Source: Eledone cirrhosa (Eukaryota). Taken from it: a stretch of DNA of 64,000 nt. Where the stretch lies: positions 366,420,001 to 366,484,000 of the forward strand of contig OZ024740.1 in NCBI GenBank assembly GCA_964016885.1, read 5' to 3'. Under the pieces are notes generated by a model. It searched no databases and had not been told where the DNA came from. It was given only the letters and a program-made list of their open reading frames with translations. This document shows positions 1-64,000 of the stretch, piece by piece; positions within the stretch are counted from its first letter, which is position 1; every line of letters starts with the position of its first letter. Position numbers and translations under genes: made by a program.

Positions 1-596
1 CGAACAACTGCTGTCAAGGGTGGGACCGATCCGGTTGACCACCGAGTCTATTGTAATGATCAAGCCGCCTCCCCCCTTCAAAGATGAAGCAGAGGCGGTG
101 TTTCTGTGCGTAATAGCCATGGCGAAAGAGGTTGTATGGTGAACGCGTCTGAAAGGACTGAGGTCAGGCACCTTTCTCTCTGGCCAACAACTGGTCCGTT
201 TCTTCCGATATCATTTCGGAAGAAGGATCAGGATGGAGAGAGAGGTGCTGCACCCCAGCCGTTTCTATGAAAGATGGGTGAAAGTGGCGAGAATGGCCCG
301 TGTGAATGGGCCTTCACTCTACATCAGAATATAGGTGAGGAAGATGAAAGACCAAGGGAGCACCCCTTCTCTGTGCTCCCGAGGAGAAGGGTTGCACACT
401 TTTTTCGGGGGTGTGTGCGACCCCCCAAGGCGCCTCCTCTCTATTGAGGATTTTGTTAAAAATTTTATTTTTTGTTATATCTTATTTTATTTTTATATTT
501 TGTTATTGCCTCCTCCTTATTGAGGACGCCTTTTTGTGTAAACTCCCCCCTTTGTACTTGTCCCACTTTTGATGCCCTAGTGGCAAATAAAAGAAA
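1..596 (+). mobile_element. 3' end of Tx1/L1-like non-LTR retrotransposon (copy 1, truncated by window edge)
   Basis: Near-identical to 2951-3546. Ends in GCAAATAAAAGAAA and runs directly into a microsatellite. Confidence 0.75.
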
Positions 597-2245
597 CATA
601 TCTACCTACCTACCTACCTACCTACCTACCAACCTACCAACCTACCTACCTACCAACCTATCTACCTACCTAACTACCAACCTACCAACCTACCTACCTA
701 CCTACCTACCAACCTACCAACCTACCAACCTACCTACCAACCTACCTACCTACCAACCTATCTACCTACCTACCTACCAACCTACCTACCTACCTACCTA
801 CCTACCTACCTACCTACCTACCTACCAACCTACCAACCTACCTACCTACCTACCTACCAACCTACCAACCTACCAACCTACCTACCTACCTACCAACCTA
901 CCAACCTACCAACCTACCTACCAACCTACCAACCTACCTACCTACCTACCTACCAACCTACCAACCTACCAACCTACCTACCTACCTACCTACCAACCTA
1001 CCAACCTACCAACCTACCTACCTACTTACCTACCTACCAACCTACCTACCTACCAACCTATCTACCTACCTACCTACCTACCTACCTACCTACCAACCTA
1101 TCTACCTACCTACCTACCTACCTACCTACCTACCTACCTACCAACCTATCTACCTACCTACCTACCTACCTACCTACCTACCAACCTACCTACCTACCTA
1201 CCTACCTACCTACCTACCAACCTACCTACCTACCTACCTACCTACCTACCAACCTACCAACCTACCAACCTACCTACCAACCTACCTACCAACCTATCTA
1301 CCTACCTACCTACCAACCTACCAACCTACCTACCTACCAACCTACCTACCAACCTATCTACCTACCTACCTACCTACCAACCTACCTACCTACCTACCTA
1401 CCTACCTACCTACCAACCTACCCGCCTACCTACCTACCAACCTACCTACCTACCAACCTATCTACCTACCTACCTACCTACCTACCTACCAACCTATCTA
1501 CCTACCTACCTACCTACCTACCTACCTACCTACCTACCTACCAACCTACCTACCTACCAACCTACCTACCTACCTACCTACCTACCTACCTACCTACCTA
1601 CCTACCTACCTACCAACCTACCAACCTACCTACCTACCTACCTACCTACCTACCTACCAACCTACCCGCCTACCTACCTACCAACCTACCTACCTACCTA
1701 CCTACCTACCTACCAACCTACCTACCTACCTATCTACCTACCAACCTACCTACCTACCTACCTACCAACCTACCAACCTACCTACCTACCTACCTACCTA
1801 CCTACCTACCTACCAACCTACCCGCCTACCTACCTACCAACCTACCTACCTACCTACCTACCTACCTACCTACCTACCAACCTACCTACCTACCTATCTA
1901 CCTACCAACCTACCTACCTACCAACCTACCTACCTACCAACCTATCTACCTACCTACCTACCTACCTACCTACCTACCAACCTACCCGCCTACCTACCTA
2001 CCAACCTACCTACCTACCTACCTACCTACCTACCTACCAACCTACCCGCCTACCTACCTACCAACCTACCTACCTACCAACCTATCTACCTACCTACCAA
2101 CCTACCTACCTACCAACCTATCTACCTACCTACCTGCCTACCTACCTACCTACCAACCTATCTACCTACCTACCTACCTACCTACCTACCTACCAACCTA
2201 CCTACCTACCTACCTACCTACCTACCAACCTACCAACCTACCAAC
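597..2245. repeat. Compound (CCTA)n/(CCAA)/(TCTA) tetranucleotide microsatellite, ~1.65 kb
   Basis: Directly visible. It explains the PTYL-repeat ORF 472..2490. Confidence 0.97.
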
Positions 2246-2451
2246 CATTACTTTATTCCCCTCCCTGTACTATTTCCCTTTATTTTTATATTCCATGCAT
2301 TCTCTTCTATCAATTTACCAACTCACATTTGGATCTAAGCATGAAACAATTCATGCATGGATCTTTCTATTCACATATGTATGCATTCATCCATTCATTT
2401 ATTTGCAAATCTAATAAAACCATTTGGCCATTAATTTATCTATATATATAT

Positions 2452-3546
2452 CTCCAGTCACCGGACAACCGGTGTGGGCCTCGTTTGTGAGACGAACCTT
2501 TCCCAAACTCGTCTCACTCACCGAGCTGCAATCCTGGGTCAAGCAAAGACCGAGAAAACTGGGCGCCTGGCACACTGAGTGTGCCCAGGCGCTCACCGCC
2601 CTCTGGCAGGCGGATCCGGTTATCAGTGGAGACTCCACCGCAACATTCTATAGAGGGCTGGTACGCAGCAGGTGCGACGACGCCCTCGGAGAAGCCCTAG
2701 ACATGGAGGAGGACGAACTGGCCAGCCTGTTCGGTAGGACATTCAGCCCGGGACCTATGGACAACTTCCAGAAGTCCCTGGCCTGGCAGTGCTACCGAGG
2801 GGCTTTACCCGTTCGAGAAAGGCTCTACAGACACGGGCGCCCGGGTAGGGACCCCGCCAAAAAGATCTGTCCCAGATGCGTGTGCGACGAGGAAACCGTT
2901 GCACACGCATTAGTACACTGCTCGGGCGTAGCCGATCTGTGGGGCTATGTCGAACAACTGCTGTCAAGGGTGGGACCGATCCGGTTGACCACCGAGTCGA
3001 TTGTAATGATCAAGCCGCCTCCCCCCTTCAAAGATGAAGCAGAGGCGGTGTTTCTGTGCGTAATAGCCATGGCGAAAGAGGTTGTATGGTGAACGCGTCT
3101 GAAAGGACTGAGGTCGGGCACCTTTCTCTCTGGCCAACAACTGGTCCGTTTCTTCCGATATCATTTCGGAAGAAGGATCAGGATGGAGAGAGAGGTGCTG
3201 CACCCCAGCCGTTTCTATGAAAGATGGGTGAAAGTGGCGAGAATGGCCCGTGTGAATGGGCCTTCACTCTACATCAGACTATAGGTGAGGAAGATAAAAG
3301 ACCAAGGGAGCACCCCTTCTCTGTGCACCTGAGGAGAAGGGTTGCACACTTTTTTCGGGGGTGTGTGCGACCCCCCAAGGCGCCTCCTCTCTATTGAGGA
3401 TTTTGTTAAAAATTTTATTTTTTGTTATATCTTATTTTATTTTTATATTTTGTTATTGCCTTCTCCTTATTGAGGACGCCTTTTTGTGTAAACTCCCCCC
3501 TTTGTACTTGTCCCACTTTTGATGCCCTAGTGGCAAATAAAAGAAA
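2452..3546 (+). mobile_element. 5'-truncated Tx1/L1-like retrotransposon (ORF2 C-terminus with CCHC zinc knuckle plus 3'UTR)
   Basis: ORF 2424..3092 has LAWQCYRGALPVRERL...CPRC...ETVAHALVHC (zf-RVT-like). AATAAA near the 3' end. TATCTATATAT on both flanks is a possible TSD. Confidence 0.8.
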
Positions 3547-4062
3547 TATATCTATATATGTATGTATCTATCAATGCATCTATCTACCTACTATCCTCCT
3601 CATCATCATCATCATCGTCGTCATCGTCATCATCATGATCATCATTTTATGTCCTTTTTCCAAACTGGCATCAGTTGGATGGGCTATCATGGTCTGAGAC
3701 AAGATAAGGTCAGGAGGACCACATCTTGCTCATATCTTCCATTTTTGGAATAATTTCTGCAACTGAATGCTCTTCTTAATGCCATCCACCTTACAGGGTG
3801 CATTATGTGTATTTTATTATGGTACTAACACCACAGAGGATGTTGTGACCTTGACAAGGTGAAGAGAGGAAGAAATGGGTGAGATTATGATGAAAGAGGC
3901 AATGTAGTAGGAGCAATGGTAGCTATGTATTTATTAAGAAATAAAATCAGAAGAGGTAAGGAAAGCAAAAGCAAGTGTTGGGTGGAGTTGGGGAAGCGGA
4001 GAGATGGCTGGCTGTAGAGTATGTGTTGCAGGTGTGTGTGTGTGGACTGGATAAATACAGGA

Positions 4063-4282
4063 TTAACCCTTTAGCATTTTAAACCAGCCATATCCAGCCA
4101 GAATTCTCTCATCTTTTTCTGTTTAAACCAGCTGTAACTGGTTGTTCATACCGACGTTAAGGTATTGTGCTAAAAATAAATAACATCATCAAAATCTTGT
4201 AGGTTTGATATTATGTAAGATAAAGCTTTTAGCATGAAAATACAATAGTAAATATAAAGTAAAGTAAATGCTAAAGGGTTAA
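4063..4282. mobile_element. piggyBac-like MITE
   Basis: TTAA-CCCTTTAGCATTT...AAATGCTAAAGGG-TTAA termini. Related copy at 34842-35055. Confidence 0.8.
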
Positions 4283-5681
4283 AGATATCCCTCTTTAAGC
4301 AGACAGCAGAGAGCAATGTATACAGGAGTGGGTGGGTGGACAATATAGGGTGGTATTAATCTTATTATCTATTTATTCATCTGTGTCTCTTCTATCTATC
4401 CATCAATATATCAATCCATGATAGTATCCATCTATCCATTTATCGACCTGAAATTAAACAACCATAAGAATGTTTTATTTTATTAGTGATTCTAATGAAG
4501 GAGGGCAGAGCCCATAGTCCTCTTATACTGGCAAGGTTGTTGTTGTTTCATCAAAACTAGGATCAAATTAATGTGTAGTCAGAACTACCACATATTTTGG
4601 TATACCAGGAACTAAATTAATTGTTTAATGTGCTTTTCATTATTTTTATATCAAGGGAGATTTGGCTACTATCACTAGCATAGCAAACAGCCTTATGGAG
4701 GATCTCTTCTTGGCTTAAGAACAGTGAGTTTGCTGCAGTTGATGGTAAGCTTGAACTTTTGTTGTTTAATGGTAAATATCATAATAGGTAAAGGAAGGTT
4801 TAAAGAATTATAGTTCTGAGGCATGGCAAATTTGAATATTTAGAATAATTATTATTCTAAATATTCAAATTAGCTCAGAAACAAAACATTCATGAGAAAA
4901 ACAACAGTTAAGTTAGTATTAAGATACTTAATCTAATAACATTAATACATAATTAGAATTACTTATGGAGTGAGGAAAGATGACATTATTTCAATGATTA
5001 ATATTATTCTAAATATTCAAACATGTTTGAGAAACAGCTCCAAACTTGTTTCAGCCTTATTAGACCTTCTCAGTGATGCTTAGATTCATTATACTTGCTA
5101 AAGTAGTGATGAAAAAATCACTAAGTTAAAGGAAAATACTGTAGATGTGTAGGCATAACAAATTAGAATATTTATAAAGAGTAAATCCTTGAGGTTAATG
5201 AAAAACTAATCAGTTTTCTAATGCTGCCATGGCTTACATTGGTAAAATATACTCTTCTGTAGTACATAAACATGAGTAGGCTTGGCTTCAAAACAGAGAC
5301 AGTGACAGTGAAAGAAAGATACATACATATCAATTTGTCCTCTTGTTCTCTAGTACTTTATTAACTTGGTCGTTCACACACAGCCATATACACATACATA
5401 ACTCTACACCAAAACTCACTCTTGCTTTCTCTCTCTCTATTTCTCTCGCCCACTCACGCATGCCCACACAATCACTGCCAAGAAAACAAAGAATACATAC
5501 TTCATATAATTATGTGTATGCATGTTTCCCATGTTCTTGTATTGGTACTTACACATATACATATATGAAGGCACATGCACACAGAAACCCACACATGCAT
5601 GTGTATGTAATGTATGTATGTATACATGGATGTTAAATGATGTATATATATATGTATATATATATACATGGATGTTAAATG

Positions 5682-5734
<53 letters not shown>

Positions 5735-6769
5735 CATACATATATATATATATCTATATCTACATACATATGTATATATATATATATATATACATACATA
5801 CGGTGATATATATATATATATATATAGTATAGGTGATTCAGTGAATTATATATACATGCAGATAGACAGATATACATTCAAATATTTTCATATGTAACAT
5901 ACACTACACATGCTATTATAAGTGTTCATACATACAAATGCAAGCAGGTGCATTCACATATACACACATTCATACACATATGCACACACTTATGCACATA
6001 TGCACACACTCATACACATATTATCACTTTGATGTTTGTAATTCTGAAAGTTAATTTAAATGACAAAGTCAATCAGTGCCTCATTAGGAAATCTACTCAA
6101 AGGTCAAGCAAATTATAAAGGTTGCAAGCAGCATTCTTGTAAACACTTCTGCAACAGTAACAGCAGCAACAGCAACAACAACAGCAGCAACAGCTGCAAC
6201 AGTAGAATCAGTAGCAGTAATAAAGACCAATGGGTGGAGTAAATAATATTCATCTTCTCAACACATTTGCTACAATAACAGCTTTCAATAAAGAATTCTT
6301 ACAGTTAATACCCTAATTATGAAATTAAGGTGGCAAATTGGCAGAGTCATTAGAACATTTGGTAGTACACCTTGTGGTATTTAATCCTGTTCTCTGAGGT
6401 CTGCACTCTGAGTTCAAATTCCATTAAGATTAACTTTGTCTTTCATTTTTTAGGGGGTCAATTAATATATTATCAGTCCAGAGTAGTGGTGAAGTGGCAT
6501 AATTGTTAGAACATTAGGTGAGATGCCTTGAAGTATATGTTCTAACTCCTTGTATTCTGAGTTCAACTCCTAGGCAGTGAGGGCCAAAGTCAATTAGCCA
6601 ACCACTGGAGCACCTCATTCAACCCACAGTTGGTCAATATGTACACATAGGCCTACAGCAAACACAAATAAGCTGGCAATAGCATGCTGAGATTTTCAGT
6701 AAATTGAAAACAGCTGAGCGACATAAGATTAATCATTACTACTGGCACAGAGCCACCTCAAGTAGTTAT

Positions 6770-7270
6770 GGTTTCTGATTTAGGCATGTTTAGGGGAGGG
6801 GCAAGTTGATTAAATCAATCTCAGTGCATTACTGGTACTTTATTTTATCGACCCCATAAGGATGAAAAGCAAAGTTAACCTTGGTGGTATTTGAACTTAG
6901 AATGTAAAGGGAAGTAACTATATGCTGCAAAGCATGTCTGATGCTCTACTGATACCGCCAAGCCATCACTCTAATAATGGTTTTCGATTTAGGCACAAGG
7001 CCATCAATTTTTTGGGGGGAGGGGAAAGTCAATTAAATCAACCTCAGTACATTACTGGCACTTTATTTTACTATTTCCCAACATGTTTGGGGAAGGAAAA
7101 AATCGATTAAATCGATGCCAGTGCATTACTGGTACTTCAATTTATTGACGCTGTAAGGATGAAAGGCAAAGCTAACCGTGGCAGGATATGAACTCAGAAC
7201 TTAAATGGCCATAACCATGTACTGCAAAGCTAGTTGTCCGATACTCTACCAATACTGGCAATCTGCCATT
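6770..7270 (-). mobile_element. Cluster of decayed tRNA-derived SINE (family A) copies
   Basis: Repeated ACTGGTACTTTATTTTATCGACCCC..AAGGATGAAA.GCAAAG..AACC core matching 42182-42368. Confidence 0.7.
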
Positions 7271-7289
7271 CTAATAATGATAATAATAA

Positions 7290-7880
7290 TATTCATAATA
7301 TCAAAGCTTATAAACATGGAACTATCAAGCCAATGTAATGAGAAATGGAATAGATCCAAAATGCTGATTTTGCAATGTTGTGATTGAAACAGTGGACCAC
7401 TTAATCTCTGGGTGTAAAGTTTTAGCACCAGTGTATAAATCAAGGCATAACAGAGTTGGTCAATATCTACACTAGTTAATATGTCAGCATTACAAAATCA
7501 AAACTGCTGACAAGTGGTATAAGCATCAACCTGAGGTTGAACTGAGGGAGCTAATGTAGTGATTCTTTGGAGCTTTTCTGTACATACAGACAGCACCATC
7601 AATGCTAACAGACTAAAATAACAAAATCAGTTTATTGATTGATAGAGCATCCCTTGTGATCACAAAATTACGGCAAAAGAATTTGATAAGCTCAGAAAAT
7701 ATAAAGATTTGTTCATTGTAATTGAAAAAAAAAATGTTGCATCTCAAGGCAATTACACTACCAGTGATTCTAGGAACACTTGGAATAATCTAGAAAGGAA
7801 CTGGAGAGAATGTTCCCTGGTTTTCCATCTCAGCAAGAAGTGCAAACAATTGTTTTCACTGGTATGCTGCATGCTGTGAA
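7290..7880 (+). pseudogene. Decayed R4/Dong-like (RLE-type) retrotransposon C-terminus
   Basis: Manual translation across frameshifts gives ETVDHLISGCKVLAP..YKSRHNRVGQYLH, KEFDKLRKYKDL and PVILGTLG, which resemble the CCHC knuckle and restriction-like endonuclease region. Confidence 0.65.
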
Positions 7881-8189
7881 AATGATAATCCTCCATGTTA
7901 ATGATTTTTGTTTGTATGATACATAAGTTTATTTTATTATATTCCATAATTATGTATGTTGTAAATAATCTAGCACTCATTTATGATTGATTATCATTTT
8001 GTTGTAAATATAACTTTTAACAGATAATGTGCACATGTATAAAGCAAATGATTTGCTTGTAACTGTGTAAAGTGTATCACGTAAACAAACTTGTGTGTAT
8101 ATTTTTGTGGCTTAGCAACGTATCCAGTGAGCTTCTTTGCTCTAGGTGTTGGGAAGACAGCAAGAAATGGAAACAAAACTAAAGGAAAG

Positions 8190-8342
8190 TTTCTACTTTT
8201 GGCACAAGGCCAGCAATTACCCTAGTGCATTACTGGTGCTTTATTTTATCGATCCCTTAAAGATGAAAGGCAAAGTTAACCTTGGCGGGATTTGAACTCA
8301 AAACGTAAAGGGCCATAACTATGCTGCAAAGCATGGAGTCTG
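8190..8342 (-). mobile_element. tRNA-derived SINE family A
   Basis: Reverse complement of the 48952-49137 sequence. Confidence 0.8.
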
Positions 8343-8349
8343 ACAAAAT

Positions 8350-8524
8350 AACAATGAGAAGAATAGTGAGAAAATTGAGAAATGCCAGGAGCTAAAGAGA
8401 GAAATCAGGAAACTATGTAGAATCAGACACATAGATGTGGTACCGATTGTGGTTGACCCATAGAGAGCAGTTAGTAAAAGGTTGGATGCATGGCTTGAGA
8501 AGCTAGAAATTACCATCAGGATAG
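8350..8524 (+). pseudogene. R4/Dong-like 3' coding remnant, left half (split by RTE insertion)
   Basis: EKIEKCQELKREIRKLCRIRHIDVVPIVV...LDAWLEKLEITIR. The reading continues at 11750. Confidence 0.6.
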
Positions 8525-11500
8525 ACAATGGGCTGGGTGGAGTAGGAATCATGGTAGCAGAAAAGTGGGCAGATAAGATAATAGACGTAAATAGAGTGAA
8601 CGACAGAATAATTAAAATAAGACTTGTCCTCAATAGAACTACTGTGACAATAATATCTGCATATGCACACAATCCGGACTGCCTGGCGTTATAAAAGACA
8701 GATTCTATGAGTCGTTAATGCTCACTACCTCCCAAATAACTGACAGTGACTACATAATTATCGCTGGCGACCTAAATGGTCACGTTGGACAACATTGTGA
8801 TGGCTACGACGGAATCCATGGAGGCTATGGGTTTGGTACTAGAAATGAGGAAGGCTCCAGAATCCTGGAATTCTGTGACGCAAATAACCTAATTATCTGT
8901 AACACTAACTTAAAAAAACGAGACAATCATTTGATCACCTATGGATCAGGGGAACACACCAGCCAGATAGATTATATCCTTATCAGAAGACGTGACAGAG
9001 TGTCTGTTGTAAACACTAAATCCCTGCCCCATGAAGAATGCACCTCTCAACATAGACTCATAATTAGCGACCTCATAGTCAGGATGAGACGTACTAGACA
9101 ACAGAGGAGGACTATCCTCAGGAGAAAAATATGGAAGCTAAAGGACTCCACAGCCAGTAATAAATTTAAAAGCATATTACTTGATGCTTTTGATAGTAAG
9201 GAAGAGCAATTAGAGTCGTACAATATAGAGGAACAGCGGGAATTCCTGAAAGCTAACCTGCTGAAGGCGACAGATGAAATCTGTGGCTGGAGCAGACCTA
9301 TAGGCAGGAAGAGAGTAACTTGGTGGTGAAACAGTAAGGTGGAGGAGTCAATCAAGGCCAAAAAGCAGGCTTGGAAAGCATGGCGGGATGGGGGAGGTAG
9401 AGAAGACTATCAAGTGGCCAGGAGGGAAGCTAGGAAACAAGTGTACTTCGCAAGAAGGGAAGCAGAGGAAAGAAAGTTCAAGCATGTTCTACAACGCGAG
9501 GACCAAAAACGTGAGGTGTTCAGGATTGCTAGGCAATGTGTCAAGGAAAACCGTGATATTGTCGGGGAGAAGTGTGTCCTTAATGATGATGGTGTACTTG
9601 CCATCACTGATGCTGATAAGAAGGTAGCTTCGAAGTTTCACTATGAAAGGCTACTAAATGAGGAGAATAAATGGGAGAAAGACAGTCTCCCCCCACATCG
9701 ATCCAATAGAGGGACCAGCAGTGCAAGTTGAAGGTAGTATAATAAGTAAGGCGATCAAAGATATGAAGACAGGCAAGGCGGCTGGGCCTTCAGAAATAGT
9801 TGCTGAAATGCTGAAAGCATCTGGAACGGTGGGACACACTATGGTCACCCGGATAGTAAACCAAGTCATACAGAATGGGGTTGTTCTGAAGGACTGGCGT
9901 AGCAGCATCATCATTAACTGCTACAAGGTTAAAGGAGATGCCCTAGATAGGGGAAACTATATAGGCATTAAATTAATTGACCAGGTCATGAAGGTCACAG
10001 AAAAAGTAATAGTGCAACTAATCAGAGAGCGAATTGATCTAGATGAAATGCAGTTCGGGTTTGTGTCAGGTAAAAGTACCACAGATGCTCTTTTCATTGT
10101 ACGACAACTACAAGAGAAGTACCTAGCTAAAAGTAAGCCCCTATAGTTAGCTTTTGTTGACTTGGAGAAAGCTTTTGACAGAGTCCCCCGCTCAATTATC
10201 TGGTGGGCTCTTAGAAAACTAGGTGTTGATGAATGGCTTGTGAGAGCTATACAAGCCATGTATAAAGAAACAGTCAGCAATGTTAGAATTAACAACGAAT
10301 ATAGTGAAGAGTTTAGCGTAAAAGTTGGTGTTCATCAGGGCTCCATCCTTAACCTCCTCCTATTTATTATTGCCCTTCAGGCTATAACAGAGAAGTTCAA
10401 GACCGGCTGCCCATGGGAGCTCCTATACGCAAATGATCTAACGCTCATAGCTGAATCAATGGCTGAACTAGAGAAGAAATTCCAAACATGGAAGCATGGC
10501 CTAGAATCAAAAGGCCTTAAAATTAACCTGTCTAAGACTAAAGTTCTAGTTTGTAGGAAGGAAAATAGGGCACTGGTCCCATCTGGGAAATGGCCATGCT
10601 CAGTGTGTAGGAAAGGAGTAGGCAGAAACTCCATTTTATGTCCCAAATGCAAAGTATGGGTGCATAAAAGATGTAGTGGGATCACAGGTAAGCTAACTAA
10701 GAATATAGATTTTATATGTGGCCGGTGCTCAGGTGCAATAAGTAGCAGCAAATGCCCACAGAATACTAGCTCATTCCATTGCACAGATGGTTCTATAGAA
10801 ATAGTGGACACCTCCCATTACCTGGGTGACAAAATCAGTAGTGGTGGAGGGTGCTCTGAAAGTACAGTAGCTAGAATCAGAACGGGATGGAAAAAGTTCA
10901 GAGAGCTTATACCACTTTTGGCCGCTAAAGGGTTCTCTCGAAAAATGAAAGGCAGGCTGTATGATGCCTGCATACGAACAGCAATGTTACATGGGCTTTG
11001 TGTGCAGAGAATATACGCAGACTGGAGAGGAATGAAGCTTGCATGCTCCGTTGGATGTGTAATAGTAATATACATGAACGGCAAAGCATAAATGAACTAA
11101 GGGAGAAATTAGGAATAAGAGGGATCAGATGTTATTTACTTAAGAGAAGACTATGTTGGTATGGTCACGTGATGCGCATGAAAGATGACAGCTGTATAAA
11201 AAAGCGAAGGGCGATCAAAATAGACGGTAGTCACGGAGTAGGCAAACCCAGAAACACCTGGGACGACTTGATAAATTCCGACATCACACACTTACACCTC
11301 TCCAAGACAATGTCACTGGACCGAGATCTTTGGCGCTACACAGTAATACAGAAGACCCGCCTTGCCTAAGTATAAAGCAAAACCTACAGTCAGTAGGCAC
11401 CTCTTAACAAAAATACACCCCCGTTCCACAACCCCCACCCGATCCACACCACCCTGTAAAGTTATGTTGGTACCACAACATCTAGTCCGAAATAAAGGAG

Positions 11501-11752
11501 GTCGTGTAGGTGTCACGACAAAAAAAACACACAGTCTACGCTGTAATGTGGCAGTGTAGGTAACATGGTAAAAACCTCCCAGTCCACACTGTAAATGTGG
11601 TTGGTGTTAGGAAGGGCATCCAGCCGTAGAAAACCTGCCAGACAGTCCTATGCGAGCAAGACAACCAATCTTGCCTCAAGTGGGAAAATTCCCGTCCAAA
11701 CCCATGCAAGCGTGGAAGATGGATGTTAAACGATGATGATGATGATGATGAT
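8525..11752 (+). mobile_element. 5'-truncated, frameshifted RTE-clade LINE (AP endonuclease, RT, PHD-like finger, 3'UTR, (GAT)n tail)
   Basis: ORFs 8718..9329 (GDLNGHVG, SQIDY, SQH), 9339..9731, 9658..10146 (QFGF), 10162..11091 (HQGS, YAND) and 10998..11369. Colinear with 36953-40638. Confidence 0.95.
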
Positions 11753-11946
11753 AGGATTGTTGCAGAAAATAACCTTGCTAAGAACAACAAGGATTCTAAG
11801 AAAGGTGTTGGAAAGTTGAAGGAGAAGGAATGACCTACAGGACGTTTGGCTATTGGCTATGGCTCGCACTTTTGGTATAGTGTCGGTATAACATGTGCCA
11901 GAGCAAAAGTGTTGCAAATAGTAATGATAATAATAATAATAATAAT
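11750..11946 (+). pseudogene. R4/Dong-like 3' end, right half, with (TAA)n tail
   Basis: IGLLQKITLLRTTRILRKVLES*, then a short UTR and TAATAATAA. Confidence 0.6.
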
Positions 11947-12419
11947 TTTTCTAACATTGGCACAAGGCCAGCAATTTAGGCGAAGAGGAAAGTCAATTAT
12001 ATCTACCTCAGTACTTTACTGGTACTTTATTTTATCGGTCCCTGAAAGGATGAAAAGCAAAATTGACCTCAGTGGGATTGGAATACACAGTTCTGAAAAG
12101 CATTTTGTTTGATATTTTAATGCTTCTGCCAAATAATAATGGCTTCTGATTTAGACACAAGGCCAACGATTTTGGGGGAGGAGAAAGTTGATTAAATCGA
12201 CCCCTGTGCATTACTTGTAAAGCTAACCTCGGCAATATTTGAACTTAGATCGTAAAGGGGCGTAACACTATGCTATAAAGAATGATCTCTGACGCTCTAC
12301 TGATACTGCCAATCCACCACCCTTCTGCCAAATAATAATAATAACAATAATAGTAATAATGATGATGATGATAATGATAATGATACTGGAATAAATAATC
12401 TCTAAATAAGTTTTAAAAC

Positions 12420-12720
12420 ACACTGTTGTTTCCTTGAGCAAGACACTTTATTTCACATTGTTCCAGTTTACTCAGCTGTAGAAATGAGATGATAGGGACT
12501 GGGGTCCCTATTATTCCACTGCAAAGTGGTCGTGGAAGTGCCATGGCAAAAAAGCACCCAACCCACACTGTAAAGTGGACGTGTAGGCCCCATGGAAAAA
12601 AAAAGCACCCAGCACTCACTGTAAATGAGGTTGGTGTAGAAATCAAGCCAGAATCAGTTCCCGCCCCACCCTTGCACGCAGGGAAAAGCGGACGTAAAAT
12701 GAAATGATGATGATGATGAC
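12420..12720 (+). mobile_element. SINE family B (RTE-tailed), 5'-truncated
   Basis: Matches 35667-36000. Ends GGAAAAGCGGACGTAAAATGA(TGA)n. Confidence 0.85.
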
Positions 12721-12799
12721 TGCTATCTGCTAAATTCTATAATAGAGGTAAAAACAATCAGTTTATGCCCTGAGATATATTTAAAAAAAACAACAAAAA

Positions 12800-14960
12800 A
12801 ATGAGAAATGTTATTCTGTAAATCTCATGCAAATACTTTATGAACAAAGATTTATAACACAGACCTCAGAGACAGTGTTCTCTCAAAAAGTTAATGCTAA
12901 ACAGACAGGCCCATCTCTTAATGTTAACAAAAGCAAAATTAAAAGAGAATGGTGGACAAACGATGACTACATTGAAGTGTTATATGCAACACTGTACTCA
13001 AAACACACAGATATCATAAAAGTGACATATGAGCTATAAAGGTAAAAGAACAAAAACCTAAAGGAAAAATATTATAGTAAATACACTAGAAAATGTGTAA
13101 AGGTTTATTCTAGAGGAGGCTAAAGCATCCAAAATCAAAATAGACAAATCTATAGACAATATGCACTGAAGATAAAACAAAACATTTATCCACACAAAAC
13201 GGAAATAACACAAAAGATCCTCCTGTTCCCAAAACACATAAAACCTCACAAAAGAAAGAAAGGGACACAATACAGGCAACCACACATACACTAAGTGAGA
13301 ACCCAAACCAAATTACTACTATACAAGAAACAATCAGTACAGCAGATAAAAAAACATAGAAAAAGAAACAAGATAACAAAGACCACAAAATACTCATCAC
13401 AATACACAGGCACAACAATAATACACCATTAGCTCCACACCTAACTACAACCAGAATAATAACACACCATGACTGATCCAGCAGAATTAATGTTGAAGTG
13501 GAACTGGATGAAGCAATAAAGAAAACAAAAGAAGAGAATATCAGATAATCAATAAACAAGAATCAGCATAAAATACTTCCCTGAACTACAGTTTGATGAA
13601 ATATTAAATCTAATAGAGCCTTAAAAGAAGTAATGCTCAGGACAACTGACAGTCTCAATATCTATAGACTGATTGACCTTATCTATTCAGTAGCAGTAGT
13701 GATATCGGGAGATATTGGGTTTGACCCTAACTGGGATAAAAAACCCAACTAAACTCAAAGCCCTAAAATGAAAAGGAAATATAGTACAAAAATTGGAAAA
13801 CAAAAAAAGTCCTATCCTTACAGTGTGAACTAGAAAAAGCAGGATCCAGCATGAAAAAAAAGAAAAGGACCCAATAACAAATGGTAAAATACATATTAAA
13901 AAAGGGGGACCCATTGGTTGAAAAAGAAAACCTCAAAAGAGAGCATAGCTACAAAAAAATGCTACATAAATAACCATGAAAAGTGGAAATATTTCTTCCA
14001 AGAAAAAAAAAGAAAAATTGAGGTAAACACCAAATGATTCTACAGATATATCAACAACAACAAATACTAATAGAAGACACACCAACATCATCAGGAATTC
14101 AGACATATTTGGGGAGGGGGTATGGAGCAGAAGAAGCCAACATAATAAAAATGTACAATGGATAAGGAAGGAAGTGGAAGAGAAAAGCATGATAGTACAA
14201 CAAATATAGTTCAGCATTACCAACAAAGAATCCACTGGAAAACTGCTGGCCAACTGGAAAACACCAGGAATAGACATGTCCCTAACTTCAGGCTGAAACA
14301 CCTCACTAGTAATCATGGATACATATTGGCAGCATTTAATGAAATGATAAGCAAACCAAAAGTAAACCAGACTAAATGCTGGAGGACAAAACCATTCTAA
14401 CCACTCCCCACAAAATTATAGGTCTATAACATGCATGACAACACATATAACACCCTCACATGAATAATGTACAACTGGCTAGTTACGCATTTGGAAAGCA
14501 ACAATGTGTTACCAGAAGTACAAAAAAGGGTTCCAGAAAGAGATGTGTGGCTGAAAGAGTAGCTGCTGCTGAATCAGGCCATTATAAAAGATTGTAAAAA
14601 GAGGGAAACAAACCTCAGCATTGTCTGGATTGACTACCAGAAGACTTTTGATAGCACACCATACTCATAGATACTGGAGTCGATCCATATAAAAATAATA
14701 GCCCCATCACTGCTCAAATATATTAGTCATTATATGATAAAATAGAAAACTACCATAGTATTGAAAACTAGAGAAAAGACCTTTAAAACTAACCCTATAA
14801 TACCCTTGAAAGAGGAATTTTCCAAGAATTTTCTCATTATACCCCTTACTTTTTGCTTTGTTCTGACTGTGCTAGCAAATTGAAACCCCCATGGGGTCCA
14901 TATACTATGGACAAAATATAAATCATCTTCTGTATATGGATGACATAAACATTTTTTACA
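12800..14960 (+). pseudogene. Heavily decayed R4/Dong-like reverse transcriptase region
   Basis: A-rich. Manual translation near 14560-14690 gives LLLNQAIIKDCKKRETNLSIVWIDYQKTFDS, with RGIFQ near 14810 and YMDDI near 14935. Confidence 0.55.
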
Positions 14961-16519
14961 AGGAATAATGCCAAAGTAGAAAGTCTAAAAATTGTCCATA
15001 GTTCAAAAGAACAATTTTCACACATAGCACACATCCTATATAATTGTCGCCATTACTTGATTATTAGTTATTTTATCAACCTCAGAAGGATGATAAATGA
15101 AATCAACAGAGTATGGGTTTAAACTCAGAAAATAAAGTAGGCCTTGGCAGATTTAACTTTGGCCTTTCATCCTTCTGGTGTCTATAAACTATTACTAGTG
15201 AACCATTGGGGTCAATTTAATTGAGTAACTACTCCTCATAAATAATTAACCTCATGTACTAGTATACCACTAATAATCAGTAGGACCCTACAAATTCGAT
15301 ATTTTATACATTTCCCCATTTGTATTTTGTTGCACTTTTCTCTTAGTCTGTTGTAACTAGTTTAAAAGGAAAACAAATTTACAACAGCATCTAAGGTCCA
15401 GTTAATTGACTATAATACCTTCAACATCATCATCCTTGTTCTTATGTTGACCTTTCCATGCTGGTATAGATTGGATGGAACTTTTAGAGACAATATATTG
15501 TAGTTGGATGCCCATCCCATCACTAATCCTTTCAGTTGGTTGTTATGACATGCAGGGATTCGATGTACCTATTCTAAACTGGATTTACATGTCATTATAG
15601 AATAGAATACCATAATGCTTAGTAACACCTTGTCAAATGAAATCAATTTTTGGTGTCAACTGCTATAGGGATTATGGGAATACTGGTTGCCACAGTAACT
15701 GCTTGTTGAAGTAGTTGTACTAACTAATGACATACCCAGGTGTAGTATAGGTAACATGCACACTAATAGTTCTTAGTAATTTTTTTTAAATCAAAAACCC
15801 TCTTATTAAATACATACAACACTTGATATGAAGGTGTATGCGTGGCTTAGTGGTCATGAATTAAATTATCAGAGTGGGTGACATATTGTGTCCTTCAGTA
15901 AGACACTTTATTTCACATTGCTCCTGTCCATTCAGCTGGTAAAAATAAGTTGTATCTGTATTTCAAGTGGTCAGCCTTGTCACACATTATGTCACACTTA
16001 ATCTTCATGAGAACTATGTTAAGGGTACATATATCTGTAGAATGTTTAGCTATCTATACATTAATTTCCTGAAGAGGAAGTGTAGTTCATTGAATCAACT
16101 GAAGCATTCTTCATCAGAAATGATAGAGGACCAACAACACAGCTCATTAGGTGAAGCAATATTTTTATTCCCATCATATGCATTAATATCCCCATCCCTT
16201 AAAAATCTTCTATAATGTCCCCAGAGGTTGTTATAACCCTCTTTGGAAAATACTGAGCTAAAGCATACCAGCTATGATTACTGACCATAAAACTCATTCC
16301 TGGTCAATTTTCATTGGAAAAGCATACATTCAAGCTATTACATTTCATGTAGAAATTGACAGCATCATAAAGCTGGGCCAATGTTGCTATGGAGTTTAGC
16401 AAGCAATGCTTGCGACATAGAGTTTGTTGGCACGGCAACTGTGACCATAGCGATGTTCTAGGGAGGAAGTCAGCTATATCAGTTGGTTTATGTCAGTTTA
16501 TGTAGATGTTCACTCCAAT

Positions 16520-16670
<151 letters not shown>

Positions 16671-17849
16671 TATGCACACACATAAACTCTTACTATTTCT
16701 CTCTTTCCAAACTGACTATTTAAAAAAAATTTAACTAGCTGCCTATTTATTTATATTTCTGTTTCTTTCTATCTTATTTCTTCTCTCACTGATTTGTTGT
16801 TTTTCGGTTTGTCTGTCCATCCACCTATCTATATACTGTATCTCCCCCTCTCTCTTTATATATATATCGATCTATATACTGTATCTCTCCCCCTCTCTCT
16901 CTATCTATCTATACACTGAATCTTCCTCCTCCCTCTATCTATCTGTGTTTTTGTGTCTGTCTGCCTGTCCACCCATTTGTTTGTCTGTTTATCTATCCAC
17001 CTGTCTGCCTATCTATCTGTATGTGGATATTTCTTTCTCTTTCTCTCTTTCCACATACCCACACACATCCTCTCCAACCCACTCCCACATATATACTTAT
17101 ATATTGCCCTAAGGATTTCTCAAGGTTACCCTTAGGATGTAAAATAATGACTGATAAGTCTGATTACTGCTCAGCATTAAATCTACCCTAGTATCGAGTT
17201 CTCCTTTACTTGATTTCTAAACATCTAGGGGACATAGATGCCATTAACTATCTTCATTTAATATCTCTTTTCCCTACTAGCAAGAGTTGGATGGGTTGCC
17301 AGACCAAATCAATACTCAAACAGAGCTACAGATTTCTTAGATGTGCCGGGACACTGCATCTCATTTATATTCTTGCACTGTATTGAGTGCTCAGATGGGC
17401 AGAAGGCCCACATCTCACTTACAAGGCGTTCTCATGCTCTATGAATGCATTTTATCATTGTAACAGCCCTTAAGGATGCAGTCATGTCTTTGATACAGCT
17501 GAAGAGTCCTTTTGATCTTTAGTTTAGCAGGTTTTCTACAGCTGCGTACTCTTCCTGTCAACAACCACTTTACAGAATGTACTGTGTGTGTTTATCATGT
17601 AAATTACTCTCACTAGAGAGGTTGTAACGTTATTAACACACATTTTTCATTAATTTTTCATTTATTTTCTATTTATAATTTATTTTCTGTTTTCTTCATT
17701 TTATTGCCTTCTATTTCTTCATATGCATGGCAGAGCCCCCCACCCCCCCACCCCCCCACCACCACCACCACGAGAAATGGTGACAGGATGGATGAAGAAA
17801 CACACACAGATACTTCTAAATGTCAGCAGCAGCAAGACCTAGGCTGACC

Positions 17850-18262
17850 ACAACACCAACACCACTACCAAAATAAGGGTAGAGGTCAGATGTACTTAAC
17901 AATAGCAAAAACAAACACTACAGGTAGCCTCACCCCAGAAAGAATTTCTATAGACTTTTGACTGAGGAATGCTCTCAAAACTGACCAATGGGAGGAGTGA
18001 CCTTACAAATCTTTCTAACATTGAGATTGGGTATAACACACACATTTTATTTGATTATTTTATTTTGTTCCTTTACCATCTTATTCCTTCTACCACTTTA
18101 TCATTTTTTCTGAGCTCACTCCAACACCAACACCACTACCAACATAAGAGTCAGATGTACTTAACAATAACAAGAACAACCACTACAGATTGCCTCGCCT
18201 CAGAACGAATTTCTATAGACTTTTGACTGAGGAATGTTCTCACAACTGACCAACGAGAGGAG
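17850..18262 (+). repeat. Local diverged direct duplication (~140 bp; 17850-17998 vs 18122-18262)
   Basis: Both copies contain CAACACCAACACCACTACCAA...GTCAGATGTACTTAACAATA...GAATTTCTATAGACTTTTGACTGAGGAATG. Confidence 0.8.
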
Positions 18263-18418
18263 AAGATGTCCTTTGACGCTGAAATTCGTTTGTTTAAATT
18301 CATATGATTCCAGTTCCTCAGTGAAATAACAACCCAACCAGGAACTGGGCATATCAGAGTATTGACAAAGTTAAACACCTCAACAACATATGTACTCGTC
18401 TCTACCACACTAATTCGG

Positions 18419-18473
18419 ACTGCCTGAAGAGGTCACAGCCAAAGATGGCTGTCACCGAAATATATATAGCAGT
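18419..18473 (+). ncRNA. Type I hammerhead ribozyme motif (intact core)
   Basis: ACTGC-CTGAAGA-GGT c ACAGCCA aaga TGGCTGT c ACC-GAAA-TATATA-TA-GCAGT. Stems I and II pair and stem III is palindromic. Confidence 0.85.
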
Positions 18474-19035
18474 AATAAACGAAGCCAAATTTTAAACATT
18501 TGACTTATTTATTTTATTTTACATTACTCCGGAGTAACCAAACCAGACTGCGCACTTCGTCGAGTGCTCCAATCTGCATACTGAGATGTTAGTATACAAC
18601 CAACATATAATAAAAAAATAAAAAAATAATATATATATATATATGACACAAAATCAGGATAGTTGGAAGTATGCCAAAATACAAAATACAAAAGACCTAC
18701 CCACCTATAACACTGCCACACTAAAACATAAATACAGAAATTGGAGGTTACAGTGTTGGCAATCGAATGGAGACAATATAAAGTTTGAGACAACTTTTCA
18801 TTTTGGATGAACATATGACAACCTCTATAGGGCTGGTTCTCATGATAAAATGCACCCAGTAAACCCTGTAAGGTAGTTGGTATTATGAAGGGCATCCAAC
18901 AGCAGAAACCATGCCAAGTATGGAGCATATAAACAAGATAGAGGTCATTCTGACATGTCTAGCCTCAGACTGTGACAATCCATCCAATCTATACCAGCAT
19001 GAAAAGCAGACATAAAATGCTATCATTACTTGTCT

Positions 19036-19215
19036 AGGTGAATTGGTAGTATTGGTTGAGGGTCAGACATGCTTTCCAGCGTAGTTACGTCCCTTTACGA
19101 TCTGAGTTCAAATCCCACCGAGGTTAACTTTGCCTTTCATCCTTACGGGGTCGATAAAATAAAGTACCAGTAATGAACTGGGTAATTGCTGGCCTTGTGC
19201 CAAAAGTAGAAACAA
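19036..19215 (+). mobile_element. tRNA-derived SINE family A
   Basis: B-box-like GAGTTCAAATCC. Flanking TSD ATTACTTGTCTAG. Confidence 0.88.
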
Positions 19216-20002
19216 TTACTTGTCTAGTGGGATAAAGAACAATAATATATATTTTTTGTTGGTGTTCATTTTCTAATTTCTGAGTACAACCCAGAGACAA
19301 CTTTCCTTATTTCATAGATGATATATATACCTATATATGATATATCCATTGTAAAAGGTTCTGTGCTTATTCCTAAATCTGGTAGAACAGGGAAACCGTT
19401 TTGACATCATTACCTCTAGGTTCCCTTCCGAATAGTTCACTGAAGTGTAATAGTCACTTTTTCAAATTATCAACCTTGTTGTTCCCTTTTTACACACGCT
19501 TCTCAGATTTTCTGCCACCAATTTCATTAACAAGTTTCTAGCACTCTGTGTGTTTGTTTCTTGAATTTGCTGCTTCGATTCACTGAACCATGCTTTTGAA
19601 TTCTTCCTTTGTATGTTGTTGTATGCAGCCTCCAGATTTTCTTTTCCTTGTTTTAATGTAATGAGATTTTTCTGGCATTCAGCGAAGGCACCTTGTATTC
19701 TCCACCTAGAAAATTCAACTCAGGGATCTTAAAAAGTTATTTTTTATTCCATTTCTTTTCCTTGTTTGTATGAGCTTTTTGGTAGTCTCATCATATGCCT
19801 GTATTAAGTGCTAGTAACTCACAGTTGCTGTATGTCATACAGCACTTAGCTCATAGAATCAGTTGTTAATACAGACAGATGATTGTTCTTGTAGGTTAGA
19901 CTCCCTAAGGGCTTTCCAGTTGTATATAGTTTGGTGTTTTGCTTGGGTGGTGTTTTGATTGAACTGATGCTAAGTTTGACACATGCTGACAAGATGCAAT
20001 AA

Positions 20003-22100
20003 CACCGTGTAACATATTTTTTGTTCCCCGGTTCTAAGTGTCATTTCATGGTTTGTTATATCCCACTATTATAAAAAACACACAATTATTTAATCAGAAG
20101 TTTGGGTTTGTGATCAGGAGTTTGATATTTCGAAATTTTCATATTTTTCAAGAAAAAACACATTTTTTTTAAATTTATCAGTTCATATAATTAAATCAAC
20201 AGAGTATATATCTATTTTATTACACAAGCTTATCAAAAGCAAACAAGTAAAAACAAATAACACTTATAAAGCAACTTATACACATCAAAAATTACAGGAT
20301 TTCCTGGATTTGCGGTTGTAGTCCAGGTCGCATTCCCGCACTAGCCCCCAGATATAGTCTCCCATCATTTTTTCATTGTAGTGGCCCTGGTACCTCCGCT
20401 CTATCTCTTTCACATCTTGGTGGAATCGTTCGCCTTGTTCTTCTGAGTAGGCGCCCATATTGTCCTTGAATTTTCCAGGTGGGCGTCCAGCATATGGAGT
20501 TTAAGCGACATCCTACATCCCATGGTGCCAAAAGCCTTTATCAGATCCTGCACCAGTTGCTGGTAGTTTTCAGCTCTGTAGTTGCCCAGGAAGCCCTTAA
20601 CAACTGCCTTGAAACAGTTCCATGCTGTTCTCTCAATCCTATTGAGCTTATTGGAGAACTCGGTAGACTCAAATACCTTCTTTATCTGAGGTCCAACAAA
20701 AATTCCAGCTTTGAATTTGGCCTCAGATAACTTGAGGAAGAACTCAAGGAGGTACTTAAAAGCGGCTGATTCTTGGTTGAGAACCTTCACAAACTGCTTC
20801 ATCAACCCCAACTTAATGTGCAGTGGCGGCATGAGCACAATCCTGGGATCAACCAGTGGCTCCCACATGACGTTCCGGGTCCCAAATACAAATTCTGTTC
20901 GCTGCTCCCAGTTCTTTCTTTTGTAGTGGTCAGAGGTGGCTCGGCTGTCCCAAAGGCAGAGGAAGCATTGGAATTTGATAAAGCCTCCTTGGAGTTGAAG
21001 CAGGAAAGCCACCATCTTGAAGTCTCCAATGATTTCCCAATTGTACTGGTTGTATTGTAGAGCTTCCAAGAGGACTTTCACACTGTAGTAATCTTCCTTC
21101 AGACAGACTGAATGAGCTAGGGGAAGTGTCGGGAACTTGTTTCCATTGTGGAGGAAGACAGCCTTCAAACTTGTGGTGGAGCTGTCTATAAATAGCCGCC
21201 ACTCCTTGGGCACAAATGGCACCCCAATAACGTCAAATAGTCCAGACACGTCATGGCAGAAGCAGAGGCCATCCCTAAGAGTGTAAAAGGTTTGCGTCGA
21301 CTTCTCTGACTTGTCACCTGCACTTCCTCCTTGACCAAGTTCCACTGCTTCATCCTGGAGACGAATAGCTCTGCATTGGACTTGGTCAGACCCATATCCC
21401 CGACCAAGTCATTGACTTCTTTTTGGTTTGGGAAGTGAGGAACTTTTTCTGGTACCCCAGGCAGGTAATCCAAGTCCTCAGCATCCATCTCCTCCTCTTC
21501 ATCAGAATACTTGTCTTGGAAAATAAATTTGATATACAATACAAAATAAATATTGGAAAGGGAAATACATATTTAAATAATATAAAAGAACACTAATCAT
21601 ACTAATGAAAATTCGTGCTTAAAACACAACTTACCCTTTATTCAGGGTGCAAAAATCCAGTATCAATAAATCTCTTTAATCCACTTTTTAACAATTTTAT
21701 ACTTTATTGTACTTTTATAATTTTCTTTAGGTATTACTCTTTATTTTATCATTTTAATTTAACCGGAAACATATATAAAAAAATCATTTAACATAAACAT
21801 ATATAAAAAAAATCATTTAACATAAGCAAATTAAACTTACATACAACGTTAAATCCAGCATACAAATCATTCTAGTGAATAGCTTAGAATTTTTACAAAC
21901 CCAAACTTTTACCTGTTTAATAGCACTTTTTTTTAAATTTGGGGCCTAAGCAACACAAAAAAAGTGATTACAAGCCAGGAAAAGAGAAAAAAAAATTTTT
22001 TGTTACAAGAACTCCAGTTCAGATTATAATCTGAACTGGATCTGGAAAAACTGTTGTATGCTTCTACATTTTTGATGGAGTTCTTTTACTTTTAGTAAAT
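20003..22100 (-). mobile_element. Decayed CMC/Chapaev3-like DNA transposon with frameshifted transposase
   Basis: ORFs 21186..21539 and 20410..21345 have WRLFIDSS..SLKAVFLHNGN, GDFK, CFLCLWDSRA, PPLHIKLGLMKQFVK and MSLKLH. Terminus CACCGTGTAAC at 20003. Family assigned from recalled motifs. Confidence 0.75.
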
Positions 22101-22586
22101 ATAAACAATCTGTGTTTTTCTGTCAGGTCATGGGTTTGATCCCACTGCATAGCACTTTGGTCATGTGTAATGTACCATAGCCTTGTATTGAGCAAGGCCT
22201 TGTGAGTGAAATTGTATAGACAGAAACTGTTTAGAAGCCTTTTGGATAGACTGTACCAGAAATGCAACAGACCAGCTATGTTATACACTGTTTCACACTG
22301 GATTTCCTTTAGAATTACATTAAGTGTCTGTGAACTACTTAGAGCCACCAAGTCTGAAAACTAAAATATATTGTCATACGTCAACTTCAACTTCATCTCA
22401 GCATCTATGGATGTTTTAAATAGCTATCATGACTCTCCCACCATAACCAATTATTTACCTGTTATTCTCTTTATGTATTTCATTTTTCTTTTACTTCCTA
22501 TTCCTCTCTCTATCATTCTGTATTTAATTCTTTATCTCTGAATCTGTTCCTTACCTCTTTCTGACTCTTGTCTTTGTTATTATTAT

Positions 22587-22627
<41 letters not shown>

Positions 22628-23077
22628 TTTCTTAAGTGTACACGCATGGTCACACATATCCATGGTCACACACACTTTCACATCATCTAATTCCTGCTCT
22701 ACTCAACAAGTCTCTTTAGATGAAATCTGTCAATCTGTCTTTGATGATATGTTGTTGATTATTTAGTCTCAGGTCATCTCTGGTCAAGCAGCTTCATGCT
22801 CAAAGTTATACAGTCCTGACTAGCACAACATACCTTTAGACACAGTGTATCTAGCACTATATTATTCTATGTATCCCTGGTTGTACAAAGCTGTTTATCT
22901 TAATGTTTATATTTAAATAAAAACATTTTATCATAATTTTATGCAAGAACATTTGTTAGATTATGCTTCAAACACTAGCTTAAAAATGACTGAATCTCTT
23001 ATATATTGAATCCCTCGATATTCTTTATTATTTTCAAAATTATTCAAAATTTATTGGCAGTGTTTTTCATGAGAAAT

Positions 23078-23670
23078 CATCATCATCATCATCATCACCG
23101 TTTTACGTCCGTTCTTCCACGCTAGCATGGGTTAGACGGGTTGTCCTGTTGTGGGCAGTGTCTGGTCGGCTGACCATGCCTTGCTCATACAGGAACTGAT
23201 CTGGCTTGATTTCTACAGCTGGATGCCCTTCCTAACACCAACCTCATTTACAGTGAGTGCTGGGTGCTTTTTCGTGGCGCCTACACGTCCACTTTACAGT
23301 GTGGGCTGGGTGCTTTTTTGCCGTGGCACCTCCACGACCACCTTGCGGTGGGGGGGGGGGGGGCATATTGTTTATATGCTTCAGCATGTACCCATGGGAG
23401 GTCGGGTACCCTGTATTACTGCGTGACGCCAGAAGTCACGGTCGTGTGTCATTGACTTTGAGAGGTGTAGTTGGGTAAGGTCGGCTTTTATCACCTCATC
23501 CCAAGTCATCTTGGGTCTCCCCACTCCGCGGTTTCCATCAACTTCTAGTGCTCTGCACCTTTTTATGCAGCTGTCATCCTTCATACGCATCACATGTCCA
23601 TACCAGCGTAACCGCCTCTCCTGCACGCAGCATTTGATTCCTCTTATGCTCAGTCTCTCTCTCAATTCAT
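23078..23670 (-). mobile_element. RTE LINE 3' fragment
   Basis: ORF 23381..23665 (RRLRWYGHVMRM..GRPKMTW), UTR and (CAT)n tail. Confidence 0.88.
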
Positions 23671-26596
23671 TTCATTTATGGTAACAAAATGGTTATGTTA
23701 GAGAGTGATATAATCCTCAGGTCCCATTTTTTCATAGTTTTTGTGCTAAATGCTTTAATACTATAGTACTATACTACTTTTAATTTTGATGAATGACTAG
23801 CTGTTTAAGGTTGATTTAATTATCAGAATAATTTCAAGATCTAATATACATTATAGTAAATGCTTGCAAGCTTTCAATTTTGACTCAGTGATTCTGCACT
23901 TGTTATATAGCTATAGTACTCTATATTGCTATATATTACCTTCACCTGTTATTTATAATTGTTTATGGTTGATCCAATATCTAGAATACTTCTAAGAACC
24001 AAGGAACTAATAAAGGAATCAAATTGAATGGTAACAGGGAAGACTTATTTCATATTTGTTGGATGCTAATTAAAAGATGTCATTCTATTTCTCTATTCTG
24101 ATGCATTCAAATCAGTAGAGCATCGCATATGATATATAGTGAGTTGAAAAACGTCAATTAACTAAAATTATCCAAACAATTACTACAGCTGTCGCTTGCA
24201 ATCGAGCATGACTTGGTAGTATGTACCATATTTATGTGTAAGGGTTTTAGGTGCCCATGCTATCACAAGCAAACACAGACACCCTCTTGATCCTCCCTCT
24301 CTTGATCCAATGGAAAATACAGGATGTGACAACTGGAAAGAAAGACAACTGAGCAGGTACTTTCTTTATTGAACTGAAGAGGGTGAAAGGAAAAGTGGGC
24401 CTTGGTGGGATTTGAACTCAAAATGAAGAGACCTGGAATGAATATCCAATGCTTTCAGGACTCTGCCAAATCGACCACTTTATCCAAACAATTATTAGAC
24501 AAAAAACTCCACATACAGAGTGTTCAAAAATCCCCAAACAAGAGAGATAACTAATAACATTAGTTGGACATTTTCGGACAGTACAGACAATGTAGTTTGG
24601 AGCAGATCTGGGTTTTAAAACCAACTGGAGAAAGCAATATCTTATTTTGTTCCCATTTAGAAACCCCTATCCAATGAAGAATACTCTATTCTGTTGTCGA
24701 ACCCAAGTATCTATAGCCTCAGGTTGATCCATGTTTTAGCATGAAATTGGGTACACAAAAACTGTATGGAAGCCCATCAAATAGATTGTACCTGTAAATC
24801 AAAGGTCTTGCTTTGCCAGATTGTGTCACACTGATTTACCTGGGAATTTTATTAAAAGTACAAGTATCTATTGAATACTTAGCTACTTACATTTGAAACC
24901 TTTTGATATTAAATCAACTGAAACTGCCTCTGATTCCCCAATATATGATTGTTTGTTTTAAAGTGTTATATTTATCTAAACACATTTCATCATAATTTTA
25001 TGTAAGAAACTTTAAGTTATAATTCAAATACCAGCTTAAAGATAAATCCTTCTAAATCCTTAATTATTTAAAAACTTAATTGAAAATCAGAGGCAGTGTT
25101 TTTCATTATAAATATAGAAAATAAAGGGTTAGTTTAACAGAACAGTGGATGGAACAACTGAATGCTCATTGTGGAAACAAAGACATGTACACAAACACAC
25201 ACACAAGGGTGAATAATGACATAAGCAATCAAATACACATAATACACATACATGTGTCACACTGCCATACACATATATATGCACACACACCCACACACAG
25301 ATACCCACAATGATTGCCAAAATTATAGATGCTCAGAATTACATAAGAAATCAAATGTTCATAAAACATATACATACACGTTACTCATACACACACACAC
25401 AACCACACATGTATGCACTCATACAGGCACGGGCACACTTACCAGATCTGCCAACCTCTAAAAACCCAAATAGGGAGTATCATAAAAAAGTGCCCCAAAA
25501 TGGGGAGAAATGATACAAAATGGGAAGATTTTACATAATGAATGCTGTACCCATTTTCACAAGAGAAGACATCTCTCACCCACCTCAAAGTGGATGGGAG
25601 ATCTCCCCATCGGACAGGGAGAGTTGACAGGTCTGTACTTACACATGTTACTCACACAGACACAGGCACACATATGTGCACTCACTTACCCAGACACAGA
25701 TACTCACTGATGAAGGATCCATTCTTACCTTGAATTTTACAGAAGACTGGGGCAGTGGATTGGCAGACAAAATGCTTTTTACATTCTGAGTTCAAATCCT
25801 GCCAAGGTTAGCTTTGCTTTTCATCCTTACAGAATTGATAAAATAAAGTAAAGCACTGGGGTGGATATACTCAATTTTCCCCTCTCCTTCAAATTGCTGG
25901 CCATGTGCCAAAAATAGAAACAATTATTAAGGTCAGTAGGTTGGCAGAGTTGTTTCTGCTCTTAACATTCTGAGTTGAAATCCTGCTGAGGTCAACTTTG
26001 TCTTTCATCCTCCCAGGGTCAATAAAATAAAGTTCCAGTTAAGTACTGGGGTTGATGTAATTAATTTCCCCTTCCCCTAAATTGTTGGCCTTGTGTCAAT
26101 GCTAGAAAGAATTATTACATTGTGTATTATATATTTGTGATTTCTGTTTTACATTTCTCTATCTATTCCATCCATTTCATTTTTCCTTTTCTTTTGTTGC
26201 TGCTTTCACAGTCCATGTCTGCACTTTGCACCATAACTTCAGCTATTGATACTTATTGGATTTCAGTATCTACCAACTCTTCAATGCTGACTATAGTTGA
26301 CATTTCGTGGCCTTCAGCCATTGACAGCTCTTCAACATTGGCTATGGCTGACATTTTTTACTCTTCAAGTGGGTGTGGGAGAAACCATCTTGTCAGTATT
26401 ATACTGCTTACAGACAACAAAGTTTCCCTTTATCATCATTTGTTCAAACACATTGGTTCTCTTCCCCATACAAACAACAGTTAATAGTGTTTAATATATA
26501 TTTTATTCTTTTACTTGTTTTAGTCATTCCACTGTGGCCATGCTGAAGGTACTTATTTCATTAATCTCTGTTTGTCTAACTGCTAAGTTATGAGTT

Positions 26597-26900
26597 CATC
26601 ATCATCATCATCATCACCGTTTAACGTTCATGTTTCCACGCTGGCATGGGTTAGACGAGTTATCCTATTGTGAGTAATACCAGGTCAGGTGACCATGTCT
26701 TGCTCATACAGAACTGTTTTGGGCTTGGTTTCAATGGCTAGATGCCCTTCCTAATGCCAACTTCATTTATAGTGAGTACTAGATGCTTTTTGTTGTGACG
26801 CCTACACAACCACTTCACAGTGTGGACTGGGTGCTTTTTGTCATGATACCTACATGATCACTTTACAGTGTGGACTGGGTTTTTTTTGTTGTGACACCTA
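26597..26900 (-). mobile_element. RTE 3'UTR fragment
   Basis: (CAT)n tail plus sequence similar to 23090-23340. Confidence 0.7.
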
Positions 26901-29191
26901 CAAACATAAACACTGAAACATGTACATACATACACACATACATAAATGGTAGTACGTACATAGAAGTTGCGAGATGAAATTAATGAAGTAGTTGAATAAG
27001 TAGTTTGTTGGTTGAGTCCATGGCAAGTGAATGAAGTATCTCAATTAGTTAAGAGAATTGTTGCTGTGAAATCTTGCCATGGTCACGGAAACCTGTAGTT
27101 GTAGTCACTTGTGGTATTGTGATATTGCTGTGGAGAAAAACAATTTTCCCCAATCACATGGGTATGAATTTACAAATAAACAAAACACCATTAATTTTTG
27201 TAGGTTTTTATTGGTTGCATGATTTACTTTGAAATCATGTGCAGTAATACTAAACAATGGAAAAAGGTATATGTATAATTGTAATGTTGATTGTGTGTGT
27301 GATGTTTAGAATTTCATGATAGTGAATTTACTAACCTGTGGTGTTGATGTTAGTAGCGAGCCCTCCTTAGTCAGCAGAGATGGCTAGCAAGTGTTTCTGT
27401 GTGGGACTATATGGTGAACTGTGCTGTGTGTATATTGCAGAGCAAAGAAATTAACTGTTCTGTGGTAGAGTGTAGAAAAATACTCTGCTATCCTGGTGTC
27501 AGAATCTCTTGTATTTACAAGGATTGTGCACTCAGAAAACATTAAACACATGGCCCCTGATAATTTCCTTTTAAACAAAAGCAATAAATCTAAATAGCAA
27601 CATTAGTATCTCAGTCTGACTGATGTTACAGGTCAGTGTGTGTCGGAACATGGGAACAGGTTTTGCTACACACCTATATACCATTTTTTATTCCTTTTGG
27701 TGTCGGTATTACGTAGATTGTCATCATCATCATCATCATCACTAACACAGGTAGCATCTATCCTACCATCTGTTCTTCCATGCTTTTATGAATTAGACAG
27801 ACTGTGCAGTGACACAGTTGGTAGCATTCCAAATTGCACCACAACAGTATATACGTGTATATATATATATATATACACACACATATACATACATACACAC
27901 ATACACACATAGACATACACATATAAACATACACACACATGTACACACACACAAGGATGGATAGACACACATAATTACATAAGCAATAAGACACACATAA
28001 TATACATTCATACGTGTGTCATATGGCCAGTCACATATATATATATACCCACACACAGACACACAGACACACAAATACATATAGACAAAATTACAGCTGA
28101 ACAGAGTTGCATGCATAAAATGTATACATATACATGTTTCATATACATATACATACATATTTACACACAAACACATACAGATAGAAAAATGACAGATGCT
28201 CAGAATTAAATAAGCAATCAAATCCATATAAAACATATGCATACATATGTCACGCACACACATATTACTCACACACACTCACAACCACACATGTGTGCAC
28301 TTTCTCACTCAGACACAGGCACACTATACATGTAAGTCATACACACAAACACACATGTGCACTTACTTAGTCGGACACAAACACATAAACACATATATAC
28401 TCACACATGTACCCATACACTCCCAGAAGCCCAAACACAAACATGTTCATATATAAATGTCCACACAATGTACATGTATACTCACTTAGACACATCATCA
28501 AAATCTCCAAATTCATCTCATATAAACAGTACTTCTAGAGATGCTTCGACTACTATTTTAACCACATACAAACATCCATTTAGCCAGACATGGAGCCATA
28601 AAGGAAGAATGGAGTAGGGGAGCAGAATAAAACAAATTTACTACTGTTATTCTACTTCTAGGTATTTGGATGGAGATTTTGACAAGATTCTTACTCTGTA
28701 TTCACTATAAAATAACATCATAAGCTTCCAGCACTATATTTTCAAGGAATACTTCTTTAAGGACGTCCTTCGTATAAAAGTTTGCTGAACAAAGAAGACA
28801 AAGATAACAATGTAACAACCGTAAGCAGCAGAGAAAGAAAAATCTAAAGCATAATATGATGTCATGTAATTTCACAATGCTATATATAAAATGTTTCACT
28901 TGTCTGCTCATGCTCCATATTTGGCATAGTTTTTATGGCTGAAGGCCCTTCCTAATGCCATCCTTCATACATGCTGTACTGAGTGTATTTTTCATGGTAC
29001 TACTACTAACACTTTACAGGCTGTAATGGATGTGTTTTTGCATGGTACCAATATTGTGTTGGGTGCACTTTATCATGTTACCAGCACCAGAGATCTTGTC
29101 ACATGCTGATTCAGACTGAAGGCTCCTCTTAAACTCTATATTGTGCCTGTCTCATTTAACTCATTAAAATTAACTTCCTTTATTCAGATTC

Positions 29192-29250
29192 GCTGGTATG
29201 TTTATTTTGGTGATAACCATTATTCAACAGCTATGACCTCATCAGACAGC
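29192..29250 (-). ncRNA. Decayed hammerhead ribozyme motif
   Basis: Minus strand: GCTGT-CTGATGA-GGT c ATAGCT..GGTTAT c ACC-AAAA(GAAA mutated)-TAAACA-TA-CCAGC. Confidence 0.6.
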
Positions 29251-29280
29251 TAGAACTTGAACAGAAAAAACAGAAAAACA

Positions 29281-29465
29281 TAATTGTCTCTACTTTAGGT
29301 ACAAGGCCAGCAATTACCCAGTGCATTACTGGTACTTTATTTTATCGACCCCGTAAGGATGAAAGGCAAAGTCAACCTCAGCGGGATTTGAACTCAGATC
29401 GTAAAGGGACGTAACTATGCTGGAAAGCATGGCGTCCGACCCTCTACTGATACTGCCAATCCACC
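29281..29465 (-). mobile_element. tRNA-derived SINE family A inserted in the left arm
   Basis: Reverse complement of 48952-49137. Confidence 0.9.
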
Positions 29466-29532
29466 GGAACAAAGTTTACCTCTGTTATTTTGATCTTTGA
29501 TGTGGCCAAACACTGTAACGTCGAGTCTCTCC

Positions 29533-29586
<54 letters not shown>

Positions 29587-29612
29587 GGAGAGACTCGACG
29601 TTACAGTGTTTG

Positions 29613-29648
<36 letters not shown>

Positions 29649-29798
29649 ACCACTTCTTTGAGAAAACAAGACCATACTTCAGGACTGGCCACATCAAAGA
29701 TCAAAATAACAGAGGTAAACTTTGTTCCATCATTATGTTTTTCTGTTTTTTTCTGTTCAAGTTCTAGCTATCTGATGAGGTCATAGCTGTTGAATAAT

Positions 29799-30145
29799 GT
29801 GCGTGAACGACCCAGCATAAATGTGTTGAGAGAGAAACTGTGTTTGAGAGGGATAGAATGTAGTGTACGGGAGAGGAGACTGAGGTGGTATGGACATGTG
29901 ATGCGCATGGAGGATAACCGATGGGTGAAGAAGTGCCAGGAAATGCCAGTTGAAGGAAGACGTGGTAGAGGTAGACCACGAAAAACATGGGCGGAGGTGG
30001 TGAGAACAGACCTCAGATCATTGAAGCTAACGGTGGAGATGACGAAGGACTGTGACGAGTAGAGAGATGCTGTGCTGAATAAGACCCGTCCCACCCTTGC
30101 AAGCAGGGAAAAGCGGATGTAAAATGATGATGATGATGATGATGA
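29799..30145 (+). mobile_element. RTE LINE 3' fragment
   Basis: RRLRWYGHVMRMED..GRGRPRKTW and a (GAT)n tail. Confidence 0.9.
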
Positions 30146-30155
30146 TATATATATG

Positions 30156-30213
<58 letters not shown>

Positions 30214-30229
30214 CATATATATATATATT

Positions 30230-30260
<31 letters not shown>

Positions 30261-30332
30261 AAGGACGTAAAATAAGAAAATATTTTTTAAAAAAAATTTA
30301 AAAAAAATTTTTTTTTACTTACTTAAATTTTC

Positions 30333-30414
30333 ACTCCAACTAATTAGTTTCTGCAATGGGATAAAGACAGTTACGTAATCCAACTGTCGAGAATTCATTG
30401 CGTCATCAGGGAGT
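30333..30414 (-). ncRNA. Hammerhead ribozyme motif (array left arm, copy 1)
   Basis: Reverse complement of 32558-32639. Confidence 0.8.
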
Positions 30415-30891
30415 CTATTCTCAGTTAAGTCTCCAGGCAATGCGCGGACACTGGCGGCTCATATAAAAATAATAATAATTCGGTAGATCGAACAGCTTGC
30501 GAGGACTGGATTCTATGTGCCGAAATTCTCACTGCTTCAAGTCAAATGGCCGATTCTAAAGAATCAATCACGTGACACAGAGGCTAGTTAGAAGGAATGG
30601 GATGGTAAGATGACTGACGCCTACTAACACCACAAAAAAATTTTTTTTAGAAGTGGTTTTGACAAGTTTGCTCGACAAATCAGTGATTTGGAGATAAATA
30701 TAGATAATTTAATATATCAACTAACATAAGCGCACAGATGCACGCCCATGCCAGCAAATACACAGGTTATGTCATAGTACCTAGGTGGTTCAATGCAGGA
30801 GAATGCAGAACAATAATATAAAGGACGTAAAATAAGAAAATATTTTTTTAAAAAAATTTTTAAAAAATTTTTTTTACTTACTTAAATTTTC

Positions 30892-30973
30892 ACTCCAACT
30901 AATTAGTTTCTGCAATGGGATAAAGACAGTTACGTAATCCAACTATCGAGAATTCATTGCGTCATCAGGGAGT
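30892..30973 (-). ncRNA. Hammerhead ribozyme motif (array left arm, copy 2)
   Basis: Same motif, with one substitution in the distal stem II. Confidence 0.8.
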
Positions 30974-31451
30974 CTATTCTCAGTTAAGTCTCCAGGCAAT
31001 GCGCGGACACTGGCGGCTCATATAAAAATAATAATAATTCGGTAGATCGAACAGCTTGCGAGGACTGGATTCTATGTGCCGAAATTCTCACTGCTTCAAG
31101 TCAAATGGCCGATTCTAAAGAATCAATCACGTGACACAGAGGCTAGTTAGAAGGAATGGGATGGTAAGATGACTGACGCCTACTAACACCACAAAAAATT
31201 TTTTTTTAGAAGTGGTTTTGACAAGTTTGCTCGACAAATCAGTGATTTGGAGATAAATATAGATAATTTAATATATCAACTAACATAAGCGCACAGATGC
31301 ACGCCCATGCCAGCAAATACACAGGTTATGTCATAGTACCTAGGTGGTTCAATGCAGGAGAATGCAGAACAATAATATAAAGGACGTAAAATAAGAAAAT
31401 ATTTTTTTAAAAAAATTTTTAAAAAAATTTTTTTTACTTACTTAAATTTTC

Positions 31452-31533
31452 ACTCCAACTAATTAGTTTCTGCAATGGGATAAAGACAGTTACGTAATCC
31501 AACTGTCGAGAATTCATTGCGTCATCAGGGAGT
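31452..31533 (-). ncRNA. Hammerhead ribozyme motif (array left arm, copy 3)
   Basis: Reverse complement of 32558-32639. Confidence 0.8.
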
Positions 31534-32021
31534 CTATTCTCAGTTAAGTCTCCAGGCAATGCGCGGACACTGGCGGCTCATATAAAAATAATAATAATTC
31601 GGTAGATCGAACAGCTTGCGAGGACTGGATTCTATGTGCCGAAATTCTCACTGCTTCAAGTCAAATGGCCGATTCTAAAGAATCAATCACGTGACACAGA
31701 GGCTAGTTAGAAGGAATGGGATGGTAAGATGACTGACGCCTACTAACACCACAAAAAAATTTTTTTTAGAAGTGGTTTTGACAAGTTTGCTCGACAGATC
31801 AGTGATTTGGAGATAAATATAGATAATTTAATATATCAACTAACATAAGCGCACAGATGCACGCCCATGCCAGCAAATACACAGGTTATGTCATAGTACC
31901 TAGGTGGTTCAATGCAGGAGAATGCAGAACAATAATATAAAGGACGTAAAATAAGAAAATATTTTTTAAAAATTTTTTTTTAAAAAAAAAATTTTTTTTT
32001 TTTAAAAATTTTTTTTTTTTT

Positions 32022-32064
<43 letters not shown>

Positions 32065-32557
32065 TTAAAAAAAAAAATTTAAGTAAGTAAAATTAAAAAA
32101 AAATTTTTAAAAAATTTTTTTTAAAAAACATTTTCTTATTTTACGTCCTTTATATTATTGTTCTGCATTCTCCTGCATTGAACCACCTAGGTACTATGAC
32201 ATAACCTGTGTATTTGCTGGCATGGGCGTGCATCTGTGCGCTTATGTTAGTTGATATATTAAATTATCTATATTTATCTCCAAATCACTGATTTGTCGAG
32301 CAAACTTGTCAAAACCACTTCTAAAAAAAAATTTTTTTGTGGTGTTAGTAGGCGTCAGTCATCTTACCATCCCATTCCTTCTAACTAGCCTCTGTGTCAC
32401 GTGATTGATTCTTTAGAATCGGCCATTTGACTTGAAGCAGTGAGAATTTCGGCACATAGAATCCAGTCCTCGCAAGCTGTTCGATCTACCGAATTATTAT
32501 TATTTTTATATGAGCCGCCAGTGTCCGCGCATTGCCTGGAGACTTAACTGAGAATAG

Positions 32558-32639
32558 ACTCCCTGATGACGCAATGAATTCTCGACAGTTGGATTACGTA
32601 ACTGTCTTTATCCCATTGCAGAAACTAATTAGTTGGAGT
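32558..32639 (+). ncRNA. Hammerhead ribozyme motif (array right arm, copy 1)
   Basis: ACTCC-CTGATGA-c GCAATG...GACAGTT ggattacgt AACTGTC...CATTGC a-GAAA-CTAATTAG-TT-GGAGT. Confidence 0.8.
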
Positions 32640-33117
32640 GAAAATTTAAGTAAGTAAAAAAAAATTTTTTAAAAATTTTTTTTAAAAAATATTTTCTTAT
32701 TTTACGTCCTTTATATTATTGTTCTGCATTCTCCTGCATTGAACCACCTAGGTACTATGACATAACCTGTGTATTTGCTGGCATGGGCGTGCATCTGTGC
32801 GCTTATGTTAGTTGATATATTAAATTATCTATATTTATCTCCAAATCACTGATTTGTCGAGCAAACTTGTCAAAACCACTTCTAAAAAAAATTTTTTTGT
32901 GGTGTTAGTAGGCGTCAGTCATCTTACCATCCCATTCCTTCTAACTAGCCTCTGTGTCACGTGATTGATTCTTTAGAATCGGCCATTTGACTTGAAGCAG
33001 TGAGAATTTCGGCACATAGAATCCAGTCCTCGCAAGCTGTTCGATCTACCGAATTATTATTATTTTTATATGAGCCGCCAGTGTCCGCGCATTGCCTGGA
33101 GACTTAACTGAGAATAG

Positions 33118-33199
33118 ACTCCCTGATGACGCAATGAATTCTCGACAGTTGGATTACGTAACTGTCTTTATCCCATTGCAGAAACTAATTAGTTGGAGT
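33118..33199 (+). ncRNA. Hammerhead ribozyme motif (array right arm, copy 2)
   Basis: Identical to 32558-32639. Confidence 0.8.
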
Positions 33200-33684
33200 G
33201 AAAATTTAAGTAAGTAAAAAAAAAAAAAAAATTTTTTTTAAATTTTTTTAAAAAAATATTTTCTTATTTTACGTCCTTTATATTATTGTTCTGCATTCTC
33301 CTGCATTGAACCACCTAGGTACTATGACATAACCTGTGTATTTGCTGGCATGGGCGTGCATCTGTGCGCTTATGTTAGTTGATATATTAAATTATCTATA
33401 TTTATCTCCAAATCACTGATTTGTCGAGCAAACTTGTCAAAACCACTTCTAAAAAAAATTTTTTTGTGGTGTTAGTAGGCGTCAGTCATCTTACCATCCC
33501 ATTCCTTCTAACTAGCCTCTGTGTCACGTGATTGATTCTTTAGAATCGGCCATTTGACTTGAAGCAGTGAGAATTTCGGCACATAGAATCCAGTCCTCGC
33601 AAGCTGTTCGATCTACCGAATTATTATTATTTTTATATGAGCCGCCAGTGTCCGCGCATTGCCTGGAGACTTAACTGAGAATAG

Positions 33685-33766
33685 ACTCCCTGATGACGCA
33701 ATGAATTCTCGACAGTTGGATTACGTAACTGTCTTTATCCCATTGCAGAAACTAATTAGTTGGAGT
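33685..33766 (+). ncRNA. Hammerhead ribozyme motif (array right arm, copy 3)
   Basis: Identical to 32558-32639. Confidence 0.8.
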
Positions 33767-33954
33767 GAAAATTTAAGTAAGTAAAAAAAAATTTTTAAAA
33801 AATTTTTTTTAAAAATTATTTTCTTATTTTACGTCCTTTATATTATTGTTCTGCATTCTCCTGCATTGAACCACCTAGGTACTATGACATAACCTGTGTA
33901 TTTGCTGGCATGGGCGTGCATCTGTGCGCTTATGTTAGTTGATATATTAAATTA

Positions 33955-34004
<50 letters not shown>

Positions 34005-34267
34005 TGTGTGGGTGGGTGTGTGGGTGTGTGTGGGTGTGTATATCTATCTATCTATATATATACATATATATATATTATTCAATTTTGGAAAGCTGGTTGA
34101 TCAGATAATCCACCGACTTTTGTTGTAAAGAGATGTAAAGCCCTCTATGATTTGTATTCCTTAAAATGTTATTGATAAGGTATCAACTGGAGTGTCAATA
34201 TTATAAAGAAGAGCGATGGTTTTTATATAATAAACAGAGGATGTAGATTTAAAACCGTCTTTCTTCT

Positions 34268-34325
<58 letters not shown>

Positions 34326-34841
34326 ACAAGTAAACTATAAGAGTAACAGAGTGGACACCAAGGCAGTGGACGAGAACCAGAGGGTGGCCAAAGGCCAAAT
34401 GGTGCAATCATCTTCCCCAAAATATATATATATATGGCCACCTCCATGATCCAACACTAGAATCTCCCATGCAGTGCGATGTCTGTCTCCCTACTCAGAT
34501 CCAAACCCAATCAATGCATCTCAAACTACACCAAACACACTGAGCACCCTAGTGTTGTAATGAGGTTGTACTGATATCACAATAAAATGCCACCAGGCCA
34601 TCCAGTGAAACAGTAGTGTCAATATCACAGTGAAAAGTGCCCAGTCCATTATGTATGGTAGTATTGCTAGCGCCATGAAAAAATTCTCCCAGTAAATGCT
34701 TTAAAGTGGTTGGTGTTAGGAAGAGCATCAACCAAGGAAAACAAGTTTCCAGTACACACTGTGAAGTGTTTGGCATTAGGAAGGGCATCCTGCCATAGCA
34801 CGTAACAACTGTCTAACCCATATAAGCATGGAAAATGGATA

Positions 34842-35055
34842 TTAACCCGTTAGCATTTAAACCAATTGTATCCGGCCAGAAGTCTCTTCTCACTTCTTTC
34901 TGTTCAAACCAGCCGTAACCAGCCACTCATACCAACGTTGAGGTATTGTTCTCAAAATGAATAATATCAAAATCTCACTGATTCGATATTATGTGAGATA
35001 AAGCCTTTACCACGAAAATACAATAGTAAATATAAAGAAAATGCTAAAGGATTAA
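34842..35055. mobile_element. piggyBac-like MITE (same family as 4063-4282)
   Basis: TTAACCCGTTAGCATTT...AATGCTAAAGGATTAA, with similar internal sequence. Confidence 0.78.
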
Positions 35056-35666
35056 ACAGTGAAGATGATAATGATAATGATATATTTATATTTGTGTGAT
35101 CTTAATGGACACAAGGAGTACTTAATACTGAAGTGTATTGAATTTAATAATATTCTTTATTATGGTTAATAATAAAGACGATCCTGTGAATACACAGGTA
35201 AAGCTCCACAGTAACAATACTCATCATTTGTCTATAATAGACTATATATATCATCATCATCATCATTTCATTTTACGTCCGCTTTTTCCCTGCTTGCAAG
35301 GGTGGGACGGGAACTGATTCTGGCTTATATATATATATATATATATATATCATAAATCATGTCCTTAGAATTATTAGATAAAATATATACAATTTCTTCT
35401 CCCAATTAGCATAATTAATCATATAAAAAATCAATTAGACCAGGCTATAAGAATAAAGGCTCCTATGAAGAAATATTTGATAAATAACCGAAAGCAGCCT
35501 CTTCGCGGTTGACCACAATAAAGTATTTACCCAACATTTCAACAGCATGTAGAAACTGACCAAATATATCGTCAACCATACACAATTAGGTATAAATATC
35601 GTGAATGGTTGCCACATATATATCTGTGACTTTATGTATATGTAAATATTTATATTTATATATATA

Positions 35667-36000
35667 TGGAGGCACATGGCTTAGTGGTTAGAGCATTGGC
35701 CTTGCAATCGAAAGGTTGTGAGTTCAATTCTCAGACCGGGTGATGTGTTATTTCCTTGAGCAAGACACTTTATTTCACATTGCTCCAGTTTACTCAGCTG
35801 GAGAAATGAGATGATAGGGATTAGGGTCCATATCATTCCACTGTAAAGTGGTCATGGAGGTGCCACAGCAAAAAAGCACCCAGCACTCACTGTAAATGAG
35901 GTTGGTGTTAGGAAGGGCATCCAGCTGTAGAAATCAAGCCAGAATCAGTTCCTGTCCCACCCTTGCAAGCAGGGAAAAGCGGACGTAAACTGAAATGAAT
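35667..36000 (+). mobile_element. Full-length tRNA-derived SINE family B with RTE-type tail
   Basis: A box TGGCTTAGTGG, B box GAGTTCAATTC, central TCCTTGAGCAAGACACTT, and a tail shared with the RTE end at 30085-30125. Confidence 0.88.
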
Positions 36001-36337
36001 GAAATGAATATATATATATATTTCCCCCACATGCACAAACAATATACACAGACACATACATCTACACATATACACACACATACATATACACGTAACCATT
36101 TGCCATCTCTTCCTATATTCTGACAACTTTTGCAGCCCTCCCCTTCTACCCATTCCCCCTTTCTCCCCTTCGACACACACACTACCACACCCATGCAATC
36201 CCTATACTCCACCCTGGACCTATACCTACCGCTATCCCATTTGTTTTTAATTTTACTCTCTATTTTTCCATTTTCGATTTTTTACTTTTTAACTTCCCTC
36301 GTTAACCCTCCCTTACCCCCCCTCGAACTTTCTGTTC

Positions 36338-36373
36338 TTTCCTGATGAAAGACTTTTGTCCAAAACGTTGAAA
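36338..36373 (+). ncRNA. Decayed minimal hammerhead motif (Penelope-type)
   Basis: TTTC-CTGATGA-AAGAC tttt GTCC-AAAA-CG-TT-GAAA. GAAA to AAAA is consistent with CpG decay. Confidence 0.45.
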
Positions 36374-36451
36374 CCTCCTGCACTTCCACCCAGCGTGAAC
36401 GTAATATAACCCTGTACAATTGCCTCCTGTGTTATGTTTGTTCATTATCAA

Positions 36452-36486
<35 letters not shown>

Positions 36487-36529
36487 CACACACACATGTA
36501 TATATATATATATGTATCTATATATACAC

Positions 36530-36591
<62 letters not shown>

Positions 36592-36646
36592 GTATATATG
36601 TATATATATATATATATGTGTGTATATATATATATATGTATATATA

Positions 36647-36877
36647 TCATCATCATCATCATCATCAGCGTTTAACGTCCGTGTTCCACGCTTGCATGGG
36701 TTTGGACGGGGGTTTTCCCACTTGAGGCAAGAGTGATTATCTTGCTCGCATAGGACTATCTGGTGGGTTTTCTACAGCTGGATGCCCTTCCTAACACCAA
36801 CCACATTTACAGTGTGGGGCTGGGAGGTTTTTACCGTGTTGCCTACACGGCCACATTACAGCGTGAACTGTGTGTTT
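36647..36877 (-). mobile_element. RTE 3'UTR fragment
   Basis: Diverged reverse complement of 40405-40638. Confidence 0.85.
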
Positions 36878-36921
36878 TTTATATATATATATATATATAT
36901 ATAACAATCCCTATACCTCTC

Positions 36922-36952
<31 letters not shown>

Positions 36953-36956
<4 letters not shown>

Positions 36957-39900
36957 CCAGAGGCCTATACTATCGCTTGCCTGGTTGCCTTTCGATATAT
37001 GATGGATGGATGGACTGCGGAATCCTGGAGAGTGGAGGAGAGAGAGAGAAAAATCTGGACGCTCAAGCGACAATGCCAAAGATAAAGACAAATTCACCTC
37101 TTGGACGAGAATGCGAGCACTCATTGTTTCGACCGCGGACGGCTAACATAACCCCATCGCCCTCCGCCCCCCACCGCCCCCAACCCCCAAACGCAATCCA
37201 AAACTTCAGAGTTGGTACCATAAATGTAGGCACCCTAAAGGGTCGCGCTAACGAGGTTGTAGAAATGCTTGAACGTAAGGAGGTCGATGTTTGTTGTATT
37301 CAAGAGACCAGGTGGAGGGGTGGGTCTGCTAGGTTCATTGAGGGTAAAAAACGATGTTATAAGCTTTTCTGGGTGGGAAACGACGATGGGCTGGGTGGAG
37401 TAGGAATCATGGTAGCAGAAAAGTGGGCAGATAAGATAATAGACGTAAATAGAGTGAACGACAGAATAATTAAAATACAACTTGTCCGCAATAGAACTAC
37501 GGTGACAGTAATATCTGCATACGCACCCCAATCCGGGCTGCCCGGCACTATAAAAGACAGATTCTATGAGACACTGATGCTAACTACCTCCCAAATATCC
37601 GACAGTGACTATATAATTATCGCAGGCGACCTAAATGGTCACGTTGGACAACATTGTGACGGCTACGACGAAATCCATGGAGGCTATGGGTTTGGTACTA
37701 GAAATGAGGAAGGCTCCAGAATCCTGGAATTCTGTGATGCAAATAACCTAACTATCTGTAACACTAACTTCAAAAAACGTGACAATCACCTGATCACCTA
37801 TAGATCCGGGGAACACACAAGCCAGGTAGATTATATCCTTACCAGAAGACGTGACAGAGTGTCTGTTGTAAACACTAAATCCCTCCCCCATGAAGAATGC
37901 ACCTCCCAACATAGACTGATAATTAGCGACCTCATAGTCAGGACGAGACGTACTCGACAGCAGAAGAGGACTATCCTCAGGAGAAAAATATGAAAGCTAA
38001 AGGACCCCACAGCCAGGAATAAATTTCAAAGCATATTACTTGATGCTTTCAACAGTAAGGAAGAACATTTAGAGTCGGACAATATAGAGGGAGAGTGGGA
38101 ATTTCTGAAAGCAAACCTGCTGTTGGCGACAGACGAAGTCTGTGGCTGGAGCAGGCCTGTAGGCAGGAGGAGAGTAACATGGTGGTGGAACAGTAAGGTG
38201 GAGGGGTCAATTAAGGCCAAAAAGCAGGCTTGGAAAGTATGGCGGGATGGGGGAAGTAGAGAAGACTATCAAGTGGCCAGGAGGGAAGCTAGGAGACAAG
38301 TGTACTTAGCAAGAAGGGAAGCTGAGGAAAGAAAGTTCAAGCATGTTCTACAACGCGATGACCAAAAACGTGAGGTGTTCAGGATTGCTAGGCAATGCGT
38401 CAAGGAAAACCGTGATATTGTCAGGGAGAAGTGTGTACTAAACGACGATGGCACACTTGCCATCACCGACGCTGATAAGAAGGTAGCTTGGAAGTGTCAC
38501 TATGAAAGGCTACTAAATGAGGAGAATAAATGGGAGAAAGACAGTCTCCCCCATATCGACCCAATAGAGGGACCAGCAGTGTTAGTCGAGGGGAGTATAA
38601 TAAGTAAGGCAATCAAGGATATGAAGACGGGTAAGGCGGCTGGGCCTTCGGAAATAGTTGCTGAGATGCTGAAGGCATCTGGCACGGTGGGACACACCAT
38701 GGTCACCCGCATAGTTAACCAAGTCGTACAGAATGGGGTTGTTCCGAAGGACTGGCATAGCAGCATCATCGTTAACTGTTATAAGGGTAAAGGAGACGCC
38801 CTAGATAGGAGTAACAATAGAGGCATTAAATTAATCGACCAGGTCATGAAGGTCACGGAAAAAGTAATAGCGCAACTAATCAGAGAGAGAATTGACCTAG
38901 ATGAAATGCAGTTCGGGTTTGTGTCAGGCAAAAGTACCACAGACGCTCTTTTCATAGTACGACAACTACAGGAGAAGTACCTAGCTAAAGGTAAACCCCT
39001 CTACTTAGCTTTTCTCGACTTGGAGAAAGCCTTCGACAGAGTCCCCCGCTCCATTATCTGGTGGGCTCTTAGAAAACTAGGCGTTGACGAATGGCTTGTG
39101 AGGGCTATACAAGCCATGTATAAAGAAACAGTCAGCAAGGTTAGAATTAACAACGAATATAGTGAAGAGTTTAGCGTAAAAGTTGGCGTCCATCAGGGCT
39201 CTGTTCTCAGCCCACTACTATTTATTATTGCCCTTCAGGCTATAACAGAGGAGTTCAAGACAGGCTGCCCATGGGAACTCCTATACGCAGACGACCTGAC
39301 ACTCATAGCGGAATCAATGGCCGAGCTAGAGAAGAAATTCCAAACATGGAAGCACGGCCTAGAGTCAAAAGGACTTAAAATTAACCTGGCTAAGACCAAA
39401 GTACTAGTTTGTAGGAAAGAAAACAAGGCGGCGGTCCCTTCTGGGAAATGGTCGTGCTCGGTGTGTAGGAAAGGCGTAGGTAGAAACTCCATTTTATGTC
39501 CTAAATGCAAAGTATGGGTGCATAAAAGATGTAGTGGGATCACAGGTAAGCTAACTAAGAACATAGATTTTACATGTGGCCGGTGCTCTGGTGCAATAAG
39601 TAGCAGCAAGTGCCCACAAAATACTAGCTCTTTCAATTGCGCAGAGGGTTCTATAGAAATAGTGGACAGCTTCCGTTACCTGGGCGATAAAATCAGCAGT
39701 GGGGGAGGGTGCTCTGAAAGTACTGTAGCTAGAGTCAGAACTGGTTGGAAAAAGTTCAGAGAGCTTATACCACTATTAGCTGCTAAAGGGTTCTCACTAA
39801 AAATGAAAGGCAGGTTGTACGATGCCTGCATACGAACAGCAATGCTGCATGGCAGTGAGACCTGGGCATTGTGTGCAGAGGATATACGCAGACTAGAGAG

Positions 39901-40638
39901 GAACGAAGCTTGCATGCTCCGCTGGATGTGTAACAGTAATATACGTGAACGGCAAAGCATAAACGAACTAAGGAAAAAATTAGAGATAAGAGGGATCAGA
40001 TGTTGTTTACTCGAGAGAAGGCTACGTTGGTATGGACACGTGATGCGCATGAAAGTCGATAGCTGTATAACAAAGTGCAGGGCAATAAAGATAGACGGTA
40101 GTCACGGAATAGGCAGACCTAGAAAAACCTGGGACGAGCTGATAAACTCCGACATCACACACTTACACCTCTCCAAGACAATGTCACTGGACCGAGACCT
40201 TTGGCGGTACTCAGTAATAGAGAAGACCCGCCTTACCTAAATATATAGTAAAACCTACTCCAGCCAGTAGGCATCTCTAACAAAATACACCCCGTCCCAC
40301 CACCACCACCCCCACCTCATTCACACCACCCCGTTCTATGTAAAGTTATGTTGGTGCCGCGCCATCCAGGCCGAAACAAATGAGATCGTGTAGGTGTCAC
40401 GACAAAAAAACACACAGTCCACACTGTAATGTGGCCGTGTAGGCAACACGGTAAAAACCTCCCAGACCCACACTGTAAATGTGGTTGGTGTTAGGAAGGG
40501 CATCCAACTGTAGAAAACCTGCCAGACAGTCCTATGCGAGCAAGACAATCACTCTTGCCTCAAGTGGGACTACCCCCGTCCAAACCCATGCAAGCGTGGA
40601 ACACGGACGTTAAACGTTGATGATGATGATGATGATGA
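36953..40638 (+). mobile_element. Near full-length RTE-clade LINE
   Basis: EN ORF 36977..37993 and RT ORF 38123..40240 lie in one frame, separated by a single TGA. 3'UTR and (GAT)n tail present. Confidence 0.96.
37072..40240 (+). pseudogene. RTE ORF: AP endonuclease, reverse transcriptase and PHD-like zinc finger, with one premature stop at 37991
   Basis: GTINVGTL, CIQETRW, GDLNGHVG, SQH; QFGF, DLEKAFD, HQGSVLSP, YADD, YLG; C-x2-C...C-x2-C-x3-VH-x2-C...C-x2-C. Confidence 0.92.
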
Positions 40639-40737
40639 TATATCATTTCATCATCATCATTTTACGTCCGCTTTTCCCTGCTTGCATATATATATATACA
40701 TACATTTTCCCTGCTTGCATATATATATATACATACA

Positions 40738-41065
40738 TGGAGGCACATGGCTTAGTGGTTAGAGCATTGGCCTTGCAATCGAAAGGTTGTGAGTTCTCAG
40801 ACCGGGCGATGTGTTGTTTCTTTGAGCAAGACACTTTATTTCACATTGCTCCAGTTTACTCAGCTGTAGAAATGAGATGATAGGGACTGGGGTCCCTATC
40901 ATTCCACTGAAAAGTGGTCGTGGAGGTGCCACGGCAAAAAAAAAGCACCCAGCACTCACTGTAAATGAGGTTGGAGTTAGGAAGGGCATCCAGCTGTAGA
41001 AATCAAGCCAGAATCAGTCCCGTCCCACCCTTGCAAGCAGGGAAAATCGGACGTAAAAATGATGA
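40738..41065 (+). mobile_element. SINE family B
   Basis: Matches 35667-36000. Confidence 0.9.
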
Positions 41066-41561
41066 TATTTGTATGATATACTAGACCAAAAAATGCAGGC
41101 GCATGCGTATTAATATTCTTAAATAATAATAAACCTGGAAAAGTACAGGACAAGTAGAATTAACTCTTAAAATATTGAAGTTGGAATTTGAATTTGACGA
41201 ATTCAATGTACAGTAAAATTAGCAATGCCAAGAGATAATGAGAAATAATAATGAATTAGGGGATTTATTAGATATTAAGTCATCATTTTGCCTAAGTCAC
41301 CAATCACCATTTTGCCAACCAAATGCAATTAATGTCATCAATCTTTTGTACATAAATTGTCAGTTCATTTAAGTTGTCACTTTTTTTTGTCCCTTTAGTG
41401 GGTTAATTATACTGTATTACTTTAAAAATTGACATTAAAAATTAATTGAAATTAATAGTAGAAAGTAATGAGCTAAATTTTGCATAAATTGTCATCATAT
41501 TAAAATGATTAATCTAATTTCATTTAAAAAAAAGTTAAGCCAAAATTAGTCAAGATCAAAT

Positions 41562-41684
41562 TACAGTTGACTCTCCCTAATTGCCAGCGCCATTTTTGGC
41601 CCAACTTTTACTTTTTGTAACTCTCCCTAATTGTCAGTCATTTTTACAGTTCCTTTGAGTGACAATTAGAGATAGTCAACTGTA
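41562..41684. mobile_element. Tc1/mariner-pogo-type MITE
   Basis: TA-CAGTTGACTCTCCCTAATTG...CAATTAGAGATAGTCAACTG-TA. Confidence 0.75.
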
Positions 41685-42181
41685 TTTCAAAAAGAAAATT
41701 TAGTGATCAAGTGCGATATCATTCTGATTGATAATCTGGATTACTGTTCCTTTCTTATGAAGAAAGCAGAGACTATCTTTTAGAGATTAGCACCAAAGAT
41801 TAACTAGGCCATTCCCAATGAATCAAGGTGATTTCTAGATCGTTTCTAATTATTTAATTAATAATTAAAGTAAAAAATTATCTTGGTTGTCTTTAGGTCA
41901 TTCTTGTGTTATTCTAAATCTATCCATGAAAGAGCTAGGAATGACCATTCCACATGCCAGTGCCGAACAGCTGGCACAGAAATGCCTGCACCGAAACGTC
42001 CTATTCCATGCCATCTTAACAACCTTCACCTCCTTGTGATTAAGTGTGATGTCATAGGCTTATTATTGTACATTTAATTCATCAAATTCAAATTCCAGCT
42101 TCAATATTTTAAGAGTTAATTCTACTTGTCCTGTACTTTTCCAGGTTTATTATTATTTAAGAATATTATTATTTAAGAATA

Positions 42182-42368
42182 GGGCGGTGGATTGGCAGTA
42201 TCGGTGGAGGGTCGGACGCCATGCTTTCCAGCATAGTTACGTCCCTTTACGATCTGAGTTCAAATCCCGCCGAGGTTGACTTTGCCTTTCATCCTTACGG
42301 GTCGATAAAATAAAGTACCAGTAATGCACTGGGTAATTGCTGGCCTTGTGCCTAAAGTAGAAACAATT
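42182..42368 (+). mobile_element. tRNA-derived SINE family A (Meta-domain-like core)
   Basis: TGGCAG A-box region, GAGTTCAAATCC B box, GCCTTTCATCC..GGGTCGATAAAATAAAGTACCAG core. TSD ATTATTTAAGAATA. Confidence 0.9.
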
Positions 42369-42834
42369 ATTATTTAAGAATATTAATACACATGCGCCCG
42401 TATTTTTTGGTCTAGTCTCCTTTTTTTTAAGGCATTGCAGCAAATTATTTTATTTAAATTACCTTGATCATTTGCTAAGGCATTTACAATCCTTTTTTCA
42501 TCAATAAAAATTAACTTTTCATTTCAATATTTCTATAAAATCCATAATATTAAAATTGAAAAGGTATTTTGTAGAATATAATCAATAGAGACATTTGCCT
42601 TTTCTGAACACCCTTACTACAAGCCTTCAGGTGTGCCCATAGAGACAAAGCTATAATTGACTATACTCTAATGATCAATTTAGAGTTTAACTTAACAAGT
42701 GAAGTTATTAAAGATGCTAGAAAAACAAGCAATTAAAATAACTGAGTCAAAAATAAATAAAATTAAGTAGTAAATAAATAAAATGCCAATAAACAGTGAT
42801 CTCAAATTTAACAATGATTTGTCCATAATTAGCA

Positions 42835-43015
42835 GTTAGTCCAAAATAAAATTAAGTAGTCCAGAATTAGCATTTAGTCCAAAATAAAATTAAGTAGTCC
42901 AGAATCAGCATTTAGTCCAAAATAATCAGCAAGTAGTCCAAAACAAAATGAAGTAGTCCAGAACTAACAGTAGTCCTAATTATAAGTTGGTAGTCCAAGA
43001 TCAATAGTCCAAAAT
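42835..43015. repeat. Short degenerate tandem repeat (TAGTCCA..., ~18-19 bp period)
   Basis: TAGTCC recurs about 10 times immediately 3' of the Helitron-like ORF. Confidence 0.75.
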
Positions 43016-43022
43016 AAAAAAT

Positions 43023-43991
43023 CTAAATTTTTTCCATAAACAATACAACCACATTAGATAACTTAGGAGGAAATTTATTGTGCCTTTTTTTGATAATGTT
43101 GTCACTAATTTCATCCCAATTTTCAGCACCACTTTTTACCAGACAAGTATAATGGCCTGCCATAGATGATGCTCCTTCATGAAGAATAGCAGCTTTTAAT
43201 GTGAAATTTGTGCCATATATTTGCTGCTTTTTTGAGCTAAAGTTCATAATATCACAATTAATTCTTTCTTCTTCACTATTAATAAAAAATCTACTAATTG
43301 AGATGACAAGATATTTGAAATCGTTAGTAAATTCAATTCTTGAAGTTATTTGATGCTCAGTATTTTCAGAACAAGTATCACGGTATTTAGTCAAAGTATT
43401 TGTTGTTGAAAGTAGAGATTTAAATTGTTGTGTGCCATTAATAGGATTTAATATCAAATCCTCTTTTATTTGAAATGGAAGTTCAGATTCTATACCACAT
43501 CCAGGTCTTGAATTACAATTGCAAACATTGTTATTTAAAGCTTAGCAGTTTGTTTGATGCAATCGGATGCATCTAGTATGATCAGTTTGAATAAATTGAA
43601 GTTTTTCTCTTAATACCAAGTCCAAATGTAGAGAGAGTTCTTTCCAAAATTCATGAGCACATTGCTGATTTCCATCATGAAATCTTTCTCCAATTATTCT
43701 TCTTAAGTTAGAGACATTATTATGATTATTAAAAATTATATTGCTTAATTCTTGATGTACTCCATTCATGTTGTTAAAATTATGCAAATACTCTACAAAT
43801 TCAGGCAACTGATTCAGTGATTGCACAACTGAATTTGCAAAACAAGCATTTCTTTGGTTGATCAATTGATGTTTAGGGATTAAAGTTTGGCTGTTTTCAT
43901 TTCTTTTCTTCTTTTTGGCAGGTTGGTTTGAATTTTCTTCCAAATTAAGTCTTTTAGTTCTTTTCTTGGGCATGCAAGAAGCATTTGCCAT
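43023..43991 (-). pseudogene. USP/peptidase C19-like deubiquitinase domain, in frame with upstream helicase
   Basis: Cys box NQRNACFANSVVQSL, QQCAHEF, His box ILHEGASSMAGHYTCLV..W...SD. One internal stop at 43542. Confidence 0.75.
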
Positions 43992-45080
43992 TCAAGGATG
44001 CTTTTTCCTGCAAGGTGGCAATGGAGGCAAATCTGCTCTTCCAGTACTAGCCCGTAGTTTGTTGTTCTCTTCCCATGCAGATTTGTCAACCATGATCAAT
44101 GATCTTGGATCAAAGTCATAGAGATACACATTGCAAAGTTTTCTGGCTCTTGAAAGAGCCACATAAGCTTGACCATCAGAAAATATCTGATTTCCTAAAT
44201 CAGCAATTATTCCATCCACAGAAATTCCTTGTGATTTGTGAATTGTTATAGAGTAAGCAAGAGACAATGGAAATTGTGTTCTGGTGACAAAAACACCAGC
44301 AGAAATTTCATAGTCTGCTTGAACTCTTCTAATAGAAATAGGTTTGTCCTTTTTGGTATCAAAAGACGCCAAAATTTTGTCAACATTGCTTCCATTCCCA
44401 ATTAATTCAATAACTGTTCCAATAACACCATTGCATAAGCCTTGATCTACATCAATGTTTCGTTTCAACATCACTCTTGCTCCAATTCCAACATTTAGCA
44501 AAGTTTCTAGTCCAGCAGTATCAAAAGTTTTCTTGGTTTTGCCTTTTTCAACATTTTTCTTTTTTCTTCCATTTACTTGTCTCATACCAGAATCTTTTGC
44601 AGCAAGTTTCACTGCATTTATGTTGCATTTTTTAATCATTTCATTATTCAACTCATCAACAGCTTCATTCAAAGGTAAAATGCATACAAATTTTAATTCA
44701 GGAATAGAATACAATTCAATCAATTTTTTTAGCAATTTCTTCAACAGGAAATAGGCATCTTTTTTGAAAAATGCTAATATCAGAGTCTGATAGGGAACCA
44801 ATCCTAATTCTTCCCAAAATATCAACATAGTTGTCTTTGTCTTCTATTTGTCTCATATTAATGGTTAGCTCATCATATTGAAAGTATTTCCACAATGAAT
44901 TTCCACTAATGCCAATGTCTGTTCTTTTGGCATCATATGATGAAATTCTCGAAAGTACTGGTTTTTCATTTACAGGTGGCAATTGCATCAAATCACCAAA
45001 CAAAAGAAGATTCATTTTTCCAAAAGGATATGCCATTTTTGGGGGATCTCCAAAAATTTCATCAAGCCTTTTGTGAATAA
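43992..45080 (-). pseudogene. PIF1-family helicase C-terminal half (Helitron/Helentron RepHel remnant)
   Basis: PFGKMNLLLFGDLMQLPPV, LTINMRQ, GARVMLKRNID..GLCNG, QFPLSLAYSITIHKSQG, GQAYVALSRA. One frameshift near 44760. Confidence 0.9.
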
Positions 45081-45084
45081 CTAT

Positions 45085-45545
45085 AATTAAGGGAAACTAC
45101 TTAGTACAGCTACGATGGATTTATACTAGAGTTATGTCCCTTAGCGTTACTCTTCATCTGATTTCGTCACTTAAAGTCACACAACTCGATTTCTATGGCA
45201 CCAATCTTTTCAATATTGACAAATTTCGATTCAGCTTATCGAGTTGTATCTAGTGAGAGAGGTAGCATGACATTATATTCGAAATTTAAAAAGTTATGAT
45301 GAGTCAAAGTCAATGAGGGGCCTTATCCTCCAGTACTTGACCACACATATTTTAGCGTAACTTTTTTTCTACTGACCTAAATTTCAATTCCATTATACCA
45401 AAATGTAGCCTGGGATGAGTCCATTCTAGTGCAACAAACCTGATCAAATTTGGTTGAGAACTGAATTAGTGAAAAGTCCTAGAAGTGGCTGTCGTTGGGA
45501 AAAAGTTGACCTTAAGAATATTATTCACACACTATCGTGTGTGAA

Positions 45546-45548
<3 letters not shown>
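45085..45548. mobile_element. Putative Helentron-associated non-autonomous element (HINE-like)
   Basis: AAGGGAAACTACT..AGTTATGTCCCTT inverted motif. Terminal hairpin ATTCACACACTATCGTGTGTGAAT next to (TA)n. Confidence 0.45.
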
Positions 45549-45597
<49 letters not shown>

Positions 45598-46647
45598 TTA
45601 AAAGTTGGTTAGAAGCGAAGTCAATGCAAACAGGCAGACATACAGACAGATATTATAAGGGCGCGACGTTATAGCTATGTATCTCTAAAAAGACAGTAAG
45701 AAAGAGAGGGAATGTCGTATTATATATATAATAAAGTACCAGTAATTTACTGGGATAATTGCTGGCCTTGTGCCAAAAGTAGAAGCAATTATACTTCATT
45801 TTTGTACAACTGTAAATAACATGTTTATGTATGTATATATACGTATAAAGGAATGCTGTAATAAAATGTACAAATTAAATTGTCTCTTATTTATGATACT
45901 AACACTATATATATATATATATATATATATACATACACTATATATACGTATATACACACACACACACACAGATAACGAAGTTAATGTACAGAATGGTTTT
46001 CGTAATGCAGACAGCTAGACATACATACAGATATTATAAGGGTGCGACGTTATAGCTATGTATCTAACTAAAAAGACAGACTAAGGAAGAGAGGGATCGC
46101 TAACCAGAAGTGTTGACATTTGCAAATTTTAATGAAGTGAATATTTAAATAAACAATAAAATATCTTTAATCTTGTAAGCAAATTCAGCTCACCGGACAC
46201 TGCCCACAACAGGACAACCCGTCTAACGGACGTAAAATGGTGATGATGAGAGAGAGACAGTGAGTTATTTTCCAGCAGCCATGTAAGGCAATGGAGTCGA
46301 AAGTCGACATATGTTGGCTGTTCAAAAAGGGAACTTCTACATGGTCCCTTAACCTACTAGAAATAGCAGCAAATATCCCACAAATCATTTCCTACTATCT
46401 TAAATAAAGGATATATTCAACATGCTAGAAATAGCGGCCAAAGGATGATGAGGGTGGTGATGGTGATGTCAATGGCAGTGATGGTGATGAGATTGATGAT
46501 GAAGATGACGACAAAGAAGACAACACTTCAGCCGACCACAATAATGATGATACCTATAACAATGACAGCAATGATGATGATGATGATAACGATGATAATG
46601 ATGATAATGAAAATGACAATGACAAAAGTGACGTTGATGGCTATAAA

Positions 46648-46820
46648 TAATTGTTTCTACTTTTGGCACAAAGCCAGCAATTACCTCAGTACATTGTTGG
46701 TACTTTATTTTATCGACATCTGTAAGGATGAAAGGCAAAGCTAACCTTGGTGGGATTTGAATTCAGAACATAAAGGGCCATAACTCAATGCTGCAAAGTA
46801 TGGTGTCTAACTCTCTACCA
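46648..46820 (-). mobile_element. SINE family A
   Basis: Reverse complement of the family A consensus. Confidence 0.82.
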
Positions 46821-47508
46821 ATACTGCTAATCCATCACCCTTGAAATAATGATGATGATGGTAGTGGTGGTGATGATTGATGAAAATGATGATGATGATA
46901 ATAGTGGTATTGATGATGATGATGATGATGAGTATTATAATTCTAAGTGGAGATATTGAATAAGAATAAATAAATTTTGATTTTGTTAATTCAAGAACTG
47001 TTTTTGTTGTACAGAATTTTGTTTTTTACATATTTTTATTGTTGTTGTCATTTTTTATGTTTTTATTTGTAAATTGACATGAGATAAATAATCTAACTTC
47101 AACTGTTATCTTTATAATATCATAGATATATCTTTTCATCCATTTTTTTCCACTTTCATGCTTTTAATAACTACAGAAACATTCCTAAGAAAATCCCAAC
47201 TTCCAATTTTTATCTGATAGGGGAAAATAGATATAAGCCAGAAATATATGCGGGTCGGCTGAAAAGTTTATATAGGCTGACTATGAAGTTATTGACATTA
47301 TGAAGGGCATTAAGTTATAGAAATTATGTGAAAAATCATATGTGCAAGTAAGACTTGGTTATCTGATCAATCTGGTCTGAAACTGGGATGACCCATCTAA
47401 CCCATGCCAGCAAGGAAAGCAGATGTATATCAATGCTAAGGATAATGACCAGAGAATAATTACCCATAAGTATGGCATGGGTTAGTATATGGCTATAGTA
47501 ATGTTATA

Positions 47509-47704
47509 TACAAAGGTTGGCTGAAAAGTTCATAGGCTGACTATGAAGGAGTGATGCTAGAGCTGTGAAATCTTGCATGCATTAATTTCAACTCTTCTTA
47601 TTAATAACTACATTGTTTTTCTCCAAGGACTAAGCTGAAATATATTACTCATTTGATCATTCCATCTTGGTTAGCCTATGAACTTTACAGCCGACCTTTG
47701 CATA
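47509..47704. mobile_element. Mariner-like MITE (extra partial left end at 47247-47288)
   Basis: TACAAAGGTTGGCTGAAAAGTTCATAGGCTGA ... TTAGCCTATGAACTTTACAGCCGACCTTTGCATA inverted ends. Confidence 0.75.
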
Positions 47705-47712
47705 GTCTAGTA

Positions 47713-47887
47713 GAGTGGTTCCCAAAGTCTGCAGAACCCAAGGGTTCTGCAAAGGAGGATCTGGGGTTCCGTGAAAAATAGTAGAGGAGTTTATATTATG
47801 ACCATATAACAGTATTAGACTTTGGGGTTCCCCCAAAAGTTTCTGAATAAAAAGGGTTGCGCATTGGAAAAAGTTAGGGAAACCCTG
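47713..47887. mobile_element. hAT (Charlie-like) MITE
   Basis: Ends GAGTGGTTCCCAA...TTAGGGAAACCCTG. Perfect 8-bp TSD GTCTAGTA at 47705-47712 and 47888-47895. Confidence 0.85.
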
Positions 47888-48469
47888 GTCTAGTATATCG
47901 ACTTATTTGTCTGCTTGTAATTATTTTTTTAATTTAATTTATTTTAATACTACTGTTGATAAAATAAATAGTTTAACAATAACAACATCAGCAGTAACAG
48001 CAGCTATTTCTAGCATGTCAAATGACCACAAAGAGACTCCTTCATTGTCTCAACACTTGGTGTATTTACTTTAACTACTGTGGTTTAACAATAACTGGCT
48101 TAATGAAAAACAGCTATATGACACATGAAGACGGCTTTGACTGATCTTATGTTCCTTTATCTCATCTTTATTTCTGAGATAGAGTTTGTCAAATAGCAGT
48201 AATTCCATGGAAGCTTACAGTTGATGTTAATAATAGAGGATTGACAAAGTAAAAAGAAAGCAGTAATGGTATTATTGGATTGCATTGTGGCATATTGTCT
48301 TATAGTAAGAATAAAGCTCTAACTGTCAAAATATTTCAAGCCAAATGTAATGCTGCTTGGTCACATTGTCTCTCTGAATATTATGTCTGTATAAAACAAA
48401 TGCACAAGGCCTAGATTTTTTTCTTGCTAGATATAAGGAGGTGACCTAGAGAGTAAGAGATTTTCTTGG

Positions 48470-48740
48470 GGAATTGCTGCTGCTCAGAGTTACATTGTAG
48501 TAGAGGGCTGCCCTGTCGAAGATAGCTTTGTTAGAAGAGAGGTTGGAAACCCTCTTGCTGCTGATATTATTGATGAGGTTTTTGAAGACTATATGTGGGT
48601 GACTAGAAGCGTTGGGAAGGTACCAAAGTTTTTCACTGGGTTTGTGAAAGGCTCTGTATGAGTGTGCGCATAGGTCTGAGTTAACGTCTGGTAATTTAAC
48701 ATTGATGAGGCTTGTAGATATTGCTAAAGGTGGATATTAG
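48470..48740 (-). pseudogene. Penelope-like element reverse transcriptase C-terminal remnant
   Basis: Manual translation: NVKLPDVNSDLCAHSYRAFHKPSEKLWYLPNASSHPHIVFKNLINNISSKRVSNLSSNKAIFDRAALYYNVTL. It resembles the FLD..Y.KP..Y...S.HP region of PLE RTs. Confidence 0.6.
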
Positions 48741-48951
48741 ATTGATGACGGTTGAGGGGTTCTTCCACATGACCACTCTAGCTACTCCACTACCTTTTGC
48801 AGCACTAACATGACTAGTGTTAGCCCTGTATATGTAATTAGTGAGAACATACTTGTGCTTGTCATATATTTTTGGCTTTGTTTCTCTGATTGGATTCCCT
48901 TCCTGTCACCAACCACTTGCCAGCATAGACTGGGTGCATTATTTGTGCTTA

Positions 48952-49137
48952 AGGGCGGTGGATTGGCAGTATCGGTTGAGGGTCGGGCGCCATGCTTTCC
49001 AGCATAGTTACGTCCCTTTACGATCTGAGTTCAAATCCCGCCGAGGTTGACTTTGCCTTTCATCCTTACGGGGTCGATAAAATAAAGTACCAGTAATGCA
49101 CTGGGTAATTGCTGGCCTTGTGCCTAAAGTAGAAACA
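48952..49137 (+). mobile_element. tRNA-derived SINE family A (young copy)
   Basis: Near-identical to 42182-42368. TSD ATTATTTGTGCTT. Confidence 0.92.
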
Positions 49138-49645
49138 ATTATTTGTGCTTCTGGCAATATATATATATATATTTGTGTGAGTATGTGTTTGTACATGGAG
49201 TAAGAATGCTCAATATTACATGTCTATCCCCTCCAAATATGCATATATATTTAAATACATACGTACGTACATATACCTTTTGTCTCTGTTTTATAAAATG
49301 AAATACCATTTGATGTACAAGAAATTGTACATCTATTGAAGAATAAGAAAAGGTTTTAAAGATGCTGGAAAATACTTATGAGAAGGAAAAAGTAACAAGA
49401 GGTAAAGAGGGAGAAAGAGAATGAGAGATGGAGAAAATAAAAAGGGAATGAAAAAATGATAGAAAGAGAGCATTTGTGACAACAGCATAACAGTGACATC
49501 TATAGGGAATGGGAAGAGAATTAGTTAAAGAAGGTTAAAAAAGTTGTAAGAATGAGAAAAAGGGAGATAGAAAAGAGAAATAGATAGTGATACACACACA
49601 TAAATACACACACATATGCACACCACACATACACATAAAATACAT

Positions 49646-49682
<37 letters not shown>

Positions 49683-50914
49683 AAATGTTAAAAGAAAGAA
49701 TATGAGAAATAGGAAGAGAAGTAAAACGAGTTTGAAGTAAGATAGCAATAAAGGAACAAATGATTATTATATAAAACTGAGAAAGTGACTAGAAAAACAA
49801 ACATATGAATACAGAAACACTTAAAAATATATATAAAGATATATGTAGTTGATGGGAAGCCATTTTGTACATAACAAAAGAAAACAATAAAAATATAATC
49901 ACTCAGATAAAATTTGAAATTCCCATTTTTAAAAGTTATTTCTCAATTTCCTTATATTTCGTTGCCTTCTGTTTTCTTTGAATTCTTATCAATGCATTTA
50001 ACATGAAGAATTTTTTAACGACAAATCAGGTTCACTATGGGTTGTCAAAATAAAGTTTTTCATTTTTATTTTATAAGGATTTGATGGGTAATGGTGGTAG
50101 AATAGGAATTTTTAAAAAGATTTTCTTTAACTTTATACATATTATATAAGTGTTCATACTAGTATGTTGTGTATTTAAATAAATATATGTATGTGTATGT
50201 TTTTATGTTTGGATGTCTATGTTTATATGATATTGACAGTGAATAGAAAAACATGTCAATGTTGCCTGAATCAAGCCCATCACTGACAAAACTTTAATAT
50301 CAATGTAAACAATTTAAATATATATCTTAGTCTCTGTATTGAATCCTTTATTTAGTCAATGTTTCTAATATTTATGTATTTAAAAACACTAATCTTTAAC
50401 TGTATATTTGTGTGTGTGTATGCTTATATCATGTGTATCCCAATTTTTTAATAGGTATGCCATATGTGTGTTGTAAAAGGTGACTAGAAGAGTTGGTGTT
50501 AAGAAAGACATCTGACAGTAAAACATTGCCTCAAAATATTCTGTCTAACCCATACCAGCATAGGAGTGTTGTATGTATTTATATCTACATCTTTTTCAGG
50601 ATATAGCAGTCCACTTCAAGCTTTTTCCATTCCTTCCCGTCTATTGAAAAGGCTAAAAGGACAAAAAGATCTTATTCATAAGAAAGCCCAGTAAACACTC
50701 ATGCTCCCTTGATGATGACCAGTTGTACGGGTGTTTCTATAAAAGGTTGTCTTCTTAAACTAATGAAACCTTTTTCACATTATAGCAATGAACCAGCTGT
50801 TGGCTTTTGACCCACTTGCCTTGTGTTTGTTTGGTACCATCCATTGAGGAGTTACATGTTTAAATTCATTACATACTACTGGGTCATTTCTGTGTAATTC
50901 AGGACAATTTACGT

Positions 50915-51408
50915 CAGATGTCTGGCATAAAGCTCCGACATCTGGCATAAAGTTCCGATATCTGGCATAAAGGTCCGATATCTGGCATAAAGCTCCGACA
51001 TCTCGCATAAAATTCCTATATCTGGCATAAAGCTCCGACAACTGGCATAAAGTTCCGATATCTGGCACAAAACTCCGATATCTGGCATAAAGTTCCGATA
51101 TCTGGCACAAAACTCCGATATCTGGCATAAAGTTCCGACATCAGGCATAAAGTCCTGATATCTGGCATAAAGCTCTGACAACTGGCATAAAGTTCCGATA
51201 TCTGGCATAAAGTTCTGACGTCTGGCACAAAGTTCTGATATCTGGCATAAAGCCCTGACATCTGGCATAAAGCTCTGACATTTGGCATAAAGTTCCCATA
51301 TCTGGCATAAAGCTCCGACATCTCGCATAAAGTTCCAATATCTGGCATAAAGCTCCGATATCTAGCATAAAGCTCTGATATCTGGCATAAATCTCCGACG
51401 TCTGGCAA
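50915..51408. repeat. 20-bp minisatellite (TCTGGCATAAAGTTCCGATA)n, ~24 units
   Basis: Directly visible contiguous units with no spacers. Confidence 0.96.
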
Positions 51409-51597
51409 CAGACTTGGTAGATGCCCACAAGATTATTAATCATCTTTCCAACAACCCTGAGTAACTTTTTGAATTCCATATGTCTAACATATGTGGACAT
51501 GCTTACAAAGTCAGAAAACAGTACAGCTCCCATGACTTTCGGAAACATCTTTTCACGCTCAGAGTTGCTGCATCAGTTGTTAGCTGTTGGGACACTG

Positions 51598-51676
51598 CAT
51601 CCTTCAAAACCTCCTTACTTCCTGAAATTTGCCAAAACTACACCTGATATTCCTCTTCCATACACACACATGCATA

Positions 51677-51712
<36 letters not shown>

Positions 51713-51828
51713 TGTGTGTATATCATGACTCAAACACTGTTCACTTTCCTGACATTTGTACATTATTCTATGTACTATACATGCACCTTTAATGAATACC
51801 TGAGCACTGTACACAATAATTTTCATTA
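51598..51828 (+). mobile_element. Dispersed repeat, probable L2/CR1-type 3' end (second copy inverted at 58600-58812)
   Basis: Shared CACTGTTCACTTTCCTGACATTTGTA...CCTGAGCACTGTACAC plus (ATT)n-like tail. Confidence 0.55.
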
Positions 51829-52890
51829 TTTATTGTCATGGTCAAGGCAATTTAGTAATACTGTTTGCTATTCAATCCTTGTAGGTACCTCTGTTCAAGT
51901 AGTAAAATGAGGAAAGGCTTTGCACAGAGCCAGTCCCACTCTCTGATCATCGAATGCATTTGCCCAAAAAGAAGAACCTGAAGTCGCAGGTTTATATCAG
52001 AGTGACCTTCTCCTAAAGAGATGTCTTAATGAAGACTATGAGTCTTTCGCTAAAAAAAATAAAAGAAACAAAAAAAAAACATACATACATCTCCTACTAC
52101 TACTGGATTATCCTCAATAAATCATTAATCTTTACCTAAATATTGATTACTCATTCATGTATATTTATCAATAGTAATGACTATAGATGTATATATGCAT
52201 GCATATATATTTACATATACAATATATATATAGACATACAGACAGGCACACACTCATACACACATATGAATACATGTACGGATGTATGTATGTATCTGTG
52301 AATGTGTGTATGTATGTATGCATGTGTGTATGTATGTATGTATCTGTGAATGTGTGTATGTATGTATGCATGTGTGTATGTATGTATGTATCTGTGAATG
52401 TGTGTATGTATATACATATATATGTATGTATATACATATATATGTATGTGTATGTATGCATGTATGTATGTATCTATGTATGTATGTATGTATGTATGTA
52501 TGTATGTATGTATGTATGTATGTATGTGTGTGTGTGTATCTATGTGTGTATGTATGTATAATATGTCTTTTGTTTTGTTCAGACAGTGATTGTTCTCGAA
52601 AGACATTGATATTTTTCTTAGAACATTGTCTATGCTTCAGGAGATGATTCATCTCTGTTTTTGTTGTGATAGTTGTTGTTGTTGTTGGTGATATTCTCAG
52701 AATAATTTCTATGTTGTTGACATTATTGCTGCTATATTTGTTGTAATTGTGTATCTTTATTGTTGTTTTTATCATTGCCATCCTCATCATATTTAATATC
52801 ATCATCACCATCTATCTTGTCATTAATTTTATTGATTTAACAATCTGTTGTTCTATATATTCATTGATTGTGTATTTGTGTGTGTGTTTA

Positions 52891-53185
<295 letters not shown>

Positions 53186-53282
53186 CATATTTAAAGGTTA
53201 AACAAGGTTCAATGAATAAATCAAAGAATGAGTTTTACAATAGATTGGAAGCACTCAACAGATGGGTTTTCCGGAGTTACTA

Positions 53283-53632
53283 ATATTAATTCAAAATATT
53301 AACAAAAATAAACATTCGTGTGATCAAGTATATTTTATTATACATATTTCAGAGGTACTGAGCTATCTTCAACAGTACGTCCTAATCAGATAAAATAAGA
53401 TGATGCATGACATACCCTGACATAGTAGATGGTTAAGATTCAGTCATGGTAGTGAATATTCACTACCATGACTGAATCTTAACCATCTACTATGTCAGGG
53501 TATGTCATGCATCATCTTATTTTATCTGATTAGGACGTACTGTTGAAGATAGCTCAGTACCTCTGAAATATGTATAATAAAATATACTTGATCACACAAA
53601 TGCCTATTTTTATTAATATTTTGAATTAATAT
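53283..53632. repeat. 350-bp spacerless palindrome with a hammerhead-like motif in each arm
   Basis: Centre AGTGAAT|ATTCACT at 53457/53458. Confidence 0.92.
53518..53584 (+). ncRNA. Hammerhead-like motif with G8U core change (mirror copy on minus strand 53331-53397)
   Basis: TATTTTAT-CTGATTA-GGA c GTACTG..CAGTAC c TCT-GAAA-TATGTA-TA-ATAAAATA. Confidence 0.65.
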
Positions 53633-53656
53633 ATAAACATATATATATATATATTG

Positions 53657-53883
53657 ACAATATATTAACAAATGGAAACTATATTTATAAAACCATATTT
53701 ATTTTATTATACATATTTCAAGGACACCAAAGCAAATTATGGTGCGCTTTCATCAGATAAAACTGATCTATATTATATATTATCTGATGAAAACGCACCA
53801 TAATTTGCTTTGGTGTCCTTGAAATATGTATAATGAAATAAATATGGTTTTATAAATATAGTTTCCATTTGTTAATATATTGT
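53657..53883. repeat. Inverted repeat with a hammerhead in each arm
   Basis: 53657-53760 mirrors 53780-53883, with a short TA-rich spacer. Confidence 0.9.
53702..53762 (-). ncRNA. Type I hammerhead ribozyme motif (mirror copy on plus strand 53780-53836)
   Basis: TTTTAT-CTGATGA-AAG c GCACCA..TGGTGT c CTT-GAAA-TATGTA-TA-ATAAAA. Confidence 0.78.
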
Positions 53884-55997
53884 ATTTTTACTCCAATAAT
53901 TTGTTGAGTGCTTTATATCAGTTATAAAAATATTTGCTTGTTGTATCCCAACAAATTAAATATAACTTCTACATATATATATATATAATGGAGGAAATGT
54001 GGTAAGGAACCAGGTAGACCATAACGCACCAAAGTACTCAATACTTAGGGTAGTAGAGTGGGTAATAATTTTGAGATAGAGCGTCCGTGATGTTTGCTCT
54101 GAATTATTTTTGAAAAGCATTTAGAAATGCGCAACCGATAAAACTTAAAACCAAAACTGAATACTAACCAATACAATTACTAATTCTCATTTATTCCTAA
54201 TTAAACTATTTTTCACTGTGAACAATTTGTCAGCATTTTCTATTCCGTTTACCAATATATAATAACTTGTGTGTTACACCTCTATTCTTTTAACTATATA
54301 TATATATATATATAGTTTAGGGATTATAACGTCCAGTTACTGTAGGTTCACCAAAGTGAGCACTCGATGCATAGTTTCCAGTAGGTATATTGGTGTTGTA
54401 GTAAGCAGAGTGTAATAATAATAATAATAATAATAATAAAAAGGATGGGGTGTTAGATCTTCATTATATTTATTGACGTCTGATGTGCGTTTTATGATTG
54501 ATCAGCTCAAGGCTCAATCTGTATCGATCTGGCTCCACTCTAGAATCAAAAACTTGTTGGACTTCTGTTATGGTAATGAATTGGAATGGTGGGAGGGGGG
54601 GGGGGAGAAAATAGGAAAGTGACATAGTAGGAAGGGTAATAGAAAAGAAATAGTAATAGTAATGGAAAGTGAAAGGGAAGAGATAGCAAGTGATGTTTGG
54701 TGGAGTGGTGGAAAAGAATGATCACTGGTAATATATAGAGGCTGGTGGTGCTTTTGGTCATTTCACCACCATCACCATCACCATCTTACTTAGTCGACTG
54801 GGTGTTCTTTTGTTGTGGCACCACTATGACTACCTTACAGGCTGTACTGGCTGATAATTTATAAAAATCAACTCGAAATATTAAATTTCAGTGGATGTTA
54901 TCACTTTTTAAATGAAATATTTTTGTTTATTATTTTTTTTATTAGTAAAATATTTTATATATTTTTTAAAAGAGGATTTGATATATATCAATGTTAGGTT
55001 AAATTTTTAATTTCTTAATTATTAAAAGCTTTTTGTATAATTGAGGAAATCCTCATTTAGTTGCTTATTGAAGTATTTTATGACTAAAAATATTTATGAA
55101 GATAATGGTTAATTAAATCGATTTTTTAGAAGGTCGATGATAAGATTTTAGAGTACTTAAATTATCATAGTAGTTAAATTGTGAATTTCTAATGTGTTTT
55201 TCTAAATCGTAGTGCTATTGAGCTTTTAAATTCATGAAAAGAATTTATCAGATTTCTGTTGGATGTTGGTAAATATAAATATCATATTGTATATAGATAT
55301 TCAAATATTTTTATTCCCATTTTCATATAAAATTTTTATTACTCATTATCCTTAGATTTAAATATAGTTTTATATTTTTATAATTGATAAAATAGGAGGT
55401 GTATAATTATCATCATTTTAAATCTGCTTTATATGCTGGCATAGGTTAGATGGGTTGTCATGGTTTGAGATTGAATGAGCTGGGAACTTTTTTTTCCTTG
55501 AACATTCCATTTTTAGCATGGTTTCTGTGGTTAGGCGATCTTCTAAATGCCAACCACTTTATAGAATGTACTGGGTGTATTCATTATATTATGGCTCTGG
55601 TACGAAAGAAGTTGTTATATCCTCACCAGAATTAAAGGGATTCTTTCAATTCTACATGGTTTTAGTTGGGTTGCTATTGGGTGTACTGGGTGTATTTCGT
55701 CATGGTATCAGCACTAGTGAGTTTTCCTTGGGACCCAAAAGACTAAAATGTATTCACTACCCTATGTTGTCTCCATTCAATGAAGGCAATGTAACTCAGA
55801 GAGAGGATAGAAGAAACAGCAATGATGGAAAGACCATAGTGAGAGGATGAGGTGTGTGAAAGTATATTGAGAGAGACAAGACAGTGTTAACTGGATTGAA
55901 TGGATGGTTGTGAGGGATGGAAGAGGAGAGAGACAGTGAAAGAGGGAATAATAGAAGAGTTCAAGAATGGGAGTAGAGAGGCGTAGGGTGTGGAAAG

Positions 55998-56043
<46 letters not shown>

Positions 56044-56328
56044 CCACTCGTAATTGCATGAGTAAAAATATATATCTATGTATGATATGGAAATGTATTT
56101 ATGTGTGTGTATATATATATATTTATGTATGTGTATGTGTGTATATATATATATGGATATGTATGTGTGTGTGTATGTGTGTATATATATATGTGTGTTT
56201 GTGTATGTGTGTATATATATATGTGTGTTTGTGTGTGTGCATATGTGAGTATATGTGTATGAGTGTTTATATATGAGTGTGTGTACATGTATGAGGTGTG
56301 TACATACACACATATATATATGTGTGTG

Positions 56329-56361
<33 letters not shown>

Positions 56362-56370
56362 GTATATATG

Positions 56371-56403
<33 letters not shown>

Positions 56404-57164
56404 GTATATATGTATATATATATATATGTATATATGTGGGTATAGGTGTGTATGTGTTGATATAGATATGTATGGATATGTGTGTATATGATTATGTGCA
56501 CATGTGTAAATGTGTATTTAGGTTTGCATCTATTTGTGCGTATGTATATTTTTGGTTGGATATCAATATAACTGTACCTCTCTATATATAGTGTGGATAT
56601 ATGCACTTTGTAATCTATGAAATTTATGTGTTTTAACTATGCCAACATGTATTTATCTGAGTTTGATTATTTATACATAAACATACTTGATAGTAATTTA
56701 GAGCGTATCATATGCTATATTATACTAAGTGCAATTTACCACACCGTACTATATTGTGTTGGTTATGTTGTATATTATCACATTACTGTATTTCATTATC
56801 TTATTATAATTTTCATCTTTTAATATACTATCTTTCCTAGCCATAAACTTAATTTATATTCACCTAAAAACTTAATACAACACTAATCACCATTTATTTT
56901 TATTTTTACATTCCTTTTAAACTTCACTATACCAGATACATTCAACTATCAGTTTGACATCCCTTTCCTCCTAATAGATTTGTATGCCAATTCTACTATT
57001 AACACCATTCAACCACTCCTTTCAAAGGGTCATGACCTCAACTAAAGTGTATTACTTTTCATCTTAACACCATATGAAAAAAACAATTTGATTGGTTAGT
57101 TCTTCAACTACCTCCAAATAAGGATATGATACTAACATACTACTAATTCTGAATAAAATTATTA

Positions 57165-57300
57165 TTGCTTTTGAAAACAGCTGGTGATATGCATGTAAGT
57201 AAATATTCTCTTTATCTGATATTTTGTAACTAACCTTACATAGATCAATAACGGAGTATAGCTACAATGTATTATCACCTAGAAACGATCGTAAAGCAGT
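57165..57300 (+). ncRNA. Decayed hammerhead-like motif with very long stem II
   Basis: TTGCTT-TTGAAAA(CTGAAGA mutated)...GGTGATA..TATCACC ta-GAAA-CGATCG-TA-AAGCAG. Confidence 0.4.
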
Positions 57301-57349
57301 GAAGTATATCTCTAATGACTTGATTTTTTATTTCATTGTTTTAACTTAT

Positions 57350-57765
57350 ATCATCATCATCATCATCATCATCGTTTAACGTCCATATTCCACGCTTGCA
57401 TGGCTTTGGATGGGAGTTTTCCCACTTGATGCAAGAGTGGTTGTCTTGCTCGCATAGGACTGTCTGGCGGGTTTTCTACGGCTGGATGCCCTTCCTAACA
57501 CCAACCCCATTTACAGTGTGGAACTGGGAGGGTTTTACTGTGTTACCTACATGGCCACATTACAGCGTGGACTGTGTGTGTTTTTGTCGTGACACCTACA
57601 CGACCTCATCTGTTTCGGGCTGGATGTTGTGGTACCAACATAACTTTACATTGAAAGGGGTGGTGTGGATGGGGTGGGGGTAGTGGGACGGGGGGTGTAT
57701 TTTGTTAGAGGTGCCTACTGACTGTAGTAGGTTTCACTTTGTACTTAGGTAAGGCGGCTCTTCTC
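57350..57765 (-). mobile_element. RTE 3'UTR fragment
   Basis: Reverse complement of 40215-40638 / 11350-11750. Confidence 0.88.
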
Positions 57766-58414
57766 TATTATATATATATATATATATATAAATGAGAAGT
57801 GGGTTTTAGGGAGAAAGAGTGATGGCTAGCAGAGAAGAGGGCATAGTGATTGGATGTATGGGTGGAAGTACATAGCTGGGGAAGGAGTAGAGACACAATA
57901 GCATCAGGGTGCAGCACTATAGACCATATAGCCAAAGGTTGAATTCTTATTATTGATATTTTATTATATCAATATGTACAATGTACATATTAATATAACT
58001 CTACAAAAATCCAGTCTCCACTTCTGCTTCATAGTGTAGTGGTTAGCAATAAAAAGGGACTCAAGTATTAAAGAATAAAAAGTAAAAAGGAAATACATGT
58101 AAAATACAAAAAAAAAGAAGAAAATGTAAAAATAATGGATGAGGATATAATTGTTTCTGCTTTTGGCACAAGGCCAGCAATTATCCCAGTGTATTACTGG
58201 TACTGGCCTTGTGCCAAAAGTAGAAACAATTATATCCTCATCCATTATTTTTACATTTTCTTCTTTTTTTTTTGTATTTTACATAATCACTTTGCTATGA
58301 ATATTTGACCAACTGTCCTATCTTCACACCATTAAATTCTTTATGGTTACAATGTGATGTAGCCAGAGTATGTACTGCCTAGAGCAGCCCTTGAGTTGTG
58401 CTACTCATAATAAT

Positions 58415-58588
58415 AATTGTTTCTACTTTTGGCACAAGGTCAGCAATTACCCAGTACATTACTGGTACTTTATTTTATCGACCCCGTAAGGACGAAAGGC
58501 AAAGTTAACTTCGGCGGGATTTGAACTCAGACCTTAAATGGGCGTAACTCTATGCTGCAAATCCACCGATGCTGCCAATCCACCGCCC
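58415..58588 (-). mobile_element. SINE family A
   Basis: Reverse complement of the family A consensus. Confidence 0.85.
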
Positions 58589-59539
58589 TCATAATAATAA
58601 TAAATAGTGTACAGTGCTCAGGTGCACTACAACTTATCAAAGGTACATGTATAGCACATAGAGTAATCTACAAATGTCAGGAAAGTGAACAGTGTATGAG
58701 TTATGATATATGCACAGACACAGATACACATACATGTGTGTGTGTATGGAGGGGGAATATCAGGTGTAGTGTTGACGAATTTTGGGAAAAATAGAAGTTT
58801 TGAAGGATGCTTCAACATACTCAAATATATACTTGAAACCCAAAAATGTTGCCCACACGAAAGTGTTGGCTGGGGTAGGCTGCTCCCATCACTGCCCAAC
58901 CTCTAGATAAGCTGCTGGCTATGATCCTAGTGTAGTTATGTGTCTTTGGGCATTTATCCATTTTATTAAAGTCTAAATGTATAGGTAATTAAGTTTTTTC
59001 TATCAAACTATAATTTGAATAGATAAAACAGATAAATACTAGATTTGTTTTTACAGTAAATCTAGTATTGAATGCACTGTTGTATATACAATATTCATAC
59101 ATAGTGGAATGACTACTTGTGTCTGAGTATGGCCACTGCAGAAAAAAAAAAAAGCCATATAGACAAGGCCCAAAACATGTTATTGATGTTGTTGTTACTG
59201 ATGCCACCTTAGATGGTTCTTCAAACCAGGGAGTGACTTACATTCCATACCACACAGTGTGCAGTTAAGTTTCCCACATGATTGAGTCTGGTTGGTATGT
59301 CACGCCTTGTGGTACTGTGTTGCCCACTTGCAGAGTAACACATTTTGGTGCAGATACCACATAGAAAATCAAGGTGTATGGGGTACTCAAAGCTGTTATT
59401 TCCATGAGATTGACGTCTGCTATGGTTTAGTTGCCCAGCCTTTAACAAACATACATGTCTATATTCCTCACAGGTAAGTAGTGTTTCTTTCAAACCTCAT
59501 TCTGGGAGCTGACTAACATTCCTCATATATTTAGCTACT

Positions 59540-59840
59540 CACTTCACTTCGGCATAAGCCCTCTGCTTCTTTTCAAATTCCTCAACACCAGTAGCAATGA
59601 GATTTCACCACTGGGTTCTATCAGTTGCAAGATTTTCCCATGGTTCCGTGTTGATATTGACATCCTGCAAATTATCTTTCAGGTAGTCTTTGAAGCGCTT
59701 ATGTGGTTTGCACCATAAGCGTTTGCCTTGCAACAGTTCACCATACAAAACTTGCTTGGGGATTCTGCTGTCATTTAGGCATACTATATGACCTGTCCAG
59801 TAGAAGTGTTGCTTCAAGATCATGCTCTCGATGCTTGGCC
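59540..59840 (-). pseudogene. Old RTE/BovB-like LINE 3' coding remnant
   Basis: SIESMILKQHFYWTGHIVCLNDSRIPKQVLYGELLQGKR..KRFKDYLK..WENLATDRTQW. Confidence 0.75.
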
Positions 59841-60025
59841 ATAGGCATGTATGTACATACGAAGGGTATCTGGCTATAAAACATTGCCTCAAACAGAATC
59901 ATCCAGCTCATGCTGGCATAGAAAATTTGAAATAAAAACGATGATGATTATGATGATGATGTACATATTTATATATATATATATATATATATTGGAAAAT
60001 GTGTGTAATCCTTGGTACAGTTAGG

Positions 60026-60508
60026 TATATTGAGACAGGGGGGAAGAAAAAAATGGCTTCACTTGTGCTTTCAACAAATTTATTTTCTTCACAAAATCCC
60101 AAAAGAATTTTTTTCCAGATTAGAAAAAATTAAAAAGAAAAAAAAATTTTTTATAAATGGGGAGAAAAAAAAAAAAAAAGGTGGGGAGAAAAAAAACAAA
60201 CAAAAACAAACCCCACCGCACCACAAACATGTTAAATCCCTATATATAGAACAATACACCACATACACATCAGTTTGACAAGCGCACCTCAGCGTGAAAG
60301 GTCTTTCTAAAAAACGAAACAATACCTCCTACGTTAACCAAGAACTCCTAAGACCTAACCAACAACCAACGACTCAATTTATAAAAAATTTTTATTTTTT
60401 TTAATTTTTTCTAATCCGGAAAAAAATTCTTTTTGGATTTTGTGAAGAAAATAAATTTGTTGAAAGCACAAGTGAAGCCATTTTTTTCTTCCCCCCTGTC
60501 TCAATATA
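60026..60508. repeat. Inverted repeat (~130-bp arms, ~220-bp spacer) between (TA)n tracts
   Basis: 60026-60158 mirrors 60377-60508. Confidence 0.85.
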
Positions 60509-60517
60509 TATATATAT

Positions 60518-60898
60518 CATCATTCATCATCATTTCATTTTACGTCCGCTTTTCCCTGCTTGCAAGGGTGGGACGGGAACTGATTCTGGCTTGATTTCTA
60601 CAGCTGGATGCCCTTCCTAACACCAACCTCATTTACAGTGAGTGCTGGGTGCTTTTTAGCCGTGGGACCTCCACGACCACTTTACAGTGTAGGCTGGGTG
60701 CTTTTTTGCCGTGGCACCTCCACGACCACTTTACAGTGGAATCATAGGGACCCCAGTCCCTATCATCTCATTTCTACAGCTGAGTAAACTGGAGCAATGT
60801 GAAATAAAGTGTCTTGCTCAAGGAAACAACACATCACCCGGTCTGAGAATTGAACTCACAACCTTTCGATTGCAACTAACCACTAAGCCATGTGCTCC
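60518..60898 (-). mobile_element. SINE family B with internal duplication
   Basis: Reverse complement of 35667-36000. Confidence 0.88.
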
Positions 60899-61234
60899 AT
60901 ATATATACACACATATTGTTAACAGGGAAAACAGGTATTAATTAATGATCATGTTCATGAAGATATATACATATATAGAGGATAAAAATCTCTTTCAGTT
61001 ATGAATGACCAAGGGTTTTGCACCTAGTTCCCCTGCAAGGCACAAGCCTGAGTAAGGTGTTTTGTGGAAAATCAATCACCCATGCATACCAGCCCCCCCC
61101 CCCCCCCTTCACACCACTGATATTGTCCAAGTTAAAGGTCAATACAACTTGGCACTAGTTTCATTGCAACTAATTTCTGCAGCTGAAAGAACTGGAACAA
61201 CGTGAATCCAAATCTTTATCCACTAAGCTACGTG

Positions 61235-61289
<55 letters not shown>

Positions 61290-61772
61290 ATATATAAAAA
61301 CGAATGGATGTATATAGGTGCTTGGATGTAAACATGCATTATCTCATTATCTGTGTGAGTGCATGTGTATGGAAGCATGTACATGTCACATATGAATTAA
61401 AGATAGTTATTAAAGGAAATAAAATGTATTTTGTAATTCTGCAATTCTCTAAATTCTGTAATCCTATATAATTCCTATAATTCTATAAATCCTATAGAAA
61501 TGAACTTTTACTGGCACAAGGTTTAAATTTTTTCAAGTATTCAAGTATTATTTATAGCTGTGAAAGTAATTCCTCTAAAACTTAGCAAAATCAAATTTGC
61601 TCCAATTATTTGGACCCAGTTCTGTGAAAGTCATTGTTATCAGTCAAGGTGAGAAATAGTTTTAAACTATACAGCCAAAATTAGATTTAGTGCTTGATGT
61701 ATATCTACATACATATATACCTATGTGTAGATATATATATACACATGTGTATATATGTCGATCTGTCTGTCC

Positions 61773-61820
<48 letters not shown>

Positions 61821-62021
61821 ATTAGAGTTAAAACTCAATTGGAACCCTGTAACTATTAAGCTCAAAGTATAAATACTGAGCCGATTAATAATATATAGTA
61901 AGAAACACAGTAAACCGTGTGTCTAAAATTACAAGGGTTGAAAAACCACATTTGTTTGAAATTTTTAACCAAGAAGCAGACAGAATGATAAAATATACAA
62001 ACCGCCTCAATAACCATTATA

Positions 62022-62101
62022 TCTCTCGGACAGATTATCCCTAATCTGTTTCGCCCTGAGTGTGTTTGTAACAGATAATCCTGGGCTTCATCAGCGAGAG
62101 A
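62022..62101 (-). ncRNA. Type I hammerhead ribozyme motif, GUC site
   Basis: TCTCTCG-CTGATGA-a-GCCC..GGGC-GAAA-CAGATTA ggga TAATCTG-TC-CGAGAGA. All three stems pair perfectly. Confidence 0.9.
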
Positions 62102-62402
62102 ATCTGATTAAATGCCACAAACACTATTTGCCAACGTTCACACAGAAAGATGAATTTGTCACCTCGTGCGCCGCTAGTCAAACGTGGTAAGCGTGTATTG
62201 AATAGAAATAACAGTCCAACACACACAACTTAATAAGCTCAACTTGTGAGGGAGCAGAAATATATATGAAAATTAGAGTTAAAACTCAATTGGAACCCTG
62301 TAACTATTAAGCTCAAAGTATAAATACTGAGCCGATTAATAATATATAGTAAGAAACACAGTAAACACGTTGGCAAATAGTGTTTGTGGCATTTAATCAG
62401 AT

Positions 62403-62482
62403 TCTCTCGCTGATGAAGCCCAGGATTATCTGTTACAAACACACTCAGGGCGAAACAGATTAGGGATAAGCTGTCCGAGAGA
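62403..62482 (+). ncRNA. Type I hammerhead ribozyme motif, GUC site (one stem III mismatch)
   Basis: Mirror of 62022-62101. Confidence 0.87.
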
Positions 62483-62603
62483 TATAATGGTTATTGAGGC
62501 GGTTTGTATATTTTATCATTCTGTCTGCTTCTTGGTTAAATATTTCAAACAAATGTGGTTTTTCAACCCTTGTAATTTTAGACACACGGTTTACTGTGTT
62601 TCT

Positions 62604-62665
<62 letters not shown>

Positions 62666-62681
62666 TAAAATAACAGATTAA

Positions 62682-62732
62682 AGTTTAAGCAAAGAATCGC
62701 TGCTTTCACCCTTAACGGGATCTTCTGAAACT
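62682..62732 (-). ncRNA. Decayed hammerhead motif between (TA)n tracts
   Basis: AGTTT-CAGAAGA(U4A)-tCCC gttaa GGGt-GAAA-GCA..TGC-TT-AAACT. Confidence 0.55.
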
Positions 62733-62752
62733 AACAAAAATTTTATTATTAT

Positions 62753-62810
<58 letters not shown>

Positions 62811-62814
<4 letters not shown>

Positions 62815-64000
62815 CATCATCAATCAGGCTATATATGGTGGTGTCATACCCAAAGCCTGGTGCAGCAGTATTCTCATAAATTGCTACAAAGGTAAAGGGG
62901 ATGCTTTGGAGAGGAGCAGTTATAGGGGTATAAAACTGATAGATCAGGTTATGAAAGTGGCAGAAAGGATTTTAGCACAACTAATTAGAGAAAGGGTCAA
63001 ACTAGATGAGATGCAGTTTGATTTTGTGCCTGGGAAGAGTACAACAGATGCCCTCTTCTTGGTGAGACAAATGCAAGAGAGGTTCTTAGAGAAGAATAAG
63101 CCACTATACTTAGCCTTTGTTGACCTAGAGAAGGCCTTTGATAGGGTACCCCGATCTGTCATCTGGTGGTCCCTAAGGAAGCTAGGTGTTGAGGAATGGC
63201 TTGTGAGGACAGTGCAAACTTTGTACAGAGGTACTCTCAGTAAAGTCAGGGTAGGAATGGAGTTTAGTGAGGAATTCCAGATACAAGTAGGAGTACATCA
63301 GGGTTCGGTCCTCAGCCCGCTCTTGTTCATTATAGTCCTCCAAGCCATAACAGAGGAGTTTAAGACTGGCTGTCCATGGGAACTTCTCTATGCTGACGAT
63401 CTGGCTCTTATAGCAGAATCAGTAGAGGAGCTAGAGAATAAATTCCGGCTATGGAAACAGCAGTTGGAAGCAAGAGGACTGAGAGTAAATCTAGCTAAGA
63501 CAAAAGTGTTGATGAGTAGAAAAGAGGACAAAACCCTGATTCCGTCAGGGAAATGGCCATGTTCGATATGCAGAAAAGGAACTGGCATAAATTCTATAAA
63601 ATGCACACAATGCAGGTCCTGGGTACACAAGAGATGTAGCGGGATAGCAGGCAAACTAACAGGTAGGGAGAAATATGTATGCAGTAGATGTACAGGGAAA
63701 TTAGACAGTAGAAGTCACACTGATAGACACATTTTTCAAATGCAAGAGGGCGCTATAGAAGTGGTGGATAGCTTCCGGTACCTAGGAGTCAGATTAGCAT
63801 GGGAGGAGGGTGTTCCGAGGCCATAGTATCTAGAATAAGGACGGGTTGGAAGAAGTTTAGGGAGCTGCTTCCTCTCTTGACGAAGAAGGGTTTCTCCCTG
63901 CGTACGAAAGGCCGGTTGTATGATGCCTGTGTGAAGAGCGCGATGCTGCATGGTAGTGAGACATGGGCAGCAACCGCAGAGGATATGCGACGGCTGGAGA
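62811..64000 (+). mobile_element. 5'-truncated RTE LINE, different subfamily, running off the window
   Basis: ORF 62906..63826 has DLEKAFD, HQGSVLSP, YADD and a PHD-like finger. Frameshift near 63790. Confidence 0.93.

Follow-up and report, generated by a model that had tools for sequence, protein, structure and literature searches.

A head-to-head array of hammerhead-bearing 560-bp units in Eledone cirrhosa and the pairing of two fixed 3′ ends in its repeat family

Animal non-LTR retrozymes are dispersed, non-coding tandem units, each with a type I hammerhead, that co-occur with PLEs, all of which is shared by the family described here, and circle-templated copying by a PLE enzyme has been proposed for them (PMC7229834; bioRxiv 10.64898/2026.07.22.740005). 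Circular RNA from animal retrozymes has been reported in coral, mussel and axolotl (PMC7229834), and eight of nine frog retrozyme dimers were without cleavage (bioRxiv 10.64898/2026.07.22.740005). EN+ Neptune-type PLEs, as far as the accessible parts of the sources go, provide a second point of resemblance, namely a 5′-truncated head-to-head inverted copy, partial tandems, a tail at one end, microsatellite targets and microhomology joints (PMC8557442, PMC3846280); the origin of the tandem and inverted insertions of PLEs was described as unresolved (PMC8557442). A third is the Poseidon PLE of anole, whose purified protein cuts and extends both strands of an AT-rich target, starts at two internal, tail-defining RNA sites and is predicted to form a dimer; in vitro, hammerhead cleavage was unnecessary, unprocessed RNA was used and there was no strand preference between the start sites (PMC11167929). 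Head-to-head copies, a one-sided tail and retrozymes of 51–972 bp are already published.

Positions 30253–33965 of the window (the whole 64,000-nt stretch of Eledone cirrhosa DNA that was analysed) are occupied by a head-to-head array of 560-bp units lying in (TA)n, with 3.12 units on the minus strand and 3.38 on the plus strand (Table 1), close to the approximately 3.1 and 3.35 near-identical units described in an earlier note on this DNA. The unit-to-unit period is 559–567 bp, and the units differ by a mean of 0.17% when A/T tracts are excluded. Six hammerhead-type motifs (CUGAUGA...GAAA), one per full unit as the note had claimed, lie on the strand reading outward from the centre. The outer ends fall at unequal unit positions, approximately 82–85 and approximately 200 nt past the predicted cut, and both merge into (TA)n, again in agreement with that first reading. 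The longest ATG ORF of the circularised unit, both strands being checked, was 27 aa, which bears out the claim that there is no substantial ORF; an RT plus GIY-YIG ORF was absent from the unit, the RT ORFs of the 64-kb window are of the AP-endonuclease LINE type, and an Rfam scan of the 64-kb window at the gathering threshold gave no match. The CACGTG-containing palindrome of the unit is presumably an E-box. The earlier reading of the insertion as recent was supported.

Table 1. Positions of features of the array within the window
Feature	Position	Strand
Left (TA)n tract, putative target	30145..30260	
Terminal start site A (short end), runs into (TA)n; unpaired in predicted circular fold	30253..30269	-
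Left arm (3.12 units), from about unit position 22 (5′ end) to start site A (3′ end)	30253..32000	-
Hammerhead motif, predicted cut between 30338 and 30337	30333..30414	-
Hammerhead motif	30892..30973	-
Hammerhead motif	31452..31533	-
73-nt A/T filler (sequence as assembled), inversion junction; runs resemble self-complementary A/T tract of unit	32001..32073	
Right arm (3.38 units), from unit position 7 (5′ end) to start site B (3′ end)	32074..33965	+
Locus-private variant in all six unit copies, both arms; in no other locus read	32337..32344	+
Palindrome containing CACGTG, one per unit, kept in 3/3 subfamilies; candidate promoter element	32397..32404	
Type I hammerhead motif, predicted cut after 32634	32558..32639	+
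Hammerhead motif, predicted cut after 33194	33118..33199	+
Hammerhead motif, predicted cut after 33761	33685..33766	+
Right (TA)n tract, putative target	33942..34001	
Terminal start site B (long end, ~118 nt deeper into unit), runs into (TA)n; mostly loop in predicted circular fold	33948..33965	+

The array belongs to a dispersed mobile family, and coding PLEs co-occur in the same genome. When copy number was checked, an exact 39-nt marker of the unit gave 3,215 matches in the Eledone cirrhosa genome (control, 0); the unit is also carried in sequencing runs of several studies, in which contigs aligned to one unit give presence and variants but no joints. Two sister subfamilies, with units of 540 and 523 bp, have the same layout, and first-look candidates for the three subfamilies numbered 402, 3,482 and 2,542. 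All three unit lengths fall within the 51–972 bp reported for animal retrozymes (bioRxiv 10.64898/2026.07.22.740005), so that the unit, contrary to what had been thought, is not unusually long. The best reading of the sequence is that the element is a protein-free, hammerhead-bearing retroelement of a known class, i.e. an animal retrozyme and non-autonomous PLE derivative with predicted cleavage; cleavage and circles have been demonstrated for published animal retrozymes and are predicted for the present family. The head-to-head palindrome is the usual insertion form of the 560-bp family and a standard PLE layout (PMC3846280, PMC8557442). In the accessible text of the animal retrozyme papers, however, head-to-head insertions, fixed paired ends and clonal arms are not described (PMC7229834, in which ‘inverted’ occurs 0 times; bioRxiv 10.64898/2026.07.22.740005), and our literature search found no prior account of the 560-bp family, of strict pairing or of clonal arms, although subscription papers and preprint supplements could contain one.

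The motif at 32558–32639 consists of a 5-bp stem I, CUGAUGA, a C.A mismatch, a 6-bp stem II with an inner 7-bp hairpin, GAAA and a palindromic stem III; the CUGAnGA and GAAA cores, the NUH site and stems I–III of a canonical type I hammerhead are all present, and the predicted cleavage site is GUU. Among 72 parsed variants (76 collected), CUGAUGA was found in 69 and UU at 16.1–17 in 70, and in 71 C.A replaces the G10.1–C11.1 closing pair of stem II. Paired cells made up 93.8% of the stem alignment, and there is covariation in stem II and its inner hairpin, where both partners of six pairs have changed in an alignment of eight variants. Fold prediction gave a two-copy duplex of −10.8 kcal/mol and no monomer hairpin for the palindromic helix III; the minimum-energy fold of the monomer differs from the active fold. 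The motif shares with minimal dimer-type PLE hammerheads a short helix I, a long helix II, an unpaired base 5′ of helix II and a weak palindromic helix III predicted to act as a dimer, but differs from them in an extra A before GAAA (the C.A at 10.1–11.1) and in a 37-nt helix II insert with its own covarying hairpin (PMC4209133).

The 3′ ends of copies lie at two fixed sites, A and B, approximately 118 nt apart. Of the 91 inverted copies from the three subfamilies, 83 combine an A end with a B end, and none has two A ends. This pairing was found in 50 of 52 head-to-head pairs of the 560-bp family (87 stretches; position-ordered set, 28 of 29; p ~2e-14 versus independent choice), in 16 of 18 of the 540-bp subfamily and in 17 of 21 of the 523-bp subfamily, the other four combining A with another site; the locus L031–L033 on contig C4 was excluded from the pair counts. 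Five of 36 apparently single arms proved to have a very short hidden partner, and all five were A+B. Abutting tail-to-tail pairs were absent from the 87 stretches examined. Where permuted ends had been suggested, there are instead two fixed start sites, one per arm; these ends are the known two-site PLE ‘tail’ (PMC11167929) and are no evidence for a circle. The published tail of EN+ PLEs is optional and 30–40 bp long (PMC8557442, PMC3846280), whereas in the 560-bp family, which has no ORF, a tail of approximately 118 nt is near-obligatory on exactly one arm; that of the coding Neptune-type element considered below is 68 nt. In anole Poseidon the start sites have no target homology and no strand difference (PMC11167929), whereas here there is TATAT microhomology, wider spacing and one site per strand.

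The great majority of 3′ ends (135 of 140) lie in (TA)n, which is also present on the 5′ side of 23 of 36 single-arm copies. Microhomology is found at both ends of the array, and to this extent the idea of priming by TA microhomology holds; it is nevertheless insufficient to choose the end site, and was rejected as sole determinant, because none of 140 arms ends at the alternative TATAT of unit position 433. In L1 twin priming, two primers at one break give a 5′ inversion with a microhomology joint, one arm stopping at the other's start. Such an origin was rejected here: an arm stops at the other's start in four of 50 pairs, which is chance level, and 47 of 53 B arms pass site A.

The inversion points differ between loci, the 91 inverted copies of the three subfamilies inverting at many unit positions, and overlaps of 1–16 nt are present at the junctions of 36 of 52 pairs. 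These observations bear on two accounts of the palindrome. The first, raised as a caveat in the earlier note, is a fold-back artefact of reading or assembly, which might be suggested by a 73-nt centre that is all A and T and by the near-symmetric junction. The flanks, however, are mutually unrelated, the arms are unequal in length and end site, the unit is present in runs of several studies and the same A+B rule recurs across the inverted copies; since the point of inversion changes from locus to locus and the two arms have locus-specific variants in common, such an artefact is very unlikely, and we consider it barely credible. The second account is biological, with inversions arising when an RNA or cDNA folds back and primes itself, a proposal made for rotifer Penelope elements (PMC3846280), and tandem units arising later by unequal crossover, local amplification having been proposed (bioRxiv 10.64898/2026.07.22.740005). 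Near-symmetric junctions, including that at 32001–32073, were found in eight of 52 pairs, which is above chance (p 0.007), but they fall on self-complementary sites with the longest microhomology, and the 44 asymmetric junctions are impossible by fold-back. Junction asymmetry thus already largely refutes fold-back, for most loci, and speaks against the antisense self-priming model of PMC3846280; the identity of the outer ends as A and B would also be left unexplained. As regards crossover, a local duplication seems to have occurred at one locus on contig C4: a 4-kb gap in its array was considered as a hidden ORF, but this was rejected, both sides beginning at the same unit position, which points to local duplication. 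Very young loci, however, are already multimeric in both arms, with clean ends, and we regard fold-back with later crossover as improbable.

A young coding Neptune-type PLE in the same genome obeys the same rule. Its two ends, 68 nt apart, lie directly after a hammerhead-like motif, both ends are paired in seven of seven complete inverted copies (13 stretches), and at least one intact-looking frame of 938 aa is present. In the 560-bp unit the cut is followed by A, B, the CACGTG motif and the hammerhead, an order that matches the terminal region of this element, as would be expected if the unit were only a terminal repeat detached from some coding PLE not yet seen, the arrays being by-products without a life cycle of their own. 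Comparison with 50 of 10,596 endonuclease candidates, a coverage that leaves this account some room, revealed no coding PLE that carries the unit as terminal repeat. Matches from the partner search were only separate insertions with TA tracts in common; those at L135 and, on the opposite strand, at L114 were each rejected as a partner PLE on being recognized as a separate neighbouring insertion. In the stretches read, an ORF scan beside repeat loci found no arm continuing into an ORF, the units run head to tail without an ORF between them, and each of the three subfamilies has had its own burst. The detached-repeat account, which the earlier note had also named, is to our minds highly improbable.

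The two arms of a pair are clonal, matching at 1,079 of 1,087 diagnostic sites in 29 pairs, compared with a median mismatch of 23.5% for shuffled arms, a contrast that the shuffle exaggerates because copies of different ages are mixed. At every multi-unit locus nearly all units carry an A/T-tract signature peculiar to that locus, and tract lengths differ between units. The private variant of the 30253–33965 locus was present in six of six units and in 0 of 167 other copies read. Arms run through up to ten predicted cut sites, and arrays of 5–14 units exist. From the sequence we infer rolling-circle copying of a 560-nt RNA, as had been proposed from the exact multimers: the clonal multimers do fit a circular template, but permuted ends are lost as evidence for a circle.

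The mechanism that we favour, and consider reasonably probable, is that a borrowed PLE-type enzyme cut both (TA)n strands and primed reverse transcription on each, using for each strand its own fixed site on a single RNA that was probably circular. A tandem copy would be transcribed, paired hammerheads would free a 560-nt monomer, and ligation would give a circle. A PLE RT-endonuclease dimer would then bind the RNA immediately downstream of the cut; one of its subunits would start at A, its partner at B, and each would anneal a TA 3′ end. Each cDNA would circle the template, over a length of between a fraction of a unit and nine units, and the two would be joined via microhomology to give a head-to-head palindrome. 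Failure on one side would leave a single arm whose 5′ end is joined to the TA tract. Linear, cut RNAs probably served as templates in some cases. Several observations count against this mechanism. Private variants outside A/T tracts are fixed in only four of 26 well-covered loci; the unit-to-unit variation in tract length and the one non-CpG variant that recurs in three of 15 pieces at locus L049 are not what one perfect monomer circle would give; the C.A at 10.1–11.1, the GUU site and the non-active minimum-energy monomer fold are unfavourable, as is the absence of a coding PLE with the unit as terminal repeat among the 50 endonuclease loci compared. The behaviour of the anole PLE in vitro, with its independence of hammerhead cleavage, its use of unprocessed RNA and its lack of strand preference (PMC11167929), and the eight frog dimers that failed to cleave (bioRxiv 10.64898/2026.07.22.740005) also speak against it.

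Alternatively, the same two-site, two-strand PLE priming may have acted on a linear multimeric transcript, uncut or cut in part, of a homogeneous source array, a circle being unnecessary. Unprocessed RNA was the main substrate of the anole PLE in vitro (PMC11167929), and the recurrent L049 variant suits a mixed multimer. Run-off from linear, cut RNA would be expected to leave 5′ ends near the predicted cut, and clustering there was seen in two subfamilies (10 of 104, in a window picked post hoc, and 6 of 36, p 6e-4), but not in the third (1 of 42). Moreover, 5′-truncating copying can only shorten arrays, yet arrays of 5–14 units with their own signatures keep arising, and many haplotypes each occupy whole arrays, which needs repeated passage via a single unit. 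We therefore think a linear template unlikely, though by no means negligibly so.

Returning to the favoured reading of a borrowed enzyme on a probably circular RNA, a more tentative extension, possible but rather doubtful, is that each palindrome is what remains of a single reaction: a PLE dimer on one circular RNA presents A to one strand and B to the other and rolls twice over. A telomerase-like stutter at initiation, telomerase being a sister RT, would add (CT)n or 9–15-nt repeats, so that the elements would write compound microsatellites; age dependence of the (CT)n tails was not found (rho −0.21, p 0.43, n 17), a result that speaks neither for nor against their growth after insertion. If true, this single-reaction dimer reading would explain the PLE tail, inverted copy and partial tandem by one mechanism. 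The family offers natural insertions by the thousand, and its sharp rule (an A with a B end, clonal arms, asymmetric junctions) discriminates between published models; the same genome supplies a predicted 560-nt RNA, the (TA)n target and, in the coding PLE that obeys the same rule, a candidate enzyme for a direct test of the mechanism.

In the inverted copy in the window, a minus-strand arm of 3.12 units and a plus-strand arm of 3.38 units are separated by 73 nt of A/T filler. Unit length, with position 0 set at the predicted hammerhead cut, is 559–567 bp. Outside A/T tracts the difference between units is 0.17%, within arms as well as between them; a type I hammerhead motif lies in every full unit, on the strand that reads outward, and once circularised the unit has no ATG frame longer than 27 aa. 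The description in the earlier note, an inverted array of about 3+3 near-identical units with one hammerhead each and no substantial ORF, was entirely right. Rfam returned no match, and the monomer folds better than its shuffled versions (z −3.2). A fold-back artefact, raised as a caveat in that note, is very unlikely, since the flanks are unrelated, the arms are unequal and the inversion points vary (the base calls of the 73-nt centre being provisional). The insertion is real, recent and less exotic than had been supposed. It is an ordinary A+B member of its family, with its junction inside a self-complementary A/T tract.

That the unit is a dispersed family, the copy-number point left for checking, is evident from 3,215 exact matches in the 3.0-Gb host genome to a 39-nt marker spanning the cut, against none for the control. 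There are two sister subfamilies, of 540 bp (81% identical to the 560-bp unit) and 523 bp (identity about 71%; this one is itself young). Our 560-bp sample of 87 stretches combined 34 top-identity stretches, including the window and leaving out the duplicated locus L031–L033, with a position-ordered set of all 54 clusters into which the first 100 matches to the marker along contig C1 fell, one stretch being common to both; 29 stretches were sampled for each sister subfamily.

The 3' ends obey a simple rule. In 138 of 140 arms they lie, exactly or within a few bases, at site A, ~82 nt past the predicted cut, or site B, ~200 nt past it; none of the 140 ends at a third TATAT site (unit position 433), and 5' ends are scattered across the unit. 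In 50 of 52 head-to-head pairs one arm ends at A and the other at B (the remaining two being one B+B and one B+other), a count that includes a few pairs from older subfamilies nested nearby; the position-ordered set alone gives 28/29. The same pairing holds for 16/18 pairs of the 540-bp and 17/21 of the 523-bp subfamily, with A+A never seen among these, and for five of 36 seemingly single arms a partner does exist but is very short, each of the five pairs being A+B. Abutting tail-to-tail pairs were not seen among the 87 stretches. The 52 junctions overlap by 1–16 nt (36), are blunt (5) or contain filler (11), and asymmetry was found in 44. (TA)n abuts 135/140 3' ends and also lies on the 5' side of 23/36 single arms, so that the tract is at least partly a pre-existing target.

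This mode of insertion is like the one used by Penelope-like elements (PLEs), for which published work describes inverted head-to-head copies, one of them tailed (PMC3846280, PMC8557442), and two start sites with extension on both strands (PMC11167929). GIY-YIG matches are plentiful in the genome (10,596 candidates, 150 scored), and one young coding family combines an RT, a GIY-YIG endonuclease at the C-terminus and a CxxxxCxxC motif ahead of the latter, a predicted layout that fits the Neptune/Nematis description in PMC8557442. A first look gave 2,275 candidates for it, the best 40 at 99%, and the copy in stretch L127 retains a frame of 938 aa that includes both RT and GIY-YIG. The element has (TA)n targets and a reduced hammerhead-like motif with a UUGAAAA core, directly after which its 3' ends fall in (TA)n at two sites 68 nt apart; all seven inverted copies with both ends visible, in 13 stretches, join one of each end. 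Its parts (cut, short and then long end, ORF, CACGTG-bearing 3' region, ribozyme) follow the same order as in the unit, except that the unit has no ORF. Sequence similarity between the two was not detectable, and of 50 endonuclease loci examined none had the unit as its own terminal repeat; the PLE partner is therefore inferred at the level of class. We regard two-site, two-strand priming by a PLE enzyme as highly probable.

Arms span up to ten predicted cut sites, which means that the template was either circular or uncut. At 1,079/1,087 diagnostic sites (29 pairs) both arms of a locus match; when arms were shuffled 500 times, a control that mixes ages, mismatch was never below 11.9%. Nearly every multi-unit locus compared has its own A/T-tract signature throughout both arms, and the window locus has a private variant in 6/6 units that is present in 0/167 other copies (some from overlapping stretches), public contigs having the common letter there. 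Whole arrays are filled by one haplotype each, and there are many such haplotypes; for this to arise, copying must have passed through a single unit again and again, as a circle would allow without further steps. Other observations run counter to a purely monomeric circle: a non-CpG variant in 3/15 pieces of locus L049, tracts of variable length, fixed private variants lying outside tracts in only 4/26 loci, 5'-end clustering at the cut, and the use of unprocessed RNA by an anole PLE in vitro (PMC11167929). Granted two-site, two-strand priming by a PLE enzyme, a circular template seems to us the likelier one, by a fair measure.

Of 76 hammerhead variants collected, 72 were parsed; cores, the palindromic stem III and the UU site hardly vary, whereas several forms of stem II occur, all fully paired. 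Eight diverse variants have 93.8% of cells paired and six pairs changed on both sides, and covariation counts exceed nearly all shuffles and far exceed slid controls, relatedness of the sequences inflating such counts. Stem III is predicted to form a duplex between two copies and no hairpin in one, and in shape the motif agrees with the dimer-type hammerheads of PLEs described in PMC4209133. Given a non-canonical C.A at 10.1–11.1, activity of this predicted ribozyme is putative. Ends (5') near the cut number 10/104 in the young 560-bp set (interval picked post hoc) and 6/36 in the 540-bp set (p 6e-4), with clustering absent from the 523-bp set (1/42); this speaks in part for in vivo cutting or for a structural stall.

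B ends of the 540-bp subfamily (L067–L096, L222–L228) have 5–38 CT units in 18/24 cases, as against two at the internal site, and these always lie between element and (TA)n; young copies, with a single internal CT, have at least nine at 5/68 B ends, and one coding PLE end (L168) is also CT-extended. In single cases, both TA-bounded, an end consists of a 9-nt piece of site B four times over (L199:4280-4325) or a 15-nt piece of site A three times over (L087:1105-1150), which could be read as telomerase-like re-priming. Stuttering at the start of reverse transcription, by an RT related to telomerase, fits the CT and end repeats; either this or post-insertion slippage at the TA-tract edge may have produced the CT repeats, which are no longer in older copies (rho −0.21, n 17).

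Further repeats and elements were seen in the window and other stretches. The perfect small palindrome beside the array, absent from the other loci examined, is nested in an inverted arrangement, itself larger, of a different repeat, whose CTGATGA core has no GAAA partner downstream. Relatives of this repeat occur in L061, L088 and L037, and because GAAAC lies upstream in the L061 copy it may be a scrambled-order hammerhead.

Positions of the array and of other elements (window positions, or positions in the stretch named)
Feature	Position	Strand	Remarks	Basis
Whole head-to-head array	30253-33965		minus arm, filler, plus arm	sequence
Small palindrome	29503-29616		57-bp arms, (TA)n core, 34 bp unique arm	
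CTGATGA-core repeat arrangement	29218-29284, 29466-29508	minus	opposed to 29646-29800; CTGATGA core in 29218-29284	
CTGATGA-core repeat arrangement	29646-29800	plus	CTGATGA core	
Apparent LINE 3' end	29790-30144		(ATG)n tail, then left TA tract of insertion; presumably RTE-type, from motifs; second copy 35951-35993	
Lone hammerhead-type motif	18424		same family as one in L130	
AP-endonuclease/RT copies, three	8637-11091, 36956-40240, 62735-63826		PHD finger match inside or after RT region; presumably LINE class	
Pif1-helicase + ubiquitin-hydrolase stretch	43023-44843		presumably Helitron-like	
Young coding Neptune-type PLE	L135:2355-7205	minus	further copies L127, L157-L168	
Two hammerheads, 459 bp apart	L128:6700 and 7159		downstream of 844-aa RT frame; possibly short unit being born from coding PLE	
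Different tandem hammerhead repeat, ~490 bp	L205:1900-3000	minus	similar A/T-rich region past cut; end with (TTA)n longer than internal copy's, then (TA)n	

On all sequence criteria the unit family would be filed as a non-autonomous animal retrozyme, a group for which published work reports circles and proposed mobilisation by PLEs (PMC7229834) and sizes of 51–972 bp (bioRxiv 10.64898/2026.07.22.740005). In the published literature, preprint supplements excepted, we found neither the family itself nor near-obligatory A+B pairing, the 118-nt tail and clonal arms, or any test of the self-priming model by the asymmetry of junctions. The family offers clean natural data on a question of mechanism that is still open.

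Follow-up and report, generated by a model that had tools for sequence, protein, structure and literature searches.

Non-LTR retrozymes consist of tandem non-coding units with type I hammerheads, and their circles have been described in coral, mussel and axolotl (Cervera and de la Peña, 2020, PMC7229834). More recently, retrozymes of 51-972 bp were proposed to be non-autonomous derivatives of Penelope-like elements (PLEs), and one of nine Xenopus retrozyme dimers was cleaved in vitro (Li et al., bioRxiv 2026.07.22.740005). The coral and mussel motifs are cleaved as monomers, and the monomer of the axolotl motif HHR_Amex2 reached 22% cleavage in 1 h, its dimer performing much better (PMC7229834). 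Most invertebrate type I motifs have been reported to cleave as monomers (PMC7761336). Newt and PLE hammerheads function as dimers (PMC4209133, PMC6155905, PMC6765202), and the same 10-bp dimer stem as at the present locus was described for Aedes repeats (PMC3088659).

PLE hammerheads conserve a base lying between positions 9 and 10.1, a short palindromic helix III is the norm among animal type I motifs, and Schistosoma PLE remnants carry hammerhead pairs on opposite strands (PMC4209133). An extra A before GAAA occurs in one of the 56 motifs aligned in the PDF text of the same study, that of a Cotesia bracovirus PLE judging by row order. Stem II tolerates a U·U at its base, and pseudoknots joining stems I and II were found in about 40% of the hammerheads surveyed (Perreault et al., 2011, PMC3088659). 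PLE insertions are marked by partial tandem arrays, by inverted copies truncated at the 5' end and by (TA)n as the target (PMC8557442), and the anole PLE cuts AT-rich DNA and begins reverse transcription within its own RNA (PMC11167929). The passages of PMC13282606 do not mention ribozymes. Both the element class and the idea of a dimer are already in print. In the literature consulted we found no C·A at the position discussed below, no report of this family and no pseudoknotted animal retrozyme hammerhead, and supplements or subscription papers may hold such a variant.

Descriptor scanning of the window (the whole stretch of DNA analyzed, 64,000 nucleotides) revealed a type I hammerhead at 32558-32639 on the plus strand, with a predicted cut after 32634 (Table 1). 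The motif combines the CUGANGA and GAAA core and an NUH triplet with three helices and an open helix I, as type I motifs do; the triplet is GUU, the position of the cut being a prediction. Stem I, CUGAUGA, GAAA and GUU were all found where the original prediction had placed them, and so was the two-tiered stem II, in which a 7x7 internal loop separates IIa from IIb. In the isolated motif, pair probabilities are 0.97-1.0 for stems I, IIa and IIb and just 0.11 for stem III. The two bases that had been described as a core-proximal C·A mismatch are present as well. The G10.1-C11.1 pair does not lie directly beside A9 and G12, since C32570 and A32620 intervene, and the apparent mismatch is better read as a Penelope-type extra base after A9 together with a rarer extra A before G12. 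The palindromic stem III, initially regarded as unusual, is a textbook feature common in animal type I motifs, and the chance of a palindromic loop is 0.07.

Table 1. Features of the 560-bp-unit insertion and of its hammerhead (window coordinates; all cuts are predicted)
Feature	Position	Strand	Remarks
Left-flank (TA)n	30145..30260		
Whole insertion	30253..33965		Pair of head-to-head arms built from a ~560-bp unit; GC about 0.36
Left arm	30253..32000	-	blastn and alignment
Hammerhead copy	30333..30414	-	Cut after 30338
Hammerhead copy	30892..30973	-	Single C>T, giving U·G in stem IIb; cut after 30897
Hammerhead copy	31452..31533	-	Cut after 31457
Palindrome centre	32001..32073		Irregular A and T runs, about 70 nt
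Right arm	32074..33965	+	Alignment
16-bp hairpin	32217..32252	+	Folding; 7 G·U pairs, once per unit
Candidate decoy	32530..32541	+	32530-35 and 32538-41 repeat 3' strands of stems IIa and I
5' side of stem I extension and internal loop 1	32542..32557	+	32542-47 pairs with 32646-51
Candidate 6-bp pseudoknot	32550..32583	+	32550-55 (loop 1) with 32578-83 (stem II internal loop)
Stem I	32558-62 / 32635-39	+	5 bp
CUGAUGA core	32563-69	+	
C32570	32570	+	Extra base between A9 and first G-C pair of stem II
Stem IIa	32571-76 / 32614-19	+	6 bp
Stem IIb	32584-90 / 32600-06	+	7 bp
A32620	32620	+	Extra base between stem II and G12
GAA	32621-23	+	
Palindromic stem III	32624-33	+	Monomer: 3 bp and 4-nt loop; dimer: 10-bp duplex
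Hammerhead copy	33118..33199	+	Cut after 33194
Hammerhead copy	33685..33766	+	Cut after 33761
Right-flank (TA)n	33942..34001		

The type I descriptor, which tolerates a single unpaired base to either side of stem II, had eight matches in the window, six in the 560-bp-unit family and two in a second family, and none in 40 dinucleotide shuffles scanned on both strands. Rfam gave no match at gathering score in the whole window, for hammerheads or any other family, and at E<=10 the region 32000-33300 yielded no hammerhead and two irrelevant matches only. As Rfam misses such motifs, hammerhead counts obtained for animal genomes from model-based screens may be too low. The second family (61809-62613) carries type I cores at 62410 (+) and 62094 (-) with a GUC triplet and one extra A after A9; its stem III has 8 bp in the minus copy and is disrupted in the plus copy. 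It is arranged as inverted arms between (TA)n runs and includes an exact 107-bp duplication (61809-61915 = 62260-62366). In a further inverted pair around (TA)n, at 29218-29284 and 29732-29799, GUC and a stem-I-like helix come immediately after CUGAUGA and GAAA is absent from the vicinity; this may be a hammerhead with an internal deletion.

The motif belongs to a repeated 560-bp unit, as the original prediction held, and the array proved to consist of two inverted arms instead of a single tandem run. Counted from the predicted cut, the left arm comprises unit positions 22-560, full units of 560 and 559 nt and then positions 1-85, while the right arm comprises positions 7-560, full units of 560 and 567 nt and then positions 1-204. 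The four full units are over 98% identical. Each arm holds three hammerhead-bearing copies, where a non-LTR retrozyme is defined by two or more consecutive tandem units, each with a type I hammerhead, and in five of the six copies the 82-nt motif is identical; in the sixth, a single C>T turns one stem IIb pair into U·G. The unit is non-coding, its longest stop-free stretch being 53 aa, and its GC content of 0.36 is below 50%. The tandem units with one hammerhead each, the low GC content and the lack of any longer stop-free stretch match the definition of a retrozyme (PMC7229834; bioRxiv 2026.07.22.740005). The window contains one locus of this family. A fold-back assembly artefact is unlikely, as each arm has substitutions, A/T run lengths, a 3' end and flanks of its own.

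The architecture of the insertion also points to PLEs, as an inverted 5'-truncated copy, partial tandems and a (TA)n target are PLE traits; the microsatellite target is accompanied by unequal 3' ends. The 3' ends of both arms continue into (TA)n, and a target duplication cannot be told because the ends of the insertion merge with these runs. The 3' ends differ by 119 nt, which exceeds the PLE tail of 30-40 bp described in the relevant passage of PMC8557442. The central A/T block is self-complementary. No ORF for a PLE reverse transcriptase or GIY-YIG endonuclease is present in the insertion, no ORF adjoins either arm, and no PLE protein was detected among the nine window ORFs scanned. On the ribozyme strand an exact Pol III A or B box is absent and several T runs occur; no tRNA was found in the window.

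The window as a whole is animal DNA in which microsatellites and remnants of LINE and Helitron-like elements abound, and its repeats seem to resemble those of octopuses. LINE copies on the plus strand lie at 36956-40240 (endonuclease, reverse transcriptase and PHD-like matches), 62735-63826 (reverse transcriptase and PHD-like matches) and 8637-11369 (similar to the other copies by eye). Helitron-like broken ORFs with matches to Pif1 helicase and ubiquitin hydrolase occupy 43023-45096 (-), and a 332-aa ORF without a Pfam match lies at 20410-21408 (-), which we take to resemble a transposase remnant. A long 4/8-bp microsatellite (602-2246) and a 20-bp minisatellite of 24 copies (50917-51407) were also observed.

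Relatives of the family were sought in sequencing runs. Words of the stretch occur in 20 of the 24 runs listed, and 11 runs from eight coded organisms contain 26-76% of them. The RNA-recorded row (X18-X20), the sole RNA row among the 24 listed runs, contains 0.04 of the words. The alignment took in contigs of four runs (X6, X9, X11 and X13) and left out X18-X20 and eight of the nine small-share rows; contig depths were not taken as copy number. The full 82-nt motif is identical in record 5 of X13, and record 6 of X6 and record 2 of X11 are identical across the parts of the motif that they cover, A32620 being unchanged in the latter and in the X13 record. Record 7 of X9 joins a unit end to a unit start, going back 544 + 9 letters; this relative, about 90% alike, is therefore tandem as well, and its period is similar. 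Record 5 of X13 starts at 32558 and is preceded by unrelated sequence, indicating that not all copies begin at the cut. Pattern scans for relatives returned none in prokaryotic genomes and none in viral contigs; the single metagenome-contig locus that they gave lacks the hammerhead stems and was taken as a chance match.

Seven of the eight changed places listed in 32542-32651 fall in stem IIb or its loop, and the eighth creates a G·U in the stem I extension. The clustering in distal stem II has a rough P of 0.001 over 60 places judged visible, in pieces that are few, related and uneven in cover. Differences within about 30 nt of a piece end seem to be unlisted, so that in the diverged X9 pieces much of the core escapes view. 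Pairing in stem IIb is lost through the changes at 32604 and 32606, barring partner changes at unlisted places, and such a partner change was seen for 32606 only, in the loose end of X9 record 11, to which it was assigned from depth sums. This loose end is diverged in its 5' half and keeps the core end, the extra C, the next G and five of the six pseudoknot bases; it differs at two places in stem IIa, the partners of which lie outside the visible part.

Folding suggests further structure around the motif, which the original prediction did not include. The stem I extension is weak, with a probability of 0.24-0.37 in the isolated motif and 0 in longer contexts. A candidate pseudoknot, chosen by eye, would form between the 5' strands of the stem I and stem II internal loops through six Watson-Crick pairs (duplex energy -5.3 kcal/mol; chance 0.021 when the loop letters are shuffled), and its strand polarity would suit parallel stems I and II. 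No covariation was seen among the aligned relatives, the most diverged piece keeping five of the six stem II bases. A transcript that ends at 32580 reaches its lowest energy (-11.5 kcal/mol) by folding through the candidate decoy; in the predicted folds the decoy yields once stem II is made and reappears in the lowest-energy circle. The chance of both decoy copies is 0.0002-0.0004, in a test devised after the copies were noticed. The 16-bp hairpin is stable on the ribozyme strand only (-21.3 vs. -3.3 kcal/mol), and as the 3' end of the right arm lies 26 nt past its copy there, it could serve the copying enzyme as a recognition site. The circular unit folds with a z of -4.5 against 60 shuffles. 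A bolder model, which we hold to be rather unlikely, would be that extra bases offset by the pseudoknot and an upstream decoy acting as an off-switch, both during transcription and in the circle, make up a hammerhead subtype invisible to Rfam, with the 5' ends of the arms tracing a cut-RNA template copied by Penelope-like enzymes.

The original prediction further held that the palindrome permits a double hammerhead, that cleavage may need two adjacent units and that this would make the tandem arrangement functional. The first point agrees with our analysis, as a double hammerhead sharing a 10-bp stem III can be drawn with standard pairs alone, and such dimers are in print for newt and PLE motifs. 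Dimeric variants of PLE hammerheads were reportedly also described by Lünse et al. in 2017. A strict need for two units would mean that one unit stays uncut and that only adjacent units sharing stem III are cleaved, which we consider improbable. It would be in line with stem III being unfavorable as a hairpin (+1.5 kcal/mol) and stable as an intermolecular duplex (-9.0 kcal/mol), with the palindromic loop (chance 0.07) and with the dimeric action of the newt and PLE motifs. In a two-unit transcript, two active monomers cost 9.5 kcal/mol and the double hammerhead 5.9, i.e., 3.6 kcal/mol less in cis, and the bimolecular double hammerhead reaches -45.8 kcal/mol vs. -43.2 for two inactive monomers. 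However, the two-strand cofold minimum (-52.8) is an inactive duplex, and a single active fold of the isolated or downstream copy is cheaper than the dimer, even before any pseudoknot energy. In the isolated motif the lowest-energy fold is inactive, the core being paired with the 3' strand of stem III, and forcing the active structure costs 3.0 kcal/mol; one active monomer in the two-unit transcript costs 3.2 kcal/mol in the downstream copy and 6.5 in the upstream copy, and the active fold in the circle 5.6. All these costs exclude pseudoknot and core energies, and the predicted probability of stem I falls to 0.01-0.02 in longer contexts. The dimer thus appears useful when both sites must cut and is not the cheapest route to one site. 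HHR_Amex2, the closest case with an assay, is still cut as a monomer, as are the coral and mussel motifs (PMC7229834). Help from a neighboring unit therefore stays plausible, while the folding costs, which overlap, do not support a strict requirement. Nor does the tandem layout depend on the dimer, since two successive cuts release a unit and rolling-circle copying gives tandems anyway.

It is equally improbable, in our view, that the ribozyme is dead or nearly so, with the extra A before G12 disabling the core and the family spreading as a PLE passenger regardless. G10.1-C11.1 is the most conserved pair of stem II (passages of PMC3088659 and PMC4209133), the motif at its lowest energy adopts an inactive fold, the anole PLE inserts in vitro without hammerhead cleavage (PMC11167929) and eight of nine Xenopus dimers remained uncut (bioRxiv 2026.07.22.740005). 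Yet the changes in the relatives spare the visible core and the proximal stems, the most diverged piece retains the extra C, and active motifs tolerate a U·U in the corresponding place (PMC7229834; PMC3088659). We find it very improbable that the unit represents a terminal repeat from an autonomous PLE, amplified on the spot as DNA, through A/T fold-back and unequal crossing-over and with no circular RNA. Retrozymes do resemble such repeats, and local tandem expansion has been proposed (passages of bioRxiv 2026.07.22.740005); the self-complementary A/T block and the extra base after A9, a PLE trait (PMC4209133), would be accommodated as well. Against it stand the tandem relative, the absence of an ORF adjoining either arm and the start of both arms shortly after the predicted cut.

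We thus believe that the 560-bp unit is rather probably an animal non-LTR retrozyme, a young PLE passenger that is cut once per unit, passes through a circle and is copied into (TA)n. Such a non-coding passenger would have entered (TA)n recently, in the form of two inverted tandem arms. A read-through transcript would fold one type I hammerhead per unit and cut after GUU, freeing monomers of ~560 nt that a host ligase may circularize, and a PLE reverse transcriptase may copy the circles into new tandem or inverted insertions. Two features probably slow the monomer, namely the apparent C·A at the foot of stem II and a competing helix that pairs the core with stem III. The 6-bp pseudoknot of the stem I and stem II internal loops would provide a tertiary contact, and through the palindromic stem III adjacent units may raise the rate as a double hammerhead, which would not be strictly required. 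The arms start 7 and 22 nt after the predicted cut, which hints that cut RNA was the template, although this is one locus and the A/T block alone could fix the junction. In print, the one reconstituted PLE inserted without hammerhead cleavage, and most of the Xenopus retrozymes assayed were uncut. The present element is young and small, with separable features (C·A, pseudoknot, palindrome and decoy), and these can therefore be tested in one transcription set.

Compared with the described systems, the candidate pseudoknot differs from that of Perreault et al., which according to the relevant passages was tested on a metagenomic type II motif, in being predicted between internal loops of an animal type I motif. 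HHR_Amex2 shares with our motif a mismatch at the base of helix II, a short helix III with a tetraloop and the tandem repeat; however, it has a U·U in contrast to the C·A here, its helix III is given as 2 bp, a count that may or may not include A15.1-U16.1, and its main text describes no pseudoknot (PMC7229834), whereas a candidate is present here. As far as the cited passages describe them, PLE hammerheads have in common with the locus the base between 9 and 10.1, a long helix II, a 5-bp helix I, a palindromic helix III and pairs on opposite strands. Most of them lack helix III, while here it comprises 3 bp and a loop, loop 1 is defined and no reverse transcriptase-endonuclease ORF adjoins. 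The closest likeness is to animal non-LTR retrozymes, with which the locus shares tandem non-coding units, one type I hammerhead in each, low GC content and a predicted self-paired circle. Its 560 bp exceed the 150-450 bp first described (PMC7229834) and lie inside the 51-972 bp given in the text of the 2026 survey, and it is set apart by the long two-tiered stem II and the inverted double arm, the circles being predicted in its case.

Follow-up and report, generated by a model that had tools for sequence, protein, structure and literature searches.

How did two head-to-head arms of one short, ribozyme-bearing unit come to lie inside a (TA)n microsatellite? The question is raised by positions 61809–62613 of a 64-kb window (the whole stretch of DNA that was analysed), which looks like animal genomic DNA, somewhat reminiscent of cephalopod genomes, with abundant simple repeats and LINE remnants.

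Anatomy of the element at 61809–62613

The unit length of the element is given by a direct repeat. Positions 61809–61915 and 62260–62366 are identical over 107 nt (100%) at a spacing of 451, in agreement with the 451-bp unit and the direct repeat of about 100 bp described in the first-pass annotation. The left arm (61809–62366, minus strand, 558 nt or 1.24 units) consists of a full 451-bp unit (61809–62259, minus strand) and a partial second unit (62260–62366, minus strand), the latter being a direct repeat of pseudo-LTR-like appearance. The full unit has a GC content of 36%, and its longest stop-free frame spans 81 codons. It gave no Pfam match, a coding remnant was looked for in it and none was found, and the open frames of the whole element contained neither an RT nor a GIY-YIG frame. 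The right arm (62367–62613, plus strand) is a 247-nt 5′-truncated inverted copy, the reverse complement of 61891–62137 with two differences in 247 nt (61963/62541 and 62034/62470). The arms are arranged head-to-head, the ribozyme lying on the minus strand in the left arm and on the plus strand in the right one, and both 3′ ends point outward. The abrupt strand flip and the plus-strand partial unit reported earlier are confirmed, the flip lying between 62366 and 62367.

The left 3′ end coincides with the first of two TA sites in the unit (61809–61816) and shares its 8 nt with the end of the left (TA)n target run (61790–61816). The right 3′ end coincides with the second (ATATATA, 61891–61897, minus strand) and has 7 nt in common with the beginning of the right (TA)n target run (62607–62660). 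There are four alternating-AT runs of at least 5 nt in the unit and just two of at least 7 nt, and the outer 3′ ends fall on exactly these two (rough chance 0.001), which bears out the earlier remark that both ends lie at internal TATATA sites. The predicted ribozyme cut lies 220 and 138 nt upstream of the two ends, which are 82 nt apart and separated by a one-sided tail of 82 nt (61809–61890, minus strand). A hairpin at 61854–61890 within the tail has a z-score of −3.0 for a window picked post hoc, while the whole 107 nt give a z-score of −0.8.

At the head-to-head junction (62361–62372) the arms have no exact overlap; the end of the left arm matches the unit sequence across the start of the right arm at 5 of 6 nt, and 2 nt are repeated. 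The junction, which contains no palindrome longer than 4 nt, has an offset of 229 nt, and the two flanks do not mirror each other.

Two other places in the window have a comparable setting. Just to the right of the element, 94 nt (62662–62755) with no second copy within the window lie between two (TA)27 runs and could be a second short insertion into the same microsatellite. At 29218–29799, inverted arms (29500–29619, 98%) surround a (TA)23 run at 29537–29582, with a second TA run at 29616–29645; a 68-nt inverted pair (29218–29284 and 29732–29799) encloses a multicopy SINE-like repeat at about 29280–29466. This is possibly another Penelope-type inverted insertion.

The predicted hammerhead ribozyme and its competing pairings

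Hammerheads were called with a descriptor of our own, in a loose and a strict form, on both strands, together with RNA folding. The 64-kb window gave ten descriptor hits, namely two in the element, six in an array at 30–34 kb and two weak ones, against a background of no strict hit and one loose hit in 30 block-shuffled windows. Over the full window no Rfam match reached the gathering score, and among the 19 Rfam matches at E ≤ 10 in 61700–62700, which are mostly TA-repeat noise, there was no hammerhead; the call therefore rests on descriptor and folding. The two weak hits, at 18424 (plus strand) and 53756 (minus strand), have 3-bp stems II and III and AUA triplets, and are either chance matches or decayed copies.

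The left copy (62022–62101, minus strand) is a predicted type I hammerhead with a GUC triplet, C17 at 62029 and a predicted cut at 62029/62028. It is built of a 7-bp stem I, CUGAUGA with one extra A (at 62087), a 4-bp stem II with a loop of 26 nt, GAAA, and a 7-bp stem III closed by a GGGA loop. The second copy (62403–62482, plus strand, C17 at 62475) was recognized by the descriptor. The first-pass annotation had given the same description, a canonical GUC hammerhead with a 7-bp stem I, an extra A and a GGGA-capped stem III, to which descriptor and folding agree; its stem III holds for the left copy, and it had omitted an A>C mismatch at 62470 in the right one.

An extra A or U at this position is said to have been found tolerated or helpful for cleavage by De la Pena and Flores in 2001. 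The extra nucleotide is not addressed in PMC2632901. In passages of Cervera and de la Pena (2014, PMC4209133), hammerheads of Penelope-like element (PLE) pseudo-LTRs likewise have an extra nucleotide between A9 and G10.1 and a G10.1–C11.1 pair, and occur 100–700 bp apart on opposite strands, as in this element; a circular-template model is proposed there. Different from the short (0–2 bp) palindromic helix III of the canonical metazoan type I hammerhead, stem III here has 7 bp. The metazoan PLE motifs of the same paper have little or no helix III and are probably dimeric, whereas those of fungal and protist PLEs share a long stem III with the element. The hammerhead should be able to fold as a monomer. 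Since each arm holds one predicted ribozyme, release of a monomer from the locus is not possible, and the locus is probably a product and not a source, that is, a dead end, as far as can be judged from its sequence.

In a 106-nt context the best fold is that of the left hammerhead, and stems I–III have probabilities of 0.97–0.98. In longer contexts nested folding disfavours it, and the probability of stems I and II is at most 0.013. When the 5′ flank is added, a segment of loop II (62062–62073, minus strand) pairs with the 5′ flank (62113–62124, minus strand) in a helix of 12 bp, 2 of the 12 being G–U, with a probability of 0.97–1.0, which displaces stems I and II in nested folding. Eight of its Watson–Crick pairs have a shuffle chance of 0.018. 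As a pseudoknot, the same helix is compatible with the hammerhead. By a crude energy sum, in which the penalties are assumed, the pseudoknot has −36 to −39 kcal/mol and the nested fold −37.6 kcal/mol; these energies overlap, and the two are therefore not separable. The modelled pairing would be either a real competitor of the hammerhead or a pseudoknot. As stated in passages of Perreault et al. (2011, PMC3088659), hammerheads commonly have pseudoknots that join the sides of stems I and II and are activating; the one that loop II may form here with the side of stem I would be of this kind. Among the variant rows listed for relatives, the 8-bp core of the helix has no substitution; a substitution at 62116 breaks a G–U pair in the extension of the helix, and a 1-nt insertion follows 62123.

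A conserved distal stem I was not supported: of two changes seen in relatives, 62105 A>G preserves a pair, but 62015 G>A disrupts one in many of them. In the ribozyme of the 30–34 kb array, the 6-bp pairing of the upstream region with loop II was at chance level (P 0.21).

A different alternative had been proposed earlier, in which GATTATC of loop II pairs with GATAATC of stem III. The complement exists (7/7 pairs in the left copy and 6/7 in the right), but is not supported as a fold: its probability is 0.0 in all five contexts computed, and in the 106-nt context it is 6.4 kcal/mol worse than the hammerhead. It also needs bases of the GGGA loop that are variable in relatives, position 62038 differing in 73 of 135 reads of sequencing run X7 and in about 3% of the depth of run X1.

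Family copies and the array at 30–34 kb

Nine sequencing runs are listed; six of them contain all or some of the stretch, and RNA is not recorded for any of the nine. With one unit (61850–62300) as the reference and 80% likeness as the threshold, four of the nine were aligned (X1, X4, X6 and X7). The unit is multicopy, as the first-pass annotation supposed, with matches in 396 contigs of X1 in all identity bands, 667 raw RAD reads of X7, seven contigs of X4, which is from another organism, and two of X6, from a third. Head-to-tail joints of units occur in X1 (depth 97.8) and in X4, i.e. in two organisms.

When contig depths in X1 are summed, which is not a measure of copy number, the value rises from 3,319 at 61882 to 14,903 at 61893 and 24,024 at 61899, and then drops to about 3,000 upstream of the ribozyme. 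The raw reads of X7, which as RAD reads come from few starts, have no such step (about 209, 234 and 253 in the same bins). A 4,895-nt contig of X1 matches the unit within 61891–61970 only, and by its strand the remainder reads as flank beyond 61891. The depth step and this contig point to the second TA site as the likely usual 3′ end of the family, with the 82 nt being an optional tail. Among the loose ends listed (16 of 109 rows), no second copy ends at the first site. The second site is itself variable, with 61895 A>G in 16 contigs of X1 and 113 of 243 reads of X7. One contig of X6 departs from the unit at 61962, directly into an AT run.

Strand-switch joints other than that of the locus were also recovered: 61896/62124 in one contig of X1, and 61976/62268 in three reads of X7 from two starts. 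The flip of the locus itself (61915/62137) is absent among the six joints listed for the four aligned runs. As to the two differences between the arms, the right arm has the common letter of the family at 61963, and 62034 is absent among the variant rows listed.

The variation listed for the family spares the core and stems of the ribozyme. Among the 40 of 128 variant rows listed, none of 38 variant positions falls on the 49 positions of the hammerhead core and stems I–III (P ~0.01), and the five variants that do lie inside the ribozyme are the four bases of loop III and the extra nucleotide (P ~0.007), the latter being U in about 46% of the depth of X1. Taken from a partial list biased by alignable reads, this pattern is suggestive of selection on the ribozyme. 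In X1 and X7, the loose ends at 62101, 62059 and 62042 come from relatives in which the ribozyme is shared in part and the neighbouring loop II, loop III or 5′ flank diverges, as in a group of related families.

In metagenome contigs, a pattern scan returned 36 loci, 6 of which close a minimal hammerhead in a loose test, and none of the 36 shows homology with the unit beyond the pattern itself (best E 0.11); the viral contigs gave 0 matches. Two of these loci on contig Ga0210059_1010542, L015 (1452–2259) and L016 (762–1582), belong to an element that is unrelated but shares the hammerhead core and the extra A, and that has a minimal helix III. They form an 827-nt head-to-head inverted pair (94%) with internal repeats of 270–415 bp, and L002, L010, L018, L019 and L030 are related to them. 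The pair adds to the indications that this geometry is a common one.

The array within the window (30253–33965) has a 560-bp repeat with three minus-strand and three plus-strand hammerheads, a GUU triplet, a short palindromic stem III and an extra post-A9 nucleotide. The unit of the element is unrelated to it, as had been claimed (best BLAST E 0.37). Array and element are alike in that their 3′ ends face outward and lie on runs of the ATATA type, and in their one-sided tail, which in the array is 120 nt with a long hairpin (z-score −3.2 in a window chosen after looking). In the array, the flip is near-symmetric (32012/32074), about 7–10 nt after the cut site and in self-complementary A/T tracts, whereas in the element it lies 113 and 109 nt from the cut site. 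The first-pass annotation regarded the element as having the same geometry and as an independent replicate of the mechanism proposed for the array. Judged by geometry, this stands for the outer ends but not for the number of hammerheads (1+1 versus 3+3) or the position of the flip; given the shared type of end and the differing flip, the element replicates the end rule of the array and not its flip rule. The symmetric flip of the array is more open to being a fold-back artefact than that of the element. The array contains two or more units in succession that carry predicted hammerheads, as demanded of an active retrozyme.

Origin of the insertion and rival explanations

Partial tandems, an adjacent inverted 5′-truncated copy, a tail of 30–40 bp at one end and a bias to (TA)n are reported for PLE insertions in passages of PMC8557442, and the same structure, with head-to-head as the usual order, in passages of PMC3846280. 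A partial tandem with an inverted 5′-truncated copy, a tail at one end and (TA)n flanks are all found here, and with the extra post-A9 nucleotide they make up the published Penelope insertion signature; the geometry is therefore best read as that of a family of non-LTR retrozymes mobilized by a Penelope enzyme. We consider it likely that the locus is a young insertion of a non-autonomous Penelope-type element, a non-LTR retrozyme with a 451-nt unit, moved in trans by a PLE RT/GIY-YIG enzyme. The first-pass annotation had missed this long-described insertion pattern, which removes most of the surprise.

Two classes of known element thus need to be compared. Non-LTR retrozymes were defined by Cervera and de la Pena (2020, PMC7229834) and are linked to PLE pseudo-LTRs by Li, Clavereau and Pollet (2026, 10.64898/2026.07.22.740005), in whose hands one of nine predicted Xenopus elements was cleaved in vitro, according to passages of these papers. 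Their units are about 150–450 bp (51–972 in Li 2026), with a GC content under 45–50%. The element resembles them in several respects: its unit is non-coding, a few hundred bases long and low in GC; each unit has a single type I hammerhead, whose core is intact by descriptor and folding; the family is head-to-tail; and movement by PLE enzymes is proposed. It differs in having one hammerhead per orientation instead of the two consecutive full-hammerhead units of an 'active' locus, in a stem III of 7 bp where theirs is usually 1–2 bp, and in its 26-nt loop II. Inverted insertions and TA-site ends are not described in the compared passages of the two papers. PLEs (PMC8557442; PMC3846280, in the passages compared) share with the element the insertion structure set out above and TATATATA within the terminal repeat; unlike them, the element has no RT plus GIY-YIG ORF and a tail of 82 nt instead of 30–40. 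Naiads, which according to the passages compared are without canonical hammerheads, are unlike the element. In PMC3846280, TATATATA in the pseudo-LTR is taken as a possible promoter, and by analogy this is another possible role for the two AT runs of the element. The family is new and its kind, the non-LTR retrozyme, is known, so this is not a new system; the locus is best filed as a derivative copy, neither an autonomous PLE nor an 'active' retrozyme locus. Within a mostly non-subscription literature, octopus or cephalopod combined with hammerhead, Penelope or retrozyme gave no description of such a family, and Penelope combined with inversion, microsatellite and microhomology gave general papers alone.

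How would such an insertion arise? A head-to-tail master array elsewhere, of the kind whose joints are present in the DNA, would be transcribed. Since both arms read through the predicted cut site and the left arm covers more than one unit, the RNA template would be a circle or an uncut multimer; a linear monomer from cut to cut could supply both arms only with a template jump. A PLE enzyme would nick both strands of (TA)n, and each DNA end would prime its own cDNA, at one or the other of two UA-rich sites that lie 82 nt from each other within the unit, as the positions of the ends suggest. The cDNAs, of 558 and 247 nt, would stop early and be joined head-to-head by repair through the 5/6-nt match. 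The PLE enzyme studied in vitro by Frangieh et al. (2024, PMC11167929), Poseidon of Anolis (PAc), behaves similarly in the passages compared: both strands of AT-rich DNA are cut, reverse transcription starts at two sites within the RNA that enclose the tail, the cDNA crosses the hammerhead cut site, and ribozyme cleavage is not required. However, the priming sites of PAc are not homologous to the cut DNA, whereas the ends of the element match (TA)n over 7–8 nt.

Candidate partners were looked for in the window. Among 13 long frames scanned, none gave a GIY-YIG family match. Frames of LINE-type RT followed by a PHD finger occur at 62735–63826, 36956–40240 and 8637–11091, two of the three with an upstream AP-type endonuclease; they are not of the Penelope kind and are therefore unlikely partners. 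Broken frames at 43023–44843 (minus strand) contain PIF1-like helicase and ubiquitin hydrolase domains, presumably those of a decayed Helitron, and a 332-codon open frame without Pfam match at 20410–21408 (minus strand) is one that we take to be transposase-derived.

The strongest rival concerns the same element and changes the mechanism only. A single cDNA primed at the first site would fold back at the 5/6-nt match and copy its own first part, and its end would be joined to (TA)n at the second site by microhomology, as in the self-priming proposal for rotifer Penelope elements. The junction match is as compatible with such a snap-back as with two annealing cDNAs, the right arm lies entirely inside the span of the left, and the 5′ end of the X6 copy is joined to an AT run, so that AT microhomology can work at a non-primer end. 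Self-priming is argued for in passages of PMC3846280, but the argument there relies on junction palindromes, and the junction here has none longer than 4 nt. Moreover, the second site is the commonest end of the family in X1 and not a one-off, and the arms differ at two positions, with the common family letter in the right arm at 61963, although a later mutation is also possible. We regard fold-back as unlikely on this evidence.

Could the unit instead be the pseudo-LTR of an autonomous PLE, and the locus a heavily 5′-truncated insertion of it with no stand-alone retrozyme? PLE insertions are mostly 5′-truncated, and the loose ends at 62101, 62059 and 62042 are relatives sharing part of the ribozyme. 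However, the left arm passes through the whole unit into a second without any coding stretch, and the head-to-tail closure of the unit in X1 and X4 speaks against this origin as well, which makes it very improbable. An assembly or library artefact, a fold-back chimera beside the TA repeats, seems more improbable still. The exact joint is not among the joints listed for the four runs, and assemblies are known to have difficulty with PLE structures of the tandem and inverted type; yet the offset junction is not palindromic, the flanks are unmirrored, the right arm stops at the preferred end of the family, and independent runs have other strand-switch joints, in keeping with the view of the first-pass annotation that this is no simple fold-back artefact. 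Spread at the DNA level, with a circle excised from a tandem array re-entering (TA)n breaks by microhomology and the ribozyme as a passenger, also fits the TA microhomology at both ends and circular permutation, but it predicts neither outward 3′ ends nor the fall of X1 depth from a preferred end nor ribozyme-sparing variation, and can hardly be the explanation.

Returning to the insertion of a non-LTR retrozyme by a Penelope enzyme, a further scheme might cover both families of the window, which we put forward tentatively and with considerable doubt. Both families would be steered into (TA)n by two single-stranded UA runs flanking a hairpin in circular RNA, which would anneal to the two nicked strands of the target and prime both cDNAs in a homology-primed, telomerase-like Penelope insertion, and the 12-bp helix, as a switch or pseudoknot, would permit the cutting of transcripts while sparing the circular template. 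Such steering by base-pairing would differ from the homology-free priming of PAc in vitro.

The locus is a clean, young and fully non-coding record of a Penelope-type insertion, in which ends, tail, junction and ribozyme are readable at base level. Its support for Penelope enzymes as the movers of animal retrozymes comes from insertion anatomy and not from phylogeny. It also offers a small substrate for studying the origin of tandem and inverted structures and the microsatellite bias of these elements, questions described as open in passages of PMC8557442.
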